Assembly: GCA_036741355.1 (NCBI GenBank)
Contig: DAINSK010000001.1
Span: forward strand, 19,047 to 83,046
DNA: 64,000 nt
Source of the DNA: Chloroflexota bacterium
GTDB lineage: Bacteria > Chloroflexota > Dehalococcoidia > CAUJGQ01
Direction of reading: 5' to 3'
In this document: piece by piece, positions 1 to 64,000 of the stretch
Layout: every line of letters starts with the position of its first letter
How positions within the stretch are numbered: the first letter of the stretch is position 1
Position numbers and translations under genes: made by a program
Notes under the pieces: model-generated
What the model saw: only the letters and a program-made list of their open reading frames with translations
The model's database searches: none
What the model was told of the DNA's origin: nothing

Positions 1-265
1 ACGTTCCGGACGAGTCGCCGCCGGTACCGCACGTGTCGATCAAGGGCCCGGCGCGCTCAACGCGCAGCGCCCGCTCCCGCATCACGCGCGCCATGCCGGT
101 GATCTCGTCCGCCGTCTCGCCCCGCAGTCGGAGCGCTGCAAGAAAGGCGCCGAGCTGCGCGGGCGTCGTTTCGCCCGACATGACTTCGGACATCACCTCG
201 GCGGCTTCGTCTTCAGTCAGGTGTCGATCCTGATTGATCAGTGCGTCCAGCGCTTCGCGGATCAT
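1..265 (-). CDS. trpD: Anthranilate phosphoribosyltransferase TrpD, N-terminal part (gene runs off the window start).
   Basis: Reverse-strand translation from the ATG at 263-265 gives MIREALDALINQDRHLTEDEAAEVMSEVMSGETTPAQLGAFLAALRLRGETADEITGMARVMRE...DTCGTGGDSSGT, typical of a TrpD N-terminus. The start overlaps the trpG stop in ATGA fashion. Confidence 0.7.
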   Translation of the reverse strand, partial: MIREALDALINQDRHLTEDEAAEVMSEVMSGETTPAQLGAFLAALRLRGETADEITGMARVMRERALRVERAGPLIDTCGTGGDSSGT

Positions 266-891
266 GACGGGTCTCCTTCGCCGGTCGCTGAGGCAGCGGC
301 GGCCCGCGGCTCACGCATAGATAGGAAGTTGCGCAAAAGGTCCTTTCCATGCGGCGTCATGATCGACTCCGGATGGAACTGGATCCCTTCGACCGCGTAC
401 TGCCGGTGACGTACGCCCATGATTACGCCGCTTTCGCTACGCGCCGTAACCTCGAGCTCGTCCGGCAAACTTGCCGGCTGCACGGCGAGCGAATGGTATC
501 GGATCGCGTCAAACGGTTCTGGCAGACCGGCAAAGACGCCGCGGCCGTCGTGGCTGATCTGCGACAACTTGCCGTGCTTGATCTCCCCGGCGCCGCTGAC
601 CTCGCCTCCGAACGCCTCGCCGATGCACTGGTGGCCAAGGCACACGCCAAGCAGCGGAACACGGCCGGCGAAGTGGCGCACAAGTTCAACGCTGATACCG
701 GCATCAGCCGGCCTACCCGGGCCAGGCGAAATCACGATCTGGTCGGCCGCCATCGCCTCCACTTCACCGACCGTAACGGCGTCGTTGCGCACCACTTTCA
801 CCTCAGCGCCAAGCTCGCAGAGGTACTGGTACAGGTTGTAAGTAAAGCTGTCGTAGTTATCCACGAGCACAAGCATGTCTCTCTTCTCCAA
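262..891 (-). CDS. trpG: Anthranilate synthase component II / glutamine amidotransferase (TrpG/PabA type).
   Basis: The ORF carries a class-I GATase fold with MLVLVDNYDSFTYNLYQYL, the catalytic Cys region GVCLGHQCIGEAFGG, and GIQFHPES. The ORF-track start at 891 is TTG; an internal ATG at 874-876 (MLVLVDNYDSF) is the more canonical start. Confidence 0.85.
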   Translation of the reverse strand: MEKRDMLVLVDNYDSFTYNLYQYLCELGAEVKVVRNDAVTVGEVEAMAADQIVISPGPGRPADAGISVELVRHFAGRVPLLGVCLGHQCIGEAFGGEVSGAGEIKHGKLSQISHDGRGVFAGLPEPFDAIRYHSLAVQPASLPDELEVTARSESGVIMGVRHRQYAVEGIQFHPESIMTPHGKDLLRNFLSMREPRAAAASATGEGDPS

Positions 892-907
892 CCTCCAGCC
901 GATGCGC

Positions 908-1876
908 TCATTGAACCCGTGCGTCGCCCAACTGCTCCAGGATCAGCCGCGCCGTTTCGTCGGGCATGAGCCCTGTACTGTCGATGCGCAGGCCTCGGAT
1001 TTCACCGTTGAAGCTGAATATTCCGTGGAGCTCTCGGCTGCGTACACCCATTTGCTGATCCCATGAGCGCGCCTGATCCCGGCGACCCACTTCTTCGACC
1101 TGCGGGAGCAAGGTGACGAAGTAGATTTCGGCCCCTTCCAGTTGCTGGAGGAAATCATCCAGTTCTGACGGCTGCTCGAAGACGCCTTCCACCAAGGCGT
1201 CATATCCGGCGGCAGTGAAGTTACGCGACAGTGCGGCGGCGTTTGATACCGCCAGCGAGTAGTGTCTGTAGCTCGCCTGCCGATCGCCGCCTTCCCAGTG
1301 CGGAACGGGGGCGCCGGTACGCACCATATCCGTCAACGCATCGAGCTGAATCAACGCGGCACGGTCCAGCAATCCGCCGATCGCCTCGGCGACAGTCGAT
1401 TTGCCCGCTCCCGCCGGTCCCGTGATCACGATGACCCTGCCAGACGCCACCCCGAATTGGTGCATCGGGCCGCCCGATGGCACGAGTCCAAACGCGGTGG
1501 AGAGCGCATCGACCAGATCGCCGGGTAGTTGCAGCGATCCGAGCGCCTCCAGCGGCACCCAAACGAGAAGGCTACCGCCCGCGGTCTGGTCGAATGGTGT
1601 TCCGTTCCACTCCGTGACCATCTGCAGGTTGTTCAGTCGTACCTCCGAGCTACCGGGAGCGCGCTCGTACAGGGTATCGACGAACTCTTGCTCGTTTGCT
1701 TCGATGCCCGCGTGTTCACGAAGCTGTCTGGCCAACGACTCTTCGATCGAGTCCTCACCATCGCCGAAAGCGAAGCGCGGCAGTGAGTACGTCGCCGACG
1801 CAAGCGGCTCGCCGTCCACCTCGAATAGGACCGACGTTCCGTCACTCACCACCGCGGAGATGAAAATTGCCGGCAT
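908..1876 (-). CDS. Uncharacterised two-domain protein: a ~150-aa N-terminal domain of unknown fold fused to a C-terminal P-loop NTPase/kinase-like domain (AAA_33 / small-molecule-kinase-like).
   Basis: Walker A motif VIVITGPAGAGKSTVAEAIGG, with downstream Asp-containing motifs LIQLDALTD and DALVEGVF. The start codon overlaps the trpE stop (ATGA), and the gene ends 17 nt before trpG, so it is co-transcribed within the trp operon. Confidence 0.55.
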   Translation of the reverse strand: MPAIFISAVVSDGTSVLFEVDGEPLASATYSLPRFAFGDGEDSIEESLARQLREHAGIEANEQEFVDTLYERAPGSSEVRLNNLQMVTEWNGTPFDQTAGGSLLVWVPLEALGSLQLPGDLVDALSTAFGLVPSGGPMHQFGVASGRVIVITGPAGAGKSTVAEAIGGLLDRAALIQLDALTDMVRTGAPVPHWEGGDRQASYRHYSLAVSNAAALSRNFTAAGYDALVEGVFEQPSELDDFLQQLEGAEIYFVTLLPQVEEVGRRDQARSWDQQMGVRSRELHGIFSFNGEIRGLRIDSTGLMPDETARLILEQLGDARVQ

Positions 1877-3351
1877 CAGTATCCCAGACTCCCGGCAGGC
1901 TGAGACTCCAAAGACTGTTCGGCAAGATCAATCGCACGCAGCAGCGCCCGCGCCTTGCTGAGGCTCTCCTGGTACTCGGAGCTCGGGTCGCTGTCGTAGA
2001 CGATGCCGCCACCTGCCTGAACGTGCGCGACGCCGTCTTTCATGACCAGCGTGCGGATGGTTATGCAGGTATCAAGGTTGCCGTTAAAGCTGAAGCAGCC
2101 GATGGCGCCCGCGTAGGGACCACGACGGTCGGGTTCCAGCTCTGCGATGATCTCCATCGCGCGTATTTTCGGAGCACCCGATACCGTGCCTGCCGGAAAG
2201 CAGGCACGAAGCGCGTCGTATGGCGTAACGTCATCGCGCAGACGGCCGCTGACGTGCGAGACCAGGTGCATCACGTGTGAGTAGCGCTCGATCTCAAACA
2301 TCTGCGGCACACGCACCGTACCGGGCTGGGCCACCCTTCCGATGTCGTTTCGGCCCAGGTCAAGCAACATCGTATGCTCGGCCAGCTCTTTCTCATCATG
2401 GCGCAGCTCCTGTTCAAACCGCTGATCTTCGTCCAGGTCGCGACCTCGTGGCCGCGTTCCCGCGATCGGGTGCGTCTCGACCAGGCCGTCTTCGACCCGC
2501 ACCAGCATTTCGGGCGAAGCGCCGACGATCTCGAAGTCACCCAGCTCGAGGTAGTACATGTAGGGCGAGGGGTTGACCTGGCGCAGCGCCCGGTAGATCT
2601 CGAACGCGGGCGCCTCTGTGCGCCGCGACAGTCGCTGCGACAGCACCGCCTGAATGACGTCGCCTTTGACGATGTACTCTTTCGCCGCAACCACGTTGTC
2701 GAGGAACCCTTCACGCCCAGTGTTCGACTCCACGCGGCCGTTGCCGCTGTGCAGAACACTGCTATGCGGGCTGTAATGAAGGGGCTCTTTCAACCGTTTC
2801 GCGAGCTCGTCGATCTTGAACATCGCCAGCCGGTATGCCGCCTCGACGTCGCCGTCCAGCCGCACATGGCTCACCACTTTGATCCGATGGCGCAGGTGGT
2901 CGAACACCAGGATCGTGTCGGTGAACAGCAAGATCGACTCGGGCACCCCCAGCGGATCGGGGTCGGGCGCCGGCAGTCGCTCGAAGTAGCGGGCGACTTC
3001 ATACGACAAATAGCCAACAGCGCCGCCGTGGAATGGAGGCAGATCGCCGACCGGTATCACCTGGAAGCGGCTGATCTCCTCCTCCAAAGCGCGGAGTGGA
3101 TCGACTTCCGCGCCTTGGTCGGGGCCGGTCCGCACTATCCGGTACGGTTCGGTGCCAATGAAGGAGTAGCGCGAGAGCCGCTCGCCTCCCTCCACGCTCT
3201 CCAGCAGGAACGAGTGGGCGCCACGCTTCACTTTCAGGAACGCCGACACGGGAGTGTCGAGGTCGGCGACAACTTCGCGATAGACCGGCACCACGTTACC
3301 AGTGCCGCTTGCCGCCAGCTCTTTTACGTCCTCTAATGATGGGAAGTACAT
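1876..3351 (-). CDS. trpE: Anthranilate synthase component I.
   Basis: 491 aa with chorismate-binding family motifs [56 protein letters not shown] and [28 protein letters not shown]. An RBS (GAAGGGGA) precedes the ATG at 3349-3351. Confidence 0.9.
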
Positions 3352-3365
3352 GGCGATTCCCCTTC

Positions 3366-3715
3366 ATTGCAAACCGGCCGAAACCGGGACAACAAAAAAC
3401 CCCTACCCATATATAGGGGCGAGGGGTTCTCGCGGTGCCACCCTAGTTGCACGCGCTCGCGCGCAGCATCTCTGCTTCAGGTACGTCCACTCGTGGGCGG
3501 AGATACCTTGGGCTCTGCTAACGGTGCCCACTCCGGTGGCGCCTACTCCCCATTGGGGGTTTCGGGCCACGGCTACCGGGTCCATTCCCGCCGTCTAAAC
3601 GGAGCCCGTCTACCAGACGGAACCGCTGCGCTGGCGCCGGCTCTCACCTTACCCGGCTCTCTGGGCCACGCTTGCGGCGTACTAGTCCCGATCACTGCCA
3701 TGATTATGCGGTTGT
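3366..3715 (-). promoter_or_regulatory. T-box riboswitch leader, tryptophan specifier, controlling the trpE-X-trpG-trpD operon.
   Basis: On the minus strand the conserved T-box sequence AACUAGGGUGGCACCGCGAG (plus 3429-3448) closely matches the consensus AAUUAGGGUGGNACCGCG. An F-box CCGUUA sits at plus 3519-3524, and a specifier-loop candidate gaaUGGAcc contains the Trp codon UGG (plus 3582-3584). The terminator hairpin follows immediately. Confidence 0.75.
3391..3426 (-). terminator. Intrinsic terminator of the T-box leader (alternative to the antiterminator).
   Basis: Minus-strand sequence CCCCUCGCCCCUAuauaugGGUAGGGG followed by UUUUUUGUU, lying between the T-box motif and the trpE RBS. Confidence 0.65.
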
Positions 3716-3722
3716 GCTAACT

Positions 3723-3752
3723 ATGGTAGCGGAGTGGCGCCGACGCTGTCAA
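3723..3752 (-). promoter_or_regulatory. Sigma70-like promoter for the T-box leader.
   Basis: On the minus strand, -35 TTGACA (plus 3747-3752), an 18-nt spacer, and -10 TACCAT (plus 3723-3728). The predicted TSS is about 7 nt downstream, which is consistent with where the leader begins. Confidence 0.4.
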
Positions 3753-3942
3753 ACACGTATGGCCATCTGCGGCACAGCTAAACCGCTATCATGTCTGCTC
3801 ATGCCGTCTCATACTCAGTTAAGCTTGGAAGGCTACGCTGTTTAAGCCGAGTTAACAACTGTAACCTGCTAAAACGGTAGGCTTGCAATAGTATGCGTGG
3901 ACTCAGGCGCCTTTCCGCGGGCCGGCTGGAACGAACCGAAGA

Positions 3943-4728
3943 ATGATCAAACTCAATGACGTCACCAAGCGCTACCTGATGGGCGATGTGACCGTCGACG
4001 CACTACGCGGGGTAACGCTGGAGATCGACGACGGCGAATTCGTCGCCATCATGGGCCCCTCCGGGTCGGGCAAGTCCACGCTAATGAACATTGTCGGCTG
4101 CCTCGACACGCCGACATCGGGGTCCTATGAGCTGGACGCCATCGAAGTCAGCCGCATGACGGACGACCAATTGGCGGTGATCCGCAACCGCAAGATCGGC
4201 TTCGTATTTCAGTCGTTCAACCTATTGCCCCGCGTGGAAGCGATCAAACAAGTCGAGCTGCCGCTCATGTACGCTGGTGTGCGCGATCGCCGGAGGATGG
4301 CGTTGGACGCGCTCGAAGCCGTCGGGCTCGGCGACCGCGTCCATCACCGCCCGAGGGAGCTCTCCGGAGGACAGCAGCAGCGGGTGGCTATTGCTCGCGC
4401 CCTGGTCGGCGAACCCACGCTCATCCTCGCTGACGAGCCGACTGGCGCCCTCGACACGCGATCCAGCGAAGAGATTATGACCCTGTTTCAACGACTGAAC
4501 GAAGACCGCGGTATCACCGTCTTGTTCGTCACGCATGAGGCGGACGTTGCCGCCTACACCAACCGCACGCTTACAATCCGCGATGGCCTGATCGTGCGCG
4601 ACGGACCCAGTCCCAAGCGTTCCGAGGCGCTTCCGGATGAACACGAGCACCTCGGCCATCTCAGTCCAGTACAGCAGCACGACAACGGCGCGGTGCCGAT
4701 CGAGACGCCGGTACCGGTGGAAGGATAG
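3943..4728 (+). CDS. ABC transporter ATP-binding protein, MacB/LolD/FtsE-type.
   Basis: Walker [10 protein letters not shown], the ABC signature [15 protein letters not shown], Walker [12 protein letters not shown], and an N-terminus typical of MacB-like ATPases. The ATG is at 3943. Confidence 0.9.
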
Positions 4729-4731
4729 CGA

Positions 4732-5988
<1,257 letters not shown>

Positions 5989-6057
5989 TTGAGTTATCCC
6001 TCGCCCGGCGCCGTCTGAGGCGGCGCCGATCTCACTCTCGCGTAGGAGCACAACCCC

Positions 6058-6603
6058 GTGAAAACCGGTTTTCCCCTGCTGGTAGCAGTCTTTCTGGTCC
6101 TGGGGGTCGGCGGCGGCGCGGCCTTCGGGGGCGGCGTCTTATACGGCCGTAATTCGGCGCCCACGGCGAAAGTTACGCCTCCGGCCGCGGCCGGAGGCGC
6201 TGCCGCACTCGCCGGCCCCGGCGCTGGCGGCGCCACCACCGGTGGGACGCCTGCAGCCGGTGGACGCGGGGGGTTGGGGGGCACTGCCGGCGCGGTCGAC
6301 TCTCTCAATGGCAACGTGCTTACGGTCCGCACCCAGACGGGAACTACGTCAACCGTCAACCTGACGGCCAGCACGCGTATCCTGAGCACGCTCGACGCGA
6401 CGCGCAACGACCTCAAGCCCGGTACCAACGTGACCGTGATCGGGCAGGCGGATCAGAGCGGGACGATCAACGCCACCGCCGTTACCATCACGCCATCCGG
6501 CATCAACGGCGGCATAGCGGGAACACCCGGCGCCGCCGGTCAGGGAACTCCAGGGGCCCGCGGCGGTCGTTCCGCAACGCCGGCAGCGGGAGCAACTCCG
6601 TAG
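6058..6603 (+). CDS. Secreted Gly/Ala/Thr-rich protein with a small beta-rich domain (DUF5666-like), a possible partner of the ABC exporter.
   Basis: An N-terminal TM/signal sequence (LLVAVFLVLGVGGG), long G/A/T low-complexity stretches, and a central block NGNVLTVRTQTGTTSTVNLTASTRILSTLDATRNDLKPGTNVTVIGQADQSGTINATAVTI. The DUF5666 assignment is from memory of the family. Confidence 0.5.
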   Translation: MKTGFPLLVAVFLVLGVGGGAAFGGGVLYGRNSAPTAKVTPPAAAGGAAALAGPGAGGATTGGTPAAGGRGGLGGTAGAVDSLNGNVLTVRTQTGTTSTVNLTASTRILSTLDATRNDLKPGTNVTVIGQADQSGTINATAVTITPSGINGGIAGTPGAAGQGTPGARGGRSATPAAGATP

Positions 6604-7214
6604 GCGCACCTAATTTCCCGCCATACCGATGGTCGGGGAGGCGCCGCGAGCGGAATCTTCAATACCTGTCCAGCCGTAAGTCCCGACGTCATCGATGTGC
6701 CGTGTGTCGCCGCGAGGTCTGAGAACGGCACGTGGAAGCGCGCTGCCGGCGCTGACAGGCAGTCGCCGGCCCGGACCGTGAAGTTTTCCGTAAAGGGGGT
6801 TCCCGTCGCCGCAGGCGACGGCGTCGGCGCCAATGTCGCGATCGGTGTTGGCGTCCTTCCGGCATCCGGCTCAACCGAAAGCGGGTTGCCCACGACTGCC
6901 CCCACTGCCACGCCACCGACGATCACTGCGACAATAATTGCCACAGCCGACAGAGGCCAGTTGCGACTCCGCGAGCCGGCCGCAGCGGCGGCGGGCTCCT
7001 GTCCGGCCGCAATAAATGGTTGAAACCGGCTGCAGTCCGCGTGTCGGGTCTGAAGGCAGAAAACGACCTGGTGCTGTTGCGAAACGACGGAAGGCGCGTC
7101 CGTGCTGTAGCAGCGATGTTCGGCGGTCGCAACCAATGCCCGCGAATACGGGTCGTCCACAAAAGCGAGGAACGGACACAGCTGGGATGGATCCGCGACC
7201 AGCGGTTCAACCAC
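6540..7214 (-). CDS. Membrane-anchored LysM domain protein.
   Basis: A TM segment (LSAVAIIVAVIVGGVAVGAVV), a Pro/Thr linker, and a C-terminal LysM-like block FTVRAGDCLSAPAARFHVPFSDLAATHGTSMTSGLTAGQVLKIPL. Its 3' end overlaps the convergent gene at 6058-6603 by 64 nt, and the true start is uncertain. Confidence 0.55.
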   Translation of the reverse strand: MVEPLVADPSQLCPFLAFVDDPYSRALVATAEHRCYSTDAPSVVSQQHQVVFCLQTRHADCSRFQPFIAAGQEPAAAAAGSRSRNWPLSAVAIIVAVIVGGVAVGAVVGNPLSVEPDAGRTPTPIATLAPTPSPAATGTPFTENFTVRAGDCLSAPAARFHVPFSDLAATHGTSMTSGLTAGQVLKIPLAAPPRPSVWREIRCAYGVAPAAGVAERPPRAPGVP

Positions 7215-7253
7215 GCCCCGCGATGCCTTTCGTCGGATCGCAACGTGTTGACG

Positions 7254-7697
7254 TCATGTCGCCGGCGTGCCGGGTACGTGCTCGACCGGCGTCCCGTCCA
7301 GCCAGACGCTGCCGTCCGCCCAGTGCTCTTTCTTCCAGATCGGTACGGTCTGTTTGATGCGATCGACCGCGGCCTCGCAGGCCGCGAAGGCATTGGCGCG
7401 GTGTGCCGAGGACACGGCCACCAGCAGACTCGTTTCGCCGATTTCCAACCTGCCGAAACGGTGGGCTACGGCGATGCCGTCGATCGCGTAACCAGACCGG
7501 ATCTCTTCCGCTACGGTGCGCAACTGTCGCTCGGCCAGCTCTAGATAGGCGTCATATTCCAGGAACAGCACCTGCCGTCCTTCGTTGTGATCTCGCACCA
7601 CACCGTAGAACAGGGTAACTGCCCCGCTGGCCGGTGTTGAAACCGCTTCAACAAGTGGCGCGGCATCGAGCTTCTCATCGGTGAGTTGAATTAACAA
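7254..7697 (-). CDS. moaE: Molybdopterin synthase catalytic subunit.
   Basis: MoaE fold over 147 aa, with VTLFYGVVRDHNEGRQVLFLEYDAYLELAERQL and VPIWKKEHWADGSVW. Confidence 0.85.
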   Translation of the reverse strand: MLIQLTDEKLDAAPLVEAVSTPASGAVTLFYGVVRDHNEGRQVLFLEYDAYLELAERQLRTVAEEIRSGYAIDGIAVAHRFGRLEIGETSLLVAVSSAHRANAFAACEAAVDRIKQTVPIWKKEHWADGSVWLDGTPVEHVPGTPAT

Positions 7698-7710
7698 CGA
7701 TTACTCCGAA

Positions 7711-7956
7711 TCAGCCGCCGCTTACCGGAGGGATGAGCGCGACCTCGTCTTCGTCATGTAGCACCCGGCCCGCGTCGGTGTACTCGGCGTTGACCGCCAG
7801 CGCCGCCCGGTCGCAGAGCCCTCGGACCTTCGGGAAGCGTTCTGCGAGCTGATAGCGCACGTCAGCGGCGCGGGATCCGGGCTCGAGTTCGAGGGTCAGC
7901 GACCGGGCTCCAGCGGCCTCGGCCAGGGCAGCAAACAGGCGGACGGTGATGCGCAT
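7711..7956 (-). CDS. moaD: Molybdopterin synthase sulfur-carrier subunit.
   Basis: 81 aa with a ThiS/MoaD fold that ends in the diglycine ...IPPVSGG. It lies immediately upstream of moaE. Confidence 0.8.
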   Translation of the reverse strand: MRITVRLFAALAEAAGARSLTLELEPGSRAADVRYQLAERFPKVRGLCDRAALAVNAEYTDAGRVLHDEDEVALIPPVSGG

Positions 7957-8148
7957 GTCAGTGTGTAACTCGCGTTGGACCTGACTGGAACGGTGGCACG
8001 GCGCAGGCTCAGCCTAACACAGTTGCCCTCCAAAGAGGGCCGGTTCCAACCCATCCGTCGTTTGACTGTCCGGGTACGTGTGCTAGAGAATGTAATGGAT
8101 TCGGTCCCTAATCGTCGGCCATCGGTATGGCCTCACCGCAGGAGAAAT

Positions 8149-8691
8149 ATGGATACGAAGGAACTCAACGGCTCGGATCTGTTCTCGACCTGGGCCTTGT
8201 TACATCAATCCTATCTGCTCACTTACAAGTACCTCGATCAGATTGTCTCGCGACTGGGTATCTCACAGGCCCAGGCCTCGGTTCTTCTCGTATTGAAAGG
8301 AGCGGGTCAGCCGCTTCCCCTCTCCAGGTTGGCCCGCTATCTCGTGCAGGAAGCCCAAAGCGTTACGAGCCTTGTGGACCGGCTGGAAGCGCGCGCACTG
8401 GTCCGCCGGGTACCCGACAGCCGCGACCGCCGTGTGATTCACGTCGAGTTGACCCAGGCGGGTGATGAGCTATTCAACCAGATCTTCCCTGCCGCCTGGA
8501 AGGCCTGTCGCGAAGTGTTCGCAGAGCTAGACAGCAAAGAACTGGACGAGCTTGCGCAGCTAACGGCCAAAGTGCGCGACCGCAGCGCACAGCTTCTTGG
8601 GCTCGACCGCGCTCCATATGAAAAGGCCAGCGAGACGCTGCGCTTCAGTCCAGAAGTTTTCAGTCGGGCAGCCGTGGCCAGTGGTCGCTAG
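8149..8691 (+). CDS. MarR family transcriptional regulator.
   Basis: A winged-HTH MarR pattern (LGISQAQASVLLVLKGAGQPLPLSRLARYLVQEAQSVTSLVDRLEARALVRRVPDSRDRRVIHVELTQAG). Starts at the ATG at 8149 with a GGAGA RBS. Confidence 0.8.
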   Translation: MDTKELNGSDLFSTWALLHQSYLLTYKYLDQIVSRLGISQAQASVLLVLKGAGQPLPLSRLARYLVQEAQSVTSLVDRLEARALVRRVPDSRDRRVIHVELTQAGDELFNQIFPAAWKACREVFAELDSKELDELAQLTAKVRDRSAQLLGLDRAPYEKASETLRFSPEVFSRAAVASGR

Positions 8692-8871
8692 GTCCCGGCG
8701 ACCATGACTTCTATGTAGACATAGACCAGGCGCCAGTGCTTGTGCGCCTGCGCGGCACACGATACAAACAGTAACGGAGTTTGCAGGGCCCGCGGCCCCT
8801 GCTTGAGCGAGTATGCCGCGGGCTCCTTTTGTACACTTCTGCCCGCAGCCCATCGCCGTTCCGGAGGTCGC

Positions 8872-9645
8872 ATGGACTCCGTCCTGTATGAACAACATTA
8901 TCGCCTCGAGGACCACCACTGGTGGTTCGTTGGACGTCGGGAACTAGTGCTGCAGGTGATGGCCCGGCACGGCGCCGCTGGACTCGTGCCAATTCTCGAC
9001 CTCGGCTGCGGAACCGGGGGGATGCTGCGACATCTGGCTCAATTTGGAGATGCGGTCGGCCTCGACAGCGCCCCGGAAGCAGCGGCAGGGTGCCGGCAGC
9101 GCGAAGCTCCATTCATACAGGGTTGGGCCACGCGGCTTCCGTTCGCGGACTCTTCGATCGGCACGATCACTGCGCTGGACGTCATCGAGCACGTTCCCGA
9201 CGATACCGGCATCCTGAACGAGATTTTTCGAGTGCTCCGGCCCGGCGGTTTGCTACTGTTGACGGTTCCCGCGTATCAGTTTCTGTGGAGCCAGCACGAC
9301 GTGCTCAACCACCACCAGCGCCGTTACCGGCGGAGGGGGATACGGGACCTGGTTACTCGTTCAGGATTTGACATCGAAAAGCTGAGCTACTACAACACCT
9401 TCCTCTTCCCGGCAGCCGTCGCCCGCAAATCCATCATGCGCTTCAGCCGCAAAGAGGGGCCGGCGTCCCACCTCGACGACGTCTCGGCGCCGCTCAATGC
9501 GATACTCCGGCGCATCCTGTTGTCCGAGCGCTTCGTGGTGAAGCGTTGGAACTTCCCCTTCGGCGCTTCGCTCATCTGCGCCGCCCGCCGTCCGATGGAA
9601 GCTTCGGTTCCATGTGAAGAAGCCCTTGTAGCCGCACTGGGTTGA
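8872..9645 (+). CDS. Class I SAM-dependent methyltransferase.
   Basis: Motif I ILDLGCGTGGM, followed by an acidic motif II (GDAVGLD); starts at the ATG at 8872 with a GGAGG RBS. Confidence 0.8.
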   Translation: MDSVLYEQHYRLEDHHWWFVGRRELVLQVMARHGAAGLVPILDLGCGTGGMLRHLAQFGDAVGLDSAPEAAAGCRQREAPFIQGWATRLPFADSSIGTITALDVIEHVPDDTGILNEIFRVLRPGGLLLLTVPAYQFLWSQHDVLNHHQRRYRRRGIRDLVTRSGFDIEKLSYYNTFLFPAAVARKSIMRFSRKEGPASHLDDVSAPLNAILRRILLSERFVVKRWNFPFGASLICAARRPMEASVPCEEALVAALG

Positions 9646-9715
9646 CGGCAGGCGCCAGCACTGCGATGAGCAAGAGCAGCGAAGGCAGGTCGGGGCCACC
9701 TCGCAGGCTTGAACA

Positions 9716-10237
9716 ATGTTCTCGGCGACACAGTGCTTACAGAAAGCGACCCCCATGCAGGACTCAGCTCGTCCGCCGGCACAGCCGTTGCCGCTACTGG
9801 ATCAAGACCTGGTGGCACGGCTGAAACGCGAAGGCGCGGAAGGCATCATGCCGGTTCCACGACCGGCGCCGCCCGATCGCCAGGAAACGACGTGGTACCG
9901 TCTCGTGACGGCGATCTCGTCCACCTACGTCTACGTCGTCGCCCATACCACGCCTGAGTCATGCCGCTTTGAGATCGATCCGTCCGGCATCGCCCGATGT
10001 TTGCTCTCTGACCAGGTACAGTGGGAACTTCAGTTGCCTGAAGCGGCCTACAGCCAGTTTGAGCTAGTCGTGGCGATGTGGCGTAATGGGGAGTTGTGTC
10101 GCAGCCTCCAGGTGGAAAGCGTTCGCCTAGATGAGCCGCGCCGGCTGAACTCGCGCGTCCTGTCCGTCGGCATCCTGCCAAGCATGAGCCCGAACCGTCG
10201 GACCGAGACCATGGCCCGGCGCACCCGGCGTCGGTAG
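9716..10237 (+). CDS. Hypothetical protein.
   Basis: An ORF with no recognisable motifs in a high-GC coding-like context; the start is uncertain. Confidence 0.3.
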   Translation: MFSATQCLQKATPMQDSARPPAQPLPLLDQDLVARLKREGAEGIMPVPRPAPPDRQETTWYRLVTAISSTYVYVVAHTTPESCRFEIDPSGIARCLLSDQVQWELQLPEAAYSQFELVVAMWRNGELCRSLQVESVRLDEPRRLNSRVLSVGILPSMSPNRRTETMARRTRRR

Positions 10238-10297
10238 CGCCACGACGTTTGGGCTGGGGCTCTTTCCCCGAACTACCTTCATGATCCGACCGACACG

Positions 10298-11161
10298 TCA
10301 CGGAGCCGTCGGCGTTGGGACCGGTGTCGGATTCGCCGAAGGTACCGATGCCGGCGATTGGTCGACACTAATTTGGACGGTACCGGTCACCACGCCAGCT
10401 TCGAGCGGAGCCAGACGGCTGAATGCCGCCGCCGAAAGGTCGATGGCGCCCGCTCCCATCTGCCCGCGGTCCCGCACCACCACGTTTACGCAGCGAGCAT
10501 TGGCACATATCTTTAGCGCTGTGCCGCACGGGTAGCTGGTCGAGGCCGCCGTGGTCGCGTCGTCGGCGTTGAATCGACCGCCGCACGCCAGCACGCCGCC
10601 GTCGAATTCGTGGCCGTACCAGCGAATCAAGATCGGTCCGGCGCCCGCCGAACCGACGGGCCCGCCGAATTGCAGAAAAGCCCCGTCTACCCAGCCGCTG
10701 CCTTCCTGCGATTGCACCTGGTACCAGCCATCGTCTGTCGGATCGTTTTGCAGGTGAACCAGCCTACCAGCGGGGAGCGTAGCAATGATTGGAGCCGTCG
10801 TGGATGGCGACGCCCGGAGGCGGACGCCGTCCGCTGCCGACACGGTTGCATCGCCGTGGGCAGCCGGTACAGCCGAAAAGTCGAGGTAGACGCCTTTCAC
10901 GTAGCCAAGCAGCCCACCAGCGTTGACCTCGTACCAACCGTCGTCTAGCGGCGCGCTCAAAACGTCGACGGAGGTGCCGTAAGCCAGGACCGCGATCACG
11001 GCGCCGGATGCGGACGGCGCGTCACGCAGGTTGAGCCCGTCGGGCGAGTTGACGCGGGCACGCGTTGCAGCGGCGCCAGATCCGGCTGACACGAGCAGGA
11101 AGGTAATTGCAAGAACGAGACCGAGGCCGCACCCGCCTGGGTTAACCCACCGAAGCGTCAA
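10298..11161 (-). CDS. Secreted cell-wall-associated protein with tandem bacterial SH3 domains and a C-terminal RlpA-like/3D-type domain.
   Basis: A signal peptide, then two SH3b-like repeats (GLNLRDAPSASGAVIAVLAYGTSVDVL..DDGWYEV and GVRLRASPSTTAPIIATLPAGRLVHLQ..DDGWYQV), then a C-terminal GHEFDGGVLACGGRFNADDATTAASTSYPCGTALKICANARCVNVVVRDRG. The domain naming for the C-terminal part is uncertain. Confidence 0.6.
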   Translation of the reverse strand: MTLRWVNPGGCGLGLVLAITFLLVSAGSGAAATRARVNSPDGLNLRDAPSASGAVIAVLAYGTSVDVLSAPLDDGWYEVNAGGLLGYVKGVYLDFSAVPAAHGDATVSAADGVRLRASPSTTAPIIATLPAGRLVHLQNDPTDDGWYQVQSQEGSGWVDGAFLQFGGPVGSAGAGPILIRWYGHEFDGGVLACGGRFNADDATTAASTSYPCGTALKICANARCVNVVVRDRGQMGAGAIDLSAAAFSRLAPLEAGVVTGTVQISVDQSPASVPSANPTPVPTPTAP

Positions 11162-11164
11162 ATG

Positions 11165-12217
11165 TTAATACTCCATAATGCTGCGACCGAATATCTCGCC
11201 ACGTTCCAACGCGTGGACCGCTTCGTTGATCTGGTCCAGGCGGTAACGTCGCGTAACCAGCTTGTCCAGCGGCAGCCTTCCCTGCTTGAACCACTCCACA
11301 TACAGCGCAAAGTCGCGCTCGGGTACGCCCGAGCCGCCGAGCGAGCCTCTAAATATACGCTCGCCGACCAGTAATTGCCGGGCATCGATCGTGGCCGGTC
11401 CCTGGGGCACGCCAACGAGCACGGCGGTGCCGCCCGGCCCGACGCCCCAGTCGTTTCCGCGCGTCGCCAATAAGATCTGGCTCATCGTTTGGGCTACACC
11501 GATGGCATCGAAAGCATAGTCGACGCCGCCGTCGCTGAGCTCCCGCACCGCCTATACAGCATCCGACGTCGAAGCGTTGACACAATGAGTAGCGCCGAAG
11601 TCGCGCGCGAAGTCCAGCTTTGCCGGGTCGAGATCCACCGCGATAATCATGCCCGCGCCGACGTTTGCCGCAGCCTGAATCGCGCAAAGCCCGACGCCGC
11701 CGGCGCCAAATACCGCGACGCTTTCGACCGGCTGCACGTTTGCTGTGTTCATCACTGCACCGCATCCCGTAATAACGGCGCAGCCGATGATCGCGGTTAC
11801 GTCGGTCGGAACGTCCGCGGGAAGCTGCACGACGAACGCTTCGTCACAGATTGTATGCTCCGCCCAGGTAAACACATTGCGGGAACCGGTACGCTGGCCG
11901 CGCCAATCGACCGTCGCCGCTTGAGGCGGCGGGGCACCTTTGCGTGGGAGGCGCGGAATCCAGGTGACCATCACCCGGTCGCCTTCCTTCACATGCGTCA
12001 CCCCGCGGCCCTTCGATTCGACCACTCCCGTCGCCTCGTGACCGAGCAGGGTGGGTACAGGCCATTTTGGATCGTGGATGTTATGAAGCTGAGAGTGACA
12101 GATGCCGCTGGCAAAAAGTTTGACCAACACCTGGTTTGGACCGGGATCCGGACAAATTATCTCGTCGACGATCAGGGGCTTGCCGTGTTCGGCAAGTATT
12201 GCGGCATGGGTGCGCAT
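11165..12217 (-). pseudogene. Zn-dependent alcohol dehydrogenase (MDR family) interrupted by a single in-frame TAG.
   Basis: Upstream part: GHEATGVV with ICHSQLH (catalytic Zn ligands) and GAGGVGLCAIQAA (NAD(P) binding). Downstream part: ELSDGGVDYAFDAIGV...IFGRSIM. The two parts share one frame and are separated only by TAG at 11552-11554 (minus). Combined length is about 349 aa, typical of class-III ADH-like enzymes. Confidence 0.7.
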
Positions 12218-12390
12218 GGCAATCCTTCGCTTCCGGGCCGTGATGGAACACAGACGGCTGTCGGCTTTGCCTTGCTGAAGGGCGGCACCACGTCACGTGC
12301 AAGGAAGGGTGCAACGTGCAGCAGGCGGGCGCGAGCATAGCATGCCGCGAACTGCCTGTCAGCTCTCTGAGAGCCCGTGCTTTCAGAACG

Positions 12391-13146
12391 TTAGCGAAAC
12401 GTGGACGCGACCGGCCGCCATCGCGTCGCGGCCATCAGGGGTGCCTGTGCTGCGCCAGACAGCGTTGAAGCAGCTACTGGGGGACGCGGCACTGGTCGCG
12501 CGATTGCCGCGGCAGCAGTACGGCTCCGCACCCTGAGCTTCGCGAGAACGGCCTTCACGTGGTTCTTGACTGTGTGCTCGGAGAGCACCAGCCGCTGGGC
12601 GATCTCGCGGTTCGAGACGCCTTCTGCGATGAGGTCAAGGACCTCGCGCTCCCGCGCGCTCAACTCGTGCAGGCGGGGATCCTCCGCCGCAGGCGCGGTC
12701 AGCGCCGCGTGACGGCGCAGTGCGATCACGACCTTCATCGTCAGCGTCCGCGATAAGGCGGCCTCGCCAGCACGGAGTCCCCGCAACGCACGCACGAGAC
12801 CCAACGGCGCAACATCCTTGGTCAGATAGCCGGAAGCGCCTGCGCTCAACGCCGCCAGCAGCTGGTCCTCATCAGCCTGTACGCCAAACATGATCACGTG
12901 CGGCTCATCGCTGCGGCTTCGTACCGCGCGCACGACGTCGAGGGGTTCACATGAGCAGTTATCGGCGTCTATCAGCACGACCTCGGGGTCAAAACGGTCA
13001 ACAACATAGCCGGCGTCAGAAAGCCTGTCCGTCTCGGCGACAACGTGCATATCGGGTTGGGTGTCGATTGCGGCTCTCAGGCCCGCGCGGAGCAGCGGGT
13101 GGCTTGTAAATAACACGATCCGTATTGGCACATTGACCGCGTTCAT
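12391..13146 (-). CDS. LuxR/NarL-family response regulator with an atypical receiver domain.
   Basis: A C-terminal LuxR HTH (LSAREREVLDLIAEGVSNREIAQRLVLSEHTVKNHV). The N-terminal receiver-like domain has TS in place of the conserved acidic DD pair (IRIVLFTSHP), while the phospho-acceptor Asp (VVLIDADN) and the Lys (GYLTK) are retained. Confidence 0.75.
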   Translation of the reverse strand: MNAVNVPIRIVLFTSHPLLRAGLRAAIDTQPDMHVVAETDRLSDAGYVVDRFDPEVVLIDADNCSCEPLDVVRAVRSRSDEPHVIMFGVQADEDQLLAALSAGASGYLTKDVAPLGLVRALRGLRAGEAALSRTLTMKVVIALRRHAALTAPAAEDPRLHELSAREREVLDLIAEGVSNREIAQRLVLSEHTVKNHVKAVLAKLRVRSRTAAAAIARPVPRPPVAASTLSGAAQAPLMAATRWRPVASTFR

Positions 13147-13717
13147 GGCAGAGCTCCACAAAGAAATCAACGCCGTATCCGCGTATTAGAGGATAGTATC
13201 ACAACTCCGGTATGACACCACATTTTATCCCGAAATTATGAATAATTCGTTGCGTCCAGCAAAGCGGTCGCCGGCTGTGCATAGCGGCTGGTATAGGACC
13301 GATAATGGTGCTCCGCGTCCAACATCAAACGTCTCCCGGATCAGCCAATCGCTCGGCACAGCTGGCAAACATTGACGAGAGCGTAAGAGTCAGGGAATTG
13401 ACGCCGGCCTTTTCCGCGGGTATACTTGTGATAGTTCCCACAAGCACAATGCAGCCGGACATGTCGTCCTGCGCGGAGGTTTTTTATTTGGAATCCATTC
13501 TGTATGCACAGCAAGTCGTCCAAGAGCTTGACGTGCGCTTCAAATCGCCGCAGTTTTCACAGCGCACCGCATACTTCGGCGAGGTGCGCAAGCGATTGCT
13601 ACGCCGGCGAACCGATGCCCGTCGCGCCGATGTTTCGGTCGGCAATCTGATGCAAACGACCTGGTAACACGCCGGCGTGCATCGCCGCACATCGAGCGGT
13701 AGCTCAATCCTCTCGCC

Positions 13718-13758
13718 GTTGGGACCGAACTGTTGAAGTTCGGCCCCAACTCTTTTGG
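13718..13758 (+). other. Near-perfect 14-bp inverted repeat followed by a T-rich tract (hairpin, terminator- or operator-like) upstream of hsp20-lon.
   Basis: GTTGGGACCGAACT-gttga-AGTTCGGCCCCAAC with one mismatch, followed by TCTTTTGG. Confidence 0.45.
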
Positions 13759-13872
13759 TCCTACATCAACCAGATCAGGCACGACCGGCACGTGGACCTG
13801 CAATCGGGTCATGCGCCACAAAAGTGGTACATTGGGGTCCGTAGCACCTCGCAAGCGCAGGAGCAGCCTCGC

Positions 13873-14328
13873 ATGAGCGAACGCGCCCGGTTCGCGTCCG
13901 ATTTCGACCACGTCACCGAACATCTCGAACAGATGTGGGGCCGCCTACTTTCCGGTACGCCAGTCGGTCCAGGTAATCCCCGCTACGCGCGACCCATGAT
14001 CGAGCCACCGACCGACGTGTTTCAAACCCAGGACGACATCGTCGTTCTGATCGAAATCGCCGGCATGCGTGGCCAGGAGGTCGAGATCCAGCTCGAAGGT
14101 CGGCTCATGACCGTGCGCGGCGAAAAGTGCGACCGGCGGGCGCATCATTCGGGTCACGTGTACAACGTGATGGAAATCCAATATGGGCCTTTCGAGCGCT
14201 CGATTCTGCTGCCCGCGGACGTCGATCAGGAACAGGTCGCCGTGGAGTACGACGACGGGCTGCTAAAGATTACGCTCCCACGCCGCGCCCGACAGGCGCA
14301 CACTCGGGTTCGGATCACCGTTCGCTGA
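13873..14328 (+). CDS. Small heat-shock protein, Hsp20/alpha-crystallin family.
   Basis: An alpha-crystallin domain (PPTDVFQTQDDIVVLIEIAGMRGQEVEIQLEGRLMTVRGEK...GPFERSILLPADVDQEQVAVEYDDGLLKITLPR); the ATG is at 13873. Confidence 0.85.
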   Translation: MSERARFASDFDHVTEHLEQMWGRLLSGTPVGPGNPRYARPMIEPPTDVFQTQDDIVVLIEIAGMRGQEVEIQLEGRLMTVRGEKCDRRAHHSGHVYNVMEIQYGPFERSILLPADVDQEQVAVEYDDGLLKITLPRRARQAHTRVRITVR

Positions 14329-14382
14329 CGCGGTCTACTCCGCCCGTTCTTCAAATTCCAACCCTCCCGCGAGGCTATAAGC

Positions 14383-16917
14383 ATGACGGATGATCCTCGA
14401 AATCCCGACAAGGACGGGGATACTGCCGCCGAAACAATTTCGCCCTCCCAGGCTGAATCGACCGGTGCGGTAACCGGCGAACCGACGGACGACGATCCCG
14501 CGGGCTCTTCAGCCGAGAACGCACAAGCCGTCACGGAAAGCGCGCCCGGCGACGACCAAGCACCCCCACAGATCTATATCCCGGACGTATTGCCCGTTCT
14601 TCGAACCGGCGCCAGTGTGCTGTATCCGGCGATCGTTGTACCGCTCGTGACATCCGAAGAGCCCGACGTCCGCGCGATCGACGACGCCGTGACGAACACC
14701 GCCCGAATCATCGCCGTGGTCGCCCTGAAGCATGGCCAGAGCGGCGCTTATGATGGCGACCTGCAGCCGGTCGGGACCGCTGCGCAGATCCTCCGTATGG
14801 CCAAAACGCCGAACGGAACGCTTCAGGCGCTTATTCAGGGCGTCAGGCGCGTTCGCATCGTCGGAATTGAGCAAGACGAGCCGTGGATTCGCGCCCGGGT
14901 CGAAAGCATCGAGGAGGTAGCTGAACCGAGCACGGAGCTCGAAGCGCTGACTCGCAACGCGGCCGGCCTTTTCCAGAACATCGTCACCCTGAGCGAGATG
15001 ATCCCGGGCGAGCTCGCCGCGGCAGTCTCACAGATCAATCAGCCCGGCAACCTGGCCGACTTCATCGCGGCGAACGCCAACCTCAAGCCGGAGGACCGGC
15101 AGGCGGTTCTCGAAGCGGCCAACGTTACCGATCGACTGCGCGTCCTCGGCGCCGCCCTCGCCGCCGAGCTCGCCGTACTGGAAGTCAGCAGCCAGATCCG
15201 AACCCAGGTGCGCGGCGACCTGGATAAGCGGCAACGGGAATTCATCCTGCGGGAACAGATGCGCGCGATCCAGAAAGAGCTTGGCGACGAAGATCAACCA
15301 GAGATCGGCGAGCTGCGCCACAAGATCGAAGAAGCGCACCTGCCCGAAGAGGCGCGGAAGCAGGCGGATCGCGAGTTGGAGCGGCTGGCGCAAATGACGC
15401 AGGCGGCGGCCGAATACCAGGTTGCCCGCACCTACCTCGAATGGCTCGCCGATCTTCCATGGGATAGGCGCTCAATCGACAACCTCGACATTCGGCGGGC
15501 AGAGGAGATCCTGGACGAGGACCACTACGGACTGAAGAAGGTGAAACAGCGCATCCTCGATTACCTGGCGGTGCGCACCCTGCGCGAAGACACCCGCGGC
15601 CCCATTCTGTGCTTCGTGGGCCCGCCCGGCGTTGGCAAGACAAGCCTAGGACAATCGATCGCTCGCGCCACCGGCCGAAAGTTTGTCCGGCTGTCGCTGG
15701 GCGGAATTCGCGACGAGGCAGACATCCGCGGCCACCGGCGCACATACGTCGGCGCCATGCCCGGCCGCATCATCCAGGAAATCCGGCGTGCCGAGGTCAA
15801 CAATCCACTCATGATCCTGGACGAGGTGGATAAACTGGGCAGTGACTACCGCGGCGATCCATCGTCGGCCCTGCTCGAAGCGCTCGATCCCGCCCAGAAC
15901 AACACGTTCGTCGATCATTACCTCGATGTGCCGTTCGACCTGTCGCACGTTATGTTCATTACCACCGCAAACGTACTGGACACGATCCCCGATCCGCTGC
16001 GCGATCGGATGGAGATCATCGAACTCGACGGTTACACCGAGAAAGAGAAGCTAGAGATAGGGCGGCGCTACCTGTTGCCCAGGCAGACGCGGGAGAACGG
16101 GCTCCAGCCGGACCAGATCACGGTTCCCGAGGAGACGCTGGTAGAAATTATCAGCGGCTATACCCGCGAGGCTGGTGTGCGGAACCTTGAACGTCTGATC
16201 GGCGCCATTTGCCGGCACGTCGCCCGGCAGGTCGCGGCCGGCGACCTCGAGCCAAAGACGATCACACCCGGCCTCCTACCGGAGATCTTTGGGCGTACCC
16301 GCTACTTCGAAGAGCTGGCCAACGAGCAGGATGAGATTGGCGTAGTAACCGGCATGGCGGCCACGGGCGCCGGCGGGGATATCCTCTTCATCGAAGCCTC
16401 CGCGGTTCCTGGCAAAGGCAATCTGACGCTGACCGGCAAACTGGGCGACGTCATGCAGGAGTCGGCCCGAGCGGCGCTGACGTACGCGCGCTCGCGTGCG
16501 GCGGCGTTGAACATCGCCGGCGATTTCTTCGAGACGCATGACATTCACGTCCACGTTCCGGCGGGCGCGACTCCCAAAGATGGCCCGTCGGCGGGCGTGA
16601 CGATAGCCACGGCCATCATCTCGGCGATTACGCGGCGCCCGGTACGCAAGGAAGTAGCGATGACGGGGGAGATCACCCTCCGCGGTCGGGTTCTACCCGT
16701 AGGCGCCATCAAACAGAAGGTGCTGGCGGCGCACCGAGCCGGCTGTCGAAAGATCTGCTTACCCAAAGAGAACGAGCCGGACTACGCGGACGTGCCAGCG
16801 GACGTGCGCAACGACCTCTCGGTCGTATTTGCGTCCCACGTCGACGACGTCCTCAACACCGCGCTGCACGACCGTCCACGGGCCGAAAAGGTGCGCATCA
16901 AGCCGACCGCGGCGTGA
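14383..16917 (+). CDS. lon: ATP-dependent Lon protease.
   Basis: 844 aa with a LON N-domain, AAA+ Walker [10 protein letters not shown], Walker B ILDEVDK, and the S16 protease Ser-Lys dyad region [17 protein letters not shown]...GAIKQK. Confidence 0.9.
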
Positions 16918-16995
16918 TGCCCGCGCCATATGGTACTCTGCGCTGGCACGGCGGTAGGTGTGATACCGCACGTAATCGGTTGAGTAGGGAGCGGC

Positions 16996-18174
16996 ATGGA
17001 TTTTAAGGACACCCCGGTTGAGGCGATTTGGCGGCGGGAGGTACGCGACTTCCTGCACAAGGAGATGCCCGCCGGGCTCGGAGACGCGGACGGTGAAGGC
17101 GGCCTGTTTGGCCGCGGCCCGGCTATGCAGGAATGGCGCAAGCGCGTGGCAGCCAAGGGCTGGATAGCGCCCCATTGGCCGAAGGAATACGGCGGCGCGA
17201 ACATGAGCGCTAAAGACCAGTTCATCATGAACGAAGAGTTCGCCGAGGCCGAGGCGCCCAACGTAGGCGGCTTCGGCGTGATGATGATCGGCCCCACCCT
17301 GATCAGCCACGGGAGCGAGGAACAGAAGCGTCGGTTCTTACCCAGCATCCTCAAAGGTGAGACGATTTGGTGCCAGGGCTATTCCGAGCCGGGGTCTGGA
17401 TCGGACCTCGCCTCGCTTCAGACCCGCGCCGTACGCGACGGCGATGACTACATGATCAACGGCCAGAAGATCTGGACCACCGGCGCCCAGCACGCCGACT
17501 GGATGTACATGCTCGCGCGCACCGACCCCGATGCTCCCAAGCACCGTGGCATCTCCATGTTTTTGTTTGACATGAAGAGTCCCGGGGTGAGCGTACGGCC
17601 ACTCACGACGATGGCGGGCGCCCAGAGCTTCAACGAGGTCTTCTTCGACAACGTTCGTGTGCCGGCGCCGCAGCGCGTTGGCGAGGAGAACCGTGGCTGG
17701 TACGTCGGCGCAACATTGCTCGACTTCGAGCGGTCCGGCATCGGCAACGCCGTGGGTGTGCGCAAGCAACTCGAGCGTATGCTTGCCTATGTTCCCAATG
17801 AAAGTGAAAAGCTGGCCTTCAAGACGCGGTCAACATTGCGACTGGAGTTCGCGGACCGCTGGATCGAAGCCAGCATGGCGAAGTGGCTCTCATATCGAGT
17901 GATTTCAATGCAGGCGGCGGGCCTGATTCCGAATCACGAGGCGAGCGTTACCAAGCTGTATATGTCGGAGCTGCAGCAGCGTATCGCCGCGCTGGGCATG
18001 CACATGGCCGGAATGCGGGGAATGCTCTACGACCCGAAGAGCCCCCACCGAGTCATGGGCGGGCGTGTCGCCGTGAGTTACGTAGGCAGCGCGTCGTCGA
18101 CGATCGCCGGCGGCACGAGCGAAATCCAACGCAACATCGTCGCCACCCGCGGTCTCGGCCTGCCGCGAGGTTAG
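16996..18174 (+). CDS. Acyl-CoA dehydrogenase family protein.
   Basis: An ACAD fold (KGWIAPHWPKEYGG, GYSEPGSGSDLASLQTRA, and C-terminal GGTSEIQRNIVA). Paralogue of 36816-37973. Confidence 0.8.
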   Translation: MDFKDTPVEAIWRREVRDFLHKEMPAGLGDADGEGGLFGRGPAMQEWRKRVAAKGWIAPHWPKEYGGANMSAKDQFIMNEEFAEAEAPNVGGFGVMMIGPTLISHGSEEQKRRFLPSILKGETIWCQGYSEPGSGSDLASLQTRAVRDGDDYMINGQKIWTTGAQHADWMYMLARTDPDAPKHRGISMFLFDMKSPGVSVRPLTTMAGAQSFNEVFFDNVRVPAPQRVGEENRGWYVGATLLDFERSGIGNAVGVRKQLERMLAYVPNESEKLAFKTRSTLRLEFADRWIEASMAKWLSYRVISMQAAGLIPNHEASVTKLYMSELQQRIAALGMHMAGMRGMLYDPKSPHRVMGGRVAVSYVGSASSTIAGGTSEIQRNIVATRGLGLPRG

Positions 18175-18224
18175 GCCGTCCCTACGAAGTCGCTCATCGA
18201 TGAACCGAATGGTCGTGGGCGGGC

Positions 18225-18788
18225 ATGAGTCGCCGCGCGAGAGCCGCAGCCGCAGTATCCATGATGCTGCTCGTCGTTGTGGTGCTCGTCGTTCGGAGCC
18301 GTGCGGCGTTCGACAACAACACTGCGACAAGTCTGCCTACCTCCCAATCCGCCGGCGCCCCACTCGAGCTGCGGACAAAGACGGCCGGCTGCGCGATAGC
18401 CGGTGCCCTGCCCGACCACGCCTGTACGCCCGGTGAAGTATTCGAGGGTGTCCTAGCGGTAAAGATCTGCGCGTCCCGATATGCCTGGTCGGTCCGCGAC
18501 GTCCCCGTTGCAGAGAAGGATCAGCTGTACGCCGAGTACGACATAGCCTCGCGTCAGCCGGGTCAATACGAGGTGGATCACCTGATCAGCCTGGAGCTGG
18601 GCGGTTCGAACGGTATTGCCAATCTTTGGCCGGAAGCCACCGAACCGCGGCCGGGATTTCACGAAAAAGACCGCTTCGAAAACTATTTGCACGACCAGGT
18701 GTGCCGCGGAGCAGTCTCGCTCTCGGAAGCGCAACGGCGTATCGCCGACGACTGGTTGAAGTACTGGATCGAGGCCGGTCAGCCGTGA
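18225..18788 (+). CDS. Secreted HNH-family nuclease-like protein.
   Basis: An N-terminal TM/signal sequence, then an HNH-like core YEVDHLISLELGGSNGIANLWP (His-Asn-Asn arrangement). Confidence 0.5.
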   Translation: MSRRARAAAAVSMMLLVVVVLVVRSRAAFDNNTATSLPTSQSAGAPLELRTKTAGCAIAGALPDHACTPGEVFEGVLAVKICASRYAWSVRDVPVAEKDQLYAEYDIASRQPGQYEVDHLISLELGGSNGIANLWPEATEPRPGFHEKDRFENYLHDQVCRGAVSLSEAQRRIADDWLKYWIEAGQP

Positions 18789-18792
18789 CGGT

Positions 18793-19569
18793 TCAGTCGC
18801 CGAGATATTTCCTCGGGTGGCGTCCGTCCACGTTGCCAAGCAGCGTCCCGTAGATGTTGTAGCCGAGCAGCTCTTGGAGCCGCTCGGGCAACTCGCGCAC
18901 GATCGCTTTCGGGACGCCGAGGATGTGGTTTTCCTGCGGCCGCACCCAACCGACGGCGTACTCAAGTATGACGCCCAGGCGGGGCCGATCTGAGTTGTTC
19001 GCCCCGCCGCCGTGGAAGACGTCGCCCAGGAAGAACATCACCGAGCCGGCGGGCATAACGGCGCGCACGGTGAGTGTGTCCGGCCCGGGCCGTTCGTCTA
19101 CCCACTTATGGCTGCCCGGGACAACATGCGTAGCGCCGTTCAACTCCGTAAAGTCGTCGAGCGCCCACATTGTGTTGACGACCAGTTCCTTGTGCGGTCG
19201 GGCGATCGGATATACGCCGTCGTCACGGTGCAGGGTTTGGGCGGTCTCGCCGGGAAGAATTTCGATGCCGACCGGTGCGCTGAGCTGACAACCCCCGAGC
19301 ACCTGGTCTAGGACACCAAGCACGAGTGGGTGTGTAGCCGGGCCGTCGAAGGCGCGGGTCTTGGCAAACAACGCGTAGATACGACGGGTCGTGTAGCCCT
19401 CGAAGTTGTTTCGGCCCGTCGGAGTCCGCTCGAGCACCTCGGAAAGCTCGGTCCGTTTGGAACGAACCTCATCGGGGCTCAAGATCCTGTCGACGATCGC
19501 ATATCCATCTCGGTCCAGTGCAGCGACGACCTCGCCCACTGACGTACTGGGAGTCAATACCGTGGTCAT
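18793..19569 (-). CDS. Phytanoyl-CoA dioxygenase (PhyH) family Fe(II)/2-oxoglutarate oxygenase.
   Basis: A PhyH-like pattern with the HxD...H facial triad (TLHRDDG ... HVVPGSH). The ATG at 19567-19569 is preceded by an AAGGAGG RBS. Confidence 0.7.
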   Translation of the reverse strand: MTTVLTPSTSVGEVVAALDRDGYAIVDRILSPDEVRSKRTELSEVLERTPTGRNNFEGYTTRRIYALFAKTRAFDGPATHPLVLGVLDQVLGGCQLSAPVGIEILPGETAQTLHRDDGVYPIARPHKELVVNTMWALDDFTELNGATHVVPGSHKWVDERPGPDTLTVRAVMPAGSVMFFLGDVFHGGGANNSDRPRLGVILEYAVGWVRPQENHILGVPKAIVRELPERLQELLGYNIYGTLLGNVDGRHPRKYLGD

Positions 19570-19704
19570 TCCCTGCCTCCTTGCATGTCCCGCCATTTGC
19601 ACCATTTTGCGCTCGTTGCAACCATCCTCGCGCCCATGATTATGCAACATCTCCTATACTGCACGGCACACAGTCCGCATTGACACTGCCGAGGAGGCCG
19701 GTCC

Positions 19705-20832
19705 ATGGATGGCGGTACGTTGCTCGATGACGTAGCCACGCTTACCCGGCGATTCGCCGAGCGCGAGCAGATCGACGGTGACGGGTTCCCTGCAGCCAAT
19801 ATCAAGGAGATGAAGCGGCTCGGCCTGTTCAGCGCCCCTTTCCAACCGGAGTTCGGTGGACGCGGGGCGAGCCTGCCGGATATGGTCCGTGCCGTCGAGC
19901 TGGTCGCGGCCGCGTCGCCGTCCACCGCGCTACTGCTGACCATGCCGCTCGGTCTGGCGGGCATCTATGCTCTGGGCCCAGAAATCGCGCCGGCCGCGCA
20001 CCGCGCCGCCTGGTCGGAACAGATCGATCGCGTGGCGGCCGACTACCGAAACGGAGTCGTGTACGCCGCCGCCAACTCCGAGAAGGGAGCCGGCGGAGCG
20101 TTGAGCGCCACGAAAATGGTAGCCGAACGCGGTGAGGACGGCGTCATCCGGCTCACAGGCGAAAAGATCCTGGGCTCGTTCGGCCGCAACGCGGATTTCT
20201 TTTTCTCCACCGCCAAAGTAGACGAGCATCAGATTCCGGGTGCGGGCATCGTCGAGTTCTTTTTCGTCGATACGCGCGCGCCGGGCGTCGAGATTTTGGC
20301 GGACTGGGATGGCTTCGGCATGCGGTCCACCGAGAGCCAGACCGTGCGGTACGAGGCAGCGCCGGCCCGTGAGCTCATGGGCTTCCCCAACTTTATCGAG
20401 GCGGTACAACCGTTGAGCTGGTGGTTTTGCCTCTTCACCGCCATTCCGCTGGGCTGCGCGGGCGCGGTCCTGAGGACGTTGGCCACCCCGGAACCTTCAT
20501 CGCCGGCGCTCCGACTCCGCTTCAGCGACGCGTTGATGCGCTATGAAGCGCTGTTCGCCTACCTTCTTGAAACGGCCGTGCAATGGCGTCCGGCCGCCGG
20601 CCCTGAGTATGCGGCGCGGGTGCTCCGCACCAAGACCTACGTCACGCAGGAGGCAACAAAACTGGCGGCCGAACTGTTCGCGCTCGGCGGCGGCCGGCAC
20701 TATACCCGGACCGGCAAGCTGGCTCGAACGTTGGCGGACTCGTTCGCGGGCACGGCGTTGCGCCCACCGCTGGCCTTAGCACTGGACTCCCTCGTCCAGA
20801 ATTTCACGCTTGGCCCTCTGGCAATAGAATAA
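19705..20832 (+). CDS. Acyl-CoA dehydrogenase-like protein (divergent).
   Basis: An ACAD-like three-domain layout (FGGRGASLPDMVRAVELVAAASPSTALLL ... C-terminal helical domain). Confidence 0.55.
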   Translation: MDGGTLLDDVATLTRRFAEREQIDGDGFPAANIKEMKRLGLFSAPFQPEFGGRGASLPDMVRAVELVAAASPSTALLLTMPLGLAGIYALGPEIAPAAHRAAWSEQIDRVAADYRNGVVYAAANSEKGAGGALSATKMVAERGEDGVIRLTGEKILGSFGRNADFFFSTAKVDEHQIPGAGIVEFFFVDTRAPGVEILADWDGFGMRSTESQTVRYEAAPARELMGFPNFIEAVQPLSWWFCLFTAIPLGCAGAVLRTLATPEPSSPALRLRFSDALMRYEALFAYLLETAVQWRPAAGPEYAARVLRTKTYVTQEATKLAAELFALGGGRHYTRTGKLARTLADSFAGTALRPPLALALDSLVQNFTLGPLAIE

Positions 20833-20871
20833 TCCTGCATCCCTTGGCTTTCCCGAGAAAGGATAGATTCA

Positions 20872-21393
20872 GTGACTTCGACTACAGAAATTCCCAAGGA
20901 CCAGAAAACAACGGGCTTCGAGGTTGAGGAGATCGATCACATTGCGATCGCGGTCCACGACCTGGACGCCGCGATTCACGCCGCGACCACGTTGCTCGGA
21001 GCAAAGCTGCTGTGGCGAAACCCACCCAAAGAGCGGGCAATAAACGACGGTGCCGTGCTGGAACTGGGCGGTATGTTAATCGTCTTCGAGCATCCGCTGA
21101 CAGACCGCGGCATCTTTGCCGAGTTTCTCAAGCGGCGTGGCGAGGGCATCCATCACGTCGGCGTCTCGGTCACGAACCTGGACCAGGCGATGAAGGACGC
21201 GGACCTTGCGGGCGCCCGTCTGCTCAACCCTTCGCTCGATAACCCGATCCGCCGCGAGGTGCTGGTGCACCCCAAGTCGGGCATTGGCGTCCTCTGGCAG
21301 ATGGTCGAGTGGAACCCATCCGTGCGCGGAGACCGCCAACGGCGCCGCGACGCCTTGCGAAATGGCGAATTCGTGGTGCCCGGGCTTTCGTAA
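20872..21393 (+). CDS. VOC (glyoxalase/bleomycin-resistance/dioxygenase) family protein, possibly a methylmalonyl-CoA epimerase.
   Basis: Two beta-alpha-beta-beta-beta modules with the metal ligands HIAIAV and GIHHVGV. Confidence 0.6.
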   Translation: MTSTTEIPKDQKTTGFEVEEIDHIAIAVHDLDAAIHAATTLLGAKLLWRNPPKERAINDGAVLELGGMLIVFEHPLTDRGIFAEFLKRRGEGIHHVGVSVTNLDQAMKDADLAGARLLNPSLDNPIRREVLVHPKSGIGVLWQMVEWNPSVRGDRQRRRDALRNGEFVVPGLS

Positions 21394-21437
21394 GACAACT
21401 GACCGACGCACTGGGGCGCGTGAAGGGAGAACCGAGC

Positions 21438-22649
21438 ATGGCAGGGACGAAAATGCAGGGCGTATTGGAATCGGCTCCGCGGGCGCTGCGTGGTCTGAGA
21501 GTTCTGGACATCGGACACTGGATCGCGGGTCCTTTTGGACCAACCCTATTGGGCGATTTTGGCGCCGAAGTGATCCGCGTCGACCGTCCGGGCGGGCAGG
21601 GCACGCCGATGTCGAACCCGGTTAGCTGGGCGCTCGACAGCCGTAACAAGAAATCGATCACGCTGGCGCTTAACAAGCCCCGCGGTCAGGACGTGTTCAG
21701 AAAGCTCGTTCAGCACATCGACGTGGTGACCGAGAACTTCGTCCCGGGCACGCTCGAAAAGTGGGGCCTCGGCTACCAGGACCTTTCAGCCATCAACGAG
21801 CGCGTCATCCTGGTGCGCGTTTCGGGGTTCGGCCAAACTGGGCCATACCGGAACCGCAAGAGCTTTGACCGCCTTGGCATCGCGATGGGCGGCCTGACGT
21901 ATACCTCCGGTTATACCGACCGTCCTCCGGTGCGCCCCGGTTACATGGTCGCCGACTACGGCACCGGGCTGACGAACGCCTTCGCAACGCTGATCGCGGT
22001 CTACGAACGCGACGTCGCCGGCAGCGGCATAGGGCAGGAAGTCGACGTTTCCCTGTTCGAAACGGTTTTCCGTCTCTCCGGCGCGCTCGTCTCCAACTAC
22101 GACCGCGAGGGCACAATCCGCGAACGCAGCAACAACCTCGTGCCGGGTATCTCTCCGGGAGACCAGTGTGAGACCAGCGACGGCCATTGGGTCGTCTTCC
22201 ATGCGGGCGCAGACCATCACTTCCGGTCCTTGATGCGGGTGATCGGCTACCCCGAAGTCGCGGAGGACCCGCAATATGCCATGCTCAGACAGCGCGTGCC
22301 GCATATGGACTACCTGAACGCGCTCGTAGGGCAGTGGATAGCGCAGCACCCGCTCGACGACGTGATGGAGACGTTGATCGGCGCGGGTGTAGCCGCCGCG
22401 CCGGTGTACAGCGCCAAGGACATCGTCGAGGACCCGCACTACGCCGCGCGCGAGGACATCATCACGGTCGACGACCCGGTGGTCGGCCCGATCAAGCAGC
22501 CCGCTCCCCTGCCGAAGCTCGGACGCACTCCGGGACAGGTCTATCACCCTGCCCCCGCCCTTGGCGAGCACAACCAGGAGATCTACGGTGGACTGCTCGG
22601 CCTGACCGACGCGGAACTAAAAGCGCTGACCTGCGATGGCATCATCTAA
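21438..22649 (+). CDS. CoA transferase family III (CaiB/BaiF).
   Basis: LRGLRVLDIGHWIAGPFGPTLLGDFGAEVIRVDRP at the N-terminus, with the catalytic Asp region (MVADYGTG). The ATG at 21438 has a GAAGGGAG RBS. Confidence 0.85.
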   Translation: MAGTKMQGVLESAPRALRGLRVLDIGHWIAGPFGPTLLGDFGAEVIRVDRPGGQGTPMSNPVSWALDSRNKKSITLALNKPRGQDVFRKLVQHIDVVTENFVPGTLEKWGLGYQDLSAINERVILVRVSGFGQTGPYRNRKSFDRLGIAMGGLTYTSGYTDRPPVRPGYMVADYGTGLTNAFATLIAVYERDVAGSGIGQEVDVSLFETVFRLSGALVSNYDREGTIRERSNNLVPGISPGDQCETSDGHWVVFHAGADHHFRSLMRVIGYPEVAEDPQYAMLRQRVPHMDYLNALVGQWIAQHPLDDVMETLIGAGVAAAPVYSAKDIVEDPHYAAREDIITVDDPVVGPIKQPAPLPKLGRTPGQVYHPAPALGEHNQEIYGGLLGLTDAELKALTCDGII

Positions 22650-22823
22650 AACGGAATTGAGAAGTACACGCCGCTGCTGATGCCTCAACACCGGCTTGAC
22701 GTCGCGCTTATACTAAAGGCCATCCATCCACAATTTTCGATTGACGAGTTCTCGCGATTCAACCGGTGATTCTGCCCGGTACGATGTTCTGATTCAAATA
22801 GCAGACTTGGATGGAGGTGCCCC

Positions 22824-23456
22824 GTGGTTACCGCGCAAGCAACCTGGCAACTGACTGGCGAGTACTTCGAGAACTGCAACTGCGACGTCGTTTGTCCGTG
22901 CCTCTTCTCTCCGGGCCAGCAAATGACGGCAAAGCCGACGCGGGGCGCCTGCGAAGTGGCATTCGGCTTCCACGTCGACCGGGGGCGGTTCGGGGATACG
23001 TCGCTCGACGGCATGAACGTCGGGATGATCGGACGTACGCCAGGCCCGATGGGAGAAGGAAACTGGTCCGTTGCGCTGTACCTCGACGAACGTGCCAACG
23101 CACAGCAACAGGAAGCGCTGCAGGCGATATTCACGGGCACTGCAGGCGGCGTTATGAGCAATCTCGCTCCCCTGATTGGAACGGTGCTGGGGGTAAAGAC
23201 CGTGCCGATAACCTGGAAAAAGGAGGGCAAGCGCCGGTCACTCGAGATTCCGAATATCATGCACCTGGCCGTGCGGGCGGCGCCGGGTCTGGGCGGAGAA
23301 GCCGAGATCCTGGTCTCCGGTGCGCATCCGTTTGCGCCCGAGGGTTTGGCAATGGCTGTCGGCGAGCAAGGCAGCACGTGGCAGGACTACGGCATGCGTT
23401 GGGATAACTCGGGGAAAAACGGTCATTACGCCGCCATCAAGTGGTCGAACTCTTAA
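22824..23456 (+). CDS. Hypothetical protein with a CNCD-x3-CPC cysteine motif (DUF1326-like).
   Basis: 210 aa with the motif FENCNCDVVCPCLF; GTG start. Confidence 0.4.
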   Translation: MVTAQATWQLTGEYFENCNCDVVCPCLFSPGQQMTAKPTRGACEVAFGFHVDRGRFGDTSLDGMNVGMIGRTPGPMGEGNWSVALYLDERANAQQQEALQAIFTGTAGGVMSNLAPLIGTVLGVKTVPITWKKEGKRRSLEIPNIMHLAVRAAPGLGGEAEILVSGAHPFAPEGLAMAVGEQGSTWQDYGMRWDNSGKNGHYAAIKWSNS

Positions 23457-23490
23457 CCAGGTCGGATGCTACGCCGCGAAGGAGTCAACA

Positions 23491-23781
23491 GTGTACGGGG
23501 CCGTCGCTCGCACGCGCCTCATGTCGGGTTCGGAACAAGCGTTTACTCAGTTATTGGCGGACTTCCGAAAGCTGAACGTTCCGGGGTTCATCGATTCGCA
23601 CGTTTACCGCATGGATGCAGACAGCAACGAGTACTACATGGCGGTGCTGTTCCGCGACAAGGCGTCCTACCTTGCGAATGCACAGAGCCCTGAACAGAGT
23701 GCCCGTTATCAGCAGATGCGGGCGCTAATGACCCAGGATCCGGAATGGCACGACGGTGAAGTTGTTTCCGGGGGCCGGTAG
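23491..23781 (+). CDS. ABM (antibiotic-biosynthesis-monooxygenase-like / Dabb) fold protein.
   Basis: About 96 aa with a ferredoxin-like pattern; GTG at 23491 preceded by an AAGGAG RBS. Confidence 0.5.
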   Translation: MYGAVARTRLMSGSEQAFTQLLADFRKLNVPGFIDSHVYRMDADSNEYYMAVLFRDKASYLANAQSPEQSARYQQMRALMTQDPEWHDGEVVSGGR

Positions 23782-23829
23782 CCCAGGGTCACCTATTTAG
23801 TCCTAGATTCCCGAAACCAGCGCCTCGGG

Positions 23830-25326
23830 TCACATACTCCCGGTGATATATGCCTGCGCCTTGTCCCAGGCGCGGACGCCGGCTATGTGCCCCATCGCCC
23901 TACCTTGCAGATCGCCATCAGGAAAGTGGATGCCGCCATAGCGGCGCGACAAACCCGCCTGGTCGGCCGCGTCCGAAAAGGTCTTCCAGGTCAGCGTCAC
24001 ATCCGTGGCGGGGACGGCGCCCGGCTCGAAACGCGAGCTCCCGGCGGCCTGAGTATATGAAGCGCCAAAGTCATCGCTGCCGGTGAAGCGTCGCAGGACT
24101 TCTGCCGCCGCCGCGCTAAAGGTGCTATGTCCAGAGACATACTCGGGAAAGGCCGGCGTGACGACGCTCGGCGACTGGAAGAGTTGCCACGTTCCGCCGT
24201 CGATCAACTGCGTCCCTTGAAATGGGCCTCCCCAGGCTCGCACTTGTTGACCCTGAAACAAGAATCGCACCGCGGTGATGGGGCGTACCGAGTCGTAGAG
24301 GCGTTTGGTATCCCAGGCAGCGATGCCCGCGTCCATCAATGCGTTCGTCATCGCGAAGAACATCTTGACGTCGGCGTCAAGGTCATTTCCGTCCCGAAGC
24401 GACACGAAGCGCGCAAACAGGCACCAATGGCCGGGCGGCAACTCCGACGAAGGACCGTCGGCAAAGTACTCGGTGATTACCTTTTGCTCGTCGGTGAGGT
24501 TGGCGCTGTACTCCAGCATCTGTTCGGCCTGGATGCTGTATGCCTCGGACGGATACGTGGCCGGTCCGAAGGCCGGTCGAAGTTCCGCGCCCGAAACAAG
24601 GGCGAATGGTGTGACGAGCCCCCAGTGCGGGCCGATGTACTGCTGCACCACAAAGCCCTTTTGCGGGTCGAAAACGCTCAGCGGCTGCCAGCGGTTTGGA
24701 TCTACGACCTCGTCCGGCGTGTTGACAGGTTGGTAGCCGGTGTAATCGGAATAAGGCCCAGGGTGCAGATCGCCTAACTGGTTAGAACCGTCGCCGTGAC
24801 GCCAATCGATCACCGCAGCGGCGCAGACGTTGCCGACTCCGGCAGGGGTCGTTGGATCGGTGTTGGTGTCGTCCGGGCTGTACCCCTGCGCGGCCATGAG
24901 ATCGGCGAACGCCGGCGTCGACGTTGGGAAGAGGTCAACCAGCGCCCGGTAGGCGGCAAAGCTGACCACAGCCTGCTTGTTGGCCGCCGTGTGCTCGGTC
25001 GTTGGTCTGCGAATGTCCGCTCCCAGGCGCGTACCAACGGCGACCGGGTCGAATGCCGCCCACGCGTCATACATGCAGGTGTGGAGGATCGCGAGAGCGC
25101 GGGCCACCATCGGAGGTCCCGGCTTCGTGTCACGGATCGCCTGAAGTGCGGCCGCGTCCCACATCAACACGGCGTTCTCGCCGGCAGAGAACGCCGTATC
25201 TCTACCGACGACCGACGTTCGCCGTAGGCGAGGCATGCGGCGGTCCGGCATTATCGGTAAGGCTGAAATTACTGCTATCGCCGAAGCTCCGCCGACGGCA
25301 CGACGAAATAGTTCGCGGCGATTCAT
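23830..25326 (-). CDS. Tat-secreted vanadium-dependent haloperoxidase / PAP2-superfamily protein.
   Basis: A twin-arginine signal MNRRELFRRAVGGASAIAVISALP, and the PAP2/vanadate-binding signature blocks KRLYDSVRP and PEYVSGHSTFSAAAAEVL ... RRYGGIHFPDG. Confidence 0.7.
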   Translation of the reverse strand: MNRRELFRRAVGGASAIAVISALPIMPDRRMPRLRRTSVVGRDTAFSAGENAVLMWDAAALQAIRDTKPGPPMVARALAILHTCMYDAWAAFDPVAVGTRLGADIRRPTTEHTAANKQAVVSFAAYRALVDLFPTSTPAFADLMAAQGYSPDDTNTDPTTPAGVGNVCAAAVIDWRHGDGSNQLGDLHPGPYSDYTGYQPVNTPDEVVDPNRWQPLSVFDPQKGFVVQQYIGPHWGLVTPFALVSGAELRPAFGPATYPSEAYSIQAEQMLEYSANLTDEQKVITEYFADGPSSELPPGHWCLFARFVSLRDGNDLDADVKMFFAMTNALMDAGIAAWDTKRLYDSVRPITAVRFLFQGQQVRAWGGPFQGTQLIDGGTWQLFQSPSVVTPAFPEYVSGHSTFSAAAAEVLRRFTGSDDFGASYTQAAGSSRFEPGAVPATDVTLTWKTFSDAADQAGLSRRYGGIHFPDGDLQGRAMGHIAGVRAWDKAQAYITGSM

Positions 25327-25437
25327 TCGCCTGTAACCGACCGCTGTCTTTGTGTGGCGAGCACTATGTCGCGGCATCATCAAAAGCGGCGAGTCCTGTA
25401 CTATCTGTCAAGGTTTGGCGATATTGCCGACCTGGAC

Positions 25438-25486
25438 ATTGTAGACGTCTGCCTTCGGTCTACAATCAATCACGGACTTGATTGTA
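25438..25486. promoter_or_regulatory. Compound palindromic operator-like element in a divergent promoter region.
   Basis: IR1 ATTGTAGAC-N11-GTCTACAAT (25438-25446 / 25458-25466) overlaps IR2 TACAATCAA-N8-TTGATTGTA (25461-25469 / 25478-25486). Both have perfect 9-bp arms. Confidence 0.5.
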
Positions 25487-25509
25487 CCCGGGCGTGAGGT
25501 CCAGTTTTC

Positions 25510-26334
25510 GTGACCGTCGCCGTTTCGCTGATCGCCACGCTGATTACGTTCGTGTTCGCGGGCTTGGTGCTGCGCCAGTACCTGCAGCGACCACGATCGT
25601 ACCGGCTGGTTTGGACTGCTGCTCTGGTCTGCTACGGCGCGGCTACGGGCGTCCAGTTCATCGCCGAGATCTTTGGCTGGAGCACCGCGAGCTTTCGCCT
25701 TTGGTACCTGTTCGGCGGCCTGCTGACCGCGGCCTACCTCGGCCAAGGGACGGCATTCCTGTTGCTGCCCCGCCGAGTGGCTTCGGTGCTGCTGTTTATC
25801 TTGTGCGCGGCGAGCCTTTGGGGGGCATATCGCACCTTCACCGTGCCGCTGGGATATGCCGAGATCCGGCCGCCGGCGGGCAAAATCTCGCCGAACGCCA
25901 CTCTGTTGACCGCCGATCTGCGGGCGCTGGCTGCGCTGATGAACGTATACGGCACGCTGCTGCTGGTCGGCGGCGCGGTATGGAGCGTCTGCGTTTACAT
26001 GGACCGCATGCTCGACCGCCGGCGCCGTGCCGCGTATCGGCTGGTCTCGAACATTCTCATCGCCGCAGGTTCGCTAATTGTCGCCAGCGCCGGCTCACTG
26101 GAGACGTTCGGCCACGGCGAATATCTATACGCCGGCGAGATCTTCGGTATATCGATCATCTTCCTGGGCTTCTTGCGCAGCCGGGAGTCTATGAAATTCC
26201 CCATTCGCTGGACAAAGAGCCCGGCGAACGAAGCCGGCGACACGCGGACTTCTCCGATCGCGACGGATCCGGATCTCAAGTCGTTTCAGTCACTTAAGCG
26301 GCTGAGCGACCGTACCGGCGCGACCCGGCGCTAA
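25510..26334 (+). CDS. Integral membrane protein (hypothetical).
   Basis: Seven to eight predicted hydrophobic helices and no catalytic motif recognised. Confidence 0.5.
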   Translation: MTVAVSLIATLITFVFAGLVLRQYLQRPRSYRLVWTAALVCYGAATGVQFIAEIFGWSTASFRLWYLFGGLLTAAYLGQGTAFLLLPRRVASVLLFILCAASLWGAYRTFTVPLGYAEIRPPAGKISPNATLLTADLRALAALMNVYGTLLLVGGAVWSVCVYMDRMLDRRRRAAYRLVSNILIAAGSLIVASAGSLETFGHGEYLYAGEIFGISIIFLGFLRSRESMKFPIRWTKSPANEAGDTRTSPIATDPDLKSFQSLKRLSDRTGATRR

Positions 26335-27125
26335 CGTCCGCGGCTAAGCCTGCTGATGAGTCTCGCGGGCAGTCCGGCTTCTGCCATAAGTGCCTGCGTT
26401 CGTTCTATGTCGTACGGAACCCGGTAGAACGCGAGCGTGCGCGCATCGCTGTCGTAAACAGCGTAAGCGGAGCGGGGGTCGCCATCGCGCGGCTGGCCTA
26501 CACCGCCCGGATTCAAGATCAGCCGGCGGTCGCCTAGCTCGATTGTCTCACCATCGTCGATCTGCCGGTAGTCGGGATCCTGGCCATTCAACGCTTCTTC
26601 GAAGACGAGCGGCACATGCGTATGACCAACCAGGCTGAACCGCGTTTCCATGTTCGCGAACTGCGCGACGGCGGCATCGATCGAGTACATGTACTCCCAA
26701 ACAGGGTCGCGGAGGCTACCGTGAACCAGGCTGATACCGTCAATGGTCAGGTTCTGGGGAAGGGTTCGCAGGTACTCCCGCTCGTCGTCGCCGATCCGGT
26801 CGGCGTTCCAGTGGTTAGCGGTTGCAGCAGCGGGGTTGAAGTCGCTGGTATCAATCGCCCCCGCGACGGCAAGGTCGTGGTTTCCAGCCACCGAACGAAA
26901 GTCGTACTGACGGAGCATCGCCAGGCACTCGGAGGGTTGCGGACCGTAGCCGACGAGATCGCCCAGCGCCCAGATCTGGTCAAGGGCGTTGAGCGATTCC
27001 GCGTGCGCCAGCACGGCCTCGAGCGCGGCCAGGTTCGAATGTACGTCCGAGACAATCGCCGCGCGCATAGTGCCGTCCGTCGTGCCGGTGTGGTCCGTGC
27101 GGGCAATTATACCGGTGATCCTCAT
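26331..27125 (-). CDS. Metallophosphoesterase (calcineurin-like phosphoesterase).
   Basis: Metallophosphatase motifs (SDVHSN, GDLVGYG, GNHD). The start is either the ATG at 27123-27125 or the one at 27066-27068. Confidence 0.75.
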   Translation of the reverse strand: MRITGIIARTDHTGTTDGTMRAAIVSDVHSNLAALEAVLAHAESLNALDQIWALGDLVGYGPQPSECLAMLRQYDFRSVAGNHDLAVAGAIDTSDFNPAAATANHWNADRIGDDEREYLRTLPQNLTIDGISLVHGSLRDPVWEYMYSIDAAVAQFANMETRFSLVGHTHVPLVFEEALNGQDPDYRQIDDGETIELGDRRLILNPGGVGQPRDGDPRSAYAVYDSDARTLAFYRVPYDIERTQALMAEAGLPARLISRLSRGR

Positions 27126-27162
27126 ATACTTTGTGCAGGTATAACGCGACAGGTCAGGCCGC

Positions 27163-27645
27163 ATGTTCTCCGTCGATACGCACTCTCCAGACGAAACCAG
27201 GGCGATCGGCCGGCGCATCGGCGCGCTGCTGGAGCCGGGCGACGTCGTGCTGCTCCAGGGACCGCTCGGCGCCGGCAAGACGGCGATGACACAGGGGATC
27301 GGCCACGGCGCCGGTTCCAACGACCTGGTCATAAGCCCTACGTTCGTGCTCATCAACGAATACCGCGGCCGCGTGAAGCTCTACCATGCCGATCTCTACC
27401 GGCTGGAAGACCCCGCCGAGATCGTCAACCTGGATCTACCCGGCTACACGCTTGACGGCGCTCTAATCGTCGAATGGCCGGAGCGTGGGGAGGGACTGCT
27501 GCCTAAAGATCACCTGCACGTGCGGATCGATCACACCGGCGAAACCGAGCGGCGAATCGTTATCTCGGCGGATGGCGGTCGTCCGGTTGAGATCCTGGCG
27601 GCTCTGCAGCAAAGGTCAACACAGGCGGCCGCTCCGCATGCCTGA
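27163..27645 (+). CDS. tsaE: tRNA threonylcarbamoyladenosine (t6A) biosynthesis protein TsaE.
   Basis: The YjeE/TsaE P-loop LQGPLGAGKTAMTQGI and TsaE-specific SPTFVLINEY. Confidence 0.85.
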   Translation: MFSVDTHSPDETRAIGRRIGALLEPGDVVLLQGPLGAGKTAMTQGIGHGAGSNDLVISPTFVLINEYRGRVKLYHADLYRLEDPAEIVNLDLPGYTLDGALIVEWPERGEGLLPKDHLHVRIDHTGETERRIVISADGGRPVEILAALQQRSTQAAAPHA

Positions 27646-28339
27646 AGGTCCGCGACGCATCGAGCTTTCCATTGACACCGCGTCTGCCATGGCGGGAGTC
27701 GCGGTCTCCCGGCAGGGCGTGGTACTGGTCGAGCTCGCCTGGCGCACGGAGAACAACCACTCTGCCGAGCTGTTACCCGCGATAGACGAAGTGCTGGACC
27801 GCGCCCATTCGGTACGAGAAGACGTCGCCGTGCTATTTGCGGACCGCGGTCCCGGCTCATATGCAGGCCTGCGCGTCGGCATCAGTACGGCAATGGGCCT
27901 GGCGCTTGGACTCCACGCCGATCTTTTATCCGCGGGCAGGTTGGAACTGGACGCCTATCCGCACGCCGCGTTTCCTGGTCCAATCGTCGCGGTGCACCAG
28001 GCCGGACGGGGCGAACTCGCCTGGGCCGTCTACGAGCAGCGCGAGGGACTTCGGGAGCTACAGCCTCCCCGGCTGTCATCGCTCGAAGAGCTCATCGAAT
28101 TATGCCCCCCCAGCGCTCTGCTCTGTGGTGAGTTGGCCGGGATCGAACAGCGTTTGCGCGACGAGTTGACCGGGGCGCGGTTCGCCACCGGCGTCGCCTC
28201 GCAACGCCGCGCGGGCGCACTCGCAGAGCTGGGGTGGCACAGATACGCAGGCGGAGAGCGGGACAACCCGGTGGCCGTCGAGCCGATCTATCTGCGCGAA
28301 CCAGCGATTACCCAGCCCAAGGCTGGTCGGAGACTTTGA
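27638..28339 (+). CDS. tsaB: tRNA t6A biosynthesis protein TsaB (YeaZ).
   Basis: ELSIDTASAMAGVAVSRQG ... GPGSYAGLRVGISTAMGLALG. It overlaps the end of tsaE. Confidence 0.8.
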   Translation: MPEGPRRIELSIDTASAMAGVAVSRQGVVLVELAWRTENNHSAELLPAIDEVLDRAHSVREDVAVLFADRGPGSYAGLRVGISTAMGLALGLHADLLSAGRLELDAYPHAAFPGPIVAVHQAGRGELAWAVYEQREGLRELQPPRLSSLEELIELCPPSALLCGELAGIEQRLRDELTGARFATGVASQRRAGALAELGWHRYAGGERDNPVAVEPIYLREPAITQPKAGRRL

Positions 28340-28788
28340 TGGAGCGAACGTTAATCCTGATAAAGCCGGACGGCGTACAGCGCGGGCTGACATTTGACGT
28401 ACTTGGGCGGCTGGAGCGCCGCGGACTGAAAATCGTGGGTCTGAAACTGATGCTGGTGAGCGAAGACCTCGCCTCGCGCCATTACGCCGAGCACGCGGGC
28501 AAGAGCTTCTACGCCGGCCTTATCGGTTACATTACGTCGCGGCCGATCGTCGCGGCGGTCTTCGAGGGACCCAACGCGATCGCGGCAGCCCGTGCAACGA
28601 TGGGCAAGACCAACCCGGTGCAGGCCGATGCAGGTACGATCCGCGGCGACCTCGGCCTCGATACGGGACGCAACCTCGTCCACGGCTCGGACGGCCCTGA
28701 ATCGGCGGAGCGCGAGATCAACCTCTTCTTCAGACCGGAAGAGCTGCGGTCGTACACGCGCGAGGTCGATACATGGGTGGTGGAGTAA
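28339..28788 (+). CDS. ndk: Nucleoside diphosphate kinase.
   Basis: MERTLILIKPDGVQRGL, and the active-site NLVHGSD; ATGA overlap with tsaB. Confidence 0.9.
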   Translation: MERTLILIKPDGVQRGLTFDVLGRLERRGLKIVGLKLMLVSEDLASRHYAEHAGKSFYAGLIGYITSRPIVAAVFEGPNAIAAARATMGKTNPVQADAGTIRGDLGLDTGRNLVHGSDGPESAEREINLFFRPEELRSYTREVDTWVVE

Positions 28789-28793
28789 GCGGC

Positions 28794-29138
28794 CTATTGG
28801 AAGCGCACGAGCGGAGCAGAACGGCTCCACAGCCCTTCGAGGTCGTAGAACTCGCGCTGCTCTCTCGAAAAGAGGTGGACGATCACGTCCTCGAAGTCGA
28901 GAAGTATCCAGCCCGACTCGGGGTCCCCTTCCTGGGAACCCATTTCGACGCCGGCCTGTTTCATCTCGCGGTCGAGCGTATCGATCAGGGCGTTCATCTG
29001 GCGTACGTTGCCCGCGGTGGCGATCACGAAGTAATCGGCGAACGTTGAGACTTTGCTGATATCGATCTGCGTGATGTCTTCGGCCTGGCGGTCGGAGAGG
29101 ATATCGACGAGACGTTGGGCGATGTCGGCAGAATCCAG
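28794..29138 (-). CDS. rsfS: Ribosome silencing factor RsfS (Iojap family), with an apparently non-canonical CTG start.
   Basis: Homology (DIAQRLVDILSDRQAEDITQIDISKVSTFADYFVIATAGNVRQMNALID...WILLDFEDVIVHLFSREQREFYDLEGLW) continues about 35 codons upstream of the first ATG/GTG/TTG. There is no canonical start before the in-frame TGA at about 29189. A GGAGA RBS lies 6 nt upstream of the CTG at 29136-29138. Confidence 0.65.
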   Translation of the reverse strand: MDSADIAQRLVDILSDRQAEDITQIDISKVSTFADYFVIATAGNVRQMNALIDTLDREMKQAGVEMGSQEGDPESGWILLDFEDVIVHLFSREQREFYDLEGLWSRSAPLVRFQ

Positions 29139-29223
29139 GCGCGTTCTCCGCTGTCGATCAGTTGGCCGACCGGCCCGCGGGGGTACCGGTTGGCCGGGTC
29201 ACTGAGGGTATACTCAATATACC

Positions 29224-30345
29224 ATGCGGGGCAGCCGGGCACGGCCGGCGTCGAGGAGCAGTTACTTGGCGAAGCCCAGGGTCATCGTTGGAATGAGCGG
29301 AGGCGTGGATTCGTCTGTAGCCGCGGCGCTGCTTCAGGAGCAGGGCTATGAGGTGATCGGCGTTACGATGCGTCTCTGGACCGTCGTCGACCCCGACGCG
29401 CCGGCAGGACGCAAGCAGTGCTGCTCCGTCGAGGACGTTAACGACGCCCGCAACGTCGCCCAGACGCTCGGCATTCCGCACTACACCTTGAACCTGGAAA
29501 AGCAATTCAACGCCGACGTAGTTAACTACTTCGTTCGCGAATACGAACACGGGCGCACGCCGAATCCGTGCCTGGCGTGCAACGAGCACATCAAGTTCAA
29601 GGCTCTGCTCGAGCGCGCCGTGGCGCTGGACGCGGATTACCTCGCCACGGGGCACTACGCGCGGCGGGAAGAGCGGGACGGCCGCTTCCACTTGCGGCGC
29701 GCCAGCGACACGGACAAGGACCAGTCCTACGTCCTTTATACCCTCGGCCAAGCAGAGCTACGCCGGGTGCTCTTTCCGCTTGGGGAGTACCGCAAGCCGG
29801 AGATCCGCGCCCTTGCGCAGCGATTCGGACTTGCCGTCGCCGACAAGCCGGATAGTGTCGAGATCTGTTTCATCCCCGGTAACGACTACCGCGGGTTCGT
29901 GGCCGCCAGGACTCCGCAGCGCCCGGGCGCGATCGTGAATGAGATCGGCGAAACTGTAGGCGAGCATGCTGGCGTGGCGGCTTTCACCGTCGGACAGCGG
30001 AAGGGGCTCGGGGCGTTTGGCGCCCGCCGCTTTGTCACCGCGATCCGACCCGAGCAGAATCTGGTCGTGATCGGGCCGGAAGAGTCGCTGCTTTCTCACA
30101 CGCTGTACGCTGAAAAGCTGTGCTGGGTCCAGGGCGAGCCGCCTTCACCACGGGACCCGGTTTCGGTGAAGATCCGCTACCGCAACACCCCGCTGGCGGC
30201 GAGCTTCGAGTTGCAGGACGGCACCGCGGCCGTAACCTTCGACCAGCCACAACGCGCCGTCACGCCAGGCCAGGCGGCCGTCTTCTACCGCGACGACGAA
30301 GTGCTCGGTGGAGGCACGATCTGCGCGGCGCCCGTGGCCGCGTAG
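29224..30345 (+). CDS. mnmA: tRNA-specific 2-thiouridylase.
   Basis: The PP-loop VIVGMSGGVDSSVAA, plus CCSVEDVNDARNVAQTLGIPHYTLN and catalytic Cys residues. The start may be TTG at about 29265 rather than 29224. Confidence 0.85.
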   Translation: MRGSRARPASRSSYLAKPRVIVGMSGGVDSSVAAALLQEQGYEVIGVTMRLWTVVDPDAPAGRKQCCSVEDVNDARNVAQTLGIPHYTLNLEKQFNADVVNYFVREYEHGRTPNPCLACNEHIKFKALLERAVALDADYLATGHYARREERDGRFHLRRASDTDKDQSYVLYTLGQAELRRVLFPLGEYRKPEIRALAQRFGLAVADKPDSVEICFIPGNDYRGFVAARTPQRPGAIVNEIGETVGEHAGVAAFTVGQRKGLGAFGARRFVTAIRPEQNLVVIGPEESLLSHTLYAEKLCWVQGEPPSPRDPVSVKIRYRNTPLAASFELQDGTAAVTFDQPQRAVTPGQAAVFYRDDEVLGGGTICAAPVAA

Positions 30346-30349
30346 GCAG

Positions 30350-30961
30350 ATGACATCGAAGCAACGAACGCCGGTCCCCCACGCCGACGGCTTCGTATCG
30401 CGTTACCTGAACCGCCCAGTTTCGCGCCCTGCCGCGCGATTGCTCGCGCATACGCCGGTAACACCGAACCAGGTGACGGCGCTCAGCACGCTGATCGCCC
30501 TCGGCGCCGGCTGGCTCCTGGCCGGCGGGCACAACGTCTGGGCCGGGTTCGCGGTCCACGTGTCGTCCGTGGTTGACGGTGTGGATGGCGACCTGGCCCG
30601 CGCAGCCAATCGTGCCAGCCGCTTCGGCGCGATATTCGACGCCGTGCTGGACCGCTACGCCGATGCCGCGATCCTCGGCTGCATGGCATGGTGGGCGTAC
30701 CGCAACGAAGGCTATCCGGCCGCGTTGCTCGTCGGCCTGGCAGCACTGACCGGCGCCTTCGCCGTCAGCTATTCGCGTGCCCGCGCCGAAGCGAGCGCGG
30801 GCACCACGCTCACCTCCGGCCCGCTTGGCATCGCGACGCGGGACGTGCGCCTGCTGATCGCGGCGGTGGGATGTGTCATCGGACAGGTGTACCTGGCGCT
30901 CGTCTTGATCGCCCTTGTTTCCAATCTGACCGTCGTCGCACGATTGATACGCCTGCGTTGA
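30350..30961 (+). CDS. CDP-alcohol phosphatidyltransferase family protein.
   Basis: The signature DGVDGDLARAANRASRFGAIFDAVLD (D-G-x2-A-R...G-x3-D-x3-D) in a multi-TM protein. Confidence 0.8.
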   Translation: MTSKQRTPVPHADGFVSRYLNRPVSRPAARLLAHTPVTPNQVTALSTLIALGAGWLLAGGHNVWAGFAVHVSSVVDGVDGDLARAANRASRFGAIFDAVLDRYADAAILGCMAWWAYRNEGYPAALLVGLAALTGAFAVSYSRARAEASAGTTLTSGPLGIATRDVRLLIAAVGCVIGQVYLALVLIALVSNLTVVARLIRLR

Positions 30962-31003
30962 TCCCATGCTACAATCAGGCGCAATAGCGTCCTGAGGAGC
31001 GAT

Positions 31004-31336
31004 ATGGGCACAACGCGCGATATCGTGATTATCATCTGGGGAATTACAAGCATCCTTTCCCTCATCGTCGTAATGCTCATCGCGCTCTTAATCGGTCTTT
31101 CAGTCAAGAACCTCGTCGGCACCGTCAACGACCTGGTTATCACGAGTGTGAAGCCGGTAATCGATACGTCGCAGCGAAGCATCGCCAACGTAACGGGGAC
31201 AGCGCAGTTTCTCGGCGATACTGTGGTAACGCCTGTGATCAAAGTCTTCAGCTTTGTGGCCGGCATTCGCCGTGGGATCGCGGTTTTCACCGGGCTGCGC
31301 AGCAAGCTGCCCGGCGGAGGCCGGGAACGCTCATGA
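31004..31336 (+). CDS. Small membrane-anchored protein (DUF948-like).
   Basis: An N-terminal TM helix followed by an amphipathic/coiled region; the DUF948 resemblance is tentative. Confidence 0.4.
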   Translation: MGTTRDIVIIIWGITSILSLIVVMLIALLIGLSVKNLVGTVNDLVITSVKPVIDTSQRSIANVTGTAQFLGDTVVTPVIKVFSFVAGIRRGIAVFTGLRSKLPGGGRERS

Positions 31337-31740
31337 GCGATAATAATCAATCGCAGGTGCCGGCGCGCAGGCTGCCGCCGGCCGCACAGACCACGATTCG
31401 CCGCCTGAGGCACCAACTACGAAGCGTTCGCGCGCGGCTGCAAAAGCTGATCGACCGGCGTCGTGCAGCGCCAGGGCCCGGACACCGTCCTGACGGAACG
31501 ATCGTCGCGCCGAGCCCGGCGGCCCATCCCCAAGCGCGCCCGACGGGAGGACCACTATCCCAGGTTACCAGGCCATTTACGGGCGTATTCGGTGCACTGC
31601 GCGACCACTGGAACGACTCGGTGCGCGAAGCGAGGTTTGCCGCCCGGGACAAAGAGGCGGACATGCGGGCGGATTACGAGCGCCGCGTACAGCACGACTC
31701 GCGTCTGCACGCCGTGCAGCGCAACCGGAAACAGGATTAG
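31333..31740 (+). CDS. Hypothetical protein.
   Basis: Overlaps the preceding gene by ATGA; basic/coiled-coil composition with no motif recognised. Confidence 0.35.
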   Translation: MSDNNQSQVPARRLPPAAQTTIRRLRHQLRSVRARLQKLIDRRRAAPGPGHRPDGTIVAPSPAAHPQARPTGGPLSQVTRPFTGVFGALRDHWNDSVREARFAARDKEADMRADYERRVQHDSRLHAVQRNRKQD

Positions 31741-31777
31741 CTTCAACTTTTAGCGGCTGATTCAGTGCGTCTGCCGG

Positions 31778-31864
31778 CGGAGAGGGTGGGATTCGAACCC
31801 ACGAGACGGTTGCCCGCCTACACGATTTCCAGTCGTGCCTGATCGGCCACTCCAGCACCTCTCC
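31778..31864 (-). tRNA. tRNA-Ser (anticodon GGA).
   Basis: On the minus strand: acceptor GGAGAGG/CCTCTCC, D-loop GCTGGAGTGG, anticodon loop CUGGAAA, a long variable arm, T-loop GGTTCGAATCC, and discriminator G. Confidence 0.8.
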
Positions 31865-31965
31865 CTTCCGTCCGCGGGCCAGGCGGACGATGCCCAGACT
31901 GACGAAGCGGGAAGCCCATGGCTTCCCGCTTCACATCTGCTACGTTTGCCGACCAGGTAGCGCGG

Positions 31966-32049
31966 CGGAGAGGGTGGGATTCGAACCCACGAGGCTCATC
32001 GCCTACCGCTTTTCGAGAGCGGCACCTTCAACCACTCGGACACCTCTCC
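31966..32049 (-). tRNA. tRNA-Ser (anticodon CGA).
   Basis: On the minus strand: acceptor GGAGAGG, anticodon stem-loop CCGCT-CUCGAAA-AGCGG, a long variable arm, and T-loop GGTTCGAATCC. Confidence 0.8.
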
Positions 32050-32159
32050 GGGCGGTCAGCGCCTCTCAGTGTACCATGCCCTCCGTGACGGGAGGGACGG
32101 CAACTCGTCGGCCGACCCAACGCCGCAACGCGAGGCTGCTCCAAACCACCGACTGGAAC

Positions 32160-33650
32160 CTACGGCCTCGGTGTTGGCGTACCGGTTGGGCCGGGCGTTG
32201 GAGATGGGCTCGGTCCCGGTGTCGGAGTTGCGGTCGGCGGCGGCGTTTGCACCGGCAGCGCCTGGCCGCCTTCGAGGTGAGCGGACGTTTCGTAAGTACC
32301 GTTCGCGGTGGGGAAGCCAACGGCGCCGTGCGCCGGCAACAACACCGGGATCGCCTGCCACAACGGCACGCCGTTGACGATGGGCGGATTCGCGATTAGA
32401 CCGAAGACAAGCTCCTGGTACGGGTAATCAGCGACCGTGAACGGCCCGCTCTTGTATTCGTTTGAGCCGTAGACCGGCCGCGGCCACTTCAGCGACGGAT
32501 CATCGGGATTGCCATGCGACGTAATGCCGTAGTACGCCCACACGGCGAAATACCAGTCTTCGATAATGCGCGGGTCGCGCCGCCCGTACACCGGCAGATG
32601 GTCCGGCGCCATGTTCCACTTCGCGAGCAGGATCTGGGCCCCCGCCGCCGCGTTGTAGCGGTAATCGGTGCCGATGAGGTTCTGGCGCGCCGTCGGCGCC
32701 GCAATGCTCTCCATGCCCGTGTAGACCTGTACCAGGCCGTACGCGCACGCCGACGACGTGATCGTTCTTCCCTGGCTGCCGCGAGATACGGCGCGACCGG
32801 CCTGGCTCCAATTCGATTCGACCCACGCGATCGCCTTCAGCAGGGTCGGCGGGATATAGCCCGGCATCGTGAGCGCCGGATCACCGGTGCCGTAATGCGC
32901 CGCCGCAAGCTGAAACGACGGATCGCTGATCAGCCCGTTCACGCCCGCGCGGTTCAATGCCTCGGCCACCTCGGACACCTGTGGCTGGTACGACTGAAAG
33001 TCGTAGCAGGACGGTCCGTTTGAGCCGGTGCCCGTCGGCGATGCGACCTGGACGAAGTACGCCTGGCCCTGAATCAACGTTTGAAAGTCGCTGACCTGGG
33101 GCGCGTTGGCATCGAATAGGTCCCAGTGCTGCAGGGGCGCGTTCCAGTGCCAGACAGATGCGTACGTGGCGCCGTACGAAGCCAGTGCGTCTCTCACCGG
33201 CGCCGTCGGACTCGCCTGAGCGACGTTGTTCCAGCCCCTCTGCAGTTGCCGCGACGAGCCACCACCGCCCGATATGCCGACCGGCAGGATCGCCGGTTGC
33301 AGCATGTGGATCCAGTAGGCGCCGCCCTGCGTCAGGTCGGTGAAATCGCTCGTCTCAGGCGCCCGCGGATTGAACGTCCGCCAGCGCTGCGTCGCCGCGT
33401 CCCACTGGTCAAATCCGTCGTATTGGCCCGGTATTCCGGAGAGCGCGGCCAGCACGGGTTGCGCCGGCCCCAAGTAGCCGAAGTTGTTCCAGCCGGTGAC
33501 AAGTGGAACCGGCATCGTTTGCGCAACGGCCACGGGCGCCTCATGGCCCACCGCCAATAGCAGCACGACCATCAACATCAGTGTCGCGCGCGCGGACCGG
33601 CGGAGAAGCAAGGGTGCGGGACGGGGCATGAAACCTCGCTGAGGGTGCAT
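32160..33650 (-). CDS. Secreted protein with a lytic-transglycosylase-like (SLT) domain and a Pro/Thr-rich C-terminal tail.
   Basis: A signal peptide, then LLKAIAWVESNWSQ ... CAYGLVQV (an E-S ... GLxQ pattern as in SLT domains), and a C-terminal TPPPTATPTPGPSPSPTPGPTGTPTP low-complexity linker. Confidence 0.5.
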   Translation of the reverse strand: MHPQRGFMPRPAPLLLRRSARATLMLMVVLLLAVGHEAPVAVAQTMPVPLVTGWNNFGYLGPAQPVLAALSGIPGQYDGFDQWDAATQRWRTFNPRAPETSDFTDLTQGGAYWIHMLQPAILPVGISGGGGSSRQLQRGWNNVAQASPTAPVRDALASYGATYASVWHWNAPLQHWDLFDANAPQVSDFQTLIQGQAYFVQVASPTGTGSNGPSCYDFQSYQPQVSEVAEALNRAGVNGLISDPSFQLAAAHYGTGDPALTMPGYIPPTLLKAIAWVESNWSQAGRAVSRGSQGRTITSSACAYGLVQVYTGMESIAAPTARQNLIGTDYRYNAAAGAQILLAKWNMAPDHLPVYGRRDPRIIEDWYFAVWAYYGITSHGNPDDPSLKWPRPVYGSNEYKSGPFTVADYPYQELVFGLIANPPIVNGVPLWQAIPVLLPAHGAVGFPTANGTYETSAHLEGGQALPVQTPPPTATPTPGPSPSPTPGPTGTPTPRP

Positions 33651-33712
33651 CGCTGGAGAGAACCGGCGCTCCTGGGCTTACGCGGCTCTTACAATAGACT
33701 GTATAAATACTA

Positions 33713-34351
33713 TCACTTCGACTCGGCGGGCGGCAGCCTCCCCTCCGAGTCTGGTACCGTAGCTGGCGTTTCGCGCGCACGCTGTACGTGTCGCCAGATA
33801 AACCAGCCGACCGCGATGACGACGACCGCCGCGATCGGATAGTCGAATGGCCGTATCACATCGCTGATCTCTTTCCAATCCTTGCCGAGCAGGTAACCGG
33901 CCCAGGCGAGGGCAAACGACCAGACCAGCGAACCGACGAAGGTCAGCACGGTAAACAGGCCAATGCGCATGCGGGCGATGCCGGCCGGGAAGCTGATGAA
34001 CGTCCGCACAACCGGCAACACTCGGGAGACAAGAACCGCGATCGGTCCGCGCCGTTCGAAGAACCGCTCGGCTCTGTCCAGGTCGTGACCCGTGATCAGC
34101 ACGAATCGACCGTAGCGTTCGAGCAGCGGCCGTCCCCCGTAGTCGCCGATGTAATAGGCGACGACCGACCCGACAGTGTTGCCAAGGGCGCCAAGTCCGG
34201 CGGCCAACAGTACGTAACCGAAGCCGTGGCCCTTGTCCTGCACTAGGAACCAGCCGGCCAGCGGCATGATTATCTCGCTGGGGACGGGAATGCCGGCGCT
34301 TTCGACCGCCATCAGCAGCACGACGCCGGTCCAGCCGATGGTGCTGTACAC
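33713..34351 (-). CDS. DedA/SNARE-associated family membrane protein.
   Basis: The DedA pattern (VLLMAVESAGIPVPSEIIMPLAGW ... RVLPVVRTFISFPAGIARM). Confidence 0.8.
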   Translation of the reverse strand: MYSTIGWTGVVLLMAVESAGIPVPSEIIMPLAGWFLVQDKGHGFGYVLLAAGLGALGNTVGSVVAYYIGDYGGRPLLERYGRFVLITGHDLDRAERFFERRGPIAVLVSRVLPVVRTFISFPAGIARMRIGLFTVLTFVGSLVWSFALAWAGYLLGKDWKEISDVIRPFDYPIAAVVVIAVGWFIWRHVQRARETPATVPDSEGRLPPAESK

Positions 34352-34571
34352 GTGCCGGACGAAATCGAGAATGGACTGTTCCAGTTGCGCGCTCAGGTCG
34401 TGCTCCCGGAGTGCCGCCGGCTCGGGACGGGATTTGTGCCGGACACTTCGTCAACCTTAGCAACGCTCTTTTTCGCGGGTCAACGGAGGAGCCTCGCTCT
34501 CGCTCTGCGGCGCCGCCGTCGGTAAACAAGGGTCGCCTGTTACACTCGCGTCAGTAACAGTTGAGGAAACC

Positions 34572-35258
34572 ATGCTAATCGCGTTGGGCAGGCTCGCCGA
34601 CAATCCGCGGGCCGCCATCACTCTTCTGGTCGCGCTCTGTATTGCGTTTATTATTGGCATTGCATTTCATGAGTTCAGCCACGCCTTCGTCGCCTACTTG
34701 CTCGGCGATACTACTGCCCAATCGCAGGGCCGGCTCACACTCAACCCGATCAAACACCTCGATCCTTTTGGCACACTGCTGCTGTTCCTCGTCGGATTTG
34801 GCTGGGGTAAACCGACGCCGGTTAACCCGTATCGGTTGAGGAACGGCCCGGTTATGGGAATGGCGCTCGTGTCGGCCGCCGGTCCAATTTCGAACTTTCT
34901 GATGGCCTCAATCATCGCCTTGCCGCTCAGATTCGGTCTCGTCAAGTTCAACGACTTCATACCTCTGAGAAACTGGGCGTTCGGTAATTACATTGCCTTG
35001 CTGCTCTTCTATGTCGTCGTGATCAACGTCGTGCTTGGCATTTTCAATTTGATACCGATAGCGCCTCTCGACGGTGCAAAGATCGCCGGCGGTATCCTCC
35101 CGGGTGAGCTCGGCGACCTGTTCCGCCGTCTAGAGCCGTACGGACCCGGCATCTTGATGGTGATGTTCGCGCTGTCGTGGCTATCGCCGCGGTACAGCAT
35201 CTTCGCCGCCGTCATCAATCCACTTGAAAATCGAATCCTGCGCGTGCTGGTCGGGTGA
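34572..35258 (+). CDS. Site-2 protease family (peptidase M50) intramembrane metalloprotease.
   Basis: HEFSHA (HExxH) in TM1, and NLIPIAPLDG (the LDG motif) in a later TM segment. Confidence 0.8.
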   Translation: MLIALGRLADNPRAAITLLVALCIAFIIGIAFHEFSHAFVAYLLGDTTAQSQGRLTLNPIKHLDPFGTLLLFLVGFGWGKPTPVNPYRLRNGPVMGMALVSAAGPISNFLMASIIALPLRFGLVKFNDFIPLRNWAFGNYIALLLFYVVVINVVLGIFNLIPIAPLDGAKIAGGILPGELGDLFRRLEPYGPGILMVMFALSWLSPRYSIFAAVINPLENRILRVLVG

Positions 35259-35264
35259 CCGGCA

Positions 35265-35762
35265 ATGACCCGCGGACCGCTCTATCGACTCAAGCAGTTC
35301 GGTCGCGCGTTTCGAGCAAAGCCGAGCACCGACGCCCTTCGCTGGGCACGGTCAAAGCTGACGGCGGAGCAGTGGGATCTCTTCGTCACGATGTCTCCGC
35401 GCGATCAGTGGCACTGCATCCAGACGTTGCGCTTGCTGCGCGGGCCGCGACGGACTGATCCAGATGTGGTGCAGGCAGCCTTACTTCACGACGTGGGCAA
35501 GGGTCGCATATTTATGCGAGACCGCGTGTCATACGTACTTTTGTCCCGTGTTCCGTGGCTTCTGAAGCGACTGTCATCGGAGAACGGCCCTGGCTGGCGC
35601 AACGCGCTGCACCGTAGCCGCCGTCATCCGGACATAGGCGCACGGCTGGCGCACGAGGCCGGCGCCAGCCCAAGAGCCGTGCAGCTAATTCGGAGGCACC
35701 ATCGCCCTCCCCGCGGCGACGAGGCTGCCCTCGCCCTCGCGGCCGCCGACGACCGGGCCTAG
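35265..35762 (+). CDS. HD domain phosphohydrolase.
   Basis: An H...HD pattern: ALLHDVGK. Confidence 0.6.
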   Translation: MTRGPLYRLKQFGRAFRAKPSTDALRWARSKLTAEQWDLFVTMSPRDQWHCIQTLRLLRGPRRTDPDVVQAALLHDVGKGRIFMRDRVSYVLLSRVPWLLKRLSSENGPGWRNALHRSRRHPDIGARLAHEAGASPRAVQLIRRHHRPPRGDEAALALAAADDRA

Positions 35763-35803
35763 TGCTCGAGCTAACGTTCGCCCTGGGGCGAGGGTGCGCC
35801 GGC

Positions 35804-36340
35804 TCAGTCATCGCCGCGCGCATCTGTTAGTTCGAACTCGATGTATTCACCATCGTCCGGGTCTTCGGCCGCGAAGTAGCCAAGGAGATACGATTTGCCC
35901 CCGCTTGCCCGCGCGGCCAGCGTCAGATAGCCGCCCTCTTCAAAGTGTACGAAAGCCTGCATTCCTTCTTCGTCCCACCCGAGGTCGAAGATCGTGCGAT
36001 CAACAGCGCCCTGCCACGACTCCGTGCGGAAACCATGGTCATCTGGGAGCGTAAACTCATCCGGCGGCGGGCCGATCTCACCCTCGAGCTCGTCGAAGAT
36101 GAAGTAGTTGCTGTACGGGGCCGGGCCGTCGCAGAATCGGTCGAGCAGGATTACCCCCTCTTCGTCTATGCGCGAGGCGTACGTCAGGTACTTGCCGTCA
36201 GTAAAAGTCAGGTAGACCGTCGCAAATTCGCCTTCGACGTTGAGTCGGGCGACTTTCCGGCCAATGGCGTTGGATGCGTCGTCGGGTTCGAGTGGTTCGT
36301 AAGGGATGTCTGGACCGGCGGGCGAAACCACCCGTAGCAT
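35804..36340 (-). CDS. Hypothetical protein.
   Basis: An acidic ORF (MLRVVSPAGPDIPYEPLEPDD...), probably starting at the internal ATG near 36338; the 5' extension in the ORF track is doubtful. Confidence 0.35.
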   Translation of the reverse strand: MLRVVSPAGPDIPYEPLEPDDASNAIGRKVARLNVEGEFATVYLTFTDGKYLTYASRIDEEGVILLDRFCDGPAPYSNYFIFDELEGEIGPPPDEFTLPDDHGFRTESWQGAVDRTIFDLGWDEEGMQAFVHFEEGGYLTLAARASGGKSYLLGYFAAEDPDDGEYIEFELTDARGDD

Positions 36341-36577
36341 GTCACCCGGCGCAATTGTGAACTGCCGAGCAGGCTGCTCCGTCGGTTCGGCGTTCGCCCA
36401 CTGCTGTTGGTGTTGTGGAGGAGGATCGTTCAAACTTCTGGTCGCTCTTCGGAGAACCGGGTCTGCACCGCGTGACGCTTTAATCAGCGTATCATGGAGA
36501 CCCAAACCCGGGCGCCGCGTGCCCTCACCCCCGGCCCCTCTCCCAATACTGGGCGAGGGGAGCTTGGATTCGGAGCT

Positions 36578-36761
36578 GTACCGATGGGGGCAAGCCCGCG
36601 ATGACCGTCGCGACTTGGTGCAGCGGTCCAAGAGCAGTGGTCGCGGAGTGGCGTTAGTTACACAAAGCAACAGGTAGCACCCCAGAAGCATTGCTCCAGG
36701 GGCATGAACTAGAGCAGCTCAGCTGGTGTGAACGGGGGCGAGCCCCCGATAACCGTCGGAC
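36578..36761 (+). repeat. Two ~35-nt imperfect direct repeats about 150 nt apart in the leader of the acyl-CoA dehydrogenase gene.
   Basis: 36578-36614 GTACCGATGGGGGCAAGCCCGCGATGACCGTCGCGAC versus 36728-36761 GTGAACGGGGGCGAGCCCCCGATAACCGTCGGAC. Each contains a short hairpin GGGGGC-NN-GCCC(C/G)C. Confidence 0.5.
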
Positions 36762-36815
36762 CAGTACCCGGCTGCGCGCTTAGGCGTAGGGGTCGACTTT
36801 CAATGGAGACTTCCC

Positions 36816-37973
36816 ATGAACTTTACGTTTTCGGCTGAAGAGCAGCGGCTGCGGAACGACCTGCGAGGGTTTCTGGACCTTGCGCTCGGCAAGGACTGGA
36901 ACGGGGCTGCCAGCGATATTGGTACCGAAGATTTCGAGTCGCAGCGGCGGTTCAACAAGCAGCTCGCTGCAAAGGGCTGGATAGCGCCGGCCTGGCCCAA
37001 GGAATACGGCGGCCTGGGTGCTTCTCATATCGAGCAGATGATCTTCTCAGAGGAGCTTGCTTATCGCCGGGCTCCTAACGGTCAGCGCGTGTTCAGCGTC
37101 GGCATGATCGGTCCGACGCTTATCATTCACGGCACCGAGGAACAGAAGCGCGAACACCTGCCGCGGATCACGAGCGGCGAAGTCGCGTGGTGCCAGGGAT
37201 ACTCCGAACCGGGCGCGGGATCCGACCTCGCGTCTTTACAGACGCGCGCCGAGCGAGACGGCGACGACTACGTCATCAACGGCCAGAAGATCTGGACGAC
37301 CGGCGCGCACGTGTCGGACTGGATCTTTCTGGTCGCCCGAAGCGACCAGAACGCTCCGAAACACAAGGGCATCAGCTTTCTGCTCGTCGACATGAAGACC
37401 CCCGGCGTGACGGTGCGGCCCCTGATCAACATGGCCGACCGCCACGAGTTCAACGAGGTCTTTTTCGAAGACGTGCGTGTCCCGCGTCGCAACCTTGTGG
37501 GCGCCGAGAACAACGGTTGGTACGTGGCGATGACGCTGCTCGACTTCGAACGCTCGTCGGTCGGCGTTTCCGCTTCGGGACGGCGAACTCTGGAGGAGAT
37601 CACCGCATTTTGCCGCGACAAGGGAGGAATCGACGAAGTAAAGCGGCTGCAGCTCGCAGAAACGGCGATTGAGATCGAGGTCGCCCGAATGATGAGCTAC
37701 CGAGTCGCATGGATGCAGCAGGCCGACCTGCACCCGAGCCACGAGGCTAGCATGGTAAAGGTTTTCGGCACAGAAATGATGCAGCGACTCTACAACGTGG
37801 CCTTCAACCTGCTGCAGCAGTACGGCCAGTTGGCTCCAGACTCACGCTGGGCGCCGCTACAAGGACGCGTCGAACAGGGGTATCTCTGGAACGTCGCCCC
37901 CACGATCTACAGCGGCTCCAACGAAATCCAGCGCAACATCATCGCCACCCGCGGCCTCGGTCTGCCGCGTTAA
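36816..37973 (+). CDS. Acyl-CoA dehydrogenase family protein (paralogue of 16996-18174).
   Basis: KGWIAPAWPKEYGG, GYSEPGAGSDLASLQTRA, GSNEIQRNIIATRGLGLPR; a GGAGA RBS. Confidence 0.8.
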   Translation: MNFTFSAEEQRLRNDLRGFLDLALGKDWNGAASDIGTEDFESQRRFNKQLAAKGWIAPAWPKEYGGLGASHIEQMIFSEELAYRRAPNGQRVFSVGMIGPTLIIHGTEEQKREHLPRITSGEVAWCQGYSEPGAGSDLASLQTRAERDGDDYVINGQKIWTTGAHVSDWIFLVARSDQNAPKHKGISFLLVDMKTPGVTVRPLINMADRHEFNEVFFEDVRVPRRNLVGAENNGWYVAMTLLDFERSSVGVSASGRRTLEEITAFCRDKGGIDEVKRLQLAETAIEIEVARMMSYRVAWMQQADLHPSHEASMVKVFGTEMMQRLYNVAFNLLQQYGQLAPDSRWAPLQGRVEQGYLWNVAPTIYSGSNEIQRNIIATRGLGLPR

Positions 37974-38001
37974 CACGCCGGCGGGTCTCCCCGTCGCGGA
38001 G

Positions 38002-39648
38002 CTAGGGGGCCGTCCCCTCCAGCAGCTTCGCCGCGACCACGGCCGTAGGGTGCGGCTCTTTCACGAAAGCGTTGTGGAAACGCTTGAGCGTGTAGCCCGA
38101 ACCCCACTTCTGTTTCACCGCTTCGCGCAACTCCAGGATCTCGTGCTTGCCAAGGGTGTAGGCGAAGTAGGACGGACCGACGACGCCCCGCTTTGATTCC
38201 AGCTCGGCGACCGGGAGCGTAGCGAACCCTTCCTTCATGAAAAACTGCACCGCGTCGTCGTAACTCCAGCCCTGGGTGTGCATGCCGAACGCGCACAGGT
38301 AACGACACAGGCGCAGGAGCGCCTCGCGCATCTGCATGATCTCGTAACGCGGGTCGCCGTCGCCCCATCCGGACTCGATCATCAGCCGCTCGGTGTAGTG
38401 CGCCCAGCCCTCTGTTGTCGTGGTCGTGTTCGTGCCGGGCACAGCGTCGGGCGCTTTCCGCAGCCAGGAAATGTGAACGTAGTGCCCCGGGTACGCCTCG
38501 TGAGCGGTGATCAGCGGCGTCGACCAGCGGTTGAAGAATTGCAAATACTGTTCGGTTCGCTGCTCATCCCAGGCGGCGTCCGGGGGCGTGACGTAGTAAT
38601 AGGCCTCGGTCGCGACCGTTTCGTACATTCCGGGCGTCGAGCACGCGGCCAGCGTTGTCGCGCGTGAGAAGGGCGGAGTCTCCTTGAGTTGGATACGGAC
38701 CTCCGTCGGCATGTCGATCAGGTCGCGGTCGATGCAGAACTGGCGCAGCTCCTCCAGCGTCGTCTGAACGCTTGGGAGCAATTCTCCGGCTGCCGGATGC
38801 TCTCTGCCGACCCCCGTGACGACCTCCTGCGGCGTCGCCGACGGGTCGATCTGCCGCGCGAGCTCGTTCAGTCGTTCCTGATGCCAGCGAAGGTCCTCGC
38901 GGCCGCGCTTCACCAGCGTGTCGATGTCCGTATCGACGTATTCCTGGAGCCGCACGAGCTTCTCCATGCGTTCGCGTCCCCACGCGATCGGCAACGTCGC
39001 CCCAGGGCGCACGGTGTCGCGCAACCACGATTCGTAGTCGTGAACCGCTGCGACCGCTTCCCCGCGTGCCGCTCCAAACGCCGATCGCAGCGCTGGGTCC
39101 TCGACTCCCGCAACCGAGCCCGGAAGATCGCGGTCGAGCATCGTCAGGATTCCAGACGCCTGCTGCAGCGCGGTTTCAACATGAATGGGCGAGCAGGATT
39201 CGAATGTATCCCGAAACTCCTTCAAGAGGCGTGGTGCGGCGCTCAGTCTCGACGTCAGCGATCGGACGCGGTCGGTGAGCGGCGCAAAATCGCGAATGAC
39301 GAGCGAATTGCAGGAGAACCCGATCATGCCCAGAGGGGCGCCGGGGCTATGACGTGAGGCCCCATAGTCACGTTCCTCCGAAAGCTCACCCTGGAGCTTT
39401 CGGAAGTGAATTGGCCAGCGCGTTCGGTAGGGTTCCGACAACGGCACCTCGTCGATCTGCTGCAAGCGGCGAAGTTGGCCGTCTACCTCCTGGTTGCGCG
39501 CCCCGATCGCCTCACGGGACCGGCTTCCCAGCTCGGCATCAAACTCGTGACGCCCCAGACCGGTGGCCGTGCCGGGGCTCCATCGAAGGCGGCCATCCAC
39601 GATCTCTTGTTCGAGTTGTTTGAACCTCTGGTCTGCGTCCGAAGTCAT
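38002..39648 (-). CDS. DUF885 family protein (putative metallopeptidase-like).
   Basis: The HEAYPGHYVH motif characteristic of DUF885. The ATG at 39646-39648 has an AGGAGA RBS. Confidence 0.65.
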   Translation of the reverse strand: MTSDADQRFKQLEQEIVDGRLRWSPGTATGLGRHEFDAELGSRSREAIGARNQEVDGQLRRLQQIDEVPLSEPYRTRWPIHFRKLQGELSEERDYGASRHSPGAPLGMIGFSCNSLVIRDFAPLTDRVRSLTSRLSAAPRLLKEFRDTFESCSPIHVETALQQASGILTMLDRDLPGSVAGVEDPALRSAFGAARGEAVAAVHDYESWLRDTVRPGATLPIAWGRERMEKLVRLQEYVDTDIDTLVKRGREDLRWHQERLNELARQIDPSATPQEVVTGVGREHPAAGELLPSVQTTLEELRQFCIDRDLIDMPTEVRIQLKETPPFSRATTLAACSTPGMYETVATEAYYYVTPPDAAWDEQRTEQYLQFFNRWSTPLITAHEAYPGHYVHISWLRKAPDAVPGTNTTTTTEGWAHYTERLMIESGWGDGDPRYEIMQMREALLRLCRYLCAFGMHTQGWSYDDAVQFFMKEGFATLPVAELESKRGVVGPSYFAYTLGKHEILELREAVKQKWGSGYTLKRFHNAFVKEPHPTAVVAAKLLEGTAP

Positions 39649-39757
39649 TGCGTCTCCTATTGACGGGGTGTTGCCGTCGACGAGCAGGGTGGTCTGACCA
39701 TCAGCACGGGTTTTGCAAAACCTAAACGCTGTCCTCGGCATCGGTTCCTGAGTCAGG

Positions 39758-40450
39758 CTAGTAGTTTAGGGTAGGAGGCTCGCCTGGCGATTGGACCGCC
39801 GCCGGTCCCGGGCCGCCCTCCAGTGAGAACGGCGGGTACTCGTCCACGAACAGCATCATGTAGCCGTATACCCGGGCGCCCCAACGGCTGACGCCAATGC
39901 TGAACCGGTACAGTCCTTCGGGGTATTCGCCGGAGATCAAGATCGAAAACCAGGCGATAACGGTAACGATAAAGGCGGCGATACCAAGAAAGATCAGCAC
40001 GATGAAGTGCGGGATTGCGAGGATCGCCCGGAAACCGACCGTCAAGCGATTGTGCACTTCGTCGGGCGCAATGCCTATCTGCAGCGGATATGGACCGTCG
40101 CCAAAGGGAGGATACAGATCCGTCAGCAGCCCCACATAGGCGTAGATGTTCTGGACCCAACGGAAGAGGTAGATGGCGAAGCCGCGGAACGACGGGTAAC
40201 GACCCGTAAAAATAATGTAAACCCAGGCGAAGAAGGCGAGCAGCTCGAGCAGTGCGGTTAAGGGGCCACCGCTGCCGCCCTGGAAATTGGATGCCGCCCG
40301 GCCGAGCGCCGTGCGACCATAGAAAAAGCTGAATCCACCGACCAATAGCAGTTGCGGAAACGCTAGCACCAGCCGAAAGAGCACCTTCACGCGGTCATAG
40401 CGCTCCGGCCGTTCGATCTCATAGGTGATGGGATACGAGACACCCGGCAT
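39758..40450 (-). CDS. Integral membrane protein (DUF4389-like).
   Basis: Four to five TM helices (FRLVLAFPQLLLVGGF ... ILAIPHFIVLIFLGIAAFIVTVIAWFSIL); the family assignment is tentative. Confidence 0.4.
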   Translation of the reverse strand: MPGVSYPITYEIERPERYDRVKVLFRLVLAFPQLLLVGGFSFFYGRTALGRAASNFQGGSGGPLTALLELLAFFAWVYIIFTGRYPSFRGFAIYLFRWVQNIYAYVGLLTDLYPPFGDGPYPLQIGIAPDEVHNRLTVGFRAILAIPHFIVLIFLGIAAFIVTVIAWFSILISGEYPEGLYRFSIGVSRWGARVYGYMMLFVDEYPPFSLEGGPGPAAVQSPGEPPTLNY

Positions 40451-40693
40451 TAAAACCTCTTCGGCGGTTAGCCAGCCTAGACGACTGTCAAATTAGGCGG
40501 TTCAATAATCTCACGTAACGAAAGAAAGTTGCCAGTGTTCTGCCCGGCGTTTTGAAATCGGCATAGGTTTGCTACTACGGCCTGCCCCCAGGCCACGTTT
40601 TACCGTTGTAGACTGAGAGCAGGCCGCGAACGCAATATGCTGCGCGGCCCATCGCCACGATGTCGCATTAGTCCGGGACAGCCGGTGACTGCC

Positions 40694-41413
40694 ATGTCGC
40701 GCCTGCAAAGCCCACGGTTCTGGCTGGTCCTTTTCGGCGCCGTCGCGGCCCTGACAGTCGTCTGTGCCGTCGTGGTCGTCGGCGCCGTCGCGGGAGTCGA
40801 TCGAGGCATTGAAAGTTTCCTGCTTGCCTCGCTCGCTACACTTAGCGGCGCCGGATGGCTCAAAGCCTATCTCCACCAGGGTCGTGCCCTCCGCGCGGAG
40901 CAGGCGCTTGCCGCGGCGCGGCAGGCGTCAGTCGCCGCGGCCCTTCGCGATCCGCTCACCGGACTGGCAAACCAGCGACTCTTCGACAGTCACCTCCGCG
41001 CTGCCTTTGAACGGGGCCAGCGCTACGGCAACTCCTTCTCGGTCCTCCTCATAGAGTTGGACTTCGCCGGGTCGCCCGAACGGCCGGCGCAGAGTGCTTC
41101 CAAAGAACGCGTGCTCAAATACCTGGGGACGATATTCACGCGAAACCTTCGCAGTGCCGACACGGCGGCGCGAGTCGGCGACTACTCCTTCGGCGTGCTG
41201 CTTCCCGAAACTGAGTATGAGGGCGCGCGCCGCGCATGGGAGCGAATTCGCGATGTGTCGCACTTGAACTGGCCCGATAACCGCACCTGGTCGTTGTCCG
41301 GCGGAGCGGCTGGGTATAACGTTGACGTCGGCTCGGTCGAGAACATGCTCTCCGACGCTGATCGCCGGCTGGCGCTCGAAAAGCGACGCCTTCGGGCCGA
41401 GCACGAATCGTAG
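40694..41413 (+). CDS. Membrane-anchored GGDEF-domain protein with a degenerate active-site motif.
   Basis: Two N-terminal TM helices and a GGDEF fold (DPLTGLANQRLFDSHL ... FSVLLIELDF ... RVGDYSFGVLL), but the A-site reads GDYSF, not GG(D/E)EF. Confidence 0.65.
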   Translation: MSRLQSPRFWLVLFGAVAALTVVCAVVVVGAVAGVDRGIESFLLASLATLSGAGWLKAYLHQGRALRAEQALAAARQASVAAALRDPLTGLANQRLFDSHLRAAFERGQRYGNSFSVLLIELDFAGSPERPAQSASKERVLKYLGTIFTRNLRSADTAARVGDYSFGVLLPETEYEGARRAWERIRDVSHLNWPDNRTWSLSGGAAGYNVDVGSVENMLSDADRRLALEKRRLRAEHES

Positions 41414-41468
41414 ATTCGACTTTACGGGCCCCGGCGTTCAACTCCTTTCAATCGGGGATAATACGACG

Positions 41469-42419
41469 GTGAGTGTACGCATCGGGCTCGCGCTCGGCGG
41501 CTGGCCATTCGGCGCCAACGACTGCGCCCCGTTTTGGGATTTTGTCGATCAAGCTGAAGCGCTTGGCTACGATTCGCTGTGGCTAAGCGACCGGCTTATC
41601 TCCACGACGCCCATCGTGGAGCCGGTTACCGGGCTGGCCGCGATTGCCGGACGCACGCGCAAACTCAAGTTCGGAATGAGCGTGCTCGTCCTGCCGCTAC
41701 GCAATCCTGTCATAGTGGCCAAGGAGATAGCCACGATTGATTTCCTCTCCGGCGGCCGTATGCTACCCGCGTTTGGCATCGGCACTGAAGACCCGCGCGA
41801 ATATGAGGCCGCCGGCGTTTCGAAGGAAGAGCGTGGCGGACGCACCGACGAGGCGGTCGCGATTCTGCGGCGGCTCTGGTCGGAAGAACATGTGACGCAC
41901 CGCGGCCGCTACTACCGGATGACAGACGTGACGATCGCGCCGCGCCCCGCCCAACGGATACTGCCGATCTGGTTTGGAGGGCGCAGCGAAGCCGCCTACC
42001 GGCGCATCGGGCGGTTAGGTGACGGTTGGCTGGCGTCGTTTCTTACCACCGAAGAGTTCGCCGACGGTGCCGAACGCATACGGGCCAACGCCGCAGCCGC
42101 CGGACGCGACATCGACGAGGACCATTACGGCGTCATCCTTTCGGTGACCATCGCAGGGAGCGTCGAGCAGGCGCGCCAGCTTGCGGCACCCACGTTGCGG
42201 CGTTTTCGTCCCGACGTGGATATCGAGCGACTCAGTATATTTGGCACTCCGGACGACTGCTCCGCCCGCATTGACGAATACCTGCGCGCCGGCGCCAGCA
42301 AGTTCGTCCTCCGTCCCGCCTGCCCTCCGGATCAGCTTTCGGCACAGCTCGACATCATTGCGCGGGATATCGCTCCCAGGTTTGACCGAACGATGGCCAC
42401 CGTTGGAGCAACCTCCTGA
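41469..42419 (+). CDS. LLM-class (luciferase-like) flavin/F420-dependent oxidoreductase.
   Basis: A TIM-barrel LLM pattern (IGLALGGWPF, GYDSLWLSDR, LVLPLRNPVIVAKEIATIDFLSGGR); GTG start at about 41469. Confidence 0.75.
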   Translation: MSVRIGLALGGWPFGANDCAPFWDFVDQAEALGYDSLWLSDRLISTTPIVEPVTGLAAIAGRTRKLKFGMSVLVLPLRNPVIVAKEIATIDFLSGGRMLPAFGIGTEDPREYEAAGVSKEERGGRTDEAVAILRRLWSEEHVTHRGRYYRMTDVTIAPRPAQRILPIWFGGRSEAAYRRIGRLGDGWLASFLTTEEFADGAERIRANAAAAGRDIDEDHYGVILSVTIAGSVEQARQLAAPTLRRFRPDVDIERLSIFGTPDDCSARIDEYLRAGASKFVLRPACPPDQLSAQLDIIARDIAPRFDRTMATVGATS

Positions 42420-42470
42420 CGCGATATTGGCGTTGTCAGGCTCCGTACGGCGTCACTGATCGGAGCAGGG

Positions 42471-42827
42471 ATGTGGCTTTTCAGAAAACGGCGGCACAAA
42501 CCGGCTGACGCCTTGCCGTCGCCTTCCGTGCCGTACTCGGGACCGGGAGCCGGCGCCTCCAGGCCCGTGGGTGGTGCGCAGGACGGCCGGGCCGCCGGTA
42601 CCAGAATTACGCCTATTTGCAGTGGCTGTGCTCGGCCCCTCGCCTGCCGCATGCCTCCTGCAACCAGCATGCTGCCGCCCGTCTATGCCGCCATCGTGTG
42701 TCCGTTGTGTAACTGGGTTGAGTGCAAAGACTGCAAGGGTTCTCCCTCAGACGCTCCATGCACGGTCTGTGGCAGCCCCGTGCAGCCGGCATATGTCGGC
42801 CAGTTCACCTCAGGGCCTGCGGGTTGA
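42471..42827 (+). CDS. Cys-rich small protein (putative zinc-ribbon).
   Basis: CSGC...C...CPLCNWVECKDCKG...CTVCG with multiple CxxC pairs. Confidence 0.35.
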   Translation: MWLFRKRRHKPADALPSPSVPYSGPGAGASRPVGGAQDGRAAGTRITPICSGCARPLACRMPPATSMLPPVYAAIVCPLCNWVECKDCKGSPSDAPCTVCGSPVQPAYVGQFTSGPAG

Positions 42828-42917
42828 GCCCGCCGGCACTTTCCCGCGTTAGTACCCTGCGGCGGCGCGAACCTATAATAGCTATGACGACGCAATGCGA
42901 TTGCTACCGCAGGAGGT

Positions 42918-43589
42918 GTGCCGGTGTGCGACTTTGACGCCGCTGCAATTCCGGATGTCGAATCGATGATCACCGACGAAGGCAGAGCAGCGCTGAGCGA
43001 ACTTCATGACACCGTGACTGCTGCCATTGCCGAAGGCGGCGATCCCGAGGCGATCATCGGACAGCTACGCGGGCCCTTCGCCGCGTTTTTCAAGCGCGAT
43101 GGTTGGTTGCCCGAGCCGTGCCGGCAGGCGATTCCCGGCAAGGCCGCCAGCTACGCGTTGCTCCGTTCAAAGGACCCGGAGTTCGTGTTGTTCAGCATGG
43201 TGCTCCCGGCCGGCGAGAGCACAAAGGTTCACAACCACCTCGCCTGGGGACTGATCGGCCTGTGGCAGGGTCGCCAGTACGAAATACAGTACCGGCGGCT
43301 GGACGACGGGTCCAACCCGGAATACGCCGAGCTCGCCGAGACCGTGCGTCAAACGCTCGAGCCCGGCGACATAACCCGGCTTCTGCCGCCGGTGGACGAT
43401 ACCCATATCATCAAGACGCTCTCTGAAGTGCCCTCGATCTCGATTCACCTGCTCGGAAACGACCTCGGTCGCATCAAACGTCAGCTCTTCTACCCCGAAG
43501 AAAATCGATCCGAAACTTTCGTCTCCGGATACGACAACGTACACGGAATTGCCGGTGCTGACGCCGCCGGTGTTGGCGCACGACGATGA
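42918..43589 (+). CDS. Cupin-fold protein, cysteine-dioxygenase-like.
   Basis: A cupin metal motif (KVHNHLAWGLIGLWQG) in a roughly 220-aa protein. Confidence 0.5.
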   Translation: MPVCDFDAAAIPDVESMITDEGRAALSELHDTVTAAIAEGGDPEAIIGQLRGPFAAFFKRDGWLPEPCRQAIPGKAASYALLRSKDPEFVLFSMVLPAGESTKVHNHLAWGLIGLWQGRQYEIQYRRLDDGSNPEYAELAETVRQTLEPGDITRLLPPVDDTHIIKTLSEVPSISIHLLGNDLGRIKRQLFYPEENRSETFVSGYDNVHGIAGADAAGVGARR

Positions 43590-43619
43590 TAGACAGTGGA
43601 GGGTCGAGAACAGACTTGT

Positions 43620-45161
43620 ATGCATAACAATCGTCTCATCGCCTGGCTGCTTCGGCTGTTCGGCACTGGCCCCAATCCGCGAGCCGGAGCCGTACGGCCA
43701 TCCTCTGCGCCCGTTTCCGCGCCGCGGGACCCCGCCGAGGCCGAGAAGGCGCTGGCCACTGCCCGCCGCGAGGCGCAAGAGATCGTAGAGCACGCCCGCA
43801 CCGAAGTTACGGCGCTGCGCGAACGCTCCGTCGGCGAGGAGGAGGCGCAGCGAGAGAACCTGGTCGAGGTTGCCCAGCGATTGGAGGACCGACAGGAGCG
43901 CTTGAACGCGCGCCTGACCGCTCTCGCCGAGCGAGAGCAGGCGCTACGAGAGAGTGCCGAGGAGCTCAAGTCGATCGAAACCGAAATCGAGGCATGTCGT
44001 GGTCAGCGCCTCAGCGCCCTTCAGCAGCGCGCCGGCGTCAGCATCGAAGAAGCGTCAGTTGAAGTTCTCTCTAACGTCGACCGCGAACTGCAGGAAGAGG
44101 CCGAACGCCGCCTGCGCGTTCACGAGGCCATCGTCGTGAGCGACGCGGACGGGCGTGCACGGGCCATCATTTCCACGGCCGTACAACGACTCAACCCCCC
44201 GAGCGTGCCGGATCCCGCGGCTGATCCCCTTCATTCTGCTACCGCCGACGCCAGACAAAAACTGCTGGCTCGCGACGGCCACGCACTACGATCGATCGAG
44301 AAAGCGACCGGGTGTGAGGTTGCGGTCGAGGATATCCCGGGGGCGCCGCCGACGTTGACGCTGGCCGGCTTTGATCCGGTGCGTCGCGAGGTAGCCCGCA
44401 CGGCGTTGACCTGGCTGATCCGCGATGGCTCCATGAACCCGACCAAAGTGGAACAGACTATCCAGAAAGCACAGCGGGAGGTCAACGCGAGTATCGAGCG
44501 CGCCGGCCTGATCGCGGCGGCCGAGGCTGCCTGCAAGGATCTGCCCACGGAGGTGGTGCGCACACTCGGCAGGTTGCGCTACCGCACCAGCTACGGGCAG
44601 AACCAGCTCCAGCACGCGATCGAGACGTCCAGGTTAGGCGCAATGCTCGCCCATGAGCTCGGCGCCGACGTGTATGTGCTTCGCAACGCGGCGCTGCTTC
44701 ACGACCTGGGAAAAGCGGTCGACCGCGAAAACGAAGGCACGCACGCGATGCTCGGCGGAGAAATCTGCCGGCGCAACGGCATGCCGGAATCGATCGTGCA
44801 CTGCATCGAGGCGCATCATGAGGAGATCGAGCCGGAAACGCTCGAAGCCCGCCTGACGATTATCGCCGACTCCATCAGTGGCGGCCGTCCCGGCGCCCGG
44901 CGCGAATCACTGGAACGGTATCTCGCTCGACTGGCGGCGCTGGAAGAGGTAGCGCACAGCTTCAGAGGCGTTGAGCGCGCCTTTGCCATCCAGGCCGGCC
45001 GGGAGCTTCGCATCCTTGTGCGCTCGGATCAGGTAGACGACGAGGGTGCGGCGCAGTTGGCCAGAGACGTGAGCAACATGATTCAAGAGAAGCTGGAGTA
45101 TCCCGGCCAGATCAGGGTTACCGTGCTCCGGGAAACCCGCGCCGTGGAGTACGCGCGCTAG
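43620..45161 (+). CDS. rny: Ribonuclease Y.
   Basis: An N-terminal TM helix, a coiled-coil, a KH domain and an HD domain (QLQHAIETSRLGAMLAHELGADVYVLRNAALLHDLGKA). Confidence 0.85.
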   Translation: MHNNRLIAWLLRLFGTGPNPRAGAVRPSSAPVSAPRDPAEAEKALATARREAQEIVEHARTEVTALRERSVGEEEAQRENLVEVAQRLEDRQERLNARLTALAEREQALRESAEELKSIETEIEACRGQRLSALQQRAGVSIEEASVEVLSNVDRELQEEAERRLRVHEAIVVSDADGRARAIISTAVQRLNPPSVPDPAADPLHSATADARQKLLARDGHALRSIEKATGCEVAVEDIPGAPPTLTLAGFDPVRREVARTALTWLIRDGSMNPTKVEQTIQKAQREVNASIERAGLIAAAEAACKDLPTEVVRTLGRLRYRTSYGQNQLQHAIETSRLGAMLAHELGADVYVLRNAALLHDLGKAVDRENEGTHAMLGGEICRRNGMPESIVHCIEAHHEEIEPETLEARLTIIADSISGGRPGARRESLERYLARLAALEEVAHSFRGVERAFAIQAGRELRILVRSDQVDDEGAAQLARDVSNMIQEKLEYPGQIRVTVLRETRAVEYAR

Positions 45162-45171
45162 ATCGCACGTA

Positions 45172-45366
45172 TCAGGTTGGCTGGCCTGCCTGCGGCGGCA
45201 GCTTTCGAGAGGCCGGCCCCTCTCCCTCACGCGGCTCCAGGCCCGGCAAGCGAGTAACGGTTTCGTGGCCCCGCGGGCAGGTCATCGGATCGTCACGCCG
45301 GCGTCCGGGCCGCCAACGCTCGAACGTCTCGACGCAGGTCGTGCAACGGAAGAGATAAACGGGCAT
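45172..45366 (-). CDS. FmdB-family zinc-ribbon protein.
   Basis: MPVYLFRCTTCVETFE ... TCPRGHE (CxxC ... CxxGH). Confidence 0.55.
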   Translation of the reverse strand: MPVYLFRCTTCVETFERWRPGRRRDDPMTCPRGHETVTRLPGLEPREGEGPASRKLPPQAGQPT

Positions 45367-45398
45367 CGCTTATTCGCCTCGCTATGCGCGCAGCAAGC

Positions 45399-46046
45399 TT
45401 ACTCCAGCGCACCGCCGGACGTCGCCCTCAGCTTTGCAGGGGGCATAACCAGCCGCGGCCGGATGCCCCGCCGAACGTGGTGAGTTGGGGTCGCGTCGGC
45501 TACTCGTTCGCACGCTTCGTTCGACTCTTCGCCGGGCTCAACCTCTGCCGTTTCGTCATTTTCATCGTCGGAATGCCGGTGCAGGTGTTCGGGGCCGCTC
45601 AGTAGATCCACGTAAAGCAGACCGTTCGTGTGGTCGATCTCGTGCTCGAGCGCCTGCGCCAGCAGGTCGTCGGCGGCTTTAATCCGAATCTGACGGCCCT
45701 GCCGGTCGAGCCCTTTGACCGTCACTTTGACCGATCGGAACAGCTCTCCGCGATAGCCTGGGATCGAGAGGCAGCCCTCTCTCACCCAACGCTGGCCGCT
45801 GTGGCGCACAACTTCGCCGTTAATCAGCGCGAAGGCGGGCACTTCCGGAACCTCGATAACGACGATACGAAGACCAACGCCGACCTGTGGCGCCGCGAGG
45901 CCAATTCCGGGTGCGTCCCGCATCGTCTCCAGCATATCGTCAATGAGCGTCTGTACCGATCCATCCAGCACGTCGACGGGGCTGGCGACCTTGCGCAAGA
46001 CATCGTCGCCCGGCTCGCCCAGGATACGGATTGTGCGGACGGCCAT
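45399..46046 (-). CDS. def: Peptide deformylase.
   Basis: The three motifs GIGLAAPQVG, EGCLSIPG and HEIDHTNG; it carries a C-terminal extension. Confidence 0.9.
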   Translation of the reverse strand: MAVRTIRILGEPGDDVLRKVASPVDVLDGSVQTLIDDMLETMRDAPGIGLAAPQVGVGLRIVVIEVPEVPAFALINGEVVRHSGQRWVREGCLSIPGYRGELFRSVKVTVKGLDRQGRQIRIKAADDLLAQALEHEIDHTNGLLYVDLLSGPEHLHRHSDDENDETAEVEPGEESNEACERVADATPTHHVRRGIRPRLVMPPAKLRATSGGALE

Positions 46047-46235
46047 GGGTATCTGCTCACTCCCTTAACGGTCGAATCTCGAATTATCCTAGCAGCGCCA
46101 TAAAGGTACGATCCAGATCTGCAGCAGCGCGATCGCTCACGCCGCCTGTACGCTTGACACTCCCGAAGCGCCTCCCTAGCGTTGGCGATGCCCGCGGAAG
46201 CAAACCAGCACCGCGGCCGAGGAGATGAAAGCAGC

Positions 46236-47024
46236 ATGGCGACAATTCACCGCAACGGCGTCAGTGTCGATTACAAAGTCCAGGGAGACGGCTATCCGGT
46301 CCTCTTCTCGCATGGATACGGCGCGACGGCTCAAATGTGGCGCCCGCAGGTCGATGCGTTCTCCAGTCGCTGCAAGTTCGTGACCTGGGATATGCGCGGA
46401 CATGGCAGCACAGGCAGCCCCGAACAAACGGAACTCTACAGCGAGGCCGAAAGCGTAGCGGACATGACCGCCATCCTGGACGCGATCGACGCTCAGCAGG
46501 CTGTGATCGGCGGTCTATCGCTCGGCGGCTACATGACGCTTGCTTTCTATCACGCGCATCCTGAGCGTTGCCGGGCGTTGATCCTTTGCGATACCGGACC
46601 CGGCTACCGGAATCCGACGGCGCGCGAAGGGTGGAACGAGACCGCAGAACGCCGGGCTTTAGCTTTTGAATCCCGCGGCTTGGACGCGCTCGGCCGCAGC
46701 CCCGAGGTAGAACAAACGCGCGGCGGGCACCGCTCGGCGCAGGGGCTGGCAAACGCGGCGCGCGGCATGCTGAAGCAGTTCGACTCGCGCATCATCGAGA
46801 ACCTCCCCAACATCGCGGTGCCGGTGTTGCTCATCATTGGCGAAAACGACGCACCGTTCATCGGCGGCACGGATTACATGGCGTTAAAGATCCCCGGCGC
46901 CCGTAAGGCGGTGATCACCAACGCCGGTCACGCCTCGAACATCGACCAACCCGAACAGTTCAACAGCTCAGTGCTCGCTTTCCTTGATGAGATCGGCGTG
47001 ACGGCTCGGGAGTCCGCCTCCTAA
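46236..47024 (+). CDS. Alpha/beta hydrolase.
   Basis: HGYGAT; the nucleophile elbow GLSLGG; a C-terminal His region (NAGHASN). Confidence 0.75.
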   Translation: MATIHRNGVSVDYKVQGDGYPVLFSHGYGATAQMWRPQVDAFSSRCKFVTWDMRGHGSTGSPEQTELYSEAESVADMTAILDAIDAQQAVIGGLSLGGYMTLAFYHAHPERCRALILCDTGPGYRNPTAREGWNETAERRALAFESRGLDALGRSPEVEQTRGGHRSAQGLANAARGMLKQFDSRIIENLPNIAVPVLLIIGENDAPFIGGTDYMALKIPGARKAVITNAGHASNIDQPEQFNSSVLAFLDEIGVTARESAS

Positions 47025-47031
47025 CCCCCGG

Positions 47032-47053
47032 CCCCTTCCCTGCAGGGAAGGGG
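47032..47053 (+). terminator. GC-rich hairpin, terminator-like, after the alpha/beta hydrolase gene.
   Basis: CCCCTTCCC-tgca-GGGAAGGGG; a T-rich tract (ATTTCTTT) begins about 11 nt downstream. Confidence 0.4.
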
Positions 47054-47171
47054 AGCTCGAACGCGGATTTCTTTACTGCACAAGTTACTATAGGGGCGTG
47101 TTGCTACGCGCCGGGCCGCGCGCCGCTGCACCCCAGTCCGAGCGTTGCTTCCAATAATCGTCCCTTCCCGC

Positions 47172-47192
47172 ACCGGGAAGGGATAAGAGGGT
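47172..47192 (-). terminator. GC-rich hairpin, terminator-like, after the XRE gene on the minus strand.
   Basis: CCCTTCCCG-gtg-CGGGAAGGG on the minus strand, followed by ACGATTATTGG. Confidence 0.4.
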
Positions 47193-47207
47193 TAGGAGCC
47201 AACGCAC

Positions 47208-47597
47208 CTACGATGCCCGACGGCGGCCCATGCTGAGGGCCAGCCGGAGGGCCGACTTCACGTCGCGGAACTGGTCGGCCGGCAGGCGGTCGATATCCGC
47301 TAGCAGAATTCGCCATTCGGGGTCGGCTTCTACTCGACTGAGGCTGCGCTGCGCGGGCGGCGGCAACATCCCCGCTTTCTCGGCGACGTACTCTACCGGC
47401 AGACGAAAACAGCGGGCGACGCCGATGACCGCCTCTCGATCGGGCAGGGATTTGCGGTGCCGCCACACGCTCACCGTGGATGCATTGACGTTGGCGTAGA
47501 CCGCGAGCTGAGCCGGCCGCATATTGCGGGTCTGAAGCTCTTCTTCGACGAAGTCCGACCAGATCTCCAGCCGCCGCCGTCGCTGCTCCTCGCACAT
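47208..47597 (-). CDS. XRE-family helix-turn-helix transcriptional regulator.
   Basis: An HTH (MRPAQLAVYANVNASTVSVWRHRKSLP); the start is uncertain, 47597 or 47684. Confidence 0.6.
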   Translation of the reverse strand: MCEEQRRRRLEIWSDFVEEELQTRNMRPAQLAVYANVNASTVSVWRHRKSLPDREAVIGVARCFRLPVEYVAEKAGMLPPPAQRSLSRVEADPEWRILLADIDRLPADQFRDVKSALRLALSMGRRRAS

Positions 47598-47772
47598 TCG
47601 CCCGCCCGTTCGCGGCTGCGTGTCGTGTTCGAACGCGATTGCCGCAACGGCCACCTGAACCGGTGCTTTCATGAGTTGTTGCATTGGTTACCTCCTGCAT
47701 CCGAATTCTCGGTACAAGAGGGCAACGACCGCTGTGCATCCGGACACTTCAGAGGTGTGAAGTCGCATACAC

Positions 47773-48135
47773 ATGAGCCCCGAGAGCCCAACGTTTGCTA
47801 CGCTGACCCGGGGAGTCTCGATGGAACCGAAGATCGATCAGGAATCAGGCACTACCACGCAAGCAGCATCATTACCATTGGGGATCCGGTTCCCGGCGGC
47901 GCATCAGTATTTCCGTATGCGGCTGCTTGACGAGATCTTCCCGATTGCGCCGTGGGCATCCTGCATGGCAACTGAAGTAGAGGAAGGTTCCTGGGAAGTG
48001 CGGCTGCTATGGCCCGAGATAGGGGTCGAGGCAGTCGAGCATTTCAGCCGGGACGATCTGACGTCCGTCTACGGGAGATGGATGGACTGGGCGCGCACCC
48101 AGATATTCCAGATCGCCGATCGACTACCTGCGTAA
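47773..48135 (+). CDS. Hypothetical protein.
   Basis: An ORF divergent from the XRE gene, with no motifs. Confidence 0.3.
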   Translation: MSPESPTFATLTRGVSMEPKIDQESGTTTQAASLPLGIRFPAAHQYFRMRLLDEIFPIAPWASCMATEVEEGSWEVRLLWPEIGVEAVEHFSRDDLTSVYGRWMDWARTQIFQIADRLPA

Positions 48136-48236
48136 TCCGATCGCAAGCGCGGTCTCGCGCTGCGCGGTCATCGGTACGAGCTGCCGCGCCAACCGGCCTC
48201 CGCGTTCGAGCGGAGGAGTACGGACCGGGCAGGATC

Positions 48237-48629
48237 TTACCAGCGGTCGCCGCGACCGCCGCCGTAGCTCGACTGTCGGGGTTGAGCCCGGAAGCAATCG
48301 GAGCAGTAAACCGGTTTGTCGCCGCGCGGCTCGAACGGCACCCGGGCCTCGTTACCGCAAGTGGCGCAAACGGCGCTAAACATCTCGCGTTGCTGGCCGC
48401 CGGAGTATCCGCCGCCACGGCCGTAATCGTCCCCGCCAGAGCGCGATTGGCGGCGCGACGCGCGACAACTCGCACAACGGCGGGGCTCGTTGGTAAAGCC
48501 CTTCGACGCGTGAAACTCCTGCTCACCCGAGGTGAATACAAATTCCGCACCACAATCCGCGCAGGTCAGGGTCTTGTCGGTAAAGGACACTCGATGCCTC
48601 CAGTCATGAATGGGTAGCGCTTCGGTCAT
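48237..48629 (-). CDS. Duplicated CxxC zinc-ribbon protein with an RGG/Gly-rich linker (YdjO-like).
   Basis: Two copies of the motif CxDCGxEF...CxxCR (TCADCGAEFVFTSGEQEFHASKGFTNEPRRCASCR and CATCGNEARVPFEPRGDKPVYCSDCF), separated by GGDDYGRGGGYSGG. Confidence 0.5.
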   Translation of the reverse strand: MTEALPIHDWRHRVSFTDKTLTCADCGAEFVFTSGEQEFHASKGFTNEPRRCASCRASRRQSRSGGDDYGRGGGYSGGQQREMFSAVCATCGNEARVPFEPRGDKPVYCSDCFRAQPRQSSYGGGRGDRW

Positions 48630-48739
48630 CGAACGTCCGGCAAGGAATGCTGCTCATTCCTTCGGAGGGCGGATGCGAAGGCGACACCGGCCGGTATTCT
48701 AACACAGGAGTGCAACCCTGCAAATGTCTTCCTGAATCG

Positions 48740-50191
48740 CTATGTTTCACGCTGCAGAAACGCCTGTACGCGGTCCATCAGCGGTTTTTTGTCGTAGACG
48801 TTGTAGAGGGCGCTGGCGTTCCGAACCGGGTCGCCGAAGAAGAAACGCTCGTACAGTACCTGTCGCGAGCCGAAAGAGCTGCACGCGGTGTCCCAGGCGA
48901 GCCGAAAGAGACGAACGCGATCGCGTCCGCTCGCCGTCGCCGCCTGGTAATAGCGGTCGATATCACCGCCGATCGGGCTGAGCAGATCTGCTTCAGATGG
49001 CGTCGCCATCAGCCCGCTCGCGCCAAGCAGTTGCAGGATTTCGATCATGCGCGGGTACATTTTCGGAAACATGTTGCGGGCAACGTCGAGAGGCGCTCGC
49101 GCCGGGCAAGCGACGCCCCATTCGTCAATCTCGGCGTCCGCTTCGCCCGCGCGCAGGCAGGCCTTCATCGTCTCCAGGTAGGTAATGATCTCCGCGACCT
49201 TCTCTTGAACGTGTTGGAACTGATCGACGCCGATCGTCTCGATCATCAGGCAGGCCAGCCCGAGGATGAACTCGGCCTTCGCGACGTTCTTGGCAACGAC
49301 CTGGTGCATCATATGCACCACAGCGTTGGTTTTGCCGTACGCGCCGTTGCACAGCCCGACGTCGCCGAGGATAAACACCCGCTCCCACGGCACCAGGACG
49401 TCGTCGAAGACGACGACCGAGTCCATCTCCTCGAAACGGGACGACAGCGGATGATCGAACACCGGCCTGCCGATGTCGTAGCTGTCGCGGCAGATGAAGC
49501 GCAGACCGGGAGTATCGCAGCGAATGGCAAACGCAAAGGCGTATGGGCGGTCCTCCGGCGCCCCCTTGAGCACGGTCGAGGGAAACACTCCTAACTCATC
49601 GGCAAGCGGCGCCAGCGTCGCCAGCATGCGGGCACCGCGAACGACGATCCCTGCATCGGTTTCCTTGACTACCGCCGCAGCCAGCAATGGGTCGGCCTGT
49701 TGGGCTGGGCCGACCGCACGGTTCGATTGCGGGTTAATCAGCGTGTGCGTCAGGCAAAGGTCGTGTTCTCGGATGTGCTCGTAGTAGTTGCGGACATTTG
49801 CGCTGAAGCGGTCGTCGGCGCTGCCGAAATAAGCGGCGGCCGCGGCGAACGCCATGAAGCTACTGTTCAGATAGTCGGGTGTGCGACCCATCATGCCGCC
49901 GGTGTCAGCCGCCCATCGCGACATCATGCGGCGCCGCTTCACCAGGTCGTCAATATTGCGCGGCGGCAGGAAGGACATGCCCACTCGATTGCCGCTCGTG
50001 GGAGACACGTAAGTCATTTCGTCGCGCAGCGCCGGGTCGTGTTGCATGTCGTAGAGGCGAGCAACCGATCGGGCGCCGTGGCAAAACGCCGGGTGAGACG
50101 TTACATCTTCGACCCGTTCGCCGCCGATCCAGATCTGCGGTCGGGCGGCCTTCAGGCCTGTCAGATATTCAGCACCCGTGCGGGCTCCCAT
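48740..50191 (-). CDS. 4-hydroxyphenylacetate 3-monooxygenase oxygenase component family (HpaB-like, FADH2-dependent).
   Basis: 483 aa with HpaB-family N- and C-terminal signatures (MGARTGAEYLTGLKAARPQIWIGGERVEDVTSHPAF ... RLAWD). Confidence 0.8.
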   Translation of the reverse strand: MGARTGAEYLTGLKAARPQIWIGGERVEDVTSHPAFCHGARSVARLYDMQHDPALRDEMTYVSPTSGNRVGMSFLPPRNIDDLVKRRRMMSRWAADTGGMMGRTPDYLNSSFMAFAAAAAYFGSADDRFSANVRNYYEHIREHDLCLTHTLINPQSNRAVGPAQQADPLLAAAVVKETDAGIVVRGARMLATLAPLADELGVFPSTVLKGAPEDRPYAFAFAIRCDTPGLRFICRDSYDIGRPVFDHPLSSRFEEMDSVVVFDDVLVPWERVFILGDVGLCNGAYGKTNAVVHMMHQVVAKNVAKAEFILGLACLMIETIGVDQFQHVQEKVAEIITYLETMKACLRAGEADAEIDEWGVACPARAPLDVARNMFPKMYPRMIEILQLLGASGLMATPSEADLLSPIGGDIDRYYQAATASGRDRVRLFRLAWDTACSSFGSRQVLYERFFFGDPVRNASALYNVYDKKPLMDRVQAFLQRET

Positions 50192-50323
50192 GCGCGTTCG
50201 CTCCTGCTACTGCGAATTGCCGCCGGTTATTAGTAACCGCGGGCCCTGGCTCGACGCCGGCCGAATGTCGCCCTACCATATCAGCACGTCACGGGATCAG
50301 TTGGGCGGGGCTGTAGTCTTCTT

Positions 50324-50983
50324 ATGCAAAGACACGAATCCACTGTGTTTGACCCGCAGCAGATGCGCCCCAGCGATCTCTATCACCTGTTGAACGCTGT
50401 GGTTGTGCCGAGGCCGATCGCGTGGGTCTCCACCTTAAGCGATCGTGGTGTTGCTAACCTCGCCCCGCACAGCTATTTCACCGTCCTGGCGGCCGATCCG
50501 CCGACAGTCTGCTTTTCGAGCGCCGGTGAGAAGGACTCACTTCGCAATGCGCGCTTCACCGGCGATTTCGTGGTTAACGTCGTGAGCGAAGGTCTGGCCG
50601 AGGCGATGAACCACACTGCCGCCGACTTCCCGCCCGATCTGAGCGAGTTTACGGCGGCCGGATTGACCCCGGTGCCGTCTGACCTTGTGCGTGCGCCGCG
50701 GCTGCTGGAAGCTCCCGCCAACCTCGAGTGTCGCCTGACTCAGGTAATCGAGATCGGCCGCAACCCGAACTACGTTGTTGTCGGCGAGGTTGTCCGGTTC
50801 CACGTGGATTCCACTGCTATCATCGACGGGCGCGTGGACGTTTCGCGTATCCGCCCGCTGGGGCGTCTCGCCGGTTCAGGTTATGTCACACCGGGCGAGT
50901 TCTTTCAACTGGTGCGGCCCACCTATGCCGGCCTGGTGGCAACCGGCAACGTCCATCTCAACGGAGAGAAGACGCGCGCGTAA
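50324..50983 (+). CDS. Flavin reductase (HpaC-like; NAD(P)H:flavin oxidoreductase).
   Basis: A flavin-reductase-like pattern (VVPRPIAWVST ... NLAPHSYF). Confidence 0.75.
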   Translation: MQRHESTVFDPQQMRPSDLYHLLNAVVVPRPIAWVSTLSDRGVANLAPHSYFTVLAADPPTVCFSSAGEKDSLRNARFTGDFVVNVVSEGLAEAMNHTAADFPPDLSEFTAAGLTPVPSDLVRAPRLLEAPANLECRLTQVIEIGRNPNYVVVGEVVRFHVDSTAIIDGRVDVSRIRPLGRLAGSGYVTPGEFFQLVRPTYAGLVATGNVHLNGEKTRA

Positions 50984-51025
50984 CCACACAGCGCCAATCC
51001 GAATTTCGGGACGCTGGAGAATCAG

Positions 51026-51871
51026 ATGCGCCTCACGATGCTCGGCACCGGCACGCCCATTCCCGACCCGGCGCGCCGCGGCCCGAGTCAGGTCGTCCAG
51101 GCAGGAGCTGACGCTCTTCTGGTCGACTGCGGAAGCGGCGTCGTGCAGCAGTTGGTGGCCGCGCGCATCGATCCCGGATCTATCCGAAACGTCCTGATCA
51201 CGCATCACCACTCGGATCACACGATTGACCTTGCGCACTTTCTCTTTACCGGCTGGGTCATGGGTTGGTGGAAGCAACCACCCGCTATTTACGGACCACC
51301 CGGAACCGCGGAGTTCGTGAGGCGGCTCTTGCATGCCTTCGAGCTGGACATCAACTTTCGTCTTCAGGCCCGCGAACAGCCGCTGGAGCGGCTCGTGCCG
51401 GTTTGCATCGACATTGAGGCCGGCTGGGTGCTGGAGGGGAACGACTGGAGAGTCGCGGCTTTCGGCGTGGAGCACGAGCCGGTTCATCCCGCGTTTGGGT
51501 TCCGCGTCGAGTCCGGTCGCCGTTCGGCCGTGGTCAGCGGCGACACGCATCCGTGCGAGACCCTGATCCGGAACGCCATGGACACAGACCTGCTGGTTCA
51601 CGAGGTCTACTGGACGGCCGGCGCGGAGGCTCGTAAGCAGGGCGTCACCGATGAGGCGTCCCTGGCGCGGATGACCGCGATCGACGCGTACCACACCGGG
51701 TCGGAAGAGCTTGGACGGGTCGCGACGGACTGCGGCGCGCGGGCGCTGGCGCTCAGCCACATTCTCTTCCGCGGCGGTGGTCCCGGAAACCTGTTGAGCG
51801 ACGTTCGGCGTGATTATCGGGGCCCGGTTACCGTCGCAGAGGACCTGATGGCGTTCGACCTGGAGGATTGA
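51026..51871 (+). CDS. MBL-fold metallo-hydrolase.
   Basis: ITHHHSDHT (the HxHxDH motif). Confidence 0.75.
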   Translation: MRLTMLGTGTPIPDPARRGPSQVVQAGADALLVDCGSGVVQQLVAARIDPGSIRNVLITHHHSDHTIDLAHFLFTGWVMGWWKQPPAIYGPPGTAEFVRRLLHAFELDINFRLQAREQPLERLVPVCIDIEAGWVLEGNDWRVAAFGVEHEPVHPAFGFRVESGRRSAVVSGDTHPCETLIRNAMDTDLLVHEVYWTAGAEARKQGVTDEASLARMTAIDAYHTGSEELGRVATDCGARALALSHILFRGGGPGNLLSDVRRDYRGPVTVAEDLMAFDLED

Positions 51872-52707
51872 AGGTGGCCACCCCCGCGTTTTCTGGTGAT
51901 CCCCAACTCGCGACGACCGAAGCCGACTGGCTGGCCGCCCACTTCAAAGCCTGTTCGCCGGAGTATCGCGCCATGCTTGAATCGGCGGGCATACGGAAGG
52001 GAGACCACGTCGTCGACGTCGGATGCGGCAGCGGTCAGTTCCTCGGGTGGATCGGCGATCTGGCAGGCGCTGGCGGACGGGTCACCGGTATCGACATCTC
52101 GCTCGATAACCTCTTGCGTGCGCGAGAGCAACTGGCGACAGGTCGCATGCGATCCGGCGTGATCGGCGCCGACGCGTTGAAGCTGCCCCTGGCGGCCGGC
52201 AGCGTAGACCTGGTTTGGTGCGCCAATACGTTCGAGTATCTAACGGCCGACGAACAGGCAGCATATCTGCGTGAGATGATGCGGGTGTTGACGCCCGGAG
52301 GGATCGTGGCGGTGAAGGACTCTGAATTCACGCATAAGATCTTCCATCCGGTGCCCGTGCAGTTCTGGTTTGACTTCCTGCTCCACCTCTCACGTGAAGG
52401 CGGCGGAGCGCCTTTTGTCGGTCGTACTCTGCCCGGCGCCTTCAAGCACGCCGGTCTGACGCCGTCAGTACGGACCTTCCTGACGGAACGGACCGCGCCG
52501 CTAACCGCCGTCGAACGCCGCTGGATCGGAATGAGCGGGCGGGCGATCGCCGCTGATGGGGCGTCATGGATGGCGTCCGAGCGCGCGGACGAAGCCGCTG
52601 CCTTTGGAAGGCTGTTCGACGAGCGCGAGGCGGGCTGCGTGCTGTTGCGAGACGATTTCTACTACTGCGAGGGGAGCATTGTCGTCACGGCCCGGACGCC
52701 GGAGTAA
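51868..52707 (+). CDS. Class I SAM-dependent methyltransferase.
   Basis: VVDVGCGSGQF (motif I) and VLTPGGIVAV. Confidence 0.75.
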   Translation: MKVATPAFSGDPQLATTEADWLAAHFKACSPEYRAMLESAGIRKGDHVVDVGCGSGQFLGWIGDLAGAGGRVTGIDISLDNLLRAREQLATGRMRSGVIGADALKLPLAAGSVDLVWCANTFEYLTADEQAAYLREMMRVLTPGGIVAVKDSEFTHKIFHPVPVQFWFDFLLHLSREGGGAPFVGRTLPGAFKHAGLTPSVRTFLTERTAPLTAVERRWIGMSGRAIAADGASWMASERADEAAAFGRLFDEREAGCVLLRDDFYYCEGSIVVTARTPE

Positions 52708-52852
52708 GCCCCTGCTGCTAGGATGGATTCAGCAGCGTAACCGAGGAGCATTCTTGCAGACAACCGAAGAACGCGACGTTCGCGACGGGCCGGACGGAGC
52801 CGCCTCCAACGCTCGGACGCATGGCAGCGCTCAGATCCGCCGGGGAAGACCG

Positions 52853-53221
52853 ATGGAACAGACGTGGTTTGCGTTCGGTAGCCTGTTGATGGTGGCCGGC
52901 GTCGCAGCGGGTGCATTCGCTGCCCACGGGCTAAAGGCCAGGCTCTCAGCCGACAACCTCGAGATCTGGCAAACAGCCGCCCGTTACCACATCTACCACG
53001 CGCTGGCGCTGCTGACGGTGGCATATGCGGCACATCGGTGGAGCAACGGCCTGACGACGCTCGCGGGCTGGCTGTTTATCGCCGGTATCGTTTTGTTTTC
53101 AGGCAGCCTGTACATTCTCTCCGTCTCGGGGATCAAATGGCTGGGAGCCGTGACGCCGCTCGGCGGCCTCTGTTTCCTCGCCGGCTGGGTCTCATTGGGA
53201 GCCGCAGCCTGGCGGGGTTGA
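52853..53221 (+). CDS. DUF423 family membrane protein.
   Basis: Four TM helices (MEQTWFAFGSLLMVAGVAAGAFAAHGLK...). Confidence 0.6.
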   Translation: MEQTWFAFGSLLMVAGVAAGAFAAHGLKARLSADNLEIWQTAARYHIYHALALLTVAYAAHRWSNGLTTLAGWLFIAGIVLFSGSLYILSVSGIKWLGAVTPLGGLCFLAGWVSLGAAAWRG

Positions 53222-53257
53222 GCTCTAATCTGCTTCCAAATCCGATGCCCACGACGT

Positions 53258-53809
53258 TCAGTGAAGGTGGCTTCGATGCTCGGACGCCCCCTGTGCCGTA
53301 TCGCGGCGGACCGTTATGCGCAGGGTATCGTGGAAACCAGCCAGGTCGAGCGTTGCTCCGGCCGAGCGAGCCAGCGGCACGAAGACGCGAAACAGGGCGT
53401 GCATGTCGCTCGGCGCGACGCCGAATGGTTCCAACAGCCGCTGCCACCGCTCTTCGTCCAGTCCGAGCGGTACGGCGCCAACCGTCGCGATCGACTCATT
53501 CGCGCCGTAGTTGAAGTCGCGAACCTGATAGCCGGTGGAGGCGAGGTTCTCCAGTACGAGGTTGAGAACCGCGTCGGCGCCGTGTCCCTCGAGCCCCGAC
53601 CAGGTCGTGGCCAACCGCTCTGCCATCCACGCCACCAATTCCTCGGGACCGGCGCCCCTCCCGCGCAGAAAACCAAACGCCGCAGCAACAAACACGTGGT
53701 AGTTAAAGCCTGATCGCAGCAACAACCCTTCAAAATCGGGTCCTGTTGCATCATCCGCGTCCGATGTTGGCGTCACTTGTTCGGCGCTTTGCTCGTCGGG
53801 ATCAGCCAC
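53258..53809 (-). CDS. Hypothetical protein.
   Basis: An ORF directly downstream of, and overlapping, the histidine kinase gene; acidic N-terminus. Confidence 0.35.
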   Translation of the reverse strand: MADPDEQSAEQVTPTSDADDATGPDFEGLLLRSGFNYHVFVAAAFGFLRGRGAGPEELVAWMAERLATTWSGLEGHGADAVLNLVLENLASTGYQVRDFNYGANESIATVGAVPLGLDEERWQRLLEPFGVAPSDMHALFRVFVPLARSAGATLDLAGFHDTLRITVRRDTAQGASEHRSHLH

Positions 53810-55835
53810 GGCTCGCCCTACCCCGGTTCAGAGGCAGCGAAACGGTGAATGTTGACCCTTCTCCTAACGTACTCTGTACCTCGATGCTGCCGCCGTGACT
53901 TTCCACGATCTCGCGGCACAGATATAGTCCCAAACCGAGACCGCCCGCGTATAATGCCGCGTTTTCTGCGCGATAGAACCGTTCGAATAGCCGTCCGAGC
54001 GCCTGCGGCGGCACGCCAACCCCATGATCGACGACCTGCACGATCGCTCGGTTGTGCGAACGGGCAGCCGTAACTTCGATCGTCGCCGTCGGTCCGCTGT
54101 ACTTGACCGCGTTGTCGAGCAAGTTTATGAACACCTGTTTCAGGTGGCCCGCGTCGCCTCCCACCGGCAACGGTCCGGGTAACTTTCCTTCGATCCGCCC
54201 CGGCCACTGAAGCTGTGTCTGCTCGATCGATGAACGCAGGACGTCAACGAGGTCGACCGCCTCCATTTTCAGGGAAAGTCGCCCGGTGCGGATGCGTGAC
54301 ACGTCGAGCAACTCGTCGACCAGCCGAGTCATGTGCTCGGTCTGTTCGCTGATCGTTGCCAGCGCCGAGTTCACGGTGGCTGGGTCCAGGCGATCGCGCC
54401 TTCGCTCGAGCAATTGGGCGAGGCCGCGGATCGTTGTAATGGGTGTGCGCAGCTCATGGCCGGCGATGGACAGAAAGTCATCCTTGAGGCGGTCCATCTC
54501 TCGAAGGCTGGTAATGTCCTGAAACACCATGATCACAGCGGCTAGTTGACCCTTGGCGTCACGAACCGGCGCGACGTTGGAAACCACGGGCAGTTCCTGG
54601 CCGTCGGCGCGGCGCACTATCTGCTCCTCGCCCAGCACCGTTCGCCCGGTGCTGAACGCGCGTGCGACGGGCTCATCGACGGGCTGATACGGCCGTCCAT
54701 CGGGATGATGGAATCCGTATCGCGTCGCCAGCCCCCTCGCCTGCGTACTCGGGTCAACGGACTGTCCGAGAATCCCCTCGGCGCTGTGATTGCTGGCAAC
54801 GAGGCGGCCGCCCGCGTCAAACAGCAACACGCCCTCGGGAAGCTGATCCAGCACGGCTTGCAGGCGCGAACGTTCGGTTTCGGCCTGCTCGCGCCGGCGC
54901 ACAGCTTCCAGCTCTACGCCCACTTGGGCGGCCATCGCTCCGAGCAGGACCAGGTCATCGGGGTGCGACGAATGTGGATTGCGGCTGGCAAGCGTGAGCA
55001 GACCGAACCGCAGCGTCCCTGAAGCAAGTGGCAGGTTCACGAACGTCGCGGCGCCGCTCGCGGCGATGACGCGCCGCGAAGACTCACTCGCGGGCTCGTC
55101 ACGATCAGTTTGGAACACCGTGGCCCGATTCTCGCGCAGGGCGATGCTGGTTTGGTGGGTCGGTTGCATCATCATCGACGGAAGCAAAAGTGCGGCCCGC
55201 TCGGGAAAGCCCGACTGCGCCATTAGCCTGAGCTCGTCGCCGTCGAGCGCAAACACGGCAGCCATGTCCACCCAGGTCAGCAGCGACACGGCGCGAACAC
55301 AGACGGAGCGCGCGGCGCGCCGCAGGTCGCCCGACATACTGAGTCCTCGCCGAACGCCCTCCAGCAAGCGCAGCGCTCGTTCGCGCGTGATTTGCTGTGT
55401 TATGTCCCTCCAAACCACGGCGACGCCCTGGATTGCGCCACCGTCGCCCCGCACCGGGCTCGTGTTCAGTGAGAAGACGCGGTCACGTCCGTCGGCCATG
55501 CGCAGGACACGCTCGCCGCGAATGCTTTCGCCTTTGAGAGCTCTGGTTAGGGCACGGTCTGAATCCCGGATCGGCTTGCCCTCTCGATCGCGCAGCCTCT
55601 GGACCTCGGGGGCTCCGGAGATCGGCCCCTCGGATACTCCGGCGTCCGCAAGGAGCTGCCGATACGCGGTATTGGCCAAACGCATGCGGCCGTCGGTGCC
55701 GATCAACGCGACCGGGTCACTCATGCTTTCAAGCAGAGCGCCTACTTCTGCAGAGCTCGGAGAGTCGCTGCTTGCGGCGCCGGCACACTCCTGGGCCTGA
55801 GCATCACGCGCGGGGGCGTTGTGAGCCATCGTCAA
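53802..55835 (-). CDS. Cytoplasmic multi-sensor histidine kinase (PAS/GAF/PAS - HisKA - HATPase_c).
   Basis: The H-box HELRTPITTIRGLAQLL, N-box NLLDNAVKY, G-boxes DHGVGV and GGLGLGL. No TM segments. Confidence 0.85.
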   Translation of the reverse strand: MTMAHNAPARDAQAQECAGAASSDSPSSAEVGALLESMSDPVALIGTDGRMRLANTAYRQLLADAGVSEGPISGAPEVQRLRDREGKPIRDSDRALTRALKGESIRGERVLRMADGRDRVFSLNTSPVRGDGGAIQGVAVVWRDITQQITRERALRLLEGVRRGLSMSGDLRRAARSVCVRAVSLLTWVDMAAVFALDGDELRLMAQSGFPERAALLLPSMMMQPTHQTSIALRENRATVFQTDRDEPASESSRRVIAASGAATFVNLPLASGTLRFGLLTLASRNPHSSHPDDLVLLGAMAAQVGVELEAVRRREQAETERSRLQAVLDQLPEGVLLFDAGGRLVASNHSAEGILGQSVDPSTQARGLATRYGFHHPDGRPYQPVDEPVARAFSTGRTVLGEEQIVRRADGQELPVVSNVAPVRDAKGQLAAVIMVFQDITSLREMDRLKDDFLSIAGHELRTPITTIRGLAQLLERRRDRLDPATVNSALATISEQTEHMTRLVDELLDVSRIRTGRLSLKMEAVDLVDVLRSSIEQTQLQWPGRIEGKLPGPLPVGGDAGHLKQVFINLLDNAVKYSGPTATIEVTAARSHNRAIVQVVDHGVGVPPQALGRLFERFYRAENAALYAGGLGLGLYLCREIVESHGGSIEVQSTLGEGSTFTVSLPLNRGRASRG

Positions 55836-56252
55836 AAGACCGTTCTGCGGGCTGAAATCAATGCTCGGCGCCGCTCCGCGACCGGGGTCATACTATTACC
55901 ATCTGAAGCCGTGCCGTCGCAATCGGAAGCGATACTGTCGGCAGATCAACAGCCAGGTCACTCCATTGAATGCGACAACGATTGAACCTGCCAGCGCGAC
56001 ACGGGCAGCGCTGTGGTCAAACGCGGCGACGGCCATGAAGCTGATCATGCCGGCCAGGGTGATTCCCAGCACTAACCAGCGCAACTGCAAACGCTGCAGA
56101 CTACCTGCTGGGCGAGATTCGGGAAGTGCCACACTAGCAGCCTACGCCATATTCAAGGACACCGGGACAGCACAGATCGGCTATGCTAGCGACGCGCCGC
56201 CCCACCGGGGCGCAAAACGCATTCGCGCTGCTTTCACCAAGAGGTAATTTGC

Positions 56253-57056
56253 ATGGAGTACAAGACGCTGATCGTGGAACGTCAGGACCGCATCATGACG
56301 GTAACGCTCAACCGGCCGGAGCGGCTGAATTCGCTCTCTGCCGACCTGACGCAAGAGCTGGGCGATCTGATTACGCAGCTTTCTCTCGGCGACGAAGATA
56401 TCCGCTGTCTGGTGCTAACGGGCGCCGGTCGCGCATTCTGCGCGGGCGGCGATACAGGCGGAATGCCGGGCGGGGCAGGCGAACGTCCCCGACGAACGGC
56501 GGAGGACGCCCGCCGCGGCTTCCGCAGCGCGCAGCGCATTATCCTCGGGCTTCAGCGACTCGAGATTCCCACCATCGCGATGGTCAACGGCGACGCCGTC
56601 GGCGCCGGATTCGACCTCGCCTGTGCATGCGACCTCCGCACCGCGGCGCAGACGGCGCGCTTCATGGTCGCCTACCGTCGCATTGGCCTGATTCCGGGCT
56701 GGGGCGGGGCGTGGCTCTACGCGCGCCGTCTGGGCTTAAGTAAGGCAGCCGAGCTGATGTTCACCGGCGATTTCATGCCGGCCGACGAGGGGTACCGGCT
56801 CGGCATGATCAACAAGGTCGTGCCCTTAGAAGAGCTGCACGCCGAGACGATGGCTCTCGCGGGTCGGATCGCCTCCGGGCCGCCGATATCCCTGCGGCTA
56901 ATGAAGCAACTGCTTTACCGCGGGTTGCAAACCGATCTGGAGACATCGATGCTCATGGCCGCCACGGGGTCGTCAATCACTTTGTTGTCGGAGGACCACG
57001 TCGAAGGCATCACCGCGTTCCGCGAGAAGAGGTCCGCGGAATTCAAAGGGCGATAG
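56253..57056 (+). CDS. Enoyl-CoA hydratase/isomerase (crotonase) family.
   Basis: The crotonase oxyanion motifs GAGRAFCAGGD and MVNGDAVGAGFDLACACD. Confidence 0.8.
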   Translation: MEYKTLIVERQDRIMTVTLNRPERLNSLSADLTQELGDLITQLSLGDEDIRCLVLTGAGRAFCAGGDTGGMPGGAGERPRRTAEDARRGFRSAQRIILGLQRLEIPTIAMVNGDAVGAGFDLACACDLRTAAQTARFMVAYRRIGLIPGWGGAWLYARRLGLSKAAELMFTGDFMPADEGYRLGMINKVVPLEELHAETMALAGRIASGPPISLRLMKQLLYRGLQTDLETSMLMAATGSSITLLSEDHVEGITAFREKRSAEFKGR

Positions 57057-57147
57057 CCGCCGGCGCGCCGACGTGGTTCTTGCCCGAGCGTTTGGCCTCG
57101 TAAGAAGCGATTATGTCCCGAATCCGCTTGCACACGCACTCCCGCCG

Positions 57148-58260
57148 TTACCGTTCCTGAACAGTTTCGGCCAGCACCGCTGTAACGCGTCCGGCTATCG
57201 TCTCGCCGTCCGACGCAGTGAGCGCACGGGGGTCGATCAGGACGATCCCTTCCGAGAGGTGGTGGTTTCGCGTGCGGATCGAAGGTTCGCCGGCAGACAG
57301 GGCGGCGGACAGCGTTCGCGCTCGATCGGGAGACGTGACCAGTGCGAGTCGATTGATCGCCCGCTCCGCGTCGTCGGGCATTACGCTGACGTCAACGCCC
57401 GGCACCTTCCCAATCCTGGTTCGAATCTCCTCTAATACCCGGTCCTGGCGTGCTCTTTCGGTTGCGGTGTCTGCACATACATAGTTACGTAATGCCGAAA
57501 CGAGGCCCAGGATGTCCTCCTTTCCGACCTTCATCGGTCGCGCCACGCCCGCGAACTGCGCCTCCGCGGCGGCGACCAGGTCCGCCCGTCCAACCAGGAT
57601 GCCGGTGGTCGGCCCCTCAAACGCTTTGCCGCCGCTGTACGCGACGAGGTCCGCGCCGGCATCGAGGTAGCGGTGCAGGTCCTCCTCGGCGGCCGCGTCG
57701 ACCAGCACAGGAACCTGGTGAGCGTGGGATATCTCGATCCACGCCAGTAACGGCAACTGGTTGGCTTGCACCGAGTGATGCGAGACCACATACATCGTGC
57801 AGGCACAGTCGCCTGCCTGTAGCACCGCTTCCAGCGCCCGCGGCGGCACGGAATTAACGCTGCCGATAGGTACCGGCACGCCGCCGCCGAGGCGAATCAT
57901 CTGCTCGACGGGGGCGCCAAAGTTGACGAGGTGTCCCGTCTGAATTGGAACTCTGTTTGCCAGGCCATTGCTGTCCGGCAAGCGGGCGATCTTCGCGCTG
58001 TCGGTTCCGGTGATCGATCCCGCGACGGCCATGACCAGGCTCGCGCTCGCGCCCGCCGTGACCGTCCCTGCTTCGGCGCCTGACAGCCGGGCGATCTCGG
58101 CTCCGGCCGCGCTTCGCAGCACCGACAGGTCAACGTGGGCGCGGCTCGCCTCCGCCATCGCGTCGATCACATTCTGCCGGAGCGAGCTGCCGCCGAGGGC
58201 GGTCAGCCTGCCGGCGGCATTGATGACCGTCGAAACGTGGAGGTCGTCGAACAAGCCCAT
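57148..58260 (-). CDS. SelA-like PLP-dependent enzyme (L-seryl-tRNA selenium transferase-related / DgaE-like).
   Basis: The SelA-family PLP-lysine block SGGKAFEGPTTG. The ATG at 58258-58260 is preceded by an AAGGAGGA RBS. Confidence 0.6.
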   Translation of the reverse strand: MGLFDDLHVSTVINAAGRLTALGGSSLRQNVIDAMAEASRAHVDLSVLRSAAGAEIARLSGAEAGTVTAGASASLVMAVAGSITGTDSAKIARLPDSNGLANRVPIQTGHLVNFGAPVEQMIRLGGGVPVPIGSVNSVPPRALEAVLQAGDCACTMYVVSHHSVQANQLPLLAWIEISHAHQVPVLVDAAAEEDLHRYLDAGADLVAYSGGKAFEGPTTGILVGRADLVAAAEAQFAGVARPMKVGKEDILGLVSALRNYVCADTATERARQDRVLEEIRTRIGKVPGVDVSVMPDDAERAINRLALVTSPDRARTLSAALSAGEPSIRTRNHHLSEGIVLIDPRALTASDGETIAGRVTAVLAETVQER

Positions 58261-58311
58261 GTTCCGCTCCTCCTTACTACGCCGAGCGACGGCCATAGAC
58301 GGCGATCAGCC

Positions 58312-59597
58312 TCATGATCGCGCCGCCTCAGGCAAGCCGTTGGTCGCTTCATAAAGAACCCCGTTCACAACGGCAAATCGCGGTTCGATCAGCTTGCTCA
58401 TGGTGCGTTCCGCGCGATACGAATCGCGGGCGACGAACTCTCGCTCGACGACTTTGAAGACGCTGAGGTTTGCGGGACCTCCGCTTTCTACCGGCCCAAT
58501 CTCGCAGATGCCAAAGCACCTGGCCGGAGCGAGGCTGCTGGCTTCAATTACTTCGTACAGATCCACGCCGAGGTGCAGCATCTTGCTCATCGTCACCGCC
58601 AGGCTATACACCGGGCCGTTGATGTTGCCGCGATGCAGATCGGTGCTGATGTGGTGGGGTCGCAGACCTAGCGAGATTGCCCTCTCGGCGACCTCGAACG
58701 AGAATGACCCCGAGCCGTGGCCGACATCGAGCCGCACGCCCCTTTCGATCGCGTCAACAGCCGCAGCCAGCGCCTTTCCCTGTTGGGTCACGATTCCGCC
58801 GATTTTTCCGTGAAAACAGTGGGTGATCACATCGCCATCGCCGAAGATCTCGCACACCTCATCAAGGGTCGGAGGAGCGTTGCCGACGTGCGCCATCAGC
58901 AGTACACCCGCTTCTGTCGCGGCCTTTTTTGCCAGCACGACCGGCATAACGCCAAGGGCGCCGACTGCGGTCGTGCTGGCGCGCACCTTCATACCGCGCA
59001 CCCAGCTTCGGTGTCGCTGGATGGCGCGGACGGCGTCGTCGACGTTCAGCCAGTCGCTGATCTCCGACTCGCCCGGGTCGAGCATATTGCCGAAGCGCGA
59101 GATGTGCAGCAGTCCGAATACCAGCGTGCTTGCGGCTTCACTACATACTCGTAGAAACCGGCTGCGTTAGAGGCGCCGAATGATCCGGCATCGACGACGG
59201 CGACCACGCCCTGTCGAACGCCGATACTGTCGGCATCGACGCAACTTGGCTTGACGTGGTTGAAGACATGGGCATGCGCGTCCACCCAGCCCGGGCCGAC
59301 GATCATGCCTGAAACATCGATTTCGGTGGCGCTTTCGGCGAAAAGCCGTTCACCAACTTCCGCGATCTGACCGTCGCGGATCGCAACGTCCGCGTGAAAC
59401 CGCCGCCTGGCGGCTAGGTCGATGACCTCACCGCCTCGCATTATCAGGTCGATCGCCACGACGTCACTCCGTAACCGCCCCTTTGGACCTACAACCGGTC
59501 CGGAAGTCGCGCGGACGCGTCCACGATCTGCGGCGCGGACTCCGCGGCAACCGTGAAGCTTCCATCCTCTAGAATAGCCCGCTGGCGCGAAGTCCAA
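58312..59597 (-). pseudogene. Amidohydrolase-family gene disrupted by a frameshift (two overlapping ORFs).
   Basis: The N-terminal fragment (59046-59597) has the metal-binding GWVDAHAHV. The C-terminal fragment (58312-59085) continues the amidohydrolase fold in a different frame. The frames overlap at 59046-59085. Confidence 0.6.
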
Positions 59598-59687
59598 CAG
59601 TGTTGGCCGCCCAAGCCCGCGGCGCTACCATGGTGCCGTCTAACGTCGACGTCAGTTTCCGCGATGCCGTCTGAAGGAGAAAACAAG

Positions 59688-60566
59688 GTGCAGAACGAAC
59701 AGTATGTGGGCTTCTCGGTGGCGGTCAGAGAACCCGGTGTCGCAACGATCGCCTTCACAACGCCGGAACGGCTCAACGGCCTGACGCAGCGGATCAAGCG
59801 CGAGCTCGTCGAAGTGCTTCAGCAGGCTCAGATGGATCAAGACGTACGCGTCGTCGTCATCACGGGCAGCGGACGCGGTTTCTGTGCGGGCGACGACATC
59901 ACCGGACGGCCGTTACCCAACGCCGAGCAGTACCCGCCCATCGCGCCACCAATTCCGCACGGCCATGGCAACCCGATCGGCACCTACGAAGGCCTGCGTG
60001 TCCTGTCCCAGTCCCTGAACCTCGCTATTCGTGCTCTCGACAAGATCACGATCGCGGCGATCAACGGCGTGGCCATCCAAACGGGGCTTTCGCTCGCTCT
60101 CGCCTGTGACTTTCGCATCGCCGCCGAGGGCGCCCGGCTGGGCAGTGCAACGCTTCGTTTCGGCCTGTTGCCAGACGAGGGCGGGCAATACCTGCTTGTA
60201 CAGCACATGGGCGTCGCCCGCACGATGGATTTCCTCATGCGGAACCGGATCGTCGGCGGACAGGAAGCGCTTTCGCTAGGATTAGTCCACGAAGTCGTTC
60301 CGATCGACCAGCTGATGGACCGAGCACACGCGCTTGCCGTTGAACTAGCGAACGGTCCTCAGGTGGCGATGCGGCTGCTCAAGCGTTCTATATACAACGC
60401 AACTGAACTGGATTTCGCGCATGCGCTGGACGACATCGCGAGCAAGACCGCCATTTCCGACCACCACCCGGACGCGCGCGAGGGTCCGGCGGCTTTCCGC
60501 GAGAAGCGCCAGGCGCGTTTCAACCAGGATCCATCGCGTGAATCGCGGGAGGGCGGGTCGCTGTAG
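59688..60566 (+). CDS. Enoyl-CoA hydratase/isomerase (crotonase) family.
   Basis: GSGRGFCAGDD and INGVAIQTGLSLALACD. GTG at 59688 is preceded by an AAGGAGA RBS; the ORF track gives a longer start at 59553. Confidence 0.75.
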   Translation: MQNEQYVGFSVAVREPGVATIAFTTPERLNGLTQRIKRELVEVLQQAQMDQDVRVVVITGSGRGFCAGDDITGRPLPNAEQYPPIAPPIPHGHGNPIGTYEGLRVLSQSLNLAIRALDKITIAAINGVAIQTGLSLALACDFRIAAEGARLGSATLRFGLLPDEGGQYLLVQHMGVARTMDFLMRNRIVGGQEALSLGLVHEVVPIDQLMDRAHALAVELANGPQVAMRLLKRSIYNATELDFAHALDDIASKTAISDHHPDAREGPAAFREKRQARFNQDPSRESREGGSL

Positions 60567-60654
60567 AGGGAAACGACGGTTGCAACGGTAATCCGCGCTA
60601 CGCGAGCTCGCCAAACGTTGGGCGTCATTGGGCGAGGGCCAAGGGAGAGAGGAT

Positions 60655-61011
60655 TCAGGCGATCCGCTGGTCTGGCCGCTCAGCCGTCTCGATTGCGCCG
60701 ATGTCAGGCCCGAGCCGGATGGTCTGGTCGGGAAAGACGGCGCTGATCTCGAGCCAGCCGCCAAGCGCCTCGACGTAGCTGCGTAGCGTCGAGACGTAGA
60801 CGTCCCGCTCGTGCTCCGCCCGCGATACGTTAGTCTGACTCGTGTCCCATGCCCTCGCAAGCTCGACCTGGGTCACGCCGCGCGCCTCCCGCAGCTTGTG
60901 GAGCGCGAGCAGGTCGCGCGCGATTTGCCGCTCCTGTGCGACCGCGGCGCGTCCTTCTGGGGTGGATTCGAGCCGGTCCCGTAGATGCTTGAACGGCTTG
61001 TGTCCGCTCAT
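60655..61011 (-). CDS. XRE-family HTH antitoxin (HigA-like).
   Basis: An HTH (ARGVTQVELARAWDTSQTNVSRAEH); overlaps the upstream toxin gene by ATGA. Confidence 0.65.
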   Translation of the reverse strand: MSGHKPFKHLRDRLESTPEGRAAVAQERQIARDLLALHKLREARGVTQVELARAWDTSQTNVSRAEHERDVYVSTLRSYVEALGGWLEISAVFPDQTIRLGPDIGAIETAERPDQRIA

Positions 61012-61367
61012 AGAATGGCTCCTTCGTGCCTGAGCTCATCGAGATGGTCATCATAGAGCTGGTCGGCGACGGGTACCGCCTGCTCGTACCAGGCAGTCCA
61101 TTGGTCGCGCTTGTCACCGCCGAGTAGGAGGATCGCCGTCCGGCGAGGGTCGAAGGCAAAGAGGATGCGGAGAAAGCCGCCGCGGGGGCGGAGTTCCTTC
61201 ATGTTTGAGTGCCGGGACGTGGTAACCGTGTCCACCCATGGCCGGCCGAGAGCGGGCCCGCCCTGCTCCAGGGTTTCGATTGCCCGCGAGATCATGACTT
61301 GCTCCTCCTGAGCCAATCTGTCCCACCAAGCTCCAAACTCGTTGGTGTACTCGACCTCCCAACTCAC
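61008..61367 (-). CDS. Type II toxin-antitoxin system RelE/ParE-superfamily toxin (HigB-like gene order).
   Basis: 119 aa (MSWEVEYTNEFGAWWDRL ... RHSNMKELRPRGGFLRILFAFDPRRTAILLLGGDK ... WYEQAVPVADQLYDDHL). Confidence 0.6.
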   Translation of the reverse strand: MSWEVEYTNEFGAWWDRLAQEEQVMISRAIETLEQGGPALGRPWVDTVTTSRHSNMKELRPRGGFLRILFAFDPRRTAILLLGGDKRDQWTAWYEQAVPVADQLYDDHLDELRHEGAIL

Positions 61368-61504
61368 CCGATTATAACTCCTAGGGCGTACATCCTATGC
61401 ATGGTACCGACCTGGGTCGTCAGCCGGACGGGATACTTAGTGCGGCGCGCTCGTCCCAAGCGATGAGCCGGTAAAACGGAGCGGCGCGCCAGTTCGAACA
61501 CCGG

Positions 61505-61993
61505 TCAGCCGGACTTGTTCGAAGGCTCGCCTCGCAAATGGCCGCACAAGCTCTCGAAGTCGTCGGCGTTGTCATAGAGGGGTAACGGCACAAGAACGCC
61601 TGCAGCTCCGGGGCTGGTTCTGAGGCCGTCGATGCACTCTTTACGCTGCAGGCTTGCATCCCAATCACGACACGCCTGCGGACGCGCTGCGTGCACTTTG
61701 CAGCCCGCCCGACCATCCGTGAACTCCAGGAATACACATCCGCCGTCACGCTCTTTGAGCTGGCCCGTTTCCTCTTCGAACGGATAGACTCGGGCGTATT
61801 CGCCCAGGAAAACGCCGACGTCCATGCCGAGGTGAGCCGCCAACCGATCTGCTTCGGGGCGAGAGATCAGCGGTTGCCACCGCTGGCAGCAGACGCCGCA
61901 GCGGAAGCATGGAATCGCTTCGTCGTCCGTGAAGCGGCGAAGTTGCGTGTCGTAGGAACGCCGCGTACCGGCCGCGGTCAAGCGGATGCGCAT
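61505..61993 (-). CDS. YkgJ-family cysteine-cluster protein.
   Basis: CFRCGVCCQRW ... GCVFLEFTDGRAGCKVHAARPQACRDW, characteristic of the YkgJ/UPF0153 family. Confidence 0.6.
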   Translation of the reverse strand: MRIRLTAAGTRRSYDTQLRRFTDDEAIPCFRCGVCCQRWQPLISRPEADRLAAHLGMDVGVFLGEYARVYPFEEETGQLKERDGGCVFLEFTDGRAGCKVHAARPQACRDWDASLQRKECIDGLRTSPGAAGVLVPLPLYDNADDFESLCGHLRGEPSNKSG

Positions 61994-62085
61994 GAGACTC
62001 CCGCGGCCGCAAATGAATCAGTATTTGGGGCGGAGTTGAGAAGAATCGGCCGCCTACGCCGACAGTATCTCAAGCATAGAACGGA

Positions 62086-63054
62086 TCAGTCCTCGTCTGA
62101 AATCGATGGGGAGGCAATTCGGGGTCCCGTGCGCTCCCACCAAACGGTCGCTGCGACCCTACGCGACGGCAACACCCATTCGTCACCATCGCGCACCAGG
62201 CATTCGGCAAGCCCGTCCCGGAGTATTCTATCCATCTCGGGAGAGGTCAAAAGGATCAGGTGTTCCCGCGCGGTATCGATTGCGTCGTCTATCGTCGGAA
62301 ACTGCCAGAAACTGGAAGCGCCCGCGTCATACACCTCGACGTTGGCAGGTATGCCCATTTCGTGTAGCACCGCGTATACGTCGAAATACGTCGGCTGCGG
62401 GATCCGAACCTCACCGTGGAGCCGCTCCCACAGCGCTAGCAGGACCGGCGGCTCGGCCCAATCTGCCATGAGCTCCAGCACGACGGCGACCATGGCACGG
62501 GCGTCGAGCGAACGAATCCACGCTTCGATGTCGGCTTGTGGGTAGAGAACATGGGTGCAGAGCACAACATCAGCCGCATCGGTCGCGGCCGCCGATTCAA
62601 GCCATCCTGTCGGCAGAATCGTTATGTTGCCGATTCCTGCCGCGGCCGCGTCATCGGCCAACCGCCCTGACATATCCTCCGACGGCTCGACGGCGATGAC
62701 CGCCCCGGCGAATCGCGCGATCGGAAGGGTGTATCTGCCCGTTCCGGCGCCAACGTCCAGCACGGCACCGCCCGCCGGCAAAAGTGAGCGTACGCGCCGA
62801 ACGAGCGGGCTTTCCTGTGCGGCGGCATTCGCCTGACGGGGATAGCGACCGGCTCGGCGCGCCCAAAAGTCGGAGCTGTCACGGCCGACGCGCGCGTAGG
62901 CGGCGTCCATCTGCCGCTTCCTGCCCTCGACGAGCGCATGCCAGCGGTCGACCGCCGATACCCGATCAGTCACGACGTCATCCCCCGTGGCATCACCCCC
63001 CGTCCAGCCATGACAAAGGTTTGCCATGCGGGTATGTTTGACTTCTCCCGCCAA
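62086..63054 (-). CDS. Class I SAM-dependent methyltransferase.
   Basis: VLDVGAGTGRY (motif I), IAVEPSEDM, and DVVLCTHVLY. Confidence 0.7.
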   Translation of the reverse strand: MAGEVKHTRMANLCHGWTGGDATGDDVVTDRVSAVDRWHALVEGRKRQMDAAYARVGRDSSDFWARRAGRYPRQANAAAQESPLVRRVRSLLPAGGAVLDVGAGTGRYTLPIARFAGAVIAVEPSEDMSGRLADDAAAAGIGNITILPTGWLESAAATDAADVVLCTHVLYPQADIEAWIRSLDARAMVAVVLELMADWAEPPVLLALWERLHGEVRIPQPTYFDVYAVLHEMGIPANVEVYDAGASSFWQFPTIDDAIDTAREHLILLTSPEMDRILRDGLAECLVRDGDEWVLPSRRVAATVWWERTGPRIASPSISDED

Positions 63055-63074
63055 CGTGCATTTTAGAACGCCAC

Positions 63075-63878
63075 GTGGAGTACTTCATGTCTTCAGTCAA
63101 TATGCAACCGCCGGCAATGATCGCCCGCGCCGACGCGGCCTACGTCGAGTTCTTCCGAACCTTCGCGCGCACAGTCCCCGGCGCGGCGATCATCGAGCGC
63201 GACGGTCTCGTCATGGTCGGTACCGGAAATCTGCTTCCACACTTCAATTTCGCGGGCTTGACCAGGGTACCCGACGATCCTGACGCGATAATCCAGCGTA
63301 CCGAAGCGTTCTTTGCGCCGTACGGCGGCCGGTTCATGCTGGCGGCCATGGAACCAGCAGACGCGATTTCGCCGGCCATGGAGGCAATCGGCATGCAACC
63401 CGGAGCCTCTAGGATGATGCTACTTTCGCCGATCGCCGGATCGCCCCGAGCCGTCGCTGGATTAACAATTCGGACCGCAAACGACCCGGAGTCGCTGTAC
63501 GAATATAACGACACCCTGACCGCCGGTTTTGGCGGCGACCCGTGGGCAACGCGCGAGATCCTGGGTCACCCCGCGTTCATGGCTATGCGAGATGCAAGCC
63601 ACTATACCGGCTTCGTGGAGGGCAGGCCGGTGGCCACCGCGATGCGCCTCGCCAGCAATCGCGTCGTCGTCATCGCCAACGTCAGCACTATTCCGGAGTT
63701 CCGCAAGCGCGGGATCGGCGAGGCAATGACCTGGCGCGCTGCGCTGGACGGCCTCGAAGAAGGCTGCATAGCCGCATATTTACAAGCGAGCGACATGGGC
63801 TTCCCTATCTACGAGCGAATGGGGTTTCGGCACGTAGTGACACATCTGACGTGGCTATCGCCCGCAAAGCTGTCTTGA
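63075..63878 (+). CDS. GNAT-family N-acetyltransferase.
   Basis: A C-terminal acetyl-CoA-binding block VIANVSTIPEFRKRGIGEAMTW. The start is GTG at 63075 or ATG at 63087. Confidence 0.6.
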   Translation: MEYFMSSVNMQPPAMIARADAAYVEFFRTFARTVPGAAIIERDGLVMVGTGNLLPHFNFAGLTRVPDDPDAIIQRTEAFFAPYGGRFMLAAMEPADAISPAMEAIGMQPGASRMMLLSPIAGSPRAVAGLTIRTANDPESLYEYNDTLTAGFGGDPWATREILGHPAFMAMRDASHYTGFVEGRPVATAMRLASNRVVVIANVSTIPEFRKRGIGEAMTWRAALDGLEEGCIAAYLQASDMGFPIYERMGFRHVVTHLTWLSPAKLS

Positions 63879-63948
63879 TGCGTTCTTGATGCTGAGCCGG
63901 CTGCTACACTGGAAAGAGCGATCCTGATTCTGTCTCCGGCGGAGAGAT

Positions 63949-64000
63949 ATGCCGATCTACGAGTATCTTTGCGAACCGTGTGATAACCGATTTGAGAAGC
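63949..64000 (+). CDS. FmdB-family zinc-ribbon protein, N-terminal fragment (runs off the window end).
   Basis: MPIYEYLCEPCDNRFEK, the canonical FmdB N-terminus; ATG at 63949 with a GGAGAG RBS. Confidence 0.55.
   Translation, partial: MPIYEYLCEPCDNRFEK

Follow-up and report, generated by a model that had tools for sequence, protein, structure and literature searches.

The seven-gene pathway of tryptophan biosynthesis is regarded as fully worked out, and the genes encoding the two subunits of anthranilate synthase, TrpE and TrpG, usually lie side by side or form a fusion. In the 64,000-nucleotide stretch of Chloroflexota DNA analysed here (hereafter the window), a 322-aa ORF lies between trpE and trpG. 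What does this ORF, designated gene X, encode, and why is it kept between the two genes?

Gene X and its neighbours

Gene X occupies positions 908 to 1,876 of the minus strand, with its stop codon at 908–910. Upstream of it, trpE (1,876–3,351, minus strand) encodes anthranilate synthase component I. Its product of 491 aa is full length, with the Pfam domains Chorismate_bind (7e-94) and Anth_synt_I_N (8e-32) both covered end to end, and the LLES feedback motif is retained. Downstream, trpG (262–876, minus strand) encodes the glutamine amidotransferase component II. Independent gene calls start trpG at the ATG at 876, giving a protein of 204 aa that matches GATase (7e-62) over model positions 1–187 of 190 and keeps the catalytic triad, with the Cys in GVCLGHQ and His-Pro-Glu in FHPES. 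The 5′ part of trpD, encoding anthranilate phosphoribosyltransferase, was identified at 1–265 (minus strand) by an N-terminus with CGTGGD in translation; the gene starts at 265 and continues past the window edge. Glycos_transf_3 is annotated at the trpD-equivalent place in loci L009 and L010. No aro or PRPP genes were found among the 20 other window ORFs scanned.

A preliminary description of this DNA had reported an ATGA overlap between the trpE stop and the X start and a gap of 17 nt between X and trpG. Both need to be corrected. The trpE stop and the X start have one base in common (TGATG, with the A at 1,876), and the ATGA overlap is the junction of the trpG stop and the trpD start. The end of X is 31 nt from the trpG ATG at 876, or 16 nt from an upstream in-frame TTG at 891.

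The ORF itself is real, as the preliminary description had it, and both flanking genes are full length. The concern raised there that X might be a mis-called fragment or a frameshifted part of TrpE or TrpG was also addressed. X carries no Chorismate_bind or GATase signal. This annotation-artefact reading is refuted, since TrpE and TrpG are full length, X has its own folds, and trpE, X, and trpG are called as the same three separate ORFs in independent assemblies. Pfam, profile, and fold searches identified a Nudix-type domain and a kinase domain in X, in agreement with the initial view of a separate, uncharacterised two-domain P-loop protein.

A T-box leader precedes the operon

A T-box leader was identified upstream of trpE by cmscan (3,412–3,704, minus strand), with a UGG (Trp) specifier at 3,584–3,582 and the T-box sequence AGGGUGGCACCGCGAG. 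The match to RF00230 is full-length, with 70.9 bits and an E-value of 2.7e-15. The default Rfam scan missed this leader because 70.9 bits is under the 93-bit gathering score, and it was recovered with an E-value threshold. The terminator scan located the intrinsic terminator hairpin of the leader, followed by TTTTTTG, at 3,399–3,420 (minus strand). A consensus scan placed a promoter-like TTGACA-18-TACCAT just upstream of the leader (3,723–3,752, minus strand), which is a consensus match only (10 of 12 positions). No further minus-strand terminator-like sites were seen by the terminator scan between the leader and position 1. With a Trp-specifier leader upstream and the leader's own hairpin as the sole minus-strand terminator-like site, the earlier proposal that X is co-transcribed with trpE and trpG under T-box(Trp) control holds.

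The specifier region of the window leader reads GAA-UGG-A. T-box leaders are found ahead of the trp operons in the window and in loci L001, L035, L030, and L032, and both the specifier GGAAUGGACC (GAA-UGG-A) and the T-box are invariant in five of the five aligned leaders. An earlier report described trp genes under T-box control in Chloroflexi (PMC2494555). These features of the leader support a link between X expression and Trp starvation, in which uncharged tRNA-Trp would lead to translation of X from an mRNA common to TrpE and TrpG.

Gene X homologues are retained in the trpE-trpG slot

A word-indexed search of 5.8 billion proteins retrieved only 16 full-length X homologues with 38–100% identity, together with a few kinase-only matches. 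An exhaustive search of 1.84 billion cluster representatives with an HMM of the N-terminal domain (N-domain) yielded 284 matches at E ≤ 1e-3, including 43 at E ≤ 1e-10, and the top matches are two-domain proteins of 284–378 aa with the X architecture. Source names, where given, are Dehalococcoidia or Chloroflexota. The X family is rare and lineage-restricted, falling within Chloroflexota wherever a name is available. A pattern scan of genome contigs added at least one true family locus (L012) and stand-alone kinases among the matches listed. The N-domain pattern scan of the loci was based on alignment A2, the broader alignment A3 being too diverse.

The neighbourhoods of these homologues are uniform. 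For all 19 loci with readable flanking sequence, including members of only 35% identity, X is located directly after trpE and/or directly before trpG, and no family member was found outside the trp slot among these loci. The slot is occupied by P0001 and a 98% variant (L008–L011 and L034), P0003 (L004), P0005 (L001–L003), P0007 (L005–L006), P0016 (L007), P0033 (L024–L026), P0042 (L027), P0038 (L030–L031), and P0037 (L032–L033), and by the X genes of L012 and of L035 to L039. Members with a degraded kinase domain also occupy it, namely P0024 (L028–L029), P0027 (gene calls only), and P0022 (L023); in L023 a DUF3303 ORF also lies between trpE and X. According to the gene calls, trpE and X overlap by 1 nt at the stop-start junction in the core subfamily, and L024 has an overlap between the X stop and the start of trpG. 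The initial description had regarded homologues without trp linkage, with the insertion confined to one lineage, as evidence against a role in the operon. The linkage is present in 19 of 19 loci; the restriction to one lineage applies, in that the family is limited to Chloroflexota where sources are named.

In the long loci, the operon order is trpE-X-trpG-trpD-trpC-trpF-trpB-(Rce1-like)-trpA. The Rce1-like gene between trpB and trpA in X-bearing operons encodes an Rce1/CPBP immunity-like membrane protein. The operon is preceded by trpS in L030 and L032, and it is followed by genes for chorismate mutase and DAHP synthase in L030. With trpC and trpF both present in these long operons, the Trp pathway is complete, and X is therefore not a replacement for either gene.

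No trp genes were found within 8 kb of the stand-alone kinase relatives of X (L013–L022). The two closest of these (43–46% identity) lie directly after nadC in two related MAGs, where nadB and nadC are clustered. The fusion, not the kinase alone, is the trp-linked form.

The C-terminal domain is a P-loop kinase

The C-terminal domain of X (aa 146–322; 911–1,441, minus strand) was assigned to the BH3686/CPT-type P-loop kinases by Pfam, PDB profile, and Foldseek searches. Pfam CPT (PF07931) matches with 34.9 bits against a cut-off of 22 and covers aa 146–315, the whole domain, and AAA_33 (PF13671) matches with 32.1 bits against a cut-off of 27. In an hmmsearch of the PDB, a profile of 16 homologues matched 2BDT at an E-value of 8.7e-24. 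The X model shows a Foldseek TM of 0.80 to 2BDT and 0.73 to the CPT structure 1QHS. The Walker A motif (P-loop) GPAGAGKS lies at aa 153–160 (1,397–1,420, minus strand) and reads GPAGAGKST with the following residue (aa 153–161). It is conserved in alignment A1, with P, A, or V at position 154, as are D179, R266, D267, and R270. The Walker A-bearing kinase-like domain recognised at first reading is thus confirmed.

The AF2 model of X (mean pLDDT 83.5) shows two domains with a flexible linker of about 12 residues between them (aa 133–145; 1,442–1,480, minus strand). The linker varies in length and sequence in alignment A1, and its residues 133–143 are disordered, with pLDDT below 50. With a pTM of 0.55, the model does not fix how the two domains are oriented towards each other.

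Seventeen kinase motif positions are identical in 31 of the 36 family members, down to 35% overall identity. The conserved motifs comprise Walker A, D179, E234, R266-D267, R270, MG.R, and E292/R294/G295/D299, and the domain carries many invariant Arg residues. This conservation supports a catalytically competent kinase in most lineages. Essentially all kinase motifs are lost in the other five members (P0022, P0024, P0027, P0036, and P0041), which keep the N-domain motif. The preliminary description had suggested, as an example, that X might supply a phosphotransfer or salvage step. A simple missing phosphotransfer step cannot fully account for X, because kinase-dead members, three of these five, remain in the trp slot.

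More specific assignments were examined. A shikimate kinase (AroK/AroL) was rejected, since the match to 1kag (E 0.032) covers the P-loop only (aa 144–170) and the GGG motif is absent. An APS kinase (PF01583) was also rejected, as X does not reach the cut-off of the family model. None of the NCBIfam models comes near its cut-off on X; the best match, far below it, is the Gar/GrdA gentamicin-resistance ATP-binding protein. The PADLOC anti-phage defence models gave only P-loop-length matches of about 30 residues, with a best E-value of 3e-5.

Several of these matches involve antibiotic resistance, and X might be a CPT/TmrD/Gar-type kinase that serves resistance or detoxification, induced through the T-box and directed against an antimetabolite that causes Trp starvation. 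Chloramphenicol phosphotransferase is the best Pfam family, Gar/GrdA the best NCBIfam match, and the tunicamycin-resistance protein TmrD a structural neighbour. The rapid evolution of X and the repeated loss of its kinase would fit a conditionally useful gene, and the Rce1/CPBP gene would be a second immunity-like insert in the same operons. However, all of the family matches are far below equivalog cut-offs, and no known toxin is involved. Strict retention in a single slot and the lack of any sign of mobility set X apart from resistance genes, and the conservation of the N-domain in kinase-dead forms would be left unexplained. We consider a resistance function improbable.

A degenerate Nudix domain at the N-terminus

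The N-terminal half of X had been described as matching nothing. It is a divergent MutT-type Nudix domain with a non-functional Nudix box (aa 1–132; 1,481–1,876, minus strand). Against the PDB, the profile of 16 homologues matches MutT (2.7e-5) and NudG (3e-5), and a broader profile matches NudG at an E-value of 3.4e-9. Foldseek gave a TM of 0.76–0.81 between the X model and MutT/RppH, with 0.80 for MutT. The domain has the alpha/beta/alpha fold of the Nudix superfamily (PF00293) and lacks the Nudix box GX5EX7REUXEEXGU; the Pfam NUDIX model gives 15.3 bits, under its cut-off of 21.1. In an alignment with NudG and MutT, X reads R50-Q51-L-R-E54-H55 where the signature requires RE-U-x-EE, so that RE..EE has become RQ..EH, and the leading glycines of the box are also absent. 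REx2EE is complete in none of the 36 family members, many of which have none of its four residues. A different set of residues in the N-domain, F65, T68, Y70, E71, R72, and N83, is near-invariant in the 36 members and lies in the hairpin after the Nudix helix.

Because the metal-binding Nudix box is lost, hydrolysis by this domain is probably impossible. Nudix folds that lack the metal-binding glutamates, such as those of NrtR and AraR, are expected to act by binding and not by hydrolysis, and both of these proteins were recovered by the fold search as structural neighbours of the X N-domain. The domain can probably still bind a nucleotide-like or aromatic ligand, or it may bind a protein partner. 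Lower-ranked matches of the N-domain profile carry the degenerate Nudix domain in fusion with a SAM methyltransferase or a CMD/AhpD-like domain. A dead Nudix domain has been reused as the N-terminal module of different enzymes, including a kinase, a methyltransferase, and a CMD-type domain.

In X, one domain is conserved even where the other has decayed. Because the N-domain motif has not decayed with the kinase in P0022, P0024, and P0027, the sequences support a role of the degenerate Nudix domain that is independent of the kinase.

These data also bear on the possibility that X acts on its own as a metabolite kinase, in the supply or salvage of a precursor under Trp scarcity, the dead Nudix domain being only its substrate- or effector-binding module. 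Candidates are a Trp-regulated isozyme resembling shikimate or gluconate kinase and a kinase acting on a PRPP-related ribose-phosphate compound. The active site is strictly conserved in the 31 members noted above, and small-molecule kinases are the neighbours of the kinase domain. The presence of chorismate mutase and DAHP synthase in related operons indicates that enzymes of the common pathway can be co-regulated, and E. coli aroL, which encodes shikimate kinase II, is a member of the TrpR regulon. The nearest stand-alone kinases, moreover, directly follow nadC, which encodes another PRPP-using phosphoribosyltransferase. On the other side, the similarity to shikimate kinase is limited to the P-loop and the GGG motif is absent, and the two MAGs behind the nadC link are so closely related that the link counts as a single observation. 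Kinase-dead forms that keep both the N-domain and the slot would be unexpected if the N-domain merely served the kinase. A free-standing metabolite kinase is therefore rather unlikely, though it deserves to be kept in view.

Sequence divergence and selection

Across the loci, identity to the window is 65–89% for TrpE, 69–83% for TrpG, and 35–56% for X. Between the window and L034, the closest pair, dN/dS is 0.21 for X, 0.16 for TrpE, and 0.19 for TrpG; by domain, it is 0.08 for the X kinase and 0.34 for the N-domain, values that are based on few substitutions. In three more divergent pairs, dN/dS is 0.19–0.36 for X, 0.03–0.06 for TrpE, and 0.17 for TrpG. By the ratio of the two values, X evolves 3–6 times faster than TrpE. 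X is under purifying selection, yet no other gene of the operon is less constrained. These values support a functional protein.

The divergence of X could be taken to indicate a passenger gene, one that was inserted once in an ancestor and has been inherited with the operon with no role in Trp metabolism. Its narrow family distribution and its standing as the most divergent gene of the operon are consistent with this, and inserts of this sort are known from trp operons, where a passenger origin has been discussed (PMC2395257). Against a passenger stand the purifying selection seen here and the motifs in both domains that are invariant down to 35% identity. X has been retained even in lineages where TrpE identity has dropped to 65%, it has never been found outside the slot or interrupted, and its translational coupling to trpE is conserved. 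A passenger gene is improbable in the light of these observations.

A possible accessory role in anthranilate synthesis

X is a true accessory gene of the trp operon under T-box(Trp) control, and its occurrence is lineage-restricted. TrpE and TrpG are subunits that assemble into one enzyme. The simplest model is an accessory of this enzyme, because X sits between the two subunit genes and is coupled at its start codon to the stop of trpE. We tentatively favour the reading that X is an accessory or regulatory protein associated with anthranilate synthase, in which a constant pseudo-Nudix binding module is combined with an ATP-dependent kinase. In this model, X would assist or regulate the reaction of anthranilate synthase. 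Its constant and indispensable module would be the pseudo-Nudix domain, binding either a ligand or TrpE/TrpG. The kinase, in most lineages, would phosphorylate a small hydroxyl-bearing and probably anionic metabolite that is linked to flux through the pathway.

Several observations weigh against an accessory of anthranilate synthase. No TrpE-X or X-TrpG fusion was found among the N-domain cluster representatives listed, which were screened by length; the matches of at least 385 aa that were inspected individually are fusions to methyltransferase, CMD, TPR, or other domains, with no Trp enzymes. The constant slot may reflect a single ancestral insertion into a stable operon. The excess of dN/dS in X over TrpE indicates a constraint lower than expected of an obligate subunit. 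The LLES motif of TrpE and the triad of TrpG are intact, and the core enzyme apparently needs no helper. The nearest solved relative of the kinase, 2BDT, is itself uncharacterised.

A stronger version, in which X is a third, ATP-using and ligand-sensing component of anthranilate synthase in Chloroflexota, or else catalyses an unrecognised Trp-tied phosphorylation, for example in metabolite repair or precursor supply, appears doubtful at present. In general terms, the retention of X between trpE and trpG across deep divergence points to an accessory layer around the committed reaction of Trp biosynthesis, which may serve regulation, assembly, metabolite repair, or protection.

Comparison with known systems

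Inserts of non-trp genes into trp operons have been described before. Examples are an ORF X between trpB and trpA in Burkholderia (PMC2395257) and trpX/TrpM in Streptomyces (PMC5036795). Like gene X, these inserts are lineage-specific, with functions that are modulatory or not assigned. They differ from gene X in protein type and in slot, and no Nudix-kinase fusion has been described among them. The gap between trpE and trpG in Pseudomonas, unlike that occupied by gene X, holds pyocin clusters. Our literature search found no published account of the X family or of a co-transcribed gene between trpE and trpG.

At the domain level, the relatives of X are better known. MutT, NudG (Orf135), and RppH-type Nudix hydrolases share the fold of the X N-domain, whereas none of the 36 X family members has the complete Nudix box. 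In NrtR and AraR, which are transcriptional regulators, non-catalytic Nudix sensor domains are combined with DNA-binding domains of the winged-helix type; X lacks a DNA-binding domain and carries a kinase instead. CPT (PF07931; 1QHS/1GRQ), TmrD, and Gar have the same P-loop kinase fold as the C-terminal domain of X, and in alignment D179 of X probably corresponds to the catalytic Asp position of CPT. CPT shares only about 16% identity with X, which in addition is fused to a Nudix-like domain and lies inside a biosynthetic operon.

For the C-terminal domain, the nearest relative of solved structure is BH3686 from Bacillus halodurans (2BDT), deposited as a putative gluconate kinase, with 28–30% identity. 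The two proteins have in common Walker A, the Asp after strand 2, the P-x-W loop, and the RRD..R..D.QMGER motif. Unlike X, BH3686 is a stand-alone protein of about 190 residues without a Nudix domain, with no known trp linkage, and without the C-terminal NGE-RG-R-D motif. X gives this orphan structural-genomics family its first functional context. The X family itself is confined to uncultured Chloroflexota, wherever sources are named. Both folds of X are known, and its domain architecture and strictly conserved trp context are new.

Kinase-dead members of the X family

The Walker A motif and all other kinase motifs are gone in five members of the family of X, the 322-aa protein encoded between trpE and trpG (P0022, P0024, P0027, P0036, and P0041; loci L023, L028, and L029). 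These five proteins retain the motif of the N-terminal pseudo-Nudix domain and a C-terminal domain of similar length. They resemble pseudokinases, variants that would have emerged in each of the two subfamilies. The locus of P0022 (L023) is also the sole case in which X does not directly follow trpE, with a 108-aa DUF3303 ORF (L023 112-438) lying between the end of trpE and the kinase-dead X.

Gene content of X-bearing operons

All of the long X-bearing loci contain a second non-trp gene, located between trpB and trpA and encoding a membrane protein of the Rce1-like/CPBP intramembrane protease family (PF02517; L009 8964-9746, L001 11616-12398, L024 6002-6949, and L030 13305-14096). These coordinates are from related loci, the corresponding position in the operon studied here being past the left edge of the window. 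The Rce1-like gene may have a functional connection with X, or it may have been inserted independently.

In more distant relatives, the T-box governs a longer aromatic operon (L030 3152-16603; L032 867-8976). The L032 operon begins with trpS, and that of L030 contains an additional PALP (TrpB-like) gene and trpS upstream of trpE, as well as chorismate mutase (CM_1) and DAHP synthase genes downstream of trpA.

Other features of the window

A MacB-type ABC exporter pair, comprising an ABC_tran ATPase and an FtsX/MacB_PCD permease (window 3943-5988, plus strand), is transcribed away from the trp promoter region in the opposite direction to the operon. The gene at 23830-25383 (minus strand) encodes a 517-aa protein that combines DUF6851 with a vanadium-chloroperoxidase-like helical-bundle domain (VCPO_2nd); around it lie acyl-CoA dehydrogenase, CoA-transferase, and PhyH dioxygenase genes. 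Two tRNA genes approximately 100 nt apart were identified at 31778-32049 (minus strand; Rfam tRNA, 53.6 and 54.6 bits).

Relatives of the two X domains

The degenerate Nudix clade of the X N-terminal domain is also fused to SAM-dependent methyltransferases or CMD/AhpD-like domains, in a first group (P0048, P0050, P0059, P0062, P0079, P0106, and P0116) and a second group of proteins (P0049, P0060, P0063, P0064, P0066, P0069, P0070, P0074, P0076, and P0090). These fusion proteins share the F..T.Y ... N motif, and their Nudix box is incomplete.

Among stand-alone proteins, the nearest relatives of the X kinase domain, at 43-46% identity, come from two related Chloroflexota MAGs and are encoded immediately after nadC, the quinolinate phosphoribosyltransferase gene, in nadB-nadC clusters (L013 7078-8543; L014 7124-8570). 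This position is a hint that the ancestral kinase may have had a function related to PRPP or NAD.

Follow-up and report, generated by a model that had tools for sequence, protein, structure and literature searches.

The region upstream of trpE on the minus strand of the window (the whole 64-kb stretch of DNA analysed here) carries a sequence and a set of helices that match the T-box family over its full length, and we conclude with high confidence that it is a genuine, complete transcriptional T-box riboswitch specific for tRNA-Trp. The original prediction, made by reading the sequence, had claimed a complete T-box leader at this place and had proposed a covariance-model scan as a check. That scan aligned positions 3704–3412 (minus strand) with positions 1–219 of the Rfam model RF00230, full-length and with a score of 70.9 bits; the E-value was 2.5e-15 when 651 nucleotides were scanned and 2.4e-13 for the entire window (both strands, all 4227 families), which places the match far beyond chance. 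It was the only T-box match in the window in the E-value scan. The elements of the leader and its promoter are as follows (all on the minus strand, with the basis of each in parentheses).

3747..3752, promoter −35 hexamer TTGACA (consensus scan)
3723..3728, promoter −10 hexamer TACCAT, after an 18-nt spacer (consensus scan)
3412..3704, T-box leader, full-length match to RF00230 (70.9 bits, E 2.4e-13 for the window)
3572..3698, Stem I, 127 nt (model alignment and clade covariation)
3641..3662, putative tRNA-elbow platform elements (match to the AGAGA and GGUGA consensus of RF00230)
3591..3621, lineage-specific insertion of 31 nt (alignments with relatives)
3589–3578, specifier region GGGAAUGGACCC (direct reading)
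3582..3584, specifier codon UGG (Trp), followed by the conserved purine A3581 (model alignment, unpaired specifier columns)
3574..3576, 3′ strand of the K-turn (GA motif), G-U-A (comparison of 71 leaders)
3536..3570, Stem II, with S-turn elements GAAA and AGUA and the internal hairpin CCCC-CAAU-GGGG (model alignment; conserved in close relatives)
3509..3535, Stem IIA/B pseudoknot region (model alignment)
3519–3524, F-box CCGUUA (direct reading)
3449..3464, Stem III, GCGCGC/GCGUGC around a GAGC loop (model alignment)
3429–3448, T-box sequence AACUAGGGUGGCACCGCGAG (direct reading)
3414..3445, antiterminator (fold of −11.8 kcal/mol and covariation)
3394..3427, intrinsic terminator: hairpin ACCCCU.GCCC / GGGUAGGGGU (3427–3399) and U6 tract (3399–3394) (terminator scan and fold)

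The motifs named in the original prediction are all present: the T-box motif (3448–3429), the F-box CCGUUA (3524–3519), a CCCCU/AGGGG hairpin followed by U6 (3399–3394), and a TTGACA-18-TACCAT promoter whose spacing to Stem I is the one conserved in relatives. Its description of the leader as ‘textbook’ goes too far in three respects: the sub-threshold Rfam score, a 31-nt insertion and a non-consensus base in the K-turn.

Family membership and related leaders

A default Rfam scan of the window reported no T-box and listed two tRNA-Ser genes as its entire output. It misses the leader because the curated gathering score for RF00230 is 93 bits, 22 bits above the score obtained here; given the E-value of the unthresholded scan, we dismissed that silence as proof of absence. 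The shortfall was traced to the distal part of Stem I, where RF00230 misaligns around the insertion. Orthologous leaders that precede trpE in other Dehalococcoidia reach 102.3, 102.1, 99.3, 96.7 and 94.5 bits, all above the gathering score, and those with expansions score lower (L079, 87.3; the window, 70.9; L005, 63.6; L001, 61.0 bits); the leader of a further relative, L002, drew no RF00230 report at E ≤ 1e-3. Five of the ten Dehalococcoidia trp leaders that were scored are below 93 bits or unreported.

Relatives were collected by a TrpE scan restricted to one genome per species, which gave 80 loci, all of them in metagenome-assembled genomes of Dehalococcoidia/Chloroflexota (best identity 88%) and in keeping with the non-Firmicute, Chloroflexi host that had been proposed. 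The T-box motif lies upstream of trpE in 73 of these 80 loci, and a recognisable Stem I with a UGG specifier in 71. At 62 of the 80, the sequence GGGUGG(C/U)ACC and a hairpin with a U-run are found 65–110 nt before trpE; at most of the others the T-box element is 1–3 kb further upstream with other genes between, such as the gene for a PALP-family, TrpB-like protein that separates T-box and trpE in L002.

The promoter is also shared with relatives. One promoter-type site was found upstream of the leader, against 0.3 expected in shuffled sequence, and 24 nt separate the end of its TACCAT box from the base of Stem I. A TTGAC(A/G)-16..18-TANNNT arrangement is recognisable in 45 of 73 leaders, among which 24 nt is the commonest distance to Stem I, and TTGACA itself stands at the equivalent position in 42 related leaders. 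Transcription would start approximately 7 nt past the TACCAT box.

Stem I, the specifier loop and a lineage-specific insertion

Unconstrained free energy was set aside as a guide to the fold of Stem I, which was derived from the alignment to RF00230, covariation among relatives and folding under constraints. Its lower part comprises a C-stem (GC/GC), the K-turn, a base helix (CGGG/CCCG) and the specifier loop; its upper part comprises the helix GCCGC (3678–3674)/GCGGU (3626–3622), the helix GCGUGGC/GCCAGCGC, the AG bulge, and a distal hairpin (GCCGG/CCGGC). We rejected RF00230's own alignment of the distal region, which sets CGCCGC with the ACGGCG beside the specifier and leaves the true helix strand hidden in a 34-nt insert; the clade alignment backs GCCGC/GCGGU with the insertion after it.

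This fold is supported by covariation among 66 distinct leaders (that of the window included), which were aligned with MAFFT, as were the antiterminators, without fitting to structure. In Stem I, 98.4% of cells pair, versus 30–40% when the partners are slid. Compensatory changes occur in 13 of the 22 pairs (207 cells), and 0 of 500 shuffles reached the observed score, a count that is not a probability because the leaders are related to one another; the slid-partner control is the stronger argument because it keeps that relatedness. All 22 clade-consensus pairs form in the window.

The two strands of the specifier loop, GGAAUGGA on the 3′ side (3588–3581, read as GGAA-UGG-A) and ACUAGUA on the 5′ side (3686–3680), occupy unpaired columns of the model. 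The UGG that had been put forward as a candidate specifier falls, together with the A that follows it, in the unpaired specifier columns, and GAA-UGG-(A/G) is conserved in the 71 related leaders, so the candidate holds. The loop is framed by the base helix and by an S-turn (AGUA/GAA), and across related leaders the base helix varies between CAGG/CCUG, CAAG/CUUG, CGGG/CCCG, CGAG/CUCG and CCGG/CCGG. A 60-residue open reading frame inside the leader (3585–3403) was rejected as a gene: its AUG is that of the specifier-loop AUGG and has no ribosome-binding site.

At the other end of the stem, the AG bulge AGAGA (3662–3658) and the distal loop GUAAGGUGAGAG (3652–3641) are nearly invariant in the 66 leaders, and the helices that enclose them covary. 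Their likeness in sequence to the RF00230 consensus suggests that they form the platform for the tRNA elbow.

Unconstrained minimum-energy folding, of the whole leader or of Stem I alone, did not give the T-box fold. In the minimum-energy Stem I the distal loop is disrupted and the UGG is paired with a CUA of the opposite strand. When the specifier loop, AG bulge and distal loop were held open, Stem I took up a T-box-like fold of −48.7 kcal/mol, versus −53.7 kcal/mol unconstrained; the stem can thus be folded with its UGG exposed, as the original prediction had suggested be checked, at 5 kcal/mol above the minimum.

The 31-nt insertion follows the 3′ strand of the helix that stands on the specifier loop and precedes the GAA of that loop. 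The S-turn stacks on the upper helix at the same place. The insertion can form two hairpins in the window, CCGUC-UGGUA-GACGG and CCGU-UUAG-ACGG, whose likeness to each other suggests a local duplication; tandem hairpins and a three-way junction (with CGCCG/CGGCG beside the specifier) are equally stable alternatives. Insertions at this point are otherwise found only in L001 and L002, the two closest relatives, where the sequences differ and each can form one or two hairpins. The distance from AGUA to GAA is 59–63 nt in most leaders, 92 nt in the window and in L001, and 134 nt in L002. Minus these nucleotides, upper Stem I measures approximately 60 nt, as in the relatives; an insertion that branches off would leave specifier and platform as far apart as usual.

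The same three loci (the window, L001 and L002) are those at which the insertion module and an additional operon gene, gene X, occur together, a coincidence that is most simply put down to the shared ancestry of three close relatives. Insertions of unknown function have been described in every T-box domain (PMC7583486). It is unlikely that this one is a functional addition and not a neutral expansion, for example an extra contact for tRNA-Trp or a site for another factor; if it were, the T-box would put a Nudix-like/P-loop kinase-like protein under tryptophan-starvation control.

A second departure lies in the K-turn, whose 5′ strand AGUGAU (3696–3691) retains its UGA. The 3′ strand has U at position 3575, where all 70 of the other leaders have G (G-G-A) and the position is otherwise invariant. 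This base may be a tolerated variant, a weakening change that affects the kink, or a sequence error. Searches for an independent assembly in which to check it returned no record of the exact TrpE or TrpG proteins, and gene X, used as a query against metagenomes, hit a single 2.4-kb contig (L081, 98% identity), which stops short of the leader.

Competing hairpins and the operon downstream

Between Stem I and the antiterminator, Stem II, the IIA/B region with its F-box, and Stem III all align to RF00230. The IIA stem is CGG/CCG, and its loop UGGGC (3530–3526) is complementary to GCCCA (3513–3509), a pseudoknot pairing that is read from the sequence and for which covariation is uninformative because the pairs are invariant. 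GGGC, CCGUUA and GCCC are likewise invariant in eight close relatives. A linker connects the IIA/B region with Stem III, and the AA directly after Stem III (3448–3447) is invariant in 74 leaders.

The antiterminator consists of helix A1 (UAGGG/CCCUA), a 7-nt bulge UGGCACC (3440–3434), helix A2 (GCGAG/CUCGC) and the loop AACCC. Its pairs are formed in 90.9% of cells across the 66 distinct leaders, versus 47–61% with slid partners; five of its ten pairs carry compensatory changes, and on four of five measures 0 of 500 shuffles reached the observed values. The UGGC of the bulge is complementary to the 3′ end GCCA of a tRNA, and of 73 leaders, 66 have C and 7 have U directly after the UGG. The discriminator base of tRNA-Trp is G according to TBDB, and in Trp T-boxes it is paired by UGGC or, through wobble, by UGGU; the observed bases therefore fit tRNA-Trp. 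Neither the window nor the 80 trpE loci yielded a tRNA-Trp gene. The pair at the base of A2 is G-C in 57 of the 66 leaders. We asked whether this breaks with the G-U steric sensor in a novel way and decided against it, since G-C is a known, less frequent and functional alternative to the usual G-U at this position (PMC11404447).

The terminator hairpin takes up the antiterminator loop and, in its 5′ arm, the 3′ strands of both antiterminator helices, and because these strands are shared the two structures are mutually exclusive. Folding both, the other check that had been proposed, gave −15.6 kcal/mol for the terminator and −11.8 kcal/mol for the antiterminator: the two compete, and the terminator is the more stable. 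It is weaker than the mean of the clade (−20.6 kcal/mol). A hairpin followed by a run of 4–7 U is found in 73 related leaders.

The leader is followed by the genes below (all on the minus strand).

3359..3365, ribosome-binding site of trpE, GAAGGGG (direct reading)
1876..3351, trpE, anthranilate synthase component I, 491 aa (Pfam Chorismate_bind 7e-94, Anth_synt_I_N 8e-32)
908..1876, gene X, 322 aa (Pfam, NCBIfam; PDB 2bdt 4e-13)
262..891, trpG, glutamine amidotransferase, 209 aa (Pfam GATase 7e-62)
1..265, 5′ part of trpD, cut by the start of the window (translation MIREALD... to a GTGGD motif)

The ribosome-binding site lies outside both the antiterminator and the terminator and is unsequestered. 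The start of gene X overlaps the trpE stop by 1 nt, and the ATG of trpD overlaps the stop of trpG; the L002 orthologue of trpD matches Glycos_transf_3 at 1.5e-90. The gene order trpE-X-trpG-trpD that had been predicted to stand under the T-box is thus confirmed, with reading frames that overlap or nearly abut, and genes packed this tightly are most naturally read as one transcription unit. A tryptophan-specific leader had likewise been predicted, and the UGG specifier and the tryptophan biosynthesis genes downstream agree with that. Gene X has an N-terminal part of approximately 140 residues that is weakly Nudix/MutT-like and a C-terminal part that is P-loop kinase-like (CPT/AAA_33); at the equivalent place of the operon it is found only in L001 and L002 among the relatives. 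That it is under T-box control we infer from the structure of the operon. On the other side of the leader, upstream of it and divergent, lies an ABC-transporter ATPase gene.

Proposed mechanism, alternatives and known T-boxes

From the established mechanism of the family we infer that the leader binds tRNA, senses whether it is charged and regulates the operon accordingly. The specifier loop of Stem I would offer its UGG to the anticodon CCA of tRNA-Trp, and the AG bulge and distal loop would together stack, as a platform, on the tRNA elbow. An uncharged tRNA would pair its free GCCA end with the UGGC of the bulge and stabilise the antiterminator (3445–3414), and RNA polymerase would continue into trpE, gene X, trpG, trpD and beyond the window. 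If the tRNA is charged, the terminator (3427–3399) with its U6 would be expected to form, since it uses the 3′ strands of the antiterminator, and transcription would end approximately 45 nt before trpE. The trp operon would in this way be on when tryptophan is scarce.

The features in which the leader departs from its relatives raise the question of whether it is a decaying or weakened T-box, in which the insertion and the K-turn change have reduced or abolished tRNA-dependent antitermination and the operon is constitutively attenuated or otherwise controlled. The score below the Rfam threshold, a U at 3575 that is unique among 71 leaders at a site otherwise invariant, an insertion at a structurally sensitive site, and a terminator less stable than the clade mean are what such decay might look like. 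However, the other conserved elements are all intact, including every consensus pair of Stem I, and the two closest relatives carry an insertion at the same point and keep all T-box motifs, which argues that it is tolerated over evolutionary time; the length of upper Stem I that remains without it keeps specifier and platform at their usual distance. Suboptimal K-turns can be supported by K-turn-binding proteins, as a review of T-boxes points out (PMC7583486), and if the terminator stayed intact while the antiterminator no longer worked, an essential biosynthetic operon would be silenced. We therefore regard loss or weakening of function as unlikely.

Two further possibilities accept a working T-box and differ in its output or its ligand. 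Translational control by sequestration of the ribosome-binding site, as in actinobacterial ileS leaders, has in its favour that the host is a high-GC non-Firmicute and that such T-boxes are known in Actinobacteria (PMC9177973). Here, however, the helix that competes with the antiterminator directly precedes U6, as a hairpin and U-run do in the 73 relatives; GAAGGGG lies approximately 30 nt past the U tract and in neither alternative structure; and Stem I is long with a full distal platform, where that of the translational type is short. All of this makes a translational T-box very improbable. Scarcely credible, in our judgement, is a specifier in another frame, by which a different tRNA would be sensed. 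GAAUGGA does hold an overlapping AUG (Met) and GGA (Gly), and TBDB considers the −1 and +1 frames, but the model alignment sets UGG in the three codon columns and the purine A next to the base helix, all 71 orthologous leaders keep UGG while the base that follows is A or G, the regulated genes are those of tryptophan biosynthesis, and the Dehalococcoides elements have been published as Trp T-boxes (PMC2494555). A transcriptional T-box that senses tRNA-Trp remains the reading we prefer.

Elements of this kind have been reported from the same class. Dehalococcoides strains CBDB1 and 195 each have three T-boxes, one at ileS and two at tryptophan genes (trpE and a trpB-like gene) (Wels et al. 2008, PMC2494555), and later surveys name Chloroflexi as one of the few phyla outside the Firmicutes that have T-boxes (PMC3766115; TBDB). 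The leader described here is an orthologue of the published elements, from an uncultured high-GC lineage of Dehalococcoidia and with a lineage-specific expansion of Stem I; since the Dehalococcoides element was reported in 2008 and is found across the class, the finding is correct but ordinary. The Trp T-boxes of D. mccartyi CBDB1 and 195 (PMC2494555) share with it the class, the trpE target, the Trp specificity and the Rfam family, and appear to differ in that the window has the 31-nt insertion, the K-turn U, and gene X between trpE and trpG.

Among Firmicutes, the trp T-boxes of Lactobacillus and Lactococcus (trpEGDCFBA; PMC3766115, Additional file 2) and the tyrS leader of Bacillus subtilis have the same set of domains, namely the canonical Stem I, Stem II, Stem IIA/B with F-box, Stem III, and an antiterminator with UGGN bulge set against a terminator (PMC7583486). 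Compared with them, the leader in the window is high in G+C, is expanded in Stem I, Stem II and the linker, and has G-C and not G-U at the base of A2 (PMC11404447). It is a single T-box, whereas some leaders in the review are arranged in tandem (PMC7583486). The translational ileS T-boxes of Actinobacteria are likewise non-Firmicute and high-GC and have the same discriminator core, but they combine a short Stem I that has no elbow platform with a sequestered Shine-Dalgarno sequence, where the Stem I in the window is long and its terminator is followed by a U tract. A parallel for the insertion is stem Sa of staphylococcal glyS leaders (PMC9177973), also an extra hairpin module in a conserved T-box and confined to one lineage; stem Sa, in contrast, is located in the antiterminator/terminator domain and has measured effects, and the insertion in the window is in Stem I, at the specifier loop.

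A 590-nt intergenic region is annotated by this analysis, and the switch for the trp operon, including the embedded gene X, would be uncharged tRNA-Trp. Since the Rfam threshold misses several of these leaders, T-box regulation in high-GC Chloroflexota is under-annotated by default pipelines.

Stem I and the antiterminator

At the base of Stem I, the specifier-loop domain of the leader, the 3' strand of the K-turn reads G-U-A in the window (the central base being position 3575, minus strand) versus G-G-A in all 70 related leaders. This position is otherwise invariant, and the window represents the sole departure among those leaders and itself. The U at 3575 may reflect a variant that is tolerated, some weakening, or an error in the sequence.

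Two further features of the leader lie within or across this domain:
3591–3621, minus strand: 31-nt insertion at the upper end of the specifier loop
3403–3585, minus strand: 60-codon ORF, the AUG start of which overlaps the specifier (GAAUGGA)

The insertion comprises two small hairpins that resemble each other, and it possibly arose by local duplication. In the alignment, the window's two closest relatives (trpE loci L001 and L002) have an insertion at this point too, unrelated in sequence and likewise able to form hairpins. Four further high-GC relatives (L003–L006) have an expanded Stem I or Stem II, at points other than that of the window's insertion.

Thermodynamic folding, for the window and for many of its relatives, paired the specifier UGG (3582–3584) with a CUA on the opposite strand of the loop (3683–3685). 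Because the C of that CUA is replaced by G or A in about one-third of leaders, this pairing is not conserved. The 60-codon ORF was rejected as a gene; it is not preceded by a ribosome-binding site, and we take it to be incidental to the sequence of the leader.

In the antiterminator, the terminal pair of helix A2 (window positions 3433/3419, corresponding to columns 23/44 of our alignment of Dehalococcoidia leaders) is G-C in the window. The same pair is found in 57 of the 66 distinct leaders in that alignment, the remainder having G-U (five) or A-U (four). In model T-boxes this terminal pair is described as a G-U steric sensor, with G-C being a less frequent, yet functional, variant (PMC11404447).

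Detection by Rfam

Ten Dehalococcoidia trp T-box leaders were scored, and the Rfam gathering threshold of 93 bits misses five of them. Those missed are the leaders of the window, L001, L002, the high-GC relative L005 and one additional Dehalococcoidia locus (L079), all of which have expansions or high G+C content.

Gene X and the genes around the leader

The gene lying between trpE and trpG, its counterparts in two relatives and the tRNA genes of the window are positioned as follows:
908–1876, minus strand: gene X
L002, 3615–4667: gene X counterpart
L001, 5476–6081: gene X counterpart
31776–31864 and 31964–32049, minus strand: genes for two serine tRNAs (tRNA-Ser) with anticodons GGA and CGA

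The N-terminus of gene X displays a weak likeness to Nudix/MutT proteins (E ∼7e-5, far below curated cut-offs), and a domain akin to the P-loop kinases occupies its C-terminus (Pfam CPT and AAA_33; PDB 2bdt, BH3686, 4e-13). Among 80 Dehalococcoidia trpE loci, the gene was found at the same position only in L001 and L002 (47–50% identity); a further locus, L007, yielded a match to an N-terminal fragment. A 98% identical copy is present on one metagenome contig (L081).

Divergent from the trp leader, on the plus strand (3943–5988), are an ABC-transporter ATPase (ABC_tran, 1.4e-31) and then a 418-residue ORF, the translation of which looks like that of a membrane permease. The two tRNA-Ser genes are separated by ∼100 nt; the 64-kb window contains no other tRNA gene.

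Placement of Trp T-boxes in relatives

In L002 and about a dozen further loci, other genes separate the Trp T-box from trpE, placing it 1–3 kb upstream.
Further loci with a distant Trp T-box: L003, L004, L007, L009, L011, L025, L027, L044, L047, L048, L080

The intervening gene in L002 (588–1961) codes for a TrpB-like member of the PALP family; in Dehalococcoides, similarly, a trpB-like gene has been reported as a T-box target (PMC2494555).

Follow-up and report, generated by a model that had tools for sequence, protein, structure and literature searches.

Background

Does a pair of perfect palindromes placed between two divergent genes mark the binding site of a regulator, or can its symmetry be accounted for by the promoter in which it lies? 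This question is raised by a 49-bp element of an uncultured Dehalococcoidia lineage, located in a 64,000-nt stretch of DNA (referred to here as the window) between a gene for a secreted vanadium-haloperoxidase-like enzyme (the VCPO-like gene) and a gene for a membrane protein. The original prediction had read the element as one or two operators of dimeric transcription factors that control both genes from a regulator acting in trans.

Genomic setting of the element

The two palindromes are present as predicted. Positions 25438–25486 read ATTGTAGAC GTCTGCCTTCG GTCTACAATCAA TCACGGAC TTGATTGTA (49 bp), and the repeat finder resolved this stretch into dyad 1, ATTGTAGAC-N11-GTCTACAAT (25438–25466, arms at 25438–25446 and 25458–25466), and dyad 2, TACAATCAA-N8-TTGATTGTA (25461–25486, arms at 25461–25469 and 25478–25486), with arms of 9 nt that are 100% complementary in each case and with the hexamer TACAAT (25461–25466) common to both. 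The whole element is held by the spacer between the divergent genes (25327–25509, 183 bp, 53% GC), and both flanking genes start at it, as had been described. The features used throughout the text are the following.

23830–25326, minus strand: VCPO-like gene, 498 aa, with domains DUF6851 and VCPO_2nd; secreted vanadium-haloperoxidase-like / PAP2-type protein
25432–25509: conserved block, comprising both dyads and the 5' leader, including a Shine-Dalgarno-like GAGG at 25496–25499
25438–25446: arm A, ATTGTAGAC, left arm of dyad 1, invariant in eight close-relative sequences; on the plus strand it holds the -35-like TTGTAG (25439–25444) of a putative rightward promoter, and on the minus strand a -10-like TACAAT (25443 to 25438) facing the VCPO-like gene
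25447–25457: dyad 1 spacer, GTCTGCCTTCG, 11 nt, within the putative promoter spacer, invariant in close relatives
25458–25469: arm B, GTCTACAATCAA, in which the right arm of dyad 1 (25458–25466) overlaps the left arm of dyad 2 (25461–25469); its TACAAT (25461–25466) is the putative -10 of the membrane-protein gene
25470–25477, plus strand: dyad 2 spacer, TCACGGAC, 8 nt; the dyad centre (25473.5) coincides with the predicted start, 7 nt past the -10
25478–25486: arm C, TTGATTGTA, right arm of dyad 2, covering roughly +5 to +13 of the putative transcript toward the membrane-protein gene, invariant in eight sequences; on the minus strand it holds a third TACAAT hexamer (25486 to 25481)
25510–26334, plus strand: membrane-protein gene, 274 aa, GTG start, seven helices

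The VCPO-like protein begins with MNRRELFRRAVGG, a twin-arginine-type signal. The membrane protein had zero matches in Pfam and NCBIfam; its AlphaFold2 model consists of seven long helices (mean pLDDT 78), and a fold search against the PDB gave only generic, non-significant 7-TM matches and no functional clue. The family to which it belongs is widespread in Chloroflexota, and the homologues of both flanking proteins come from metagenome-assembled genomes of Dehalococcoidia/Chloroflexota. The pairing of the two genes was found only in close relatives and was absent from the other orthologous loci checked, where the left neighbour of the membrane-protein gene is an alpha/beta hydrolase (L161, L162) or another gene (L001, L163, L172, L173).

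Chance expectation

The symmetry had been considered far beyond chance, an assessment that holds for this particular spot and is overstated for a scan of 64 kb. The window contains 15 distinct perfect 9-bp inverted repeats with a gap ≤ 20, compared to 8.8 ± 2.9 in dinucleotide shuffles. Two such repeats lay ≤ 60 bp apart in 22 of 300 shuffled windows, and an arm-sharing pair of 9-bp dyads was generated in 12 of 600 (about 2% of random 64-kb windows). When the 183-bp spacer was shuffled alone (20,000 times), one such repeat was obtained in 176 shuffles and two in none. As the rarity of the motif was overstated for the window, the case for a function rests on its position and its conservation.

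Conservation among close relatives

Seven further copies of the locus (L081, L164, L167, L168, L169, L170, and L178) were compared with the window, giving a close-relative set of eight sequences. The same gene pairing is present in all of them, and their membrane and VCPO-like proteins are 94–99% identical to those of the window; between the window and L164, 23 of 275 third codon positions of the membrane-protein gene (8.4%) are different. A protein-cluster table lists a further membrane protein, 99.6% identical to that of the window, on a contig of 275,656 bp. The spacer has 16 variable sites among the eight sequences, 15 of them in 25327–25431 (105 bp) and a single one in 25432–25509 (78 bp), a split with a binomial p of ~0.002 (our own calculation from the counts). 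Because the shorter stretch has one variable site where the adjoining 105 bp have 15, the 78-bp stretch that runs up to the start codon from a point just left of arm A is, judged by this distribution, under constraint.

The sole change within the conserved block is G25458A, found in five of the eight sequences, by which the innermost pair of dyad 1 is lost and the palindrome is reduced to 8 bp; no compensating change was seen among the eight sequences. Arms and spacers are equally invariant at ~5% divergence and the single change falls in an arm, a depth of divergence that is, on this alignment, too shallow to tell a protein site from a promoter or a leader.

Distant orthologues

Scans of genomes and metagenomes yielded 160 loci, and the upstream regions of the 40 best-matching ones were read; among these 40, the dyads occur only in the near-identical L081. 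The membrane-gene orthologues of L161, L162, and L173 are 65–69% identical to that of the window, have differing left neighbours and are preceded by DNA that is mostly unalignable. Neither dyad was found in these three loci or in the most similar of the more distant ones. Since the 65–69% orthologues are without either dyad, the perfect symmetry is, as read from these sequences, a recent, species-level feature that would have been built on an older quasi-palindrome (TTGT...ACAA). The upstream regions of more distant VCPO-like genes (L165, L166) are GC-rich and hold no dyad.

The distant upstream regions gave no informative MAFFT alignment and were instead aligned with TACAAT as the anchor. This hexamer is located 43 nt upstream of the start codon in the window, 59 nt in L173, 69 nt in L161, and 60 nt in L162, while its chance of occurrence in 200 nt of such GC-rich DNA is ~1% (estimated from base composition). 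Its surroundings in L173 are mostly unlike those in L161 and L162. In L173 the sequence reads TTGTTG-cccga-TCTGCC-gcgccg-TACAAT (N17), compared to TTGTAG-acg-TCTGCC-ttcggtc-TACAAT (N16) in the window; both have a -35-like TTGT hexamer, the -10 hexamer and, between the two, a TCTGCC block whose distance from TACAAT is similar. No -35-like hexamer was found in L161 and L162, and the more distant orthologues have gg-TAnAAT-g boxes 30–70 nt upstream of the gene.

Promoter model

The resemblance of TACAAT to a -10 element, already pointed out in the original prediction, was borne out by its retention ahead of the orthologues in L161, L162, and L173, and we consider TACAAT at 25461–25466 very likely to be the -10 of the membrane-protein gene. 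The octamer TACAATCA also occurs, as tgc-TACAATCA, 34 nt before the ATG of another gene of the window, at 31004, which speaks for the same assignment. On the same sequence comparisons, the 49-bp element as a whole is probably the core promoter of this gene, which is most probably the one driven by a promoter at 25438–25486. The rightward promoter would be composed of the -35-like TTGTAG (25439–25444), a 16-bp spacer and the -10 TACAAT (25461–25466), with a predicted start at ~25473 that would be followed by GAGG (25496–25499) and the GTG start codon (25510). A scan with the consensus promoter reported no site here, as TTGTAG matches TTGACA at only 3 of 6 positions.

In this arrangement, dyad 1 (centre 25452) would span the promoter from -35 to -10, and its symmetry arises because the two hexamers are reverse complements of each other. 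Part of the dyad symmetry is, on this reading of the sequence, explained more simply than by an operator: a single promoter would supply both arms of dyad 1, its -35-like hexamer forming the left one and its -10 the right one. Being palindromic, dyad 1 also reads TTGTAG-N16-TACAAT on the minus strand over the same 29 bp, which would constitute a mirror-image promoter toward the VCPO-like gene, with a -10 at 25443 to 25438 and a predicted start at ~25431. The predicted leader of the VCPO-like mRNA (~105 nt) would then correspond to the part of the spacer in which the relatives differ freely, and the left edge of the conserved block falls approximately at the predicted minus-strand start. The VCPO-like gene may be served by this mirror-image reading. 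Dyad 2 (centre 25473.5) would pair the -10 with its copy at about +5 to +13 and would have its centre at the predicted +1, where dimeric repressors that block RNA polymerase usually sit. We infer the start sites, the use of the minus-strand reading and any protein binding from the sequence, and joint control of both divergent genes is likewise something that we only infer.

An extension of the model takes dyad 1 as a mirror-symmetric two-way promoter, in which each arm would serve as the -35 in one direction and as the -10 in the other, so that one polymerase-sized site would drive either gene and never both, while arm C, by way of a protein or of strand extrusion, would compete for arm B and bias the direction. 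We regard this as distinctly improbable; if true, it would be a compact direction switch unlike the known bidirectional promoters with coinciding -10 elements.

Possible operators and the search for a regulator

The reading that we rate highest, at about even odds, is a core promoter on which one or two operators are superimposed, their regulator being encoded elsewhere; that a specific DNA-binding regulator makes use of the dyad symmetry is put forward tentatively, as possible and with some doubt. One or two dimeric repressors would block the -35/-10 region and the +1. Such repressors would most simply account both for the symmetry that continues past the hexamers (GAC/GTC in dyad 1, CAA/TTG in dyad 2) and for the invariance of arm C within the leader. 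If the -10 is at 25461–25466, arm B is outside the rightward transcript, from which it would follow that dyad 2 forms no hairpin in that mRNA and must act on the DNA.

The spacing of the half-sites is unfavourable to this proposal. Helix-turn-helix dimers usually bind half-sites with centres ~10–11 bp apart, and the centre-to-centre distances are 20 bp in dyad 1 and 17 bp in dyad 2, unequal and longer than usual, which counts against an operator. The identity between arms is also one-sided: arm A matches arm B in GTC plus the core, on one side of TACAAT only, and arm C matches arm B in the core plus CAA, on the opposite side only. Such a pattern suggests that pairing or template-switch copying fits the sequence better than one common recognition motif.

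Adjacent regulators had been reported as lacking, and this was confirmed with Pfam, which placed no gene with a DNA-binding domain within ~10 kb of the element. The scans of ~50 window genes identified a MarR-family gene, a LuxR-type response regulator and an XRE-type antitoxin, none of them near the element; the nearest regulators are the LuxR-type response regulator at 12391–13170 (~12 kb away) and the MarR-family gene at 7975–8691 (~17 kb away). Next to the latter, a 7-2-7 palindrome is found at 8709–8724, which has only TGTAGAC in common with the element, a 7-mer that is not enriched.

The further copies of the dyads that a regulon would imply, and that the original prediction had named as its check, did not emerge in the 64 kb. 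The arm 9-mers (1 mismatch), the 12-mer TTGATTGTAGAC (3 mismatches), and the 7-mer TGTAGAC occur at chance frequency in the 64-kb window, and searches of 173 other fetched loci with gapped dyad patterns returned only the same locus in close relatives. Scans of viral contigs gave 1 and 3 exact matches in unrelated DNA, about the chance level expected from pattern length; one of these that was read is AT-rich.

Alternative explanations

The strongest competitor, in our view somewhat unlikely, is that the element is a promoter only, with palindromes that have no function of their own, that were made perfect by template-switch (quasi-palindrome correction) or slippage, and to which a third copy was added; conservation would then reflect the promoter and the 5' leader and not a bound protein. 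Consistent with such an origin, L173 holds an imperfect version (TTGTTG...TACAAT), the tandem CAAT-CAAT in arm B (TACAATCAATCA) hints at local slippage, the dyads are confined to one species-level lineage, and five of the eight relatives retain only 8 bp of dyad 1; the failure to find a regulon copy in 64 kb or a nearby regulator, as well as the arm-sharing pairs in 2% of shuffled windows, point in the same direction. What it leaves unexplained is the absence of two perfect 9-bp dyads from all 20,000 spacer shuffles, the match over three further bases to either side of the hexamer core, for which the promoter consensus gives no reason, and the invariance of arm C, which is located in the leader where no promoter element is needed. 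Base pairing in RNA would offer another source of symmetry, through hairpins (A:B and B:C, or A:B and a shifted CAAUCA/UGAUUG) in a long leader that affect mRNA stability or translation, the leader being either that of a VCPO-like mRNA started from the minus-strand TACAAT (25486 to 25481) or that of the membrane-protein gene when transcribed from an upstream promoter (e.g., TACTAT at 25399–25404). The individual dyads fold at -9.6 and -7.3 kcal/mol on the plus strand and at -8.3 and -8.2 kcal/mol on the minus strand (z from -3.6 to -4.4), the 49-mer can fold into two adjacent hairpins on either strand, the 177-nt minus-strand leader is moderately stable (z = -2.4), and the one-sided identity between arms is what base pairing would select; in addition, G25458A would become a G-U pair in the minus-strand RNA, and the leaders of L161 and L162 hold a different hairpin, CCGACCGT-N14-ACGGTCGG. 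Nevertheless, we find an RNA element unlikely: Rfam had zero matches in 25250–25650 at E-values up to 5 (and, at the gathering score, only two tRNAs in the whole window), the 88-nt plus-strand leader has a z of -1.3 and 18 of 200 shuffles fold as well, and the invariant region shows no compensatory change or covariation. Moreover, G25458A disrupts a pair in the plus-strand RNA, arms A and B would be outside the rightward mRNA if TACAAT at 25461 is the -10, and, as read from the sequence, the minus-strand TACAAT in arm C (25486) is preceded by no -35-like hexamer. Neither hairpin is followed by the T-run expected of a terminator or attenuator, and the earlier judgement that the element is not a terminator was upheld, with no terminator-like site in 25250–25600 and both genes starting here.

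Two further possibilities were assigned very low probability. The position of the element at a synteny breakpoint, where the left neighbour of the membrane-protein gene varies by lineage (VCPO-like, alpha/beta hydrolase, others), would suit a relic of recombination or of a mobile element, such as the core site of a tyrosine recombinase or the terminal repeats of a small element, and the 9-8-9 layout of dyad 2 is that of recombinase core sites. Against such a relic, highly improbable in our estimation, no integrase, transposase or direct-repeat footprint was seen in the ~50 window genes scanned with Pfam (a subset of the ORFs), the arms do not recur in the window, and the viral-contig matches are at chance level in unrelated DNA; the centre of the element, whose promoter spacer and -10 have homologous counterparts in L173, is therefore ancestral and not inserted. 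Equally remote, in our opinion, is a site for a known regulator, dyad 1 being taken as an operator of the biotin repressor BirA or dyad 2 as an OhrR/MarR box. The consensus of the BirA operator is TTGTAAACC-N14/15-GGTTTACAA (PMC545781). Dyad 1 resembles it in having 9-bp arms and a long, non-conserved spacer, and it can be read as TTGTAGACG-N9-GGTCTACAA, which matches the consensus at 7 of 9 and 8 of 9 positions (15 of 18 arm positions). It differs in its N9 spacer, which is 5–6 bp too short and would put the half-sites on different helix faces, and its neighbours are the VCPO-like and 7-TM genes, with no biotin genes adjacent. As for OhrR, its box is TACAATTNAATTGTA, and the ohrA operator of B. 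subtilis strings several OhrR-box hexamers together (PMC6034001, PMC2651793). The outer hexamers TACAAT/ATTGTA are the same in dyad 2 and in the box, a peroxidase-like neighbour would suit a peroxide sensor, and there is a MarR-family gene at 7975–8691. The OhrR sequence is, however, TACAATT-N-AATTGTA, with the hexamers 3 bp apart before ohr, whereas in dyad 2 they are 14 bp apart, the AATT core is missing and no ohr gene is nearby; the MarR-family gene is 17 kb off and scores 28.7 bits against an OhrR cut-off of 200.

Comparison with known systems

The preferred reading, a core promoter that may be overlaid by operators, has its closest counterparts among the promoter-overlapping operators of repressors such as TetR/QacR, MarR/OhrR, and LacI, with which the element has in common perfect dyads placed over the putative -35/-10 and the predicted +1, a location between divergent genes, and arms that are AT-rich although the genome is GC-rich. 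In TetR and MarR systems the regulator gene is usually found beside the operator; here, in contrast, there is no adjacent cognate regulator gene, the two dyads have a common arm, and the spacings are long (20 and 17 bp). CIRCE, the site of HrcA, is a perfect 9-N9-9 inverted repeat with the arm TTAGCACTC that acts both as a DNA operator and as an mRNA element. The likeness to CIRCE is in the perfect 9-bp arms, the spacer of 8–11 bp and the position between the promoter and the start codon; in sequence the two are unrelated, no chaperone genes flank the element, and it has two overlapping dyads instead of one.

With regard to the mirror symmetry of dyad 1, bidirectional promoters were described by Warman, Grainger and colleagues in which the -10 elements coincide, the divergent starts are 10, 18 or 23 bp apart, and RNA polymerase binds in either orientation and so serves two divergent genes, the binding modes being mutually exclusive (bioRxiv 10.1101/2020.01.31.928960; PMC12825309). 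In the element, by comparison, the -10-like hexamers are 17 bp apart, each lying on the -35 of the other, and the predicted starts are ~42 bp apart. It resembles this class in principle and is not a member of it.

Significance

From its sequence, the element is probably an ordinary promoter that may double as a repressor binding site; it is a new example of a familiar kind, and nothing in it challenges current understanding. If this reading is right, it provides a concrete promoter model (-35, -10, +1, and a possible operator) for an uncultured Dehalococcoidia lineage in which, to our knowledge, very few promoters have been defined, and it would suggest that one symmetric site governs both an uncharacterised 7-TM protein family, widespread in Chloroflexota, and a secreted vanadium-haloperoxidase-like enzyme. 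In practice the gain is modest: the 49-mer would serve well as bait in DNA pull-down, and the symmetric -35/-10 pair would be a tidy case for the study of promoter directionality.

Additional sequence signals around the spacer

The entire compound palindrome (two overlapping 9-bp dyads, 25438-25486) is enclosed by a 6-bp inverted repeat, CTGGAC (25432-25437) and GTCCAG (25499-25504), the second half of which begins within the Shine-Dalgarno-like GAGG, at its last base. When the plus-strand leader is folded, the two halves pair with each other in the structure of minimum energy, which is not significant (z = -1.3). Further to the left in the spacer between the VCPO-like gene and the membrane-protein gene, a small invariant island (25394-25411) surrounded by variable sequence contains two promoter-like hexamers, a plus-strand TACTAT (25399-25404) and a perfect minus-strand TTGACA (25406-25411). 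Both could be parts of additional promoters, and a convincing partner hexamer is absent for either of them.

The -10-like octamer of the central arm was encountered a second time in the window, as tgc-TACAATCA-gg at 30967-30978, 34 nt 5' of the ATG of a plus-strand gene (31004-31336), with TG occupying the extended -10 position. This recurrence of TACAATCA supports TACAAT as a -10 element in use by the source organism. In L161 (925-965) and L162 (640-672), two loci with orthologues of the membrane-protein gene (65-68% identity), another inverted repeat, CCGACCGT-N14-ACGGTCGG, lies between TACAAT and the start codon. It differs from that of the window, and L161 and L162 agree in its arms but not in its loop. 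In these lineages it could function as an operator or form a hairpin in the leader.

A perfect 7-bp palindrome, TCTATGT-AG-ACATAGA, is located in a 48-bp intergenic gap elsewhere in the window:

7975-8691, plus strand, MarR-family gene
8709-8724, palindrome
8740-9645, plus strand, methyltransferase-like gene

This palindrome is likely a MarR operator. It has the 7-mer TGTAGAC in common with the left arm of the compound palindrome (arm A), but the window shows no enrichment of this 7-mer (5 copies vs. 2.7 ± 1.5 expected).

The membrane-protein family and its gene neighborhood

The 274-aa product of the membrane-protein gene (25510-26334) belongs to a family that is widely distributed across Chloroflexota, with 479 matches confirmed in the GTDB species representatives, and for which no model was found in Pfam or NCBIfam. 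Seven helices were predicted, the invariant residues include W35, R63, W65, Y66, R138, N145, R172, R177, and E210, and a fold search against the PDB returned generic 7-TM bundles only (best E 0.007, TM ~0.5).

Two genes lie downstream of the VCPO-like gene and are convergent with it:

23320-23781, ABM (antibiotic biosynthesis monooxygenase-like) gene
22824-23456, DUF1326 gene

The block Metallophos, 7-TM, VCPO-like, ABM, and DUF1326 is conserved in the close relative L164. In many Anaerolineae-type loci (L004, L006, L008, L009, L010, L091, L106, and L107), a small ORF was observed in the 200 nt upstream of the 7-TM homologue, its C-terminal part consisting of ...YP.(L/V)YEK..P(I/M)AL and then a single hydrophobic helix. 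This suggests that the two genes form a conserved unit in these loci; the small ORF is absent from the lineage of the window.

A probable toxin-antitoxin pair

Two consecutive genes probably form a toxin-antitoxin pair:

61008-61367, minus strand, HigB-like toxin gene (Gp49/DUF891)
60655-61011, minus strand, XRE-type HTH gene, following the toxin gene

A TATAAT is placed directly 5' of the toxin gene, the first of the pair, resembling the arrangement of a leaderless or short-leader transcript.
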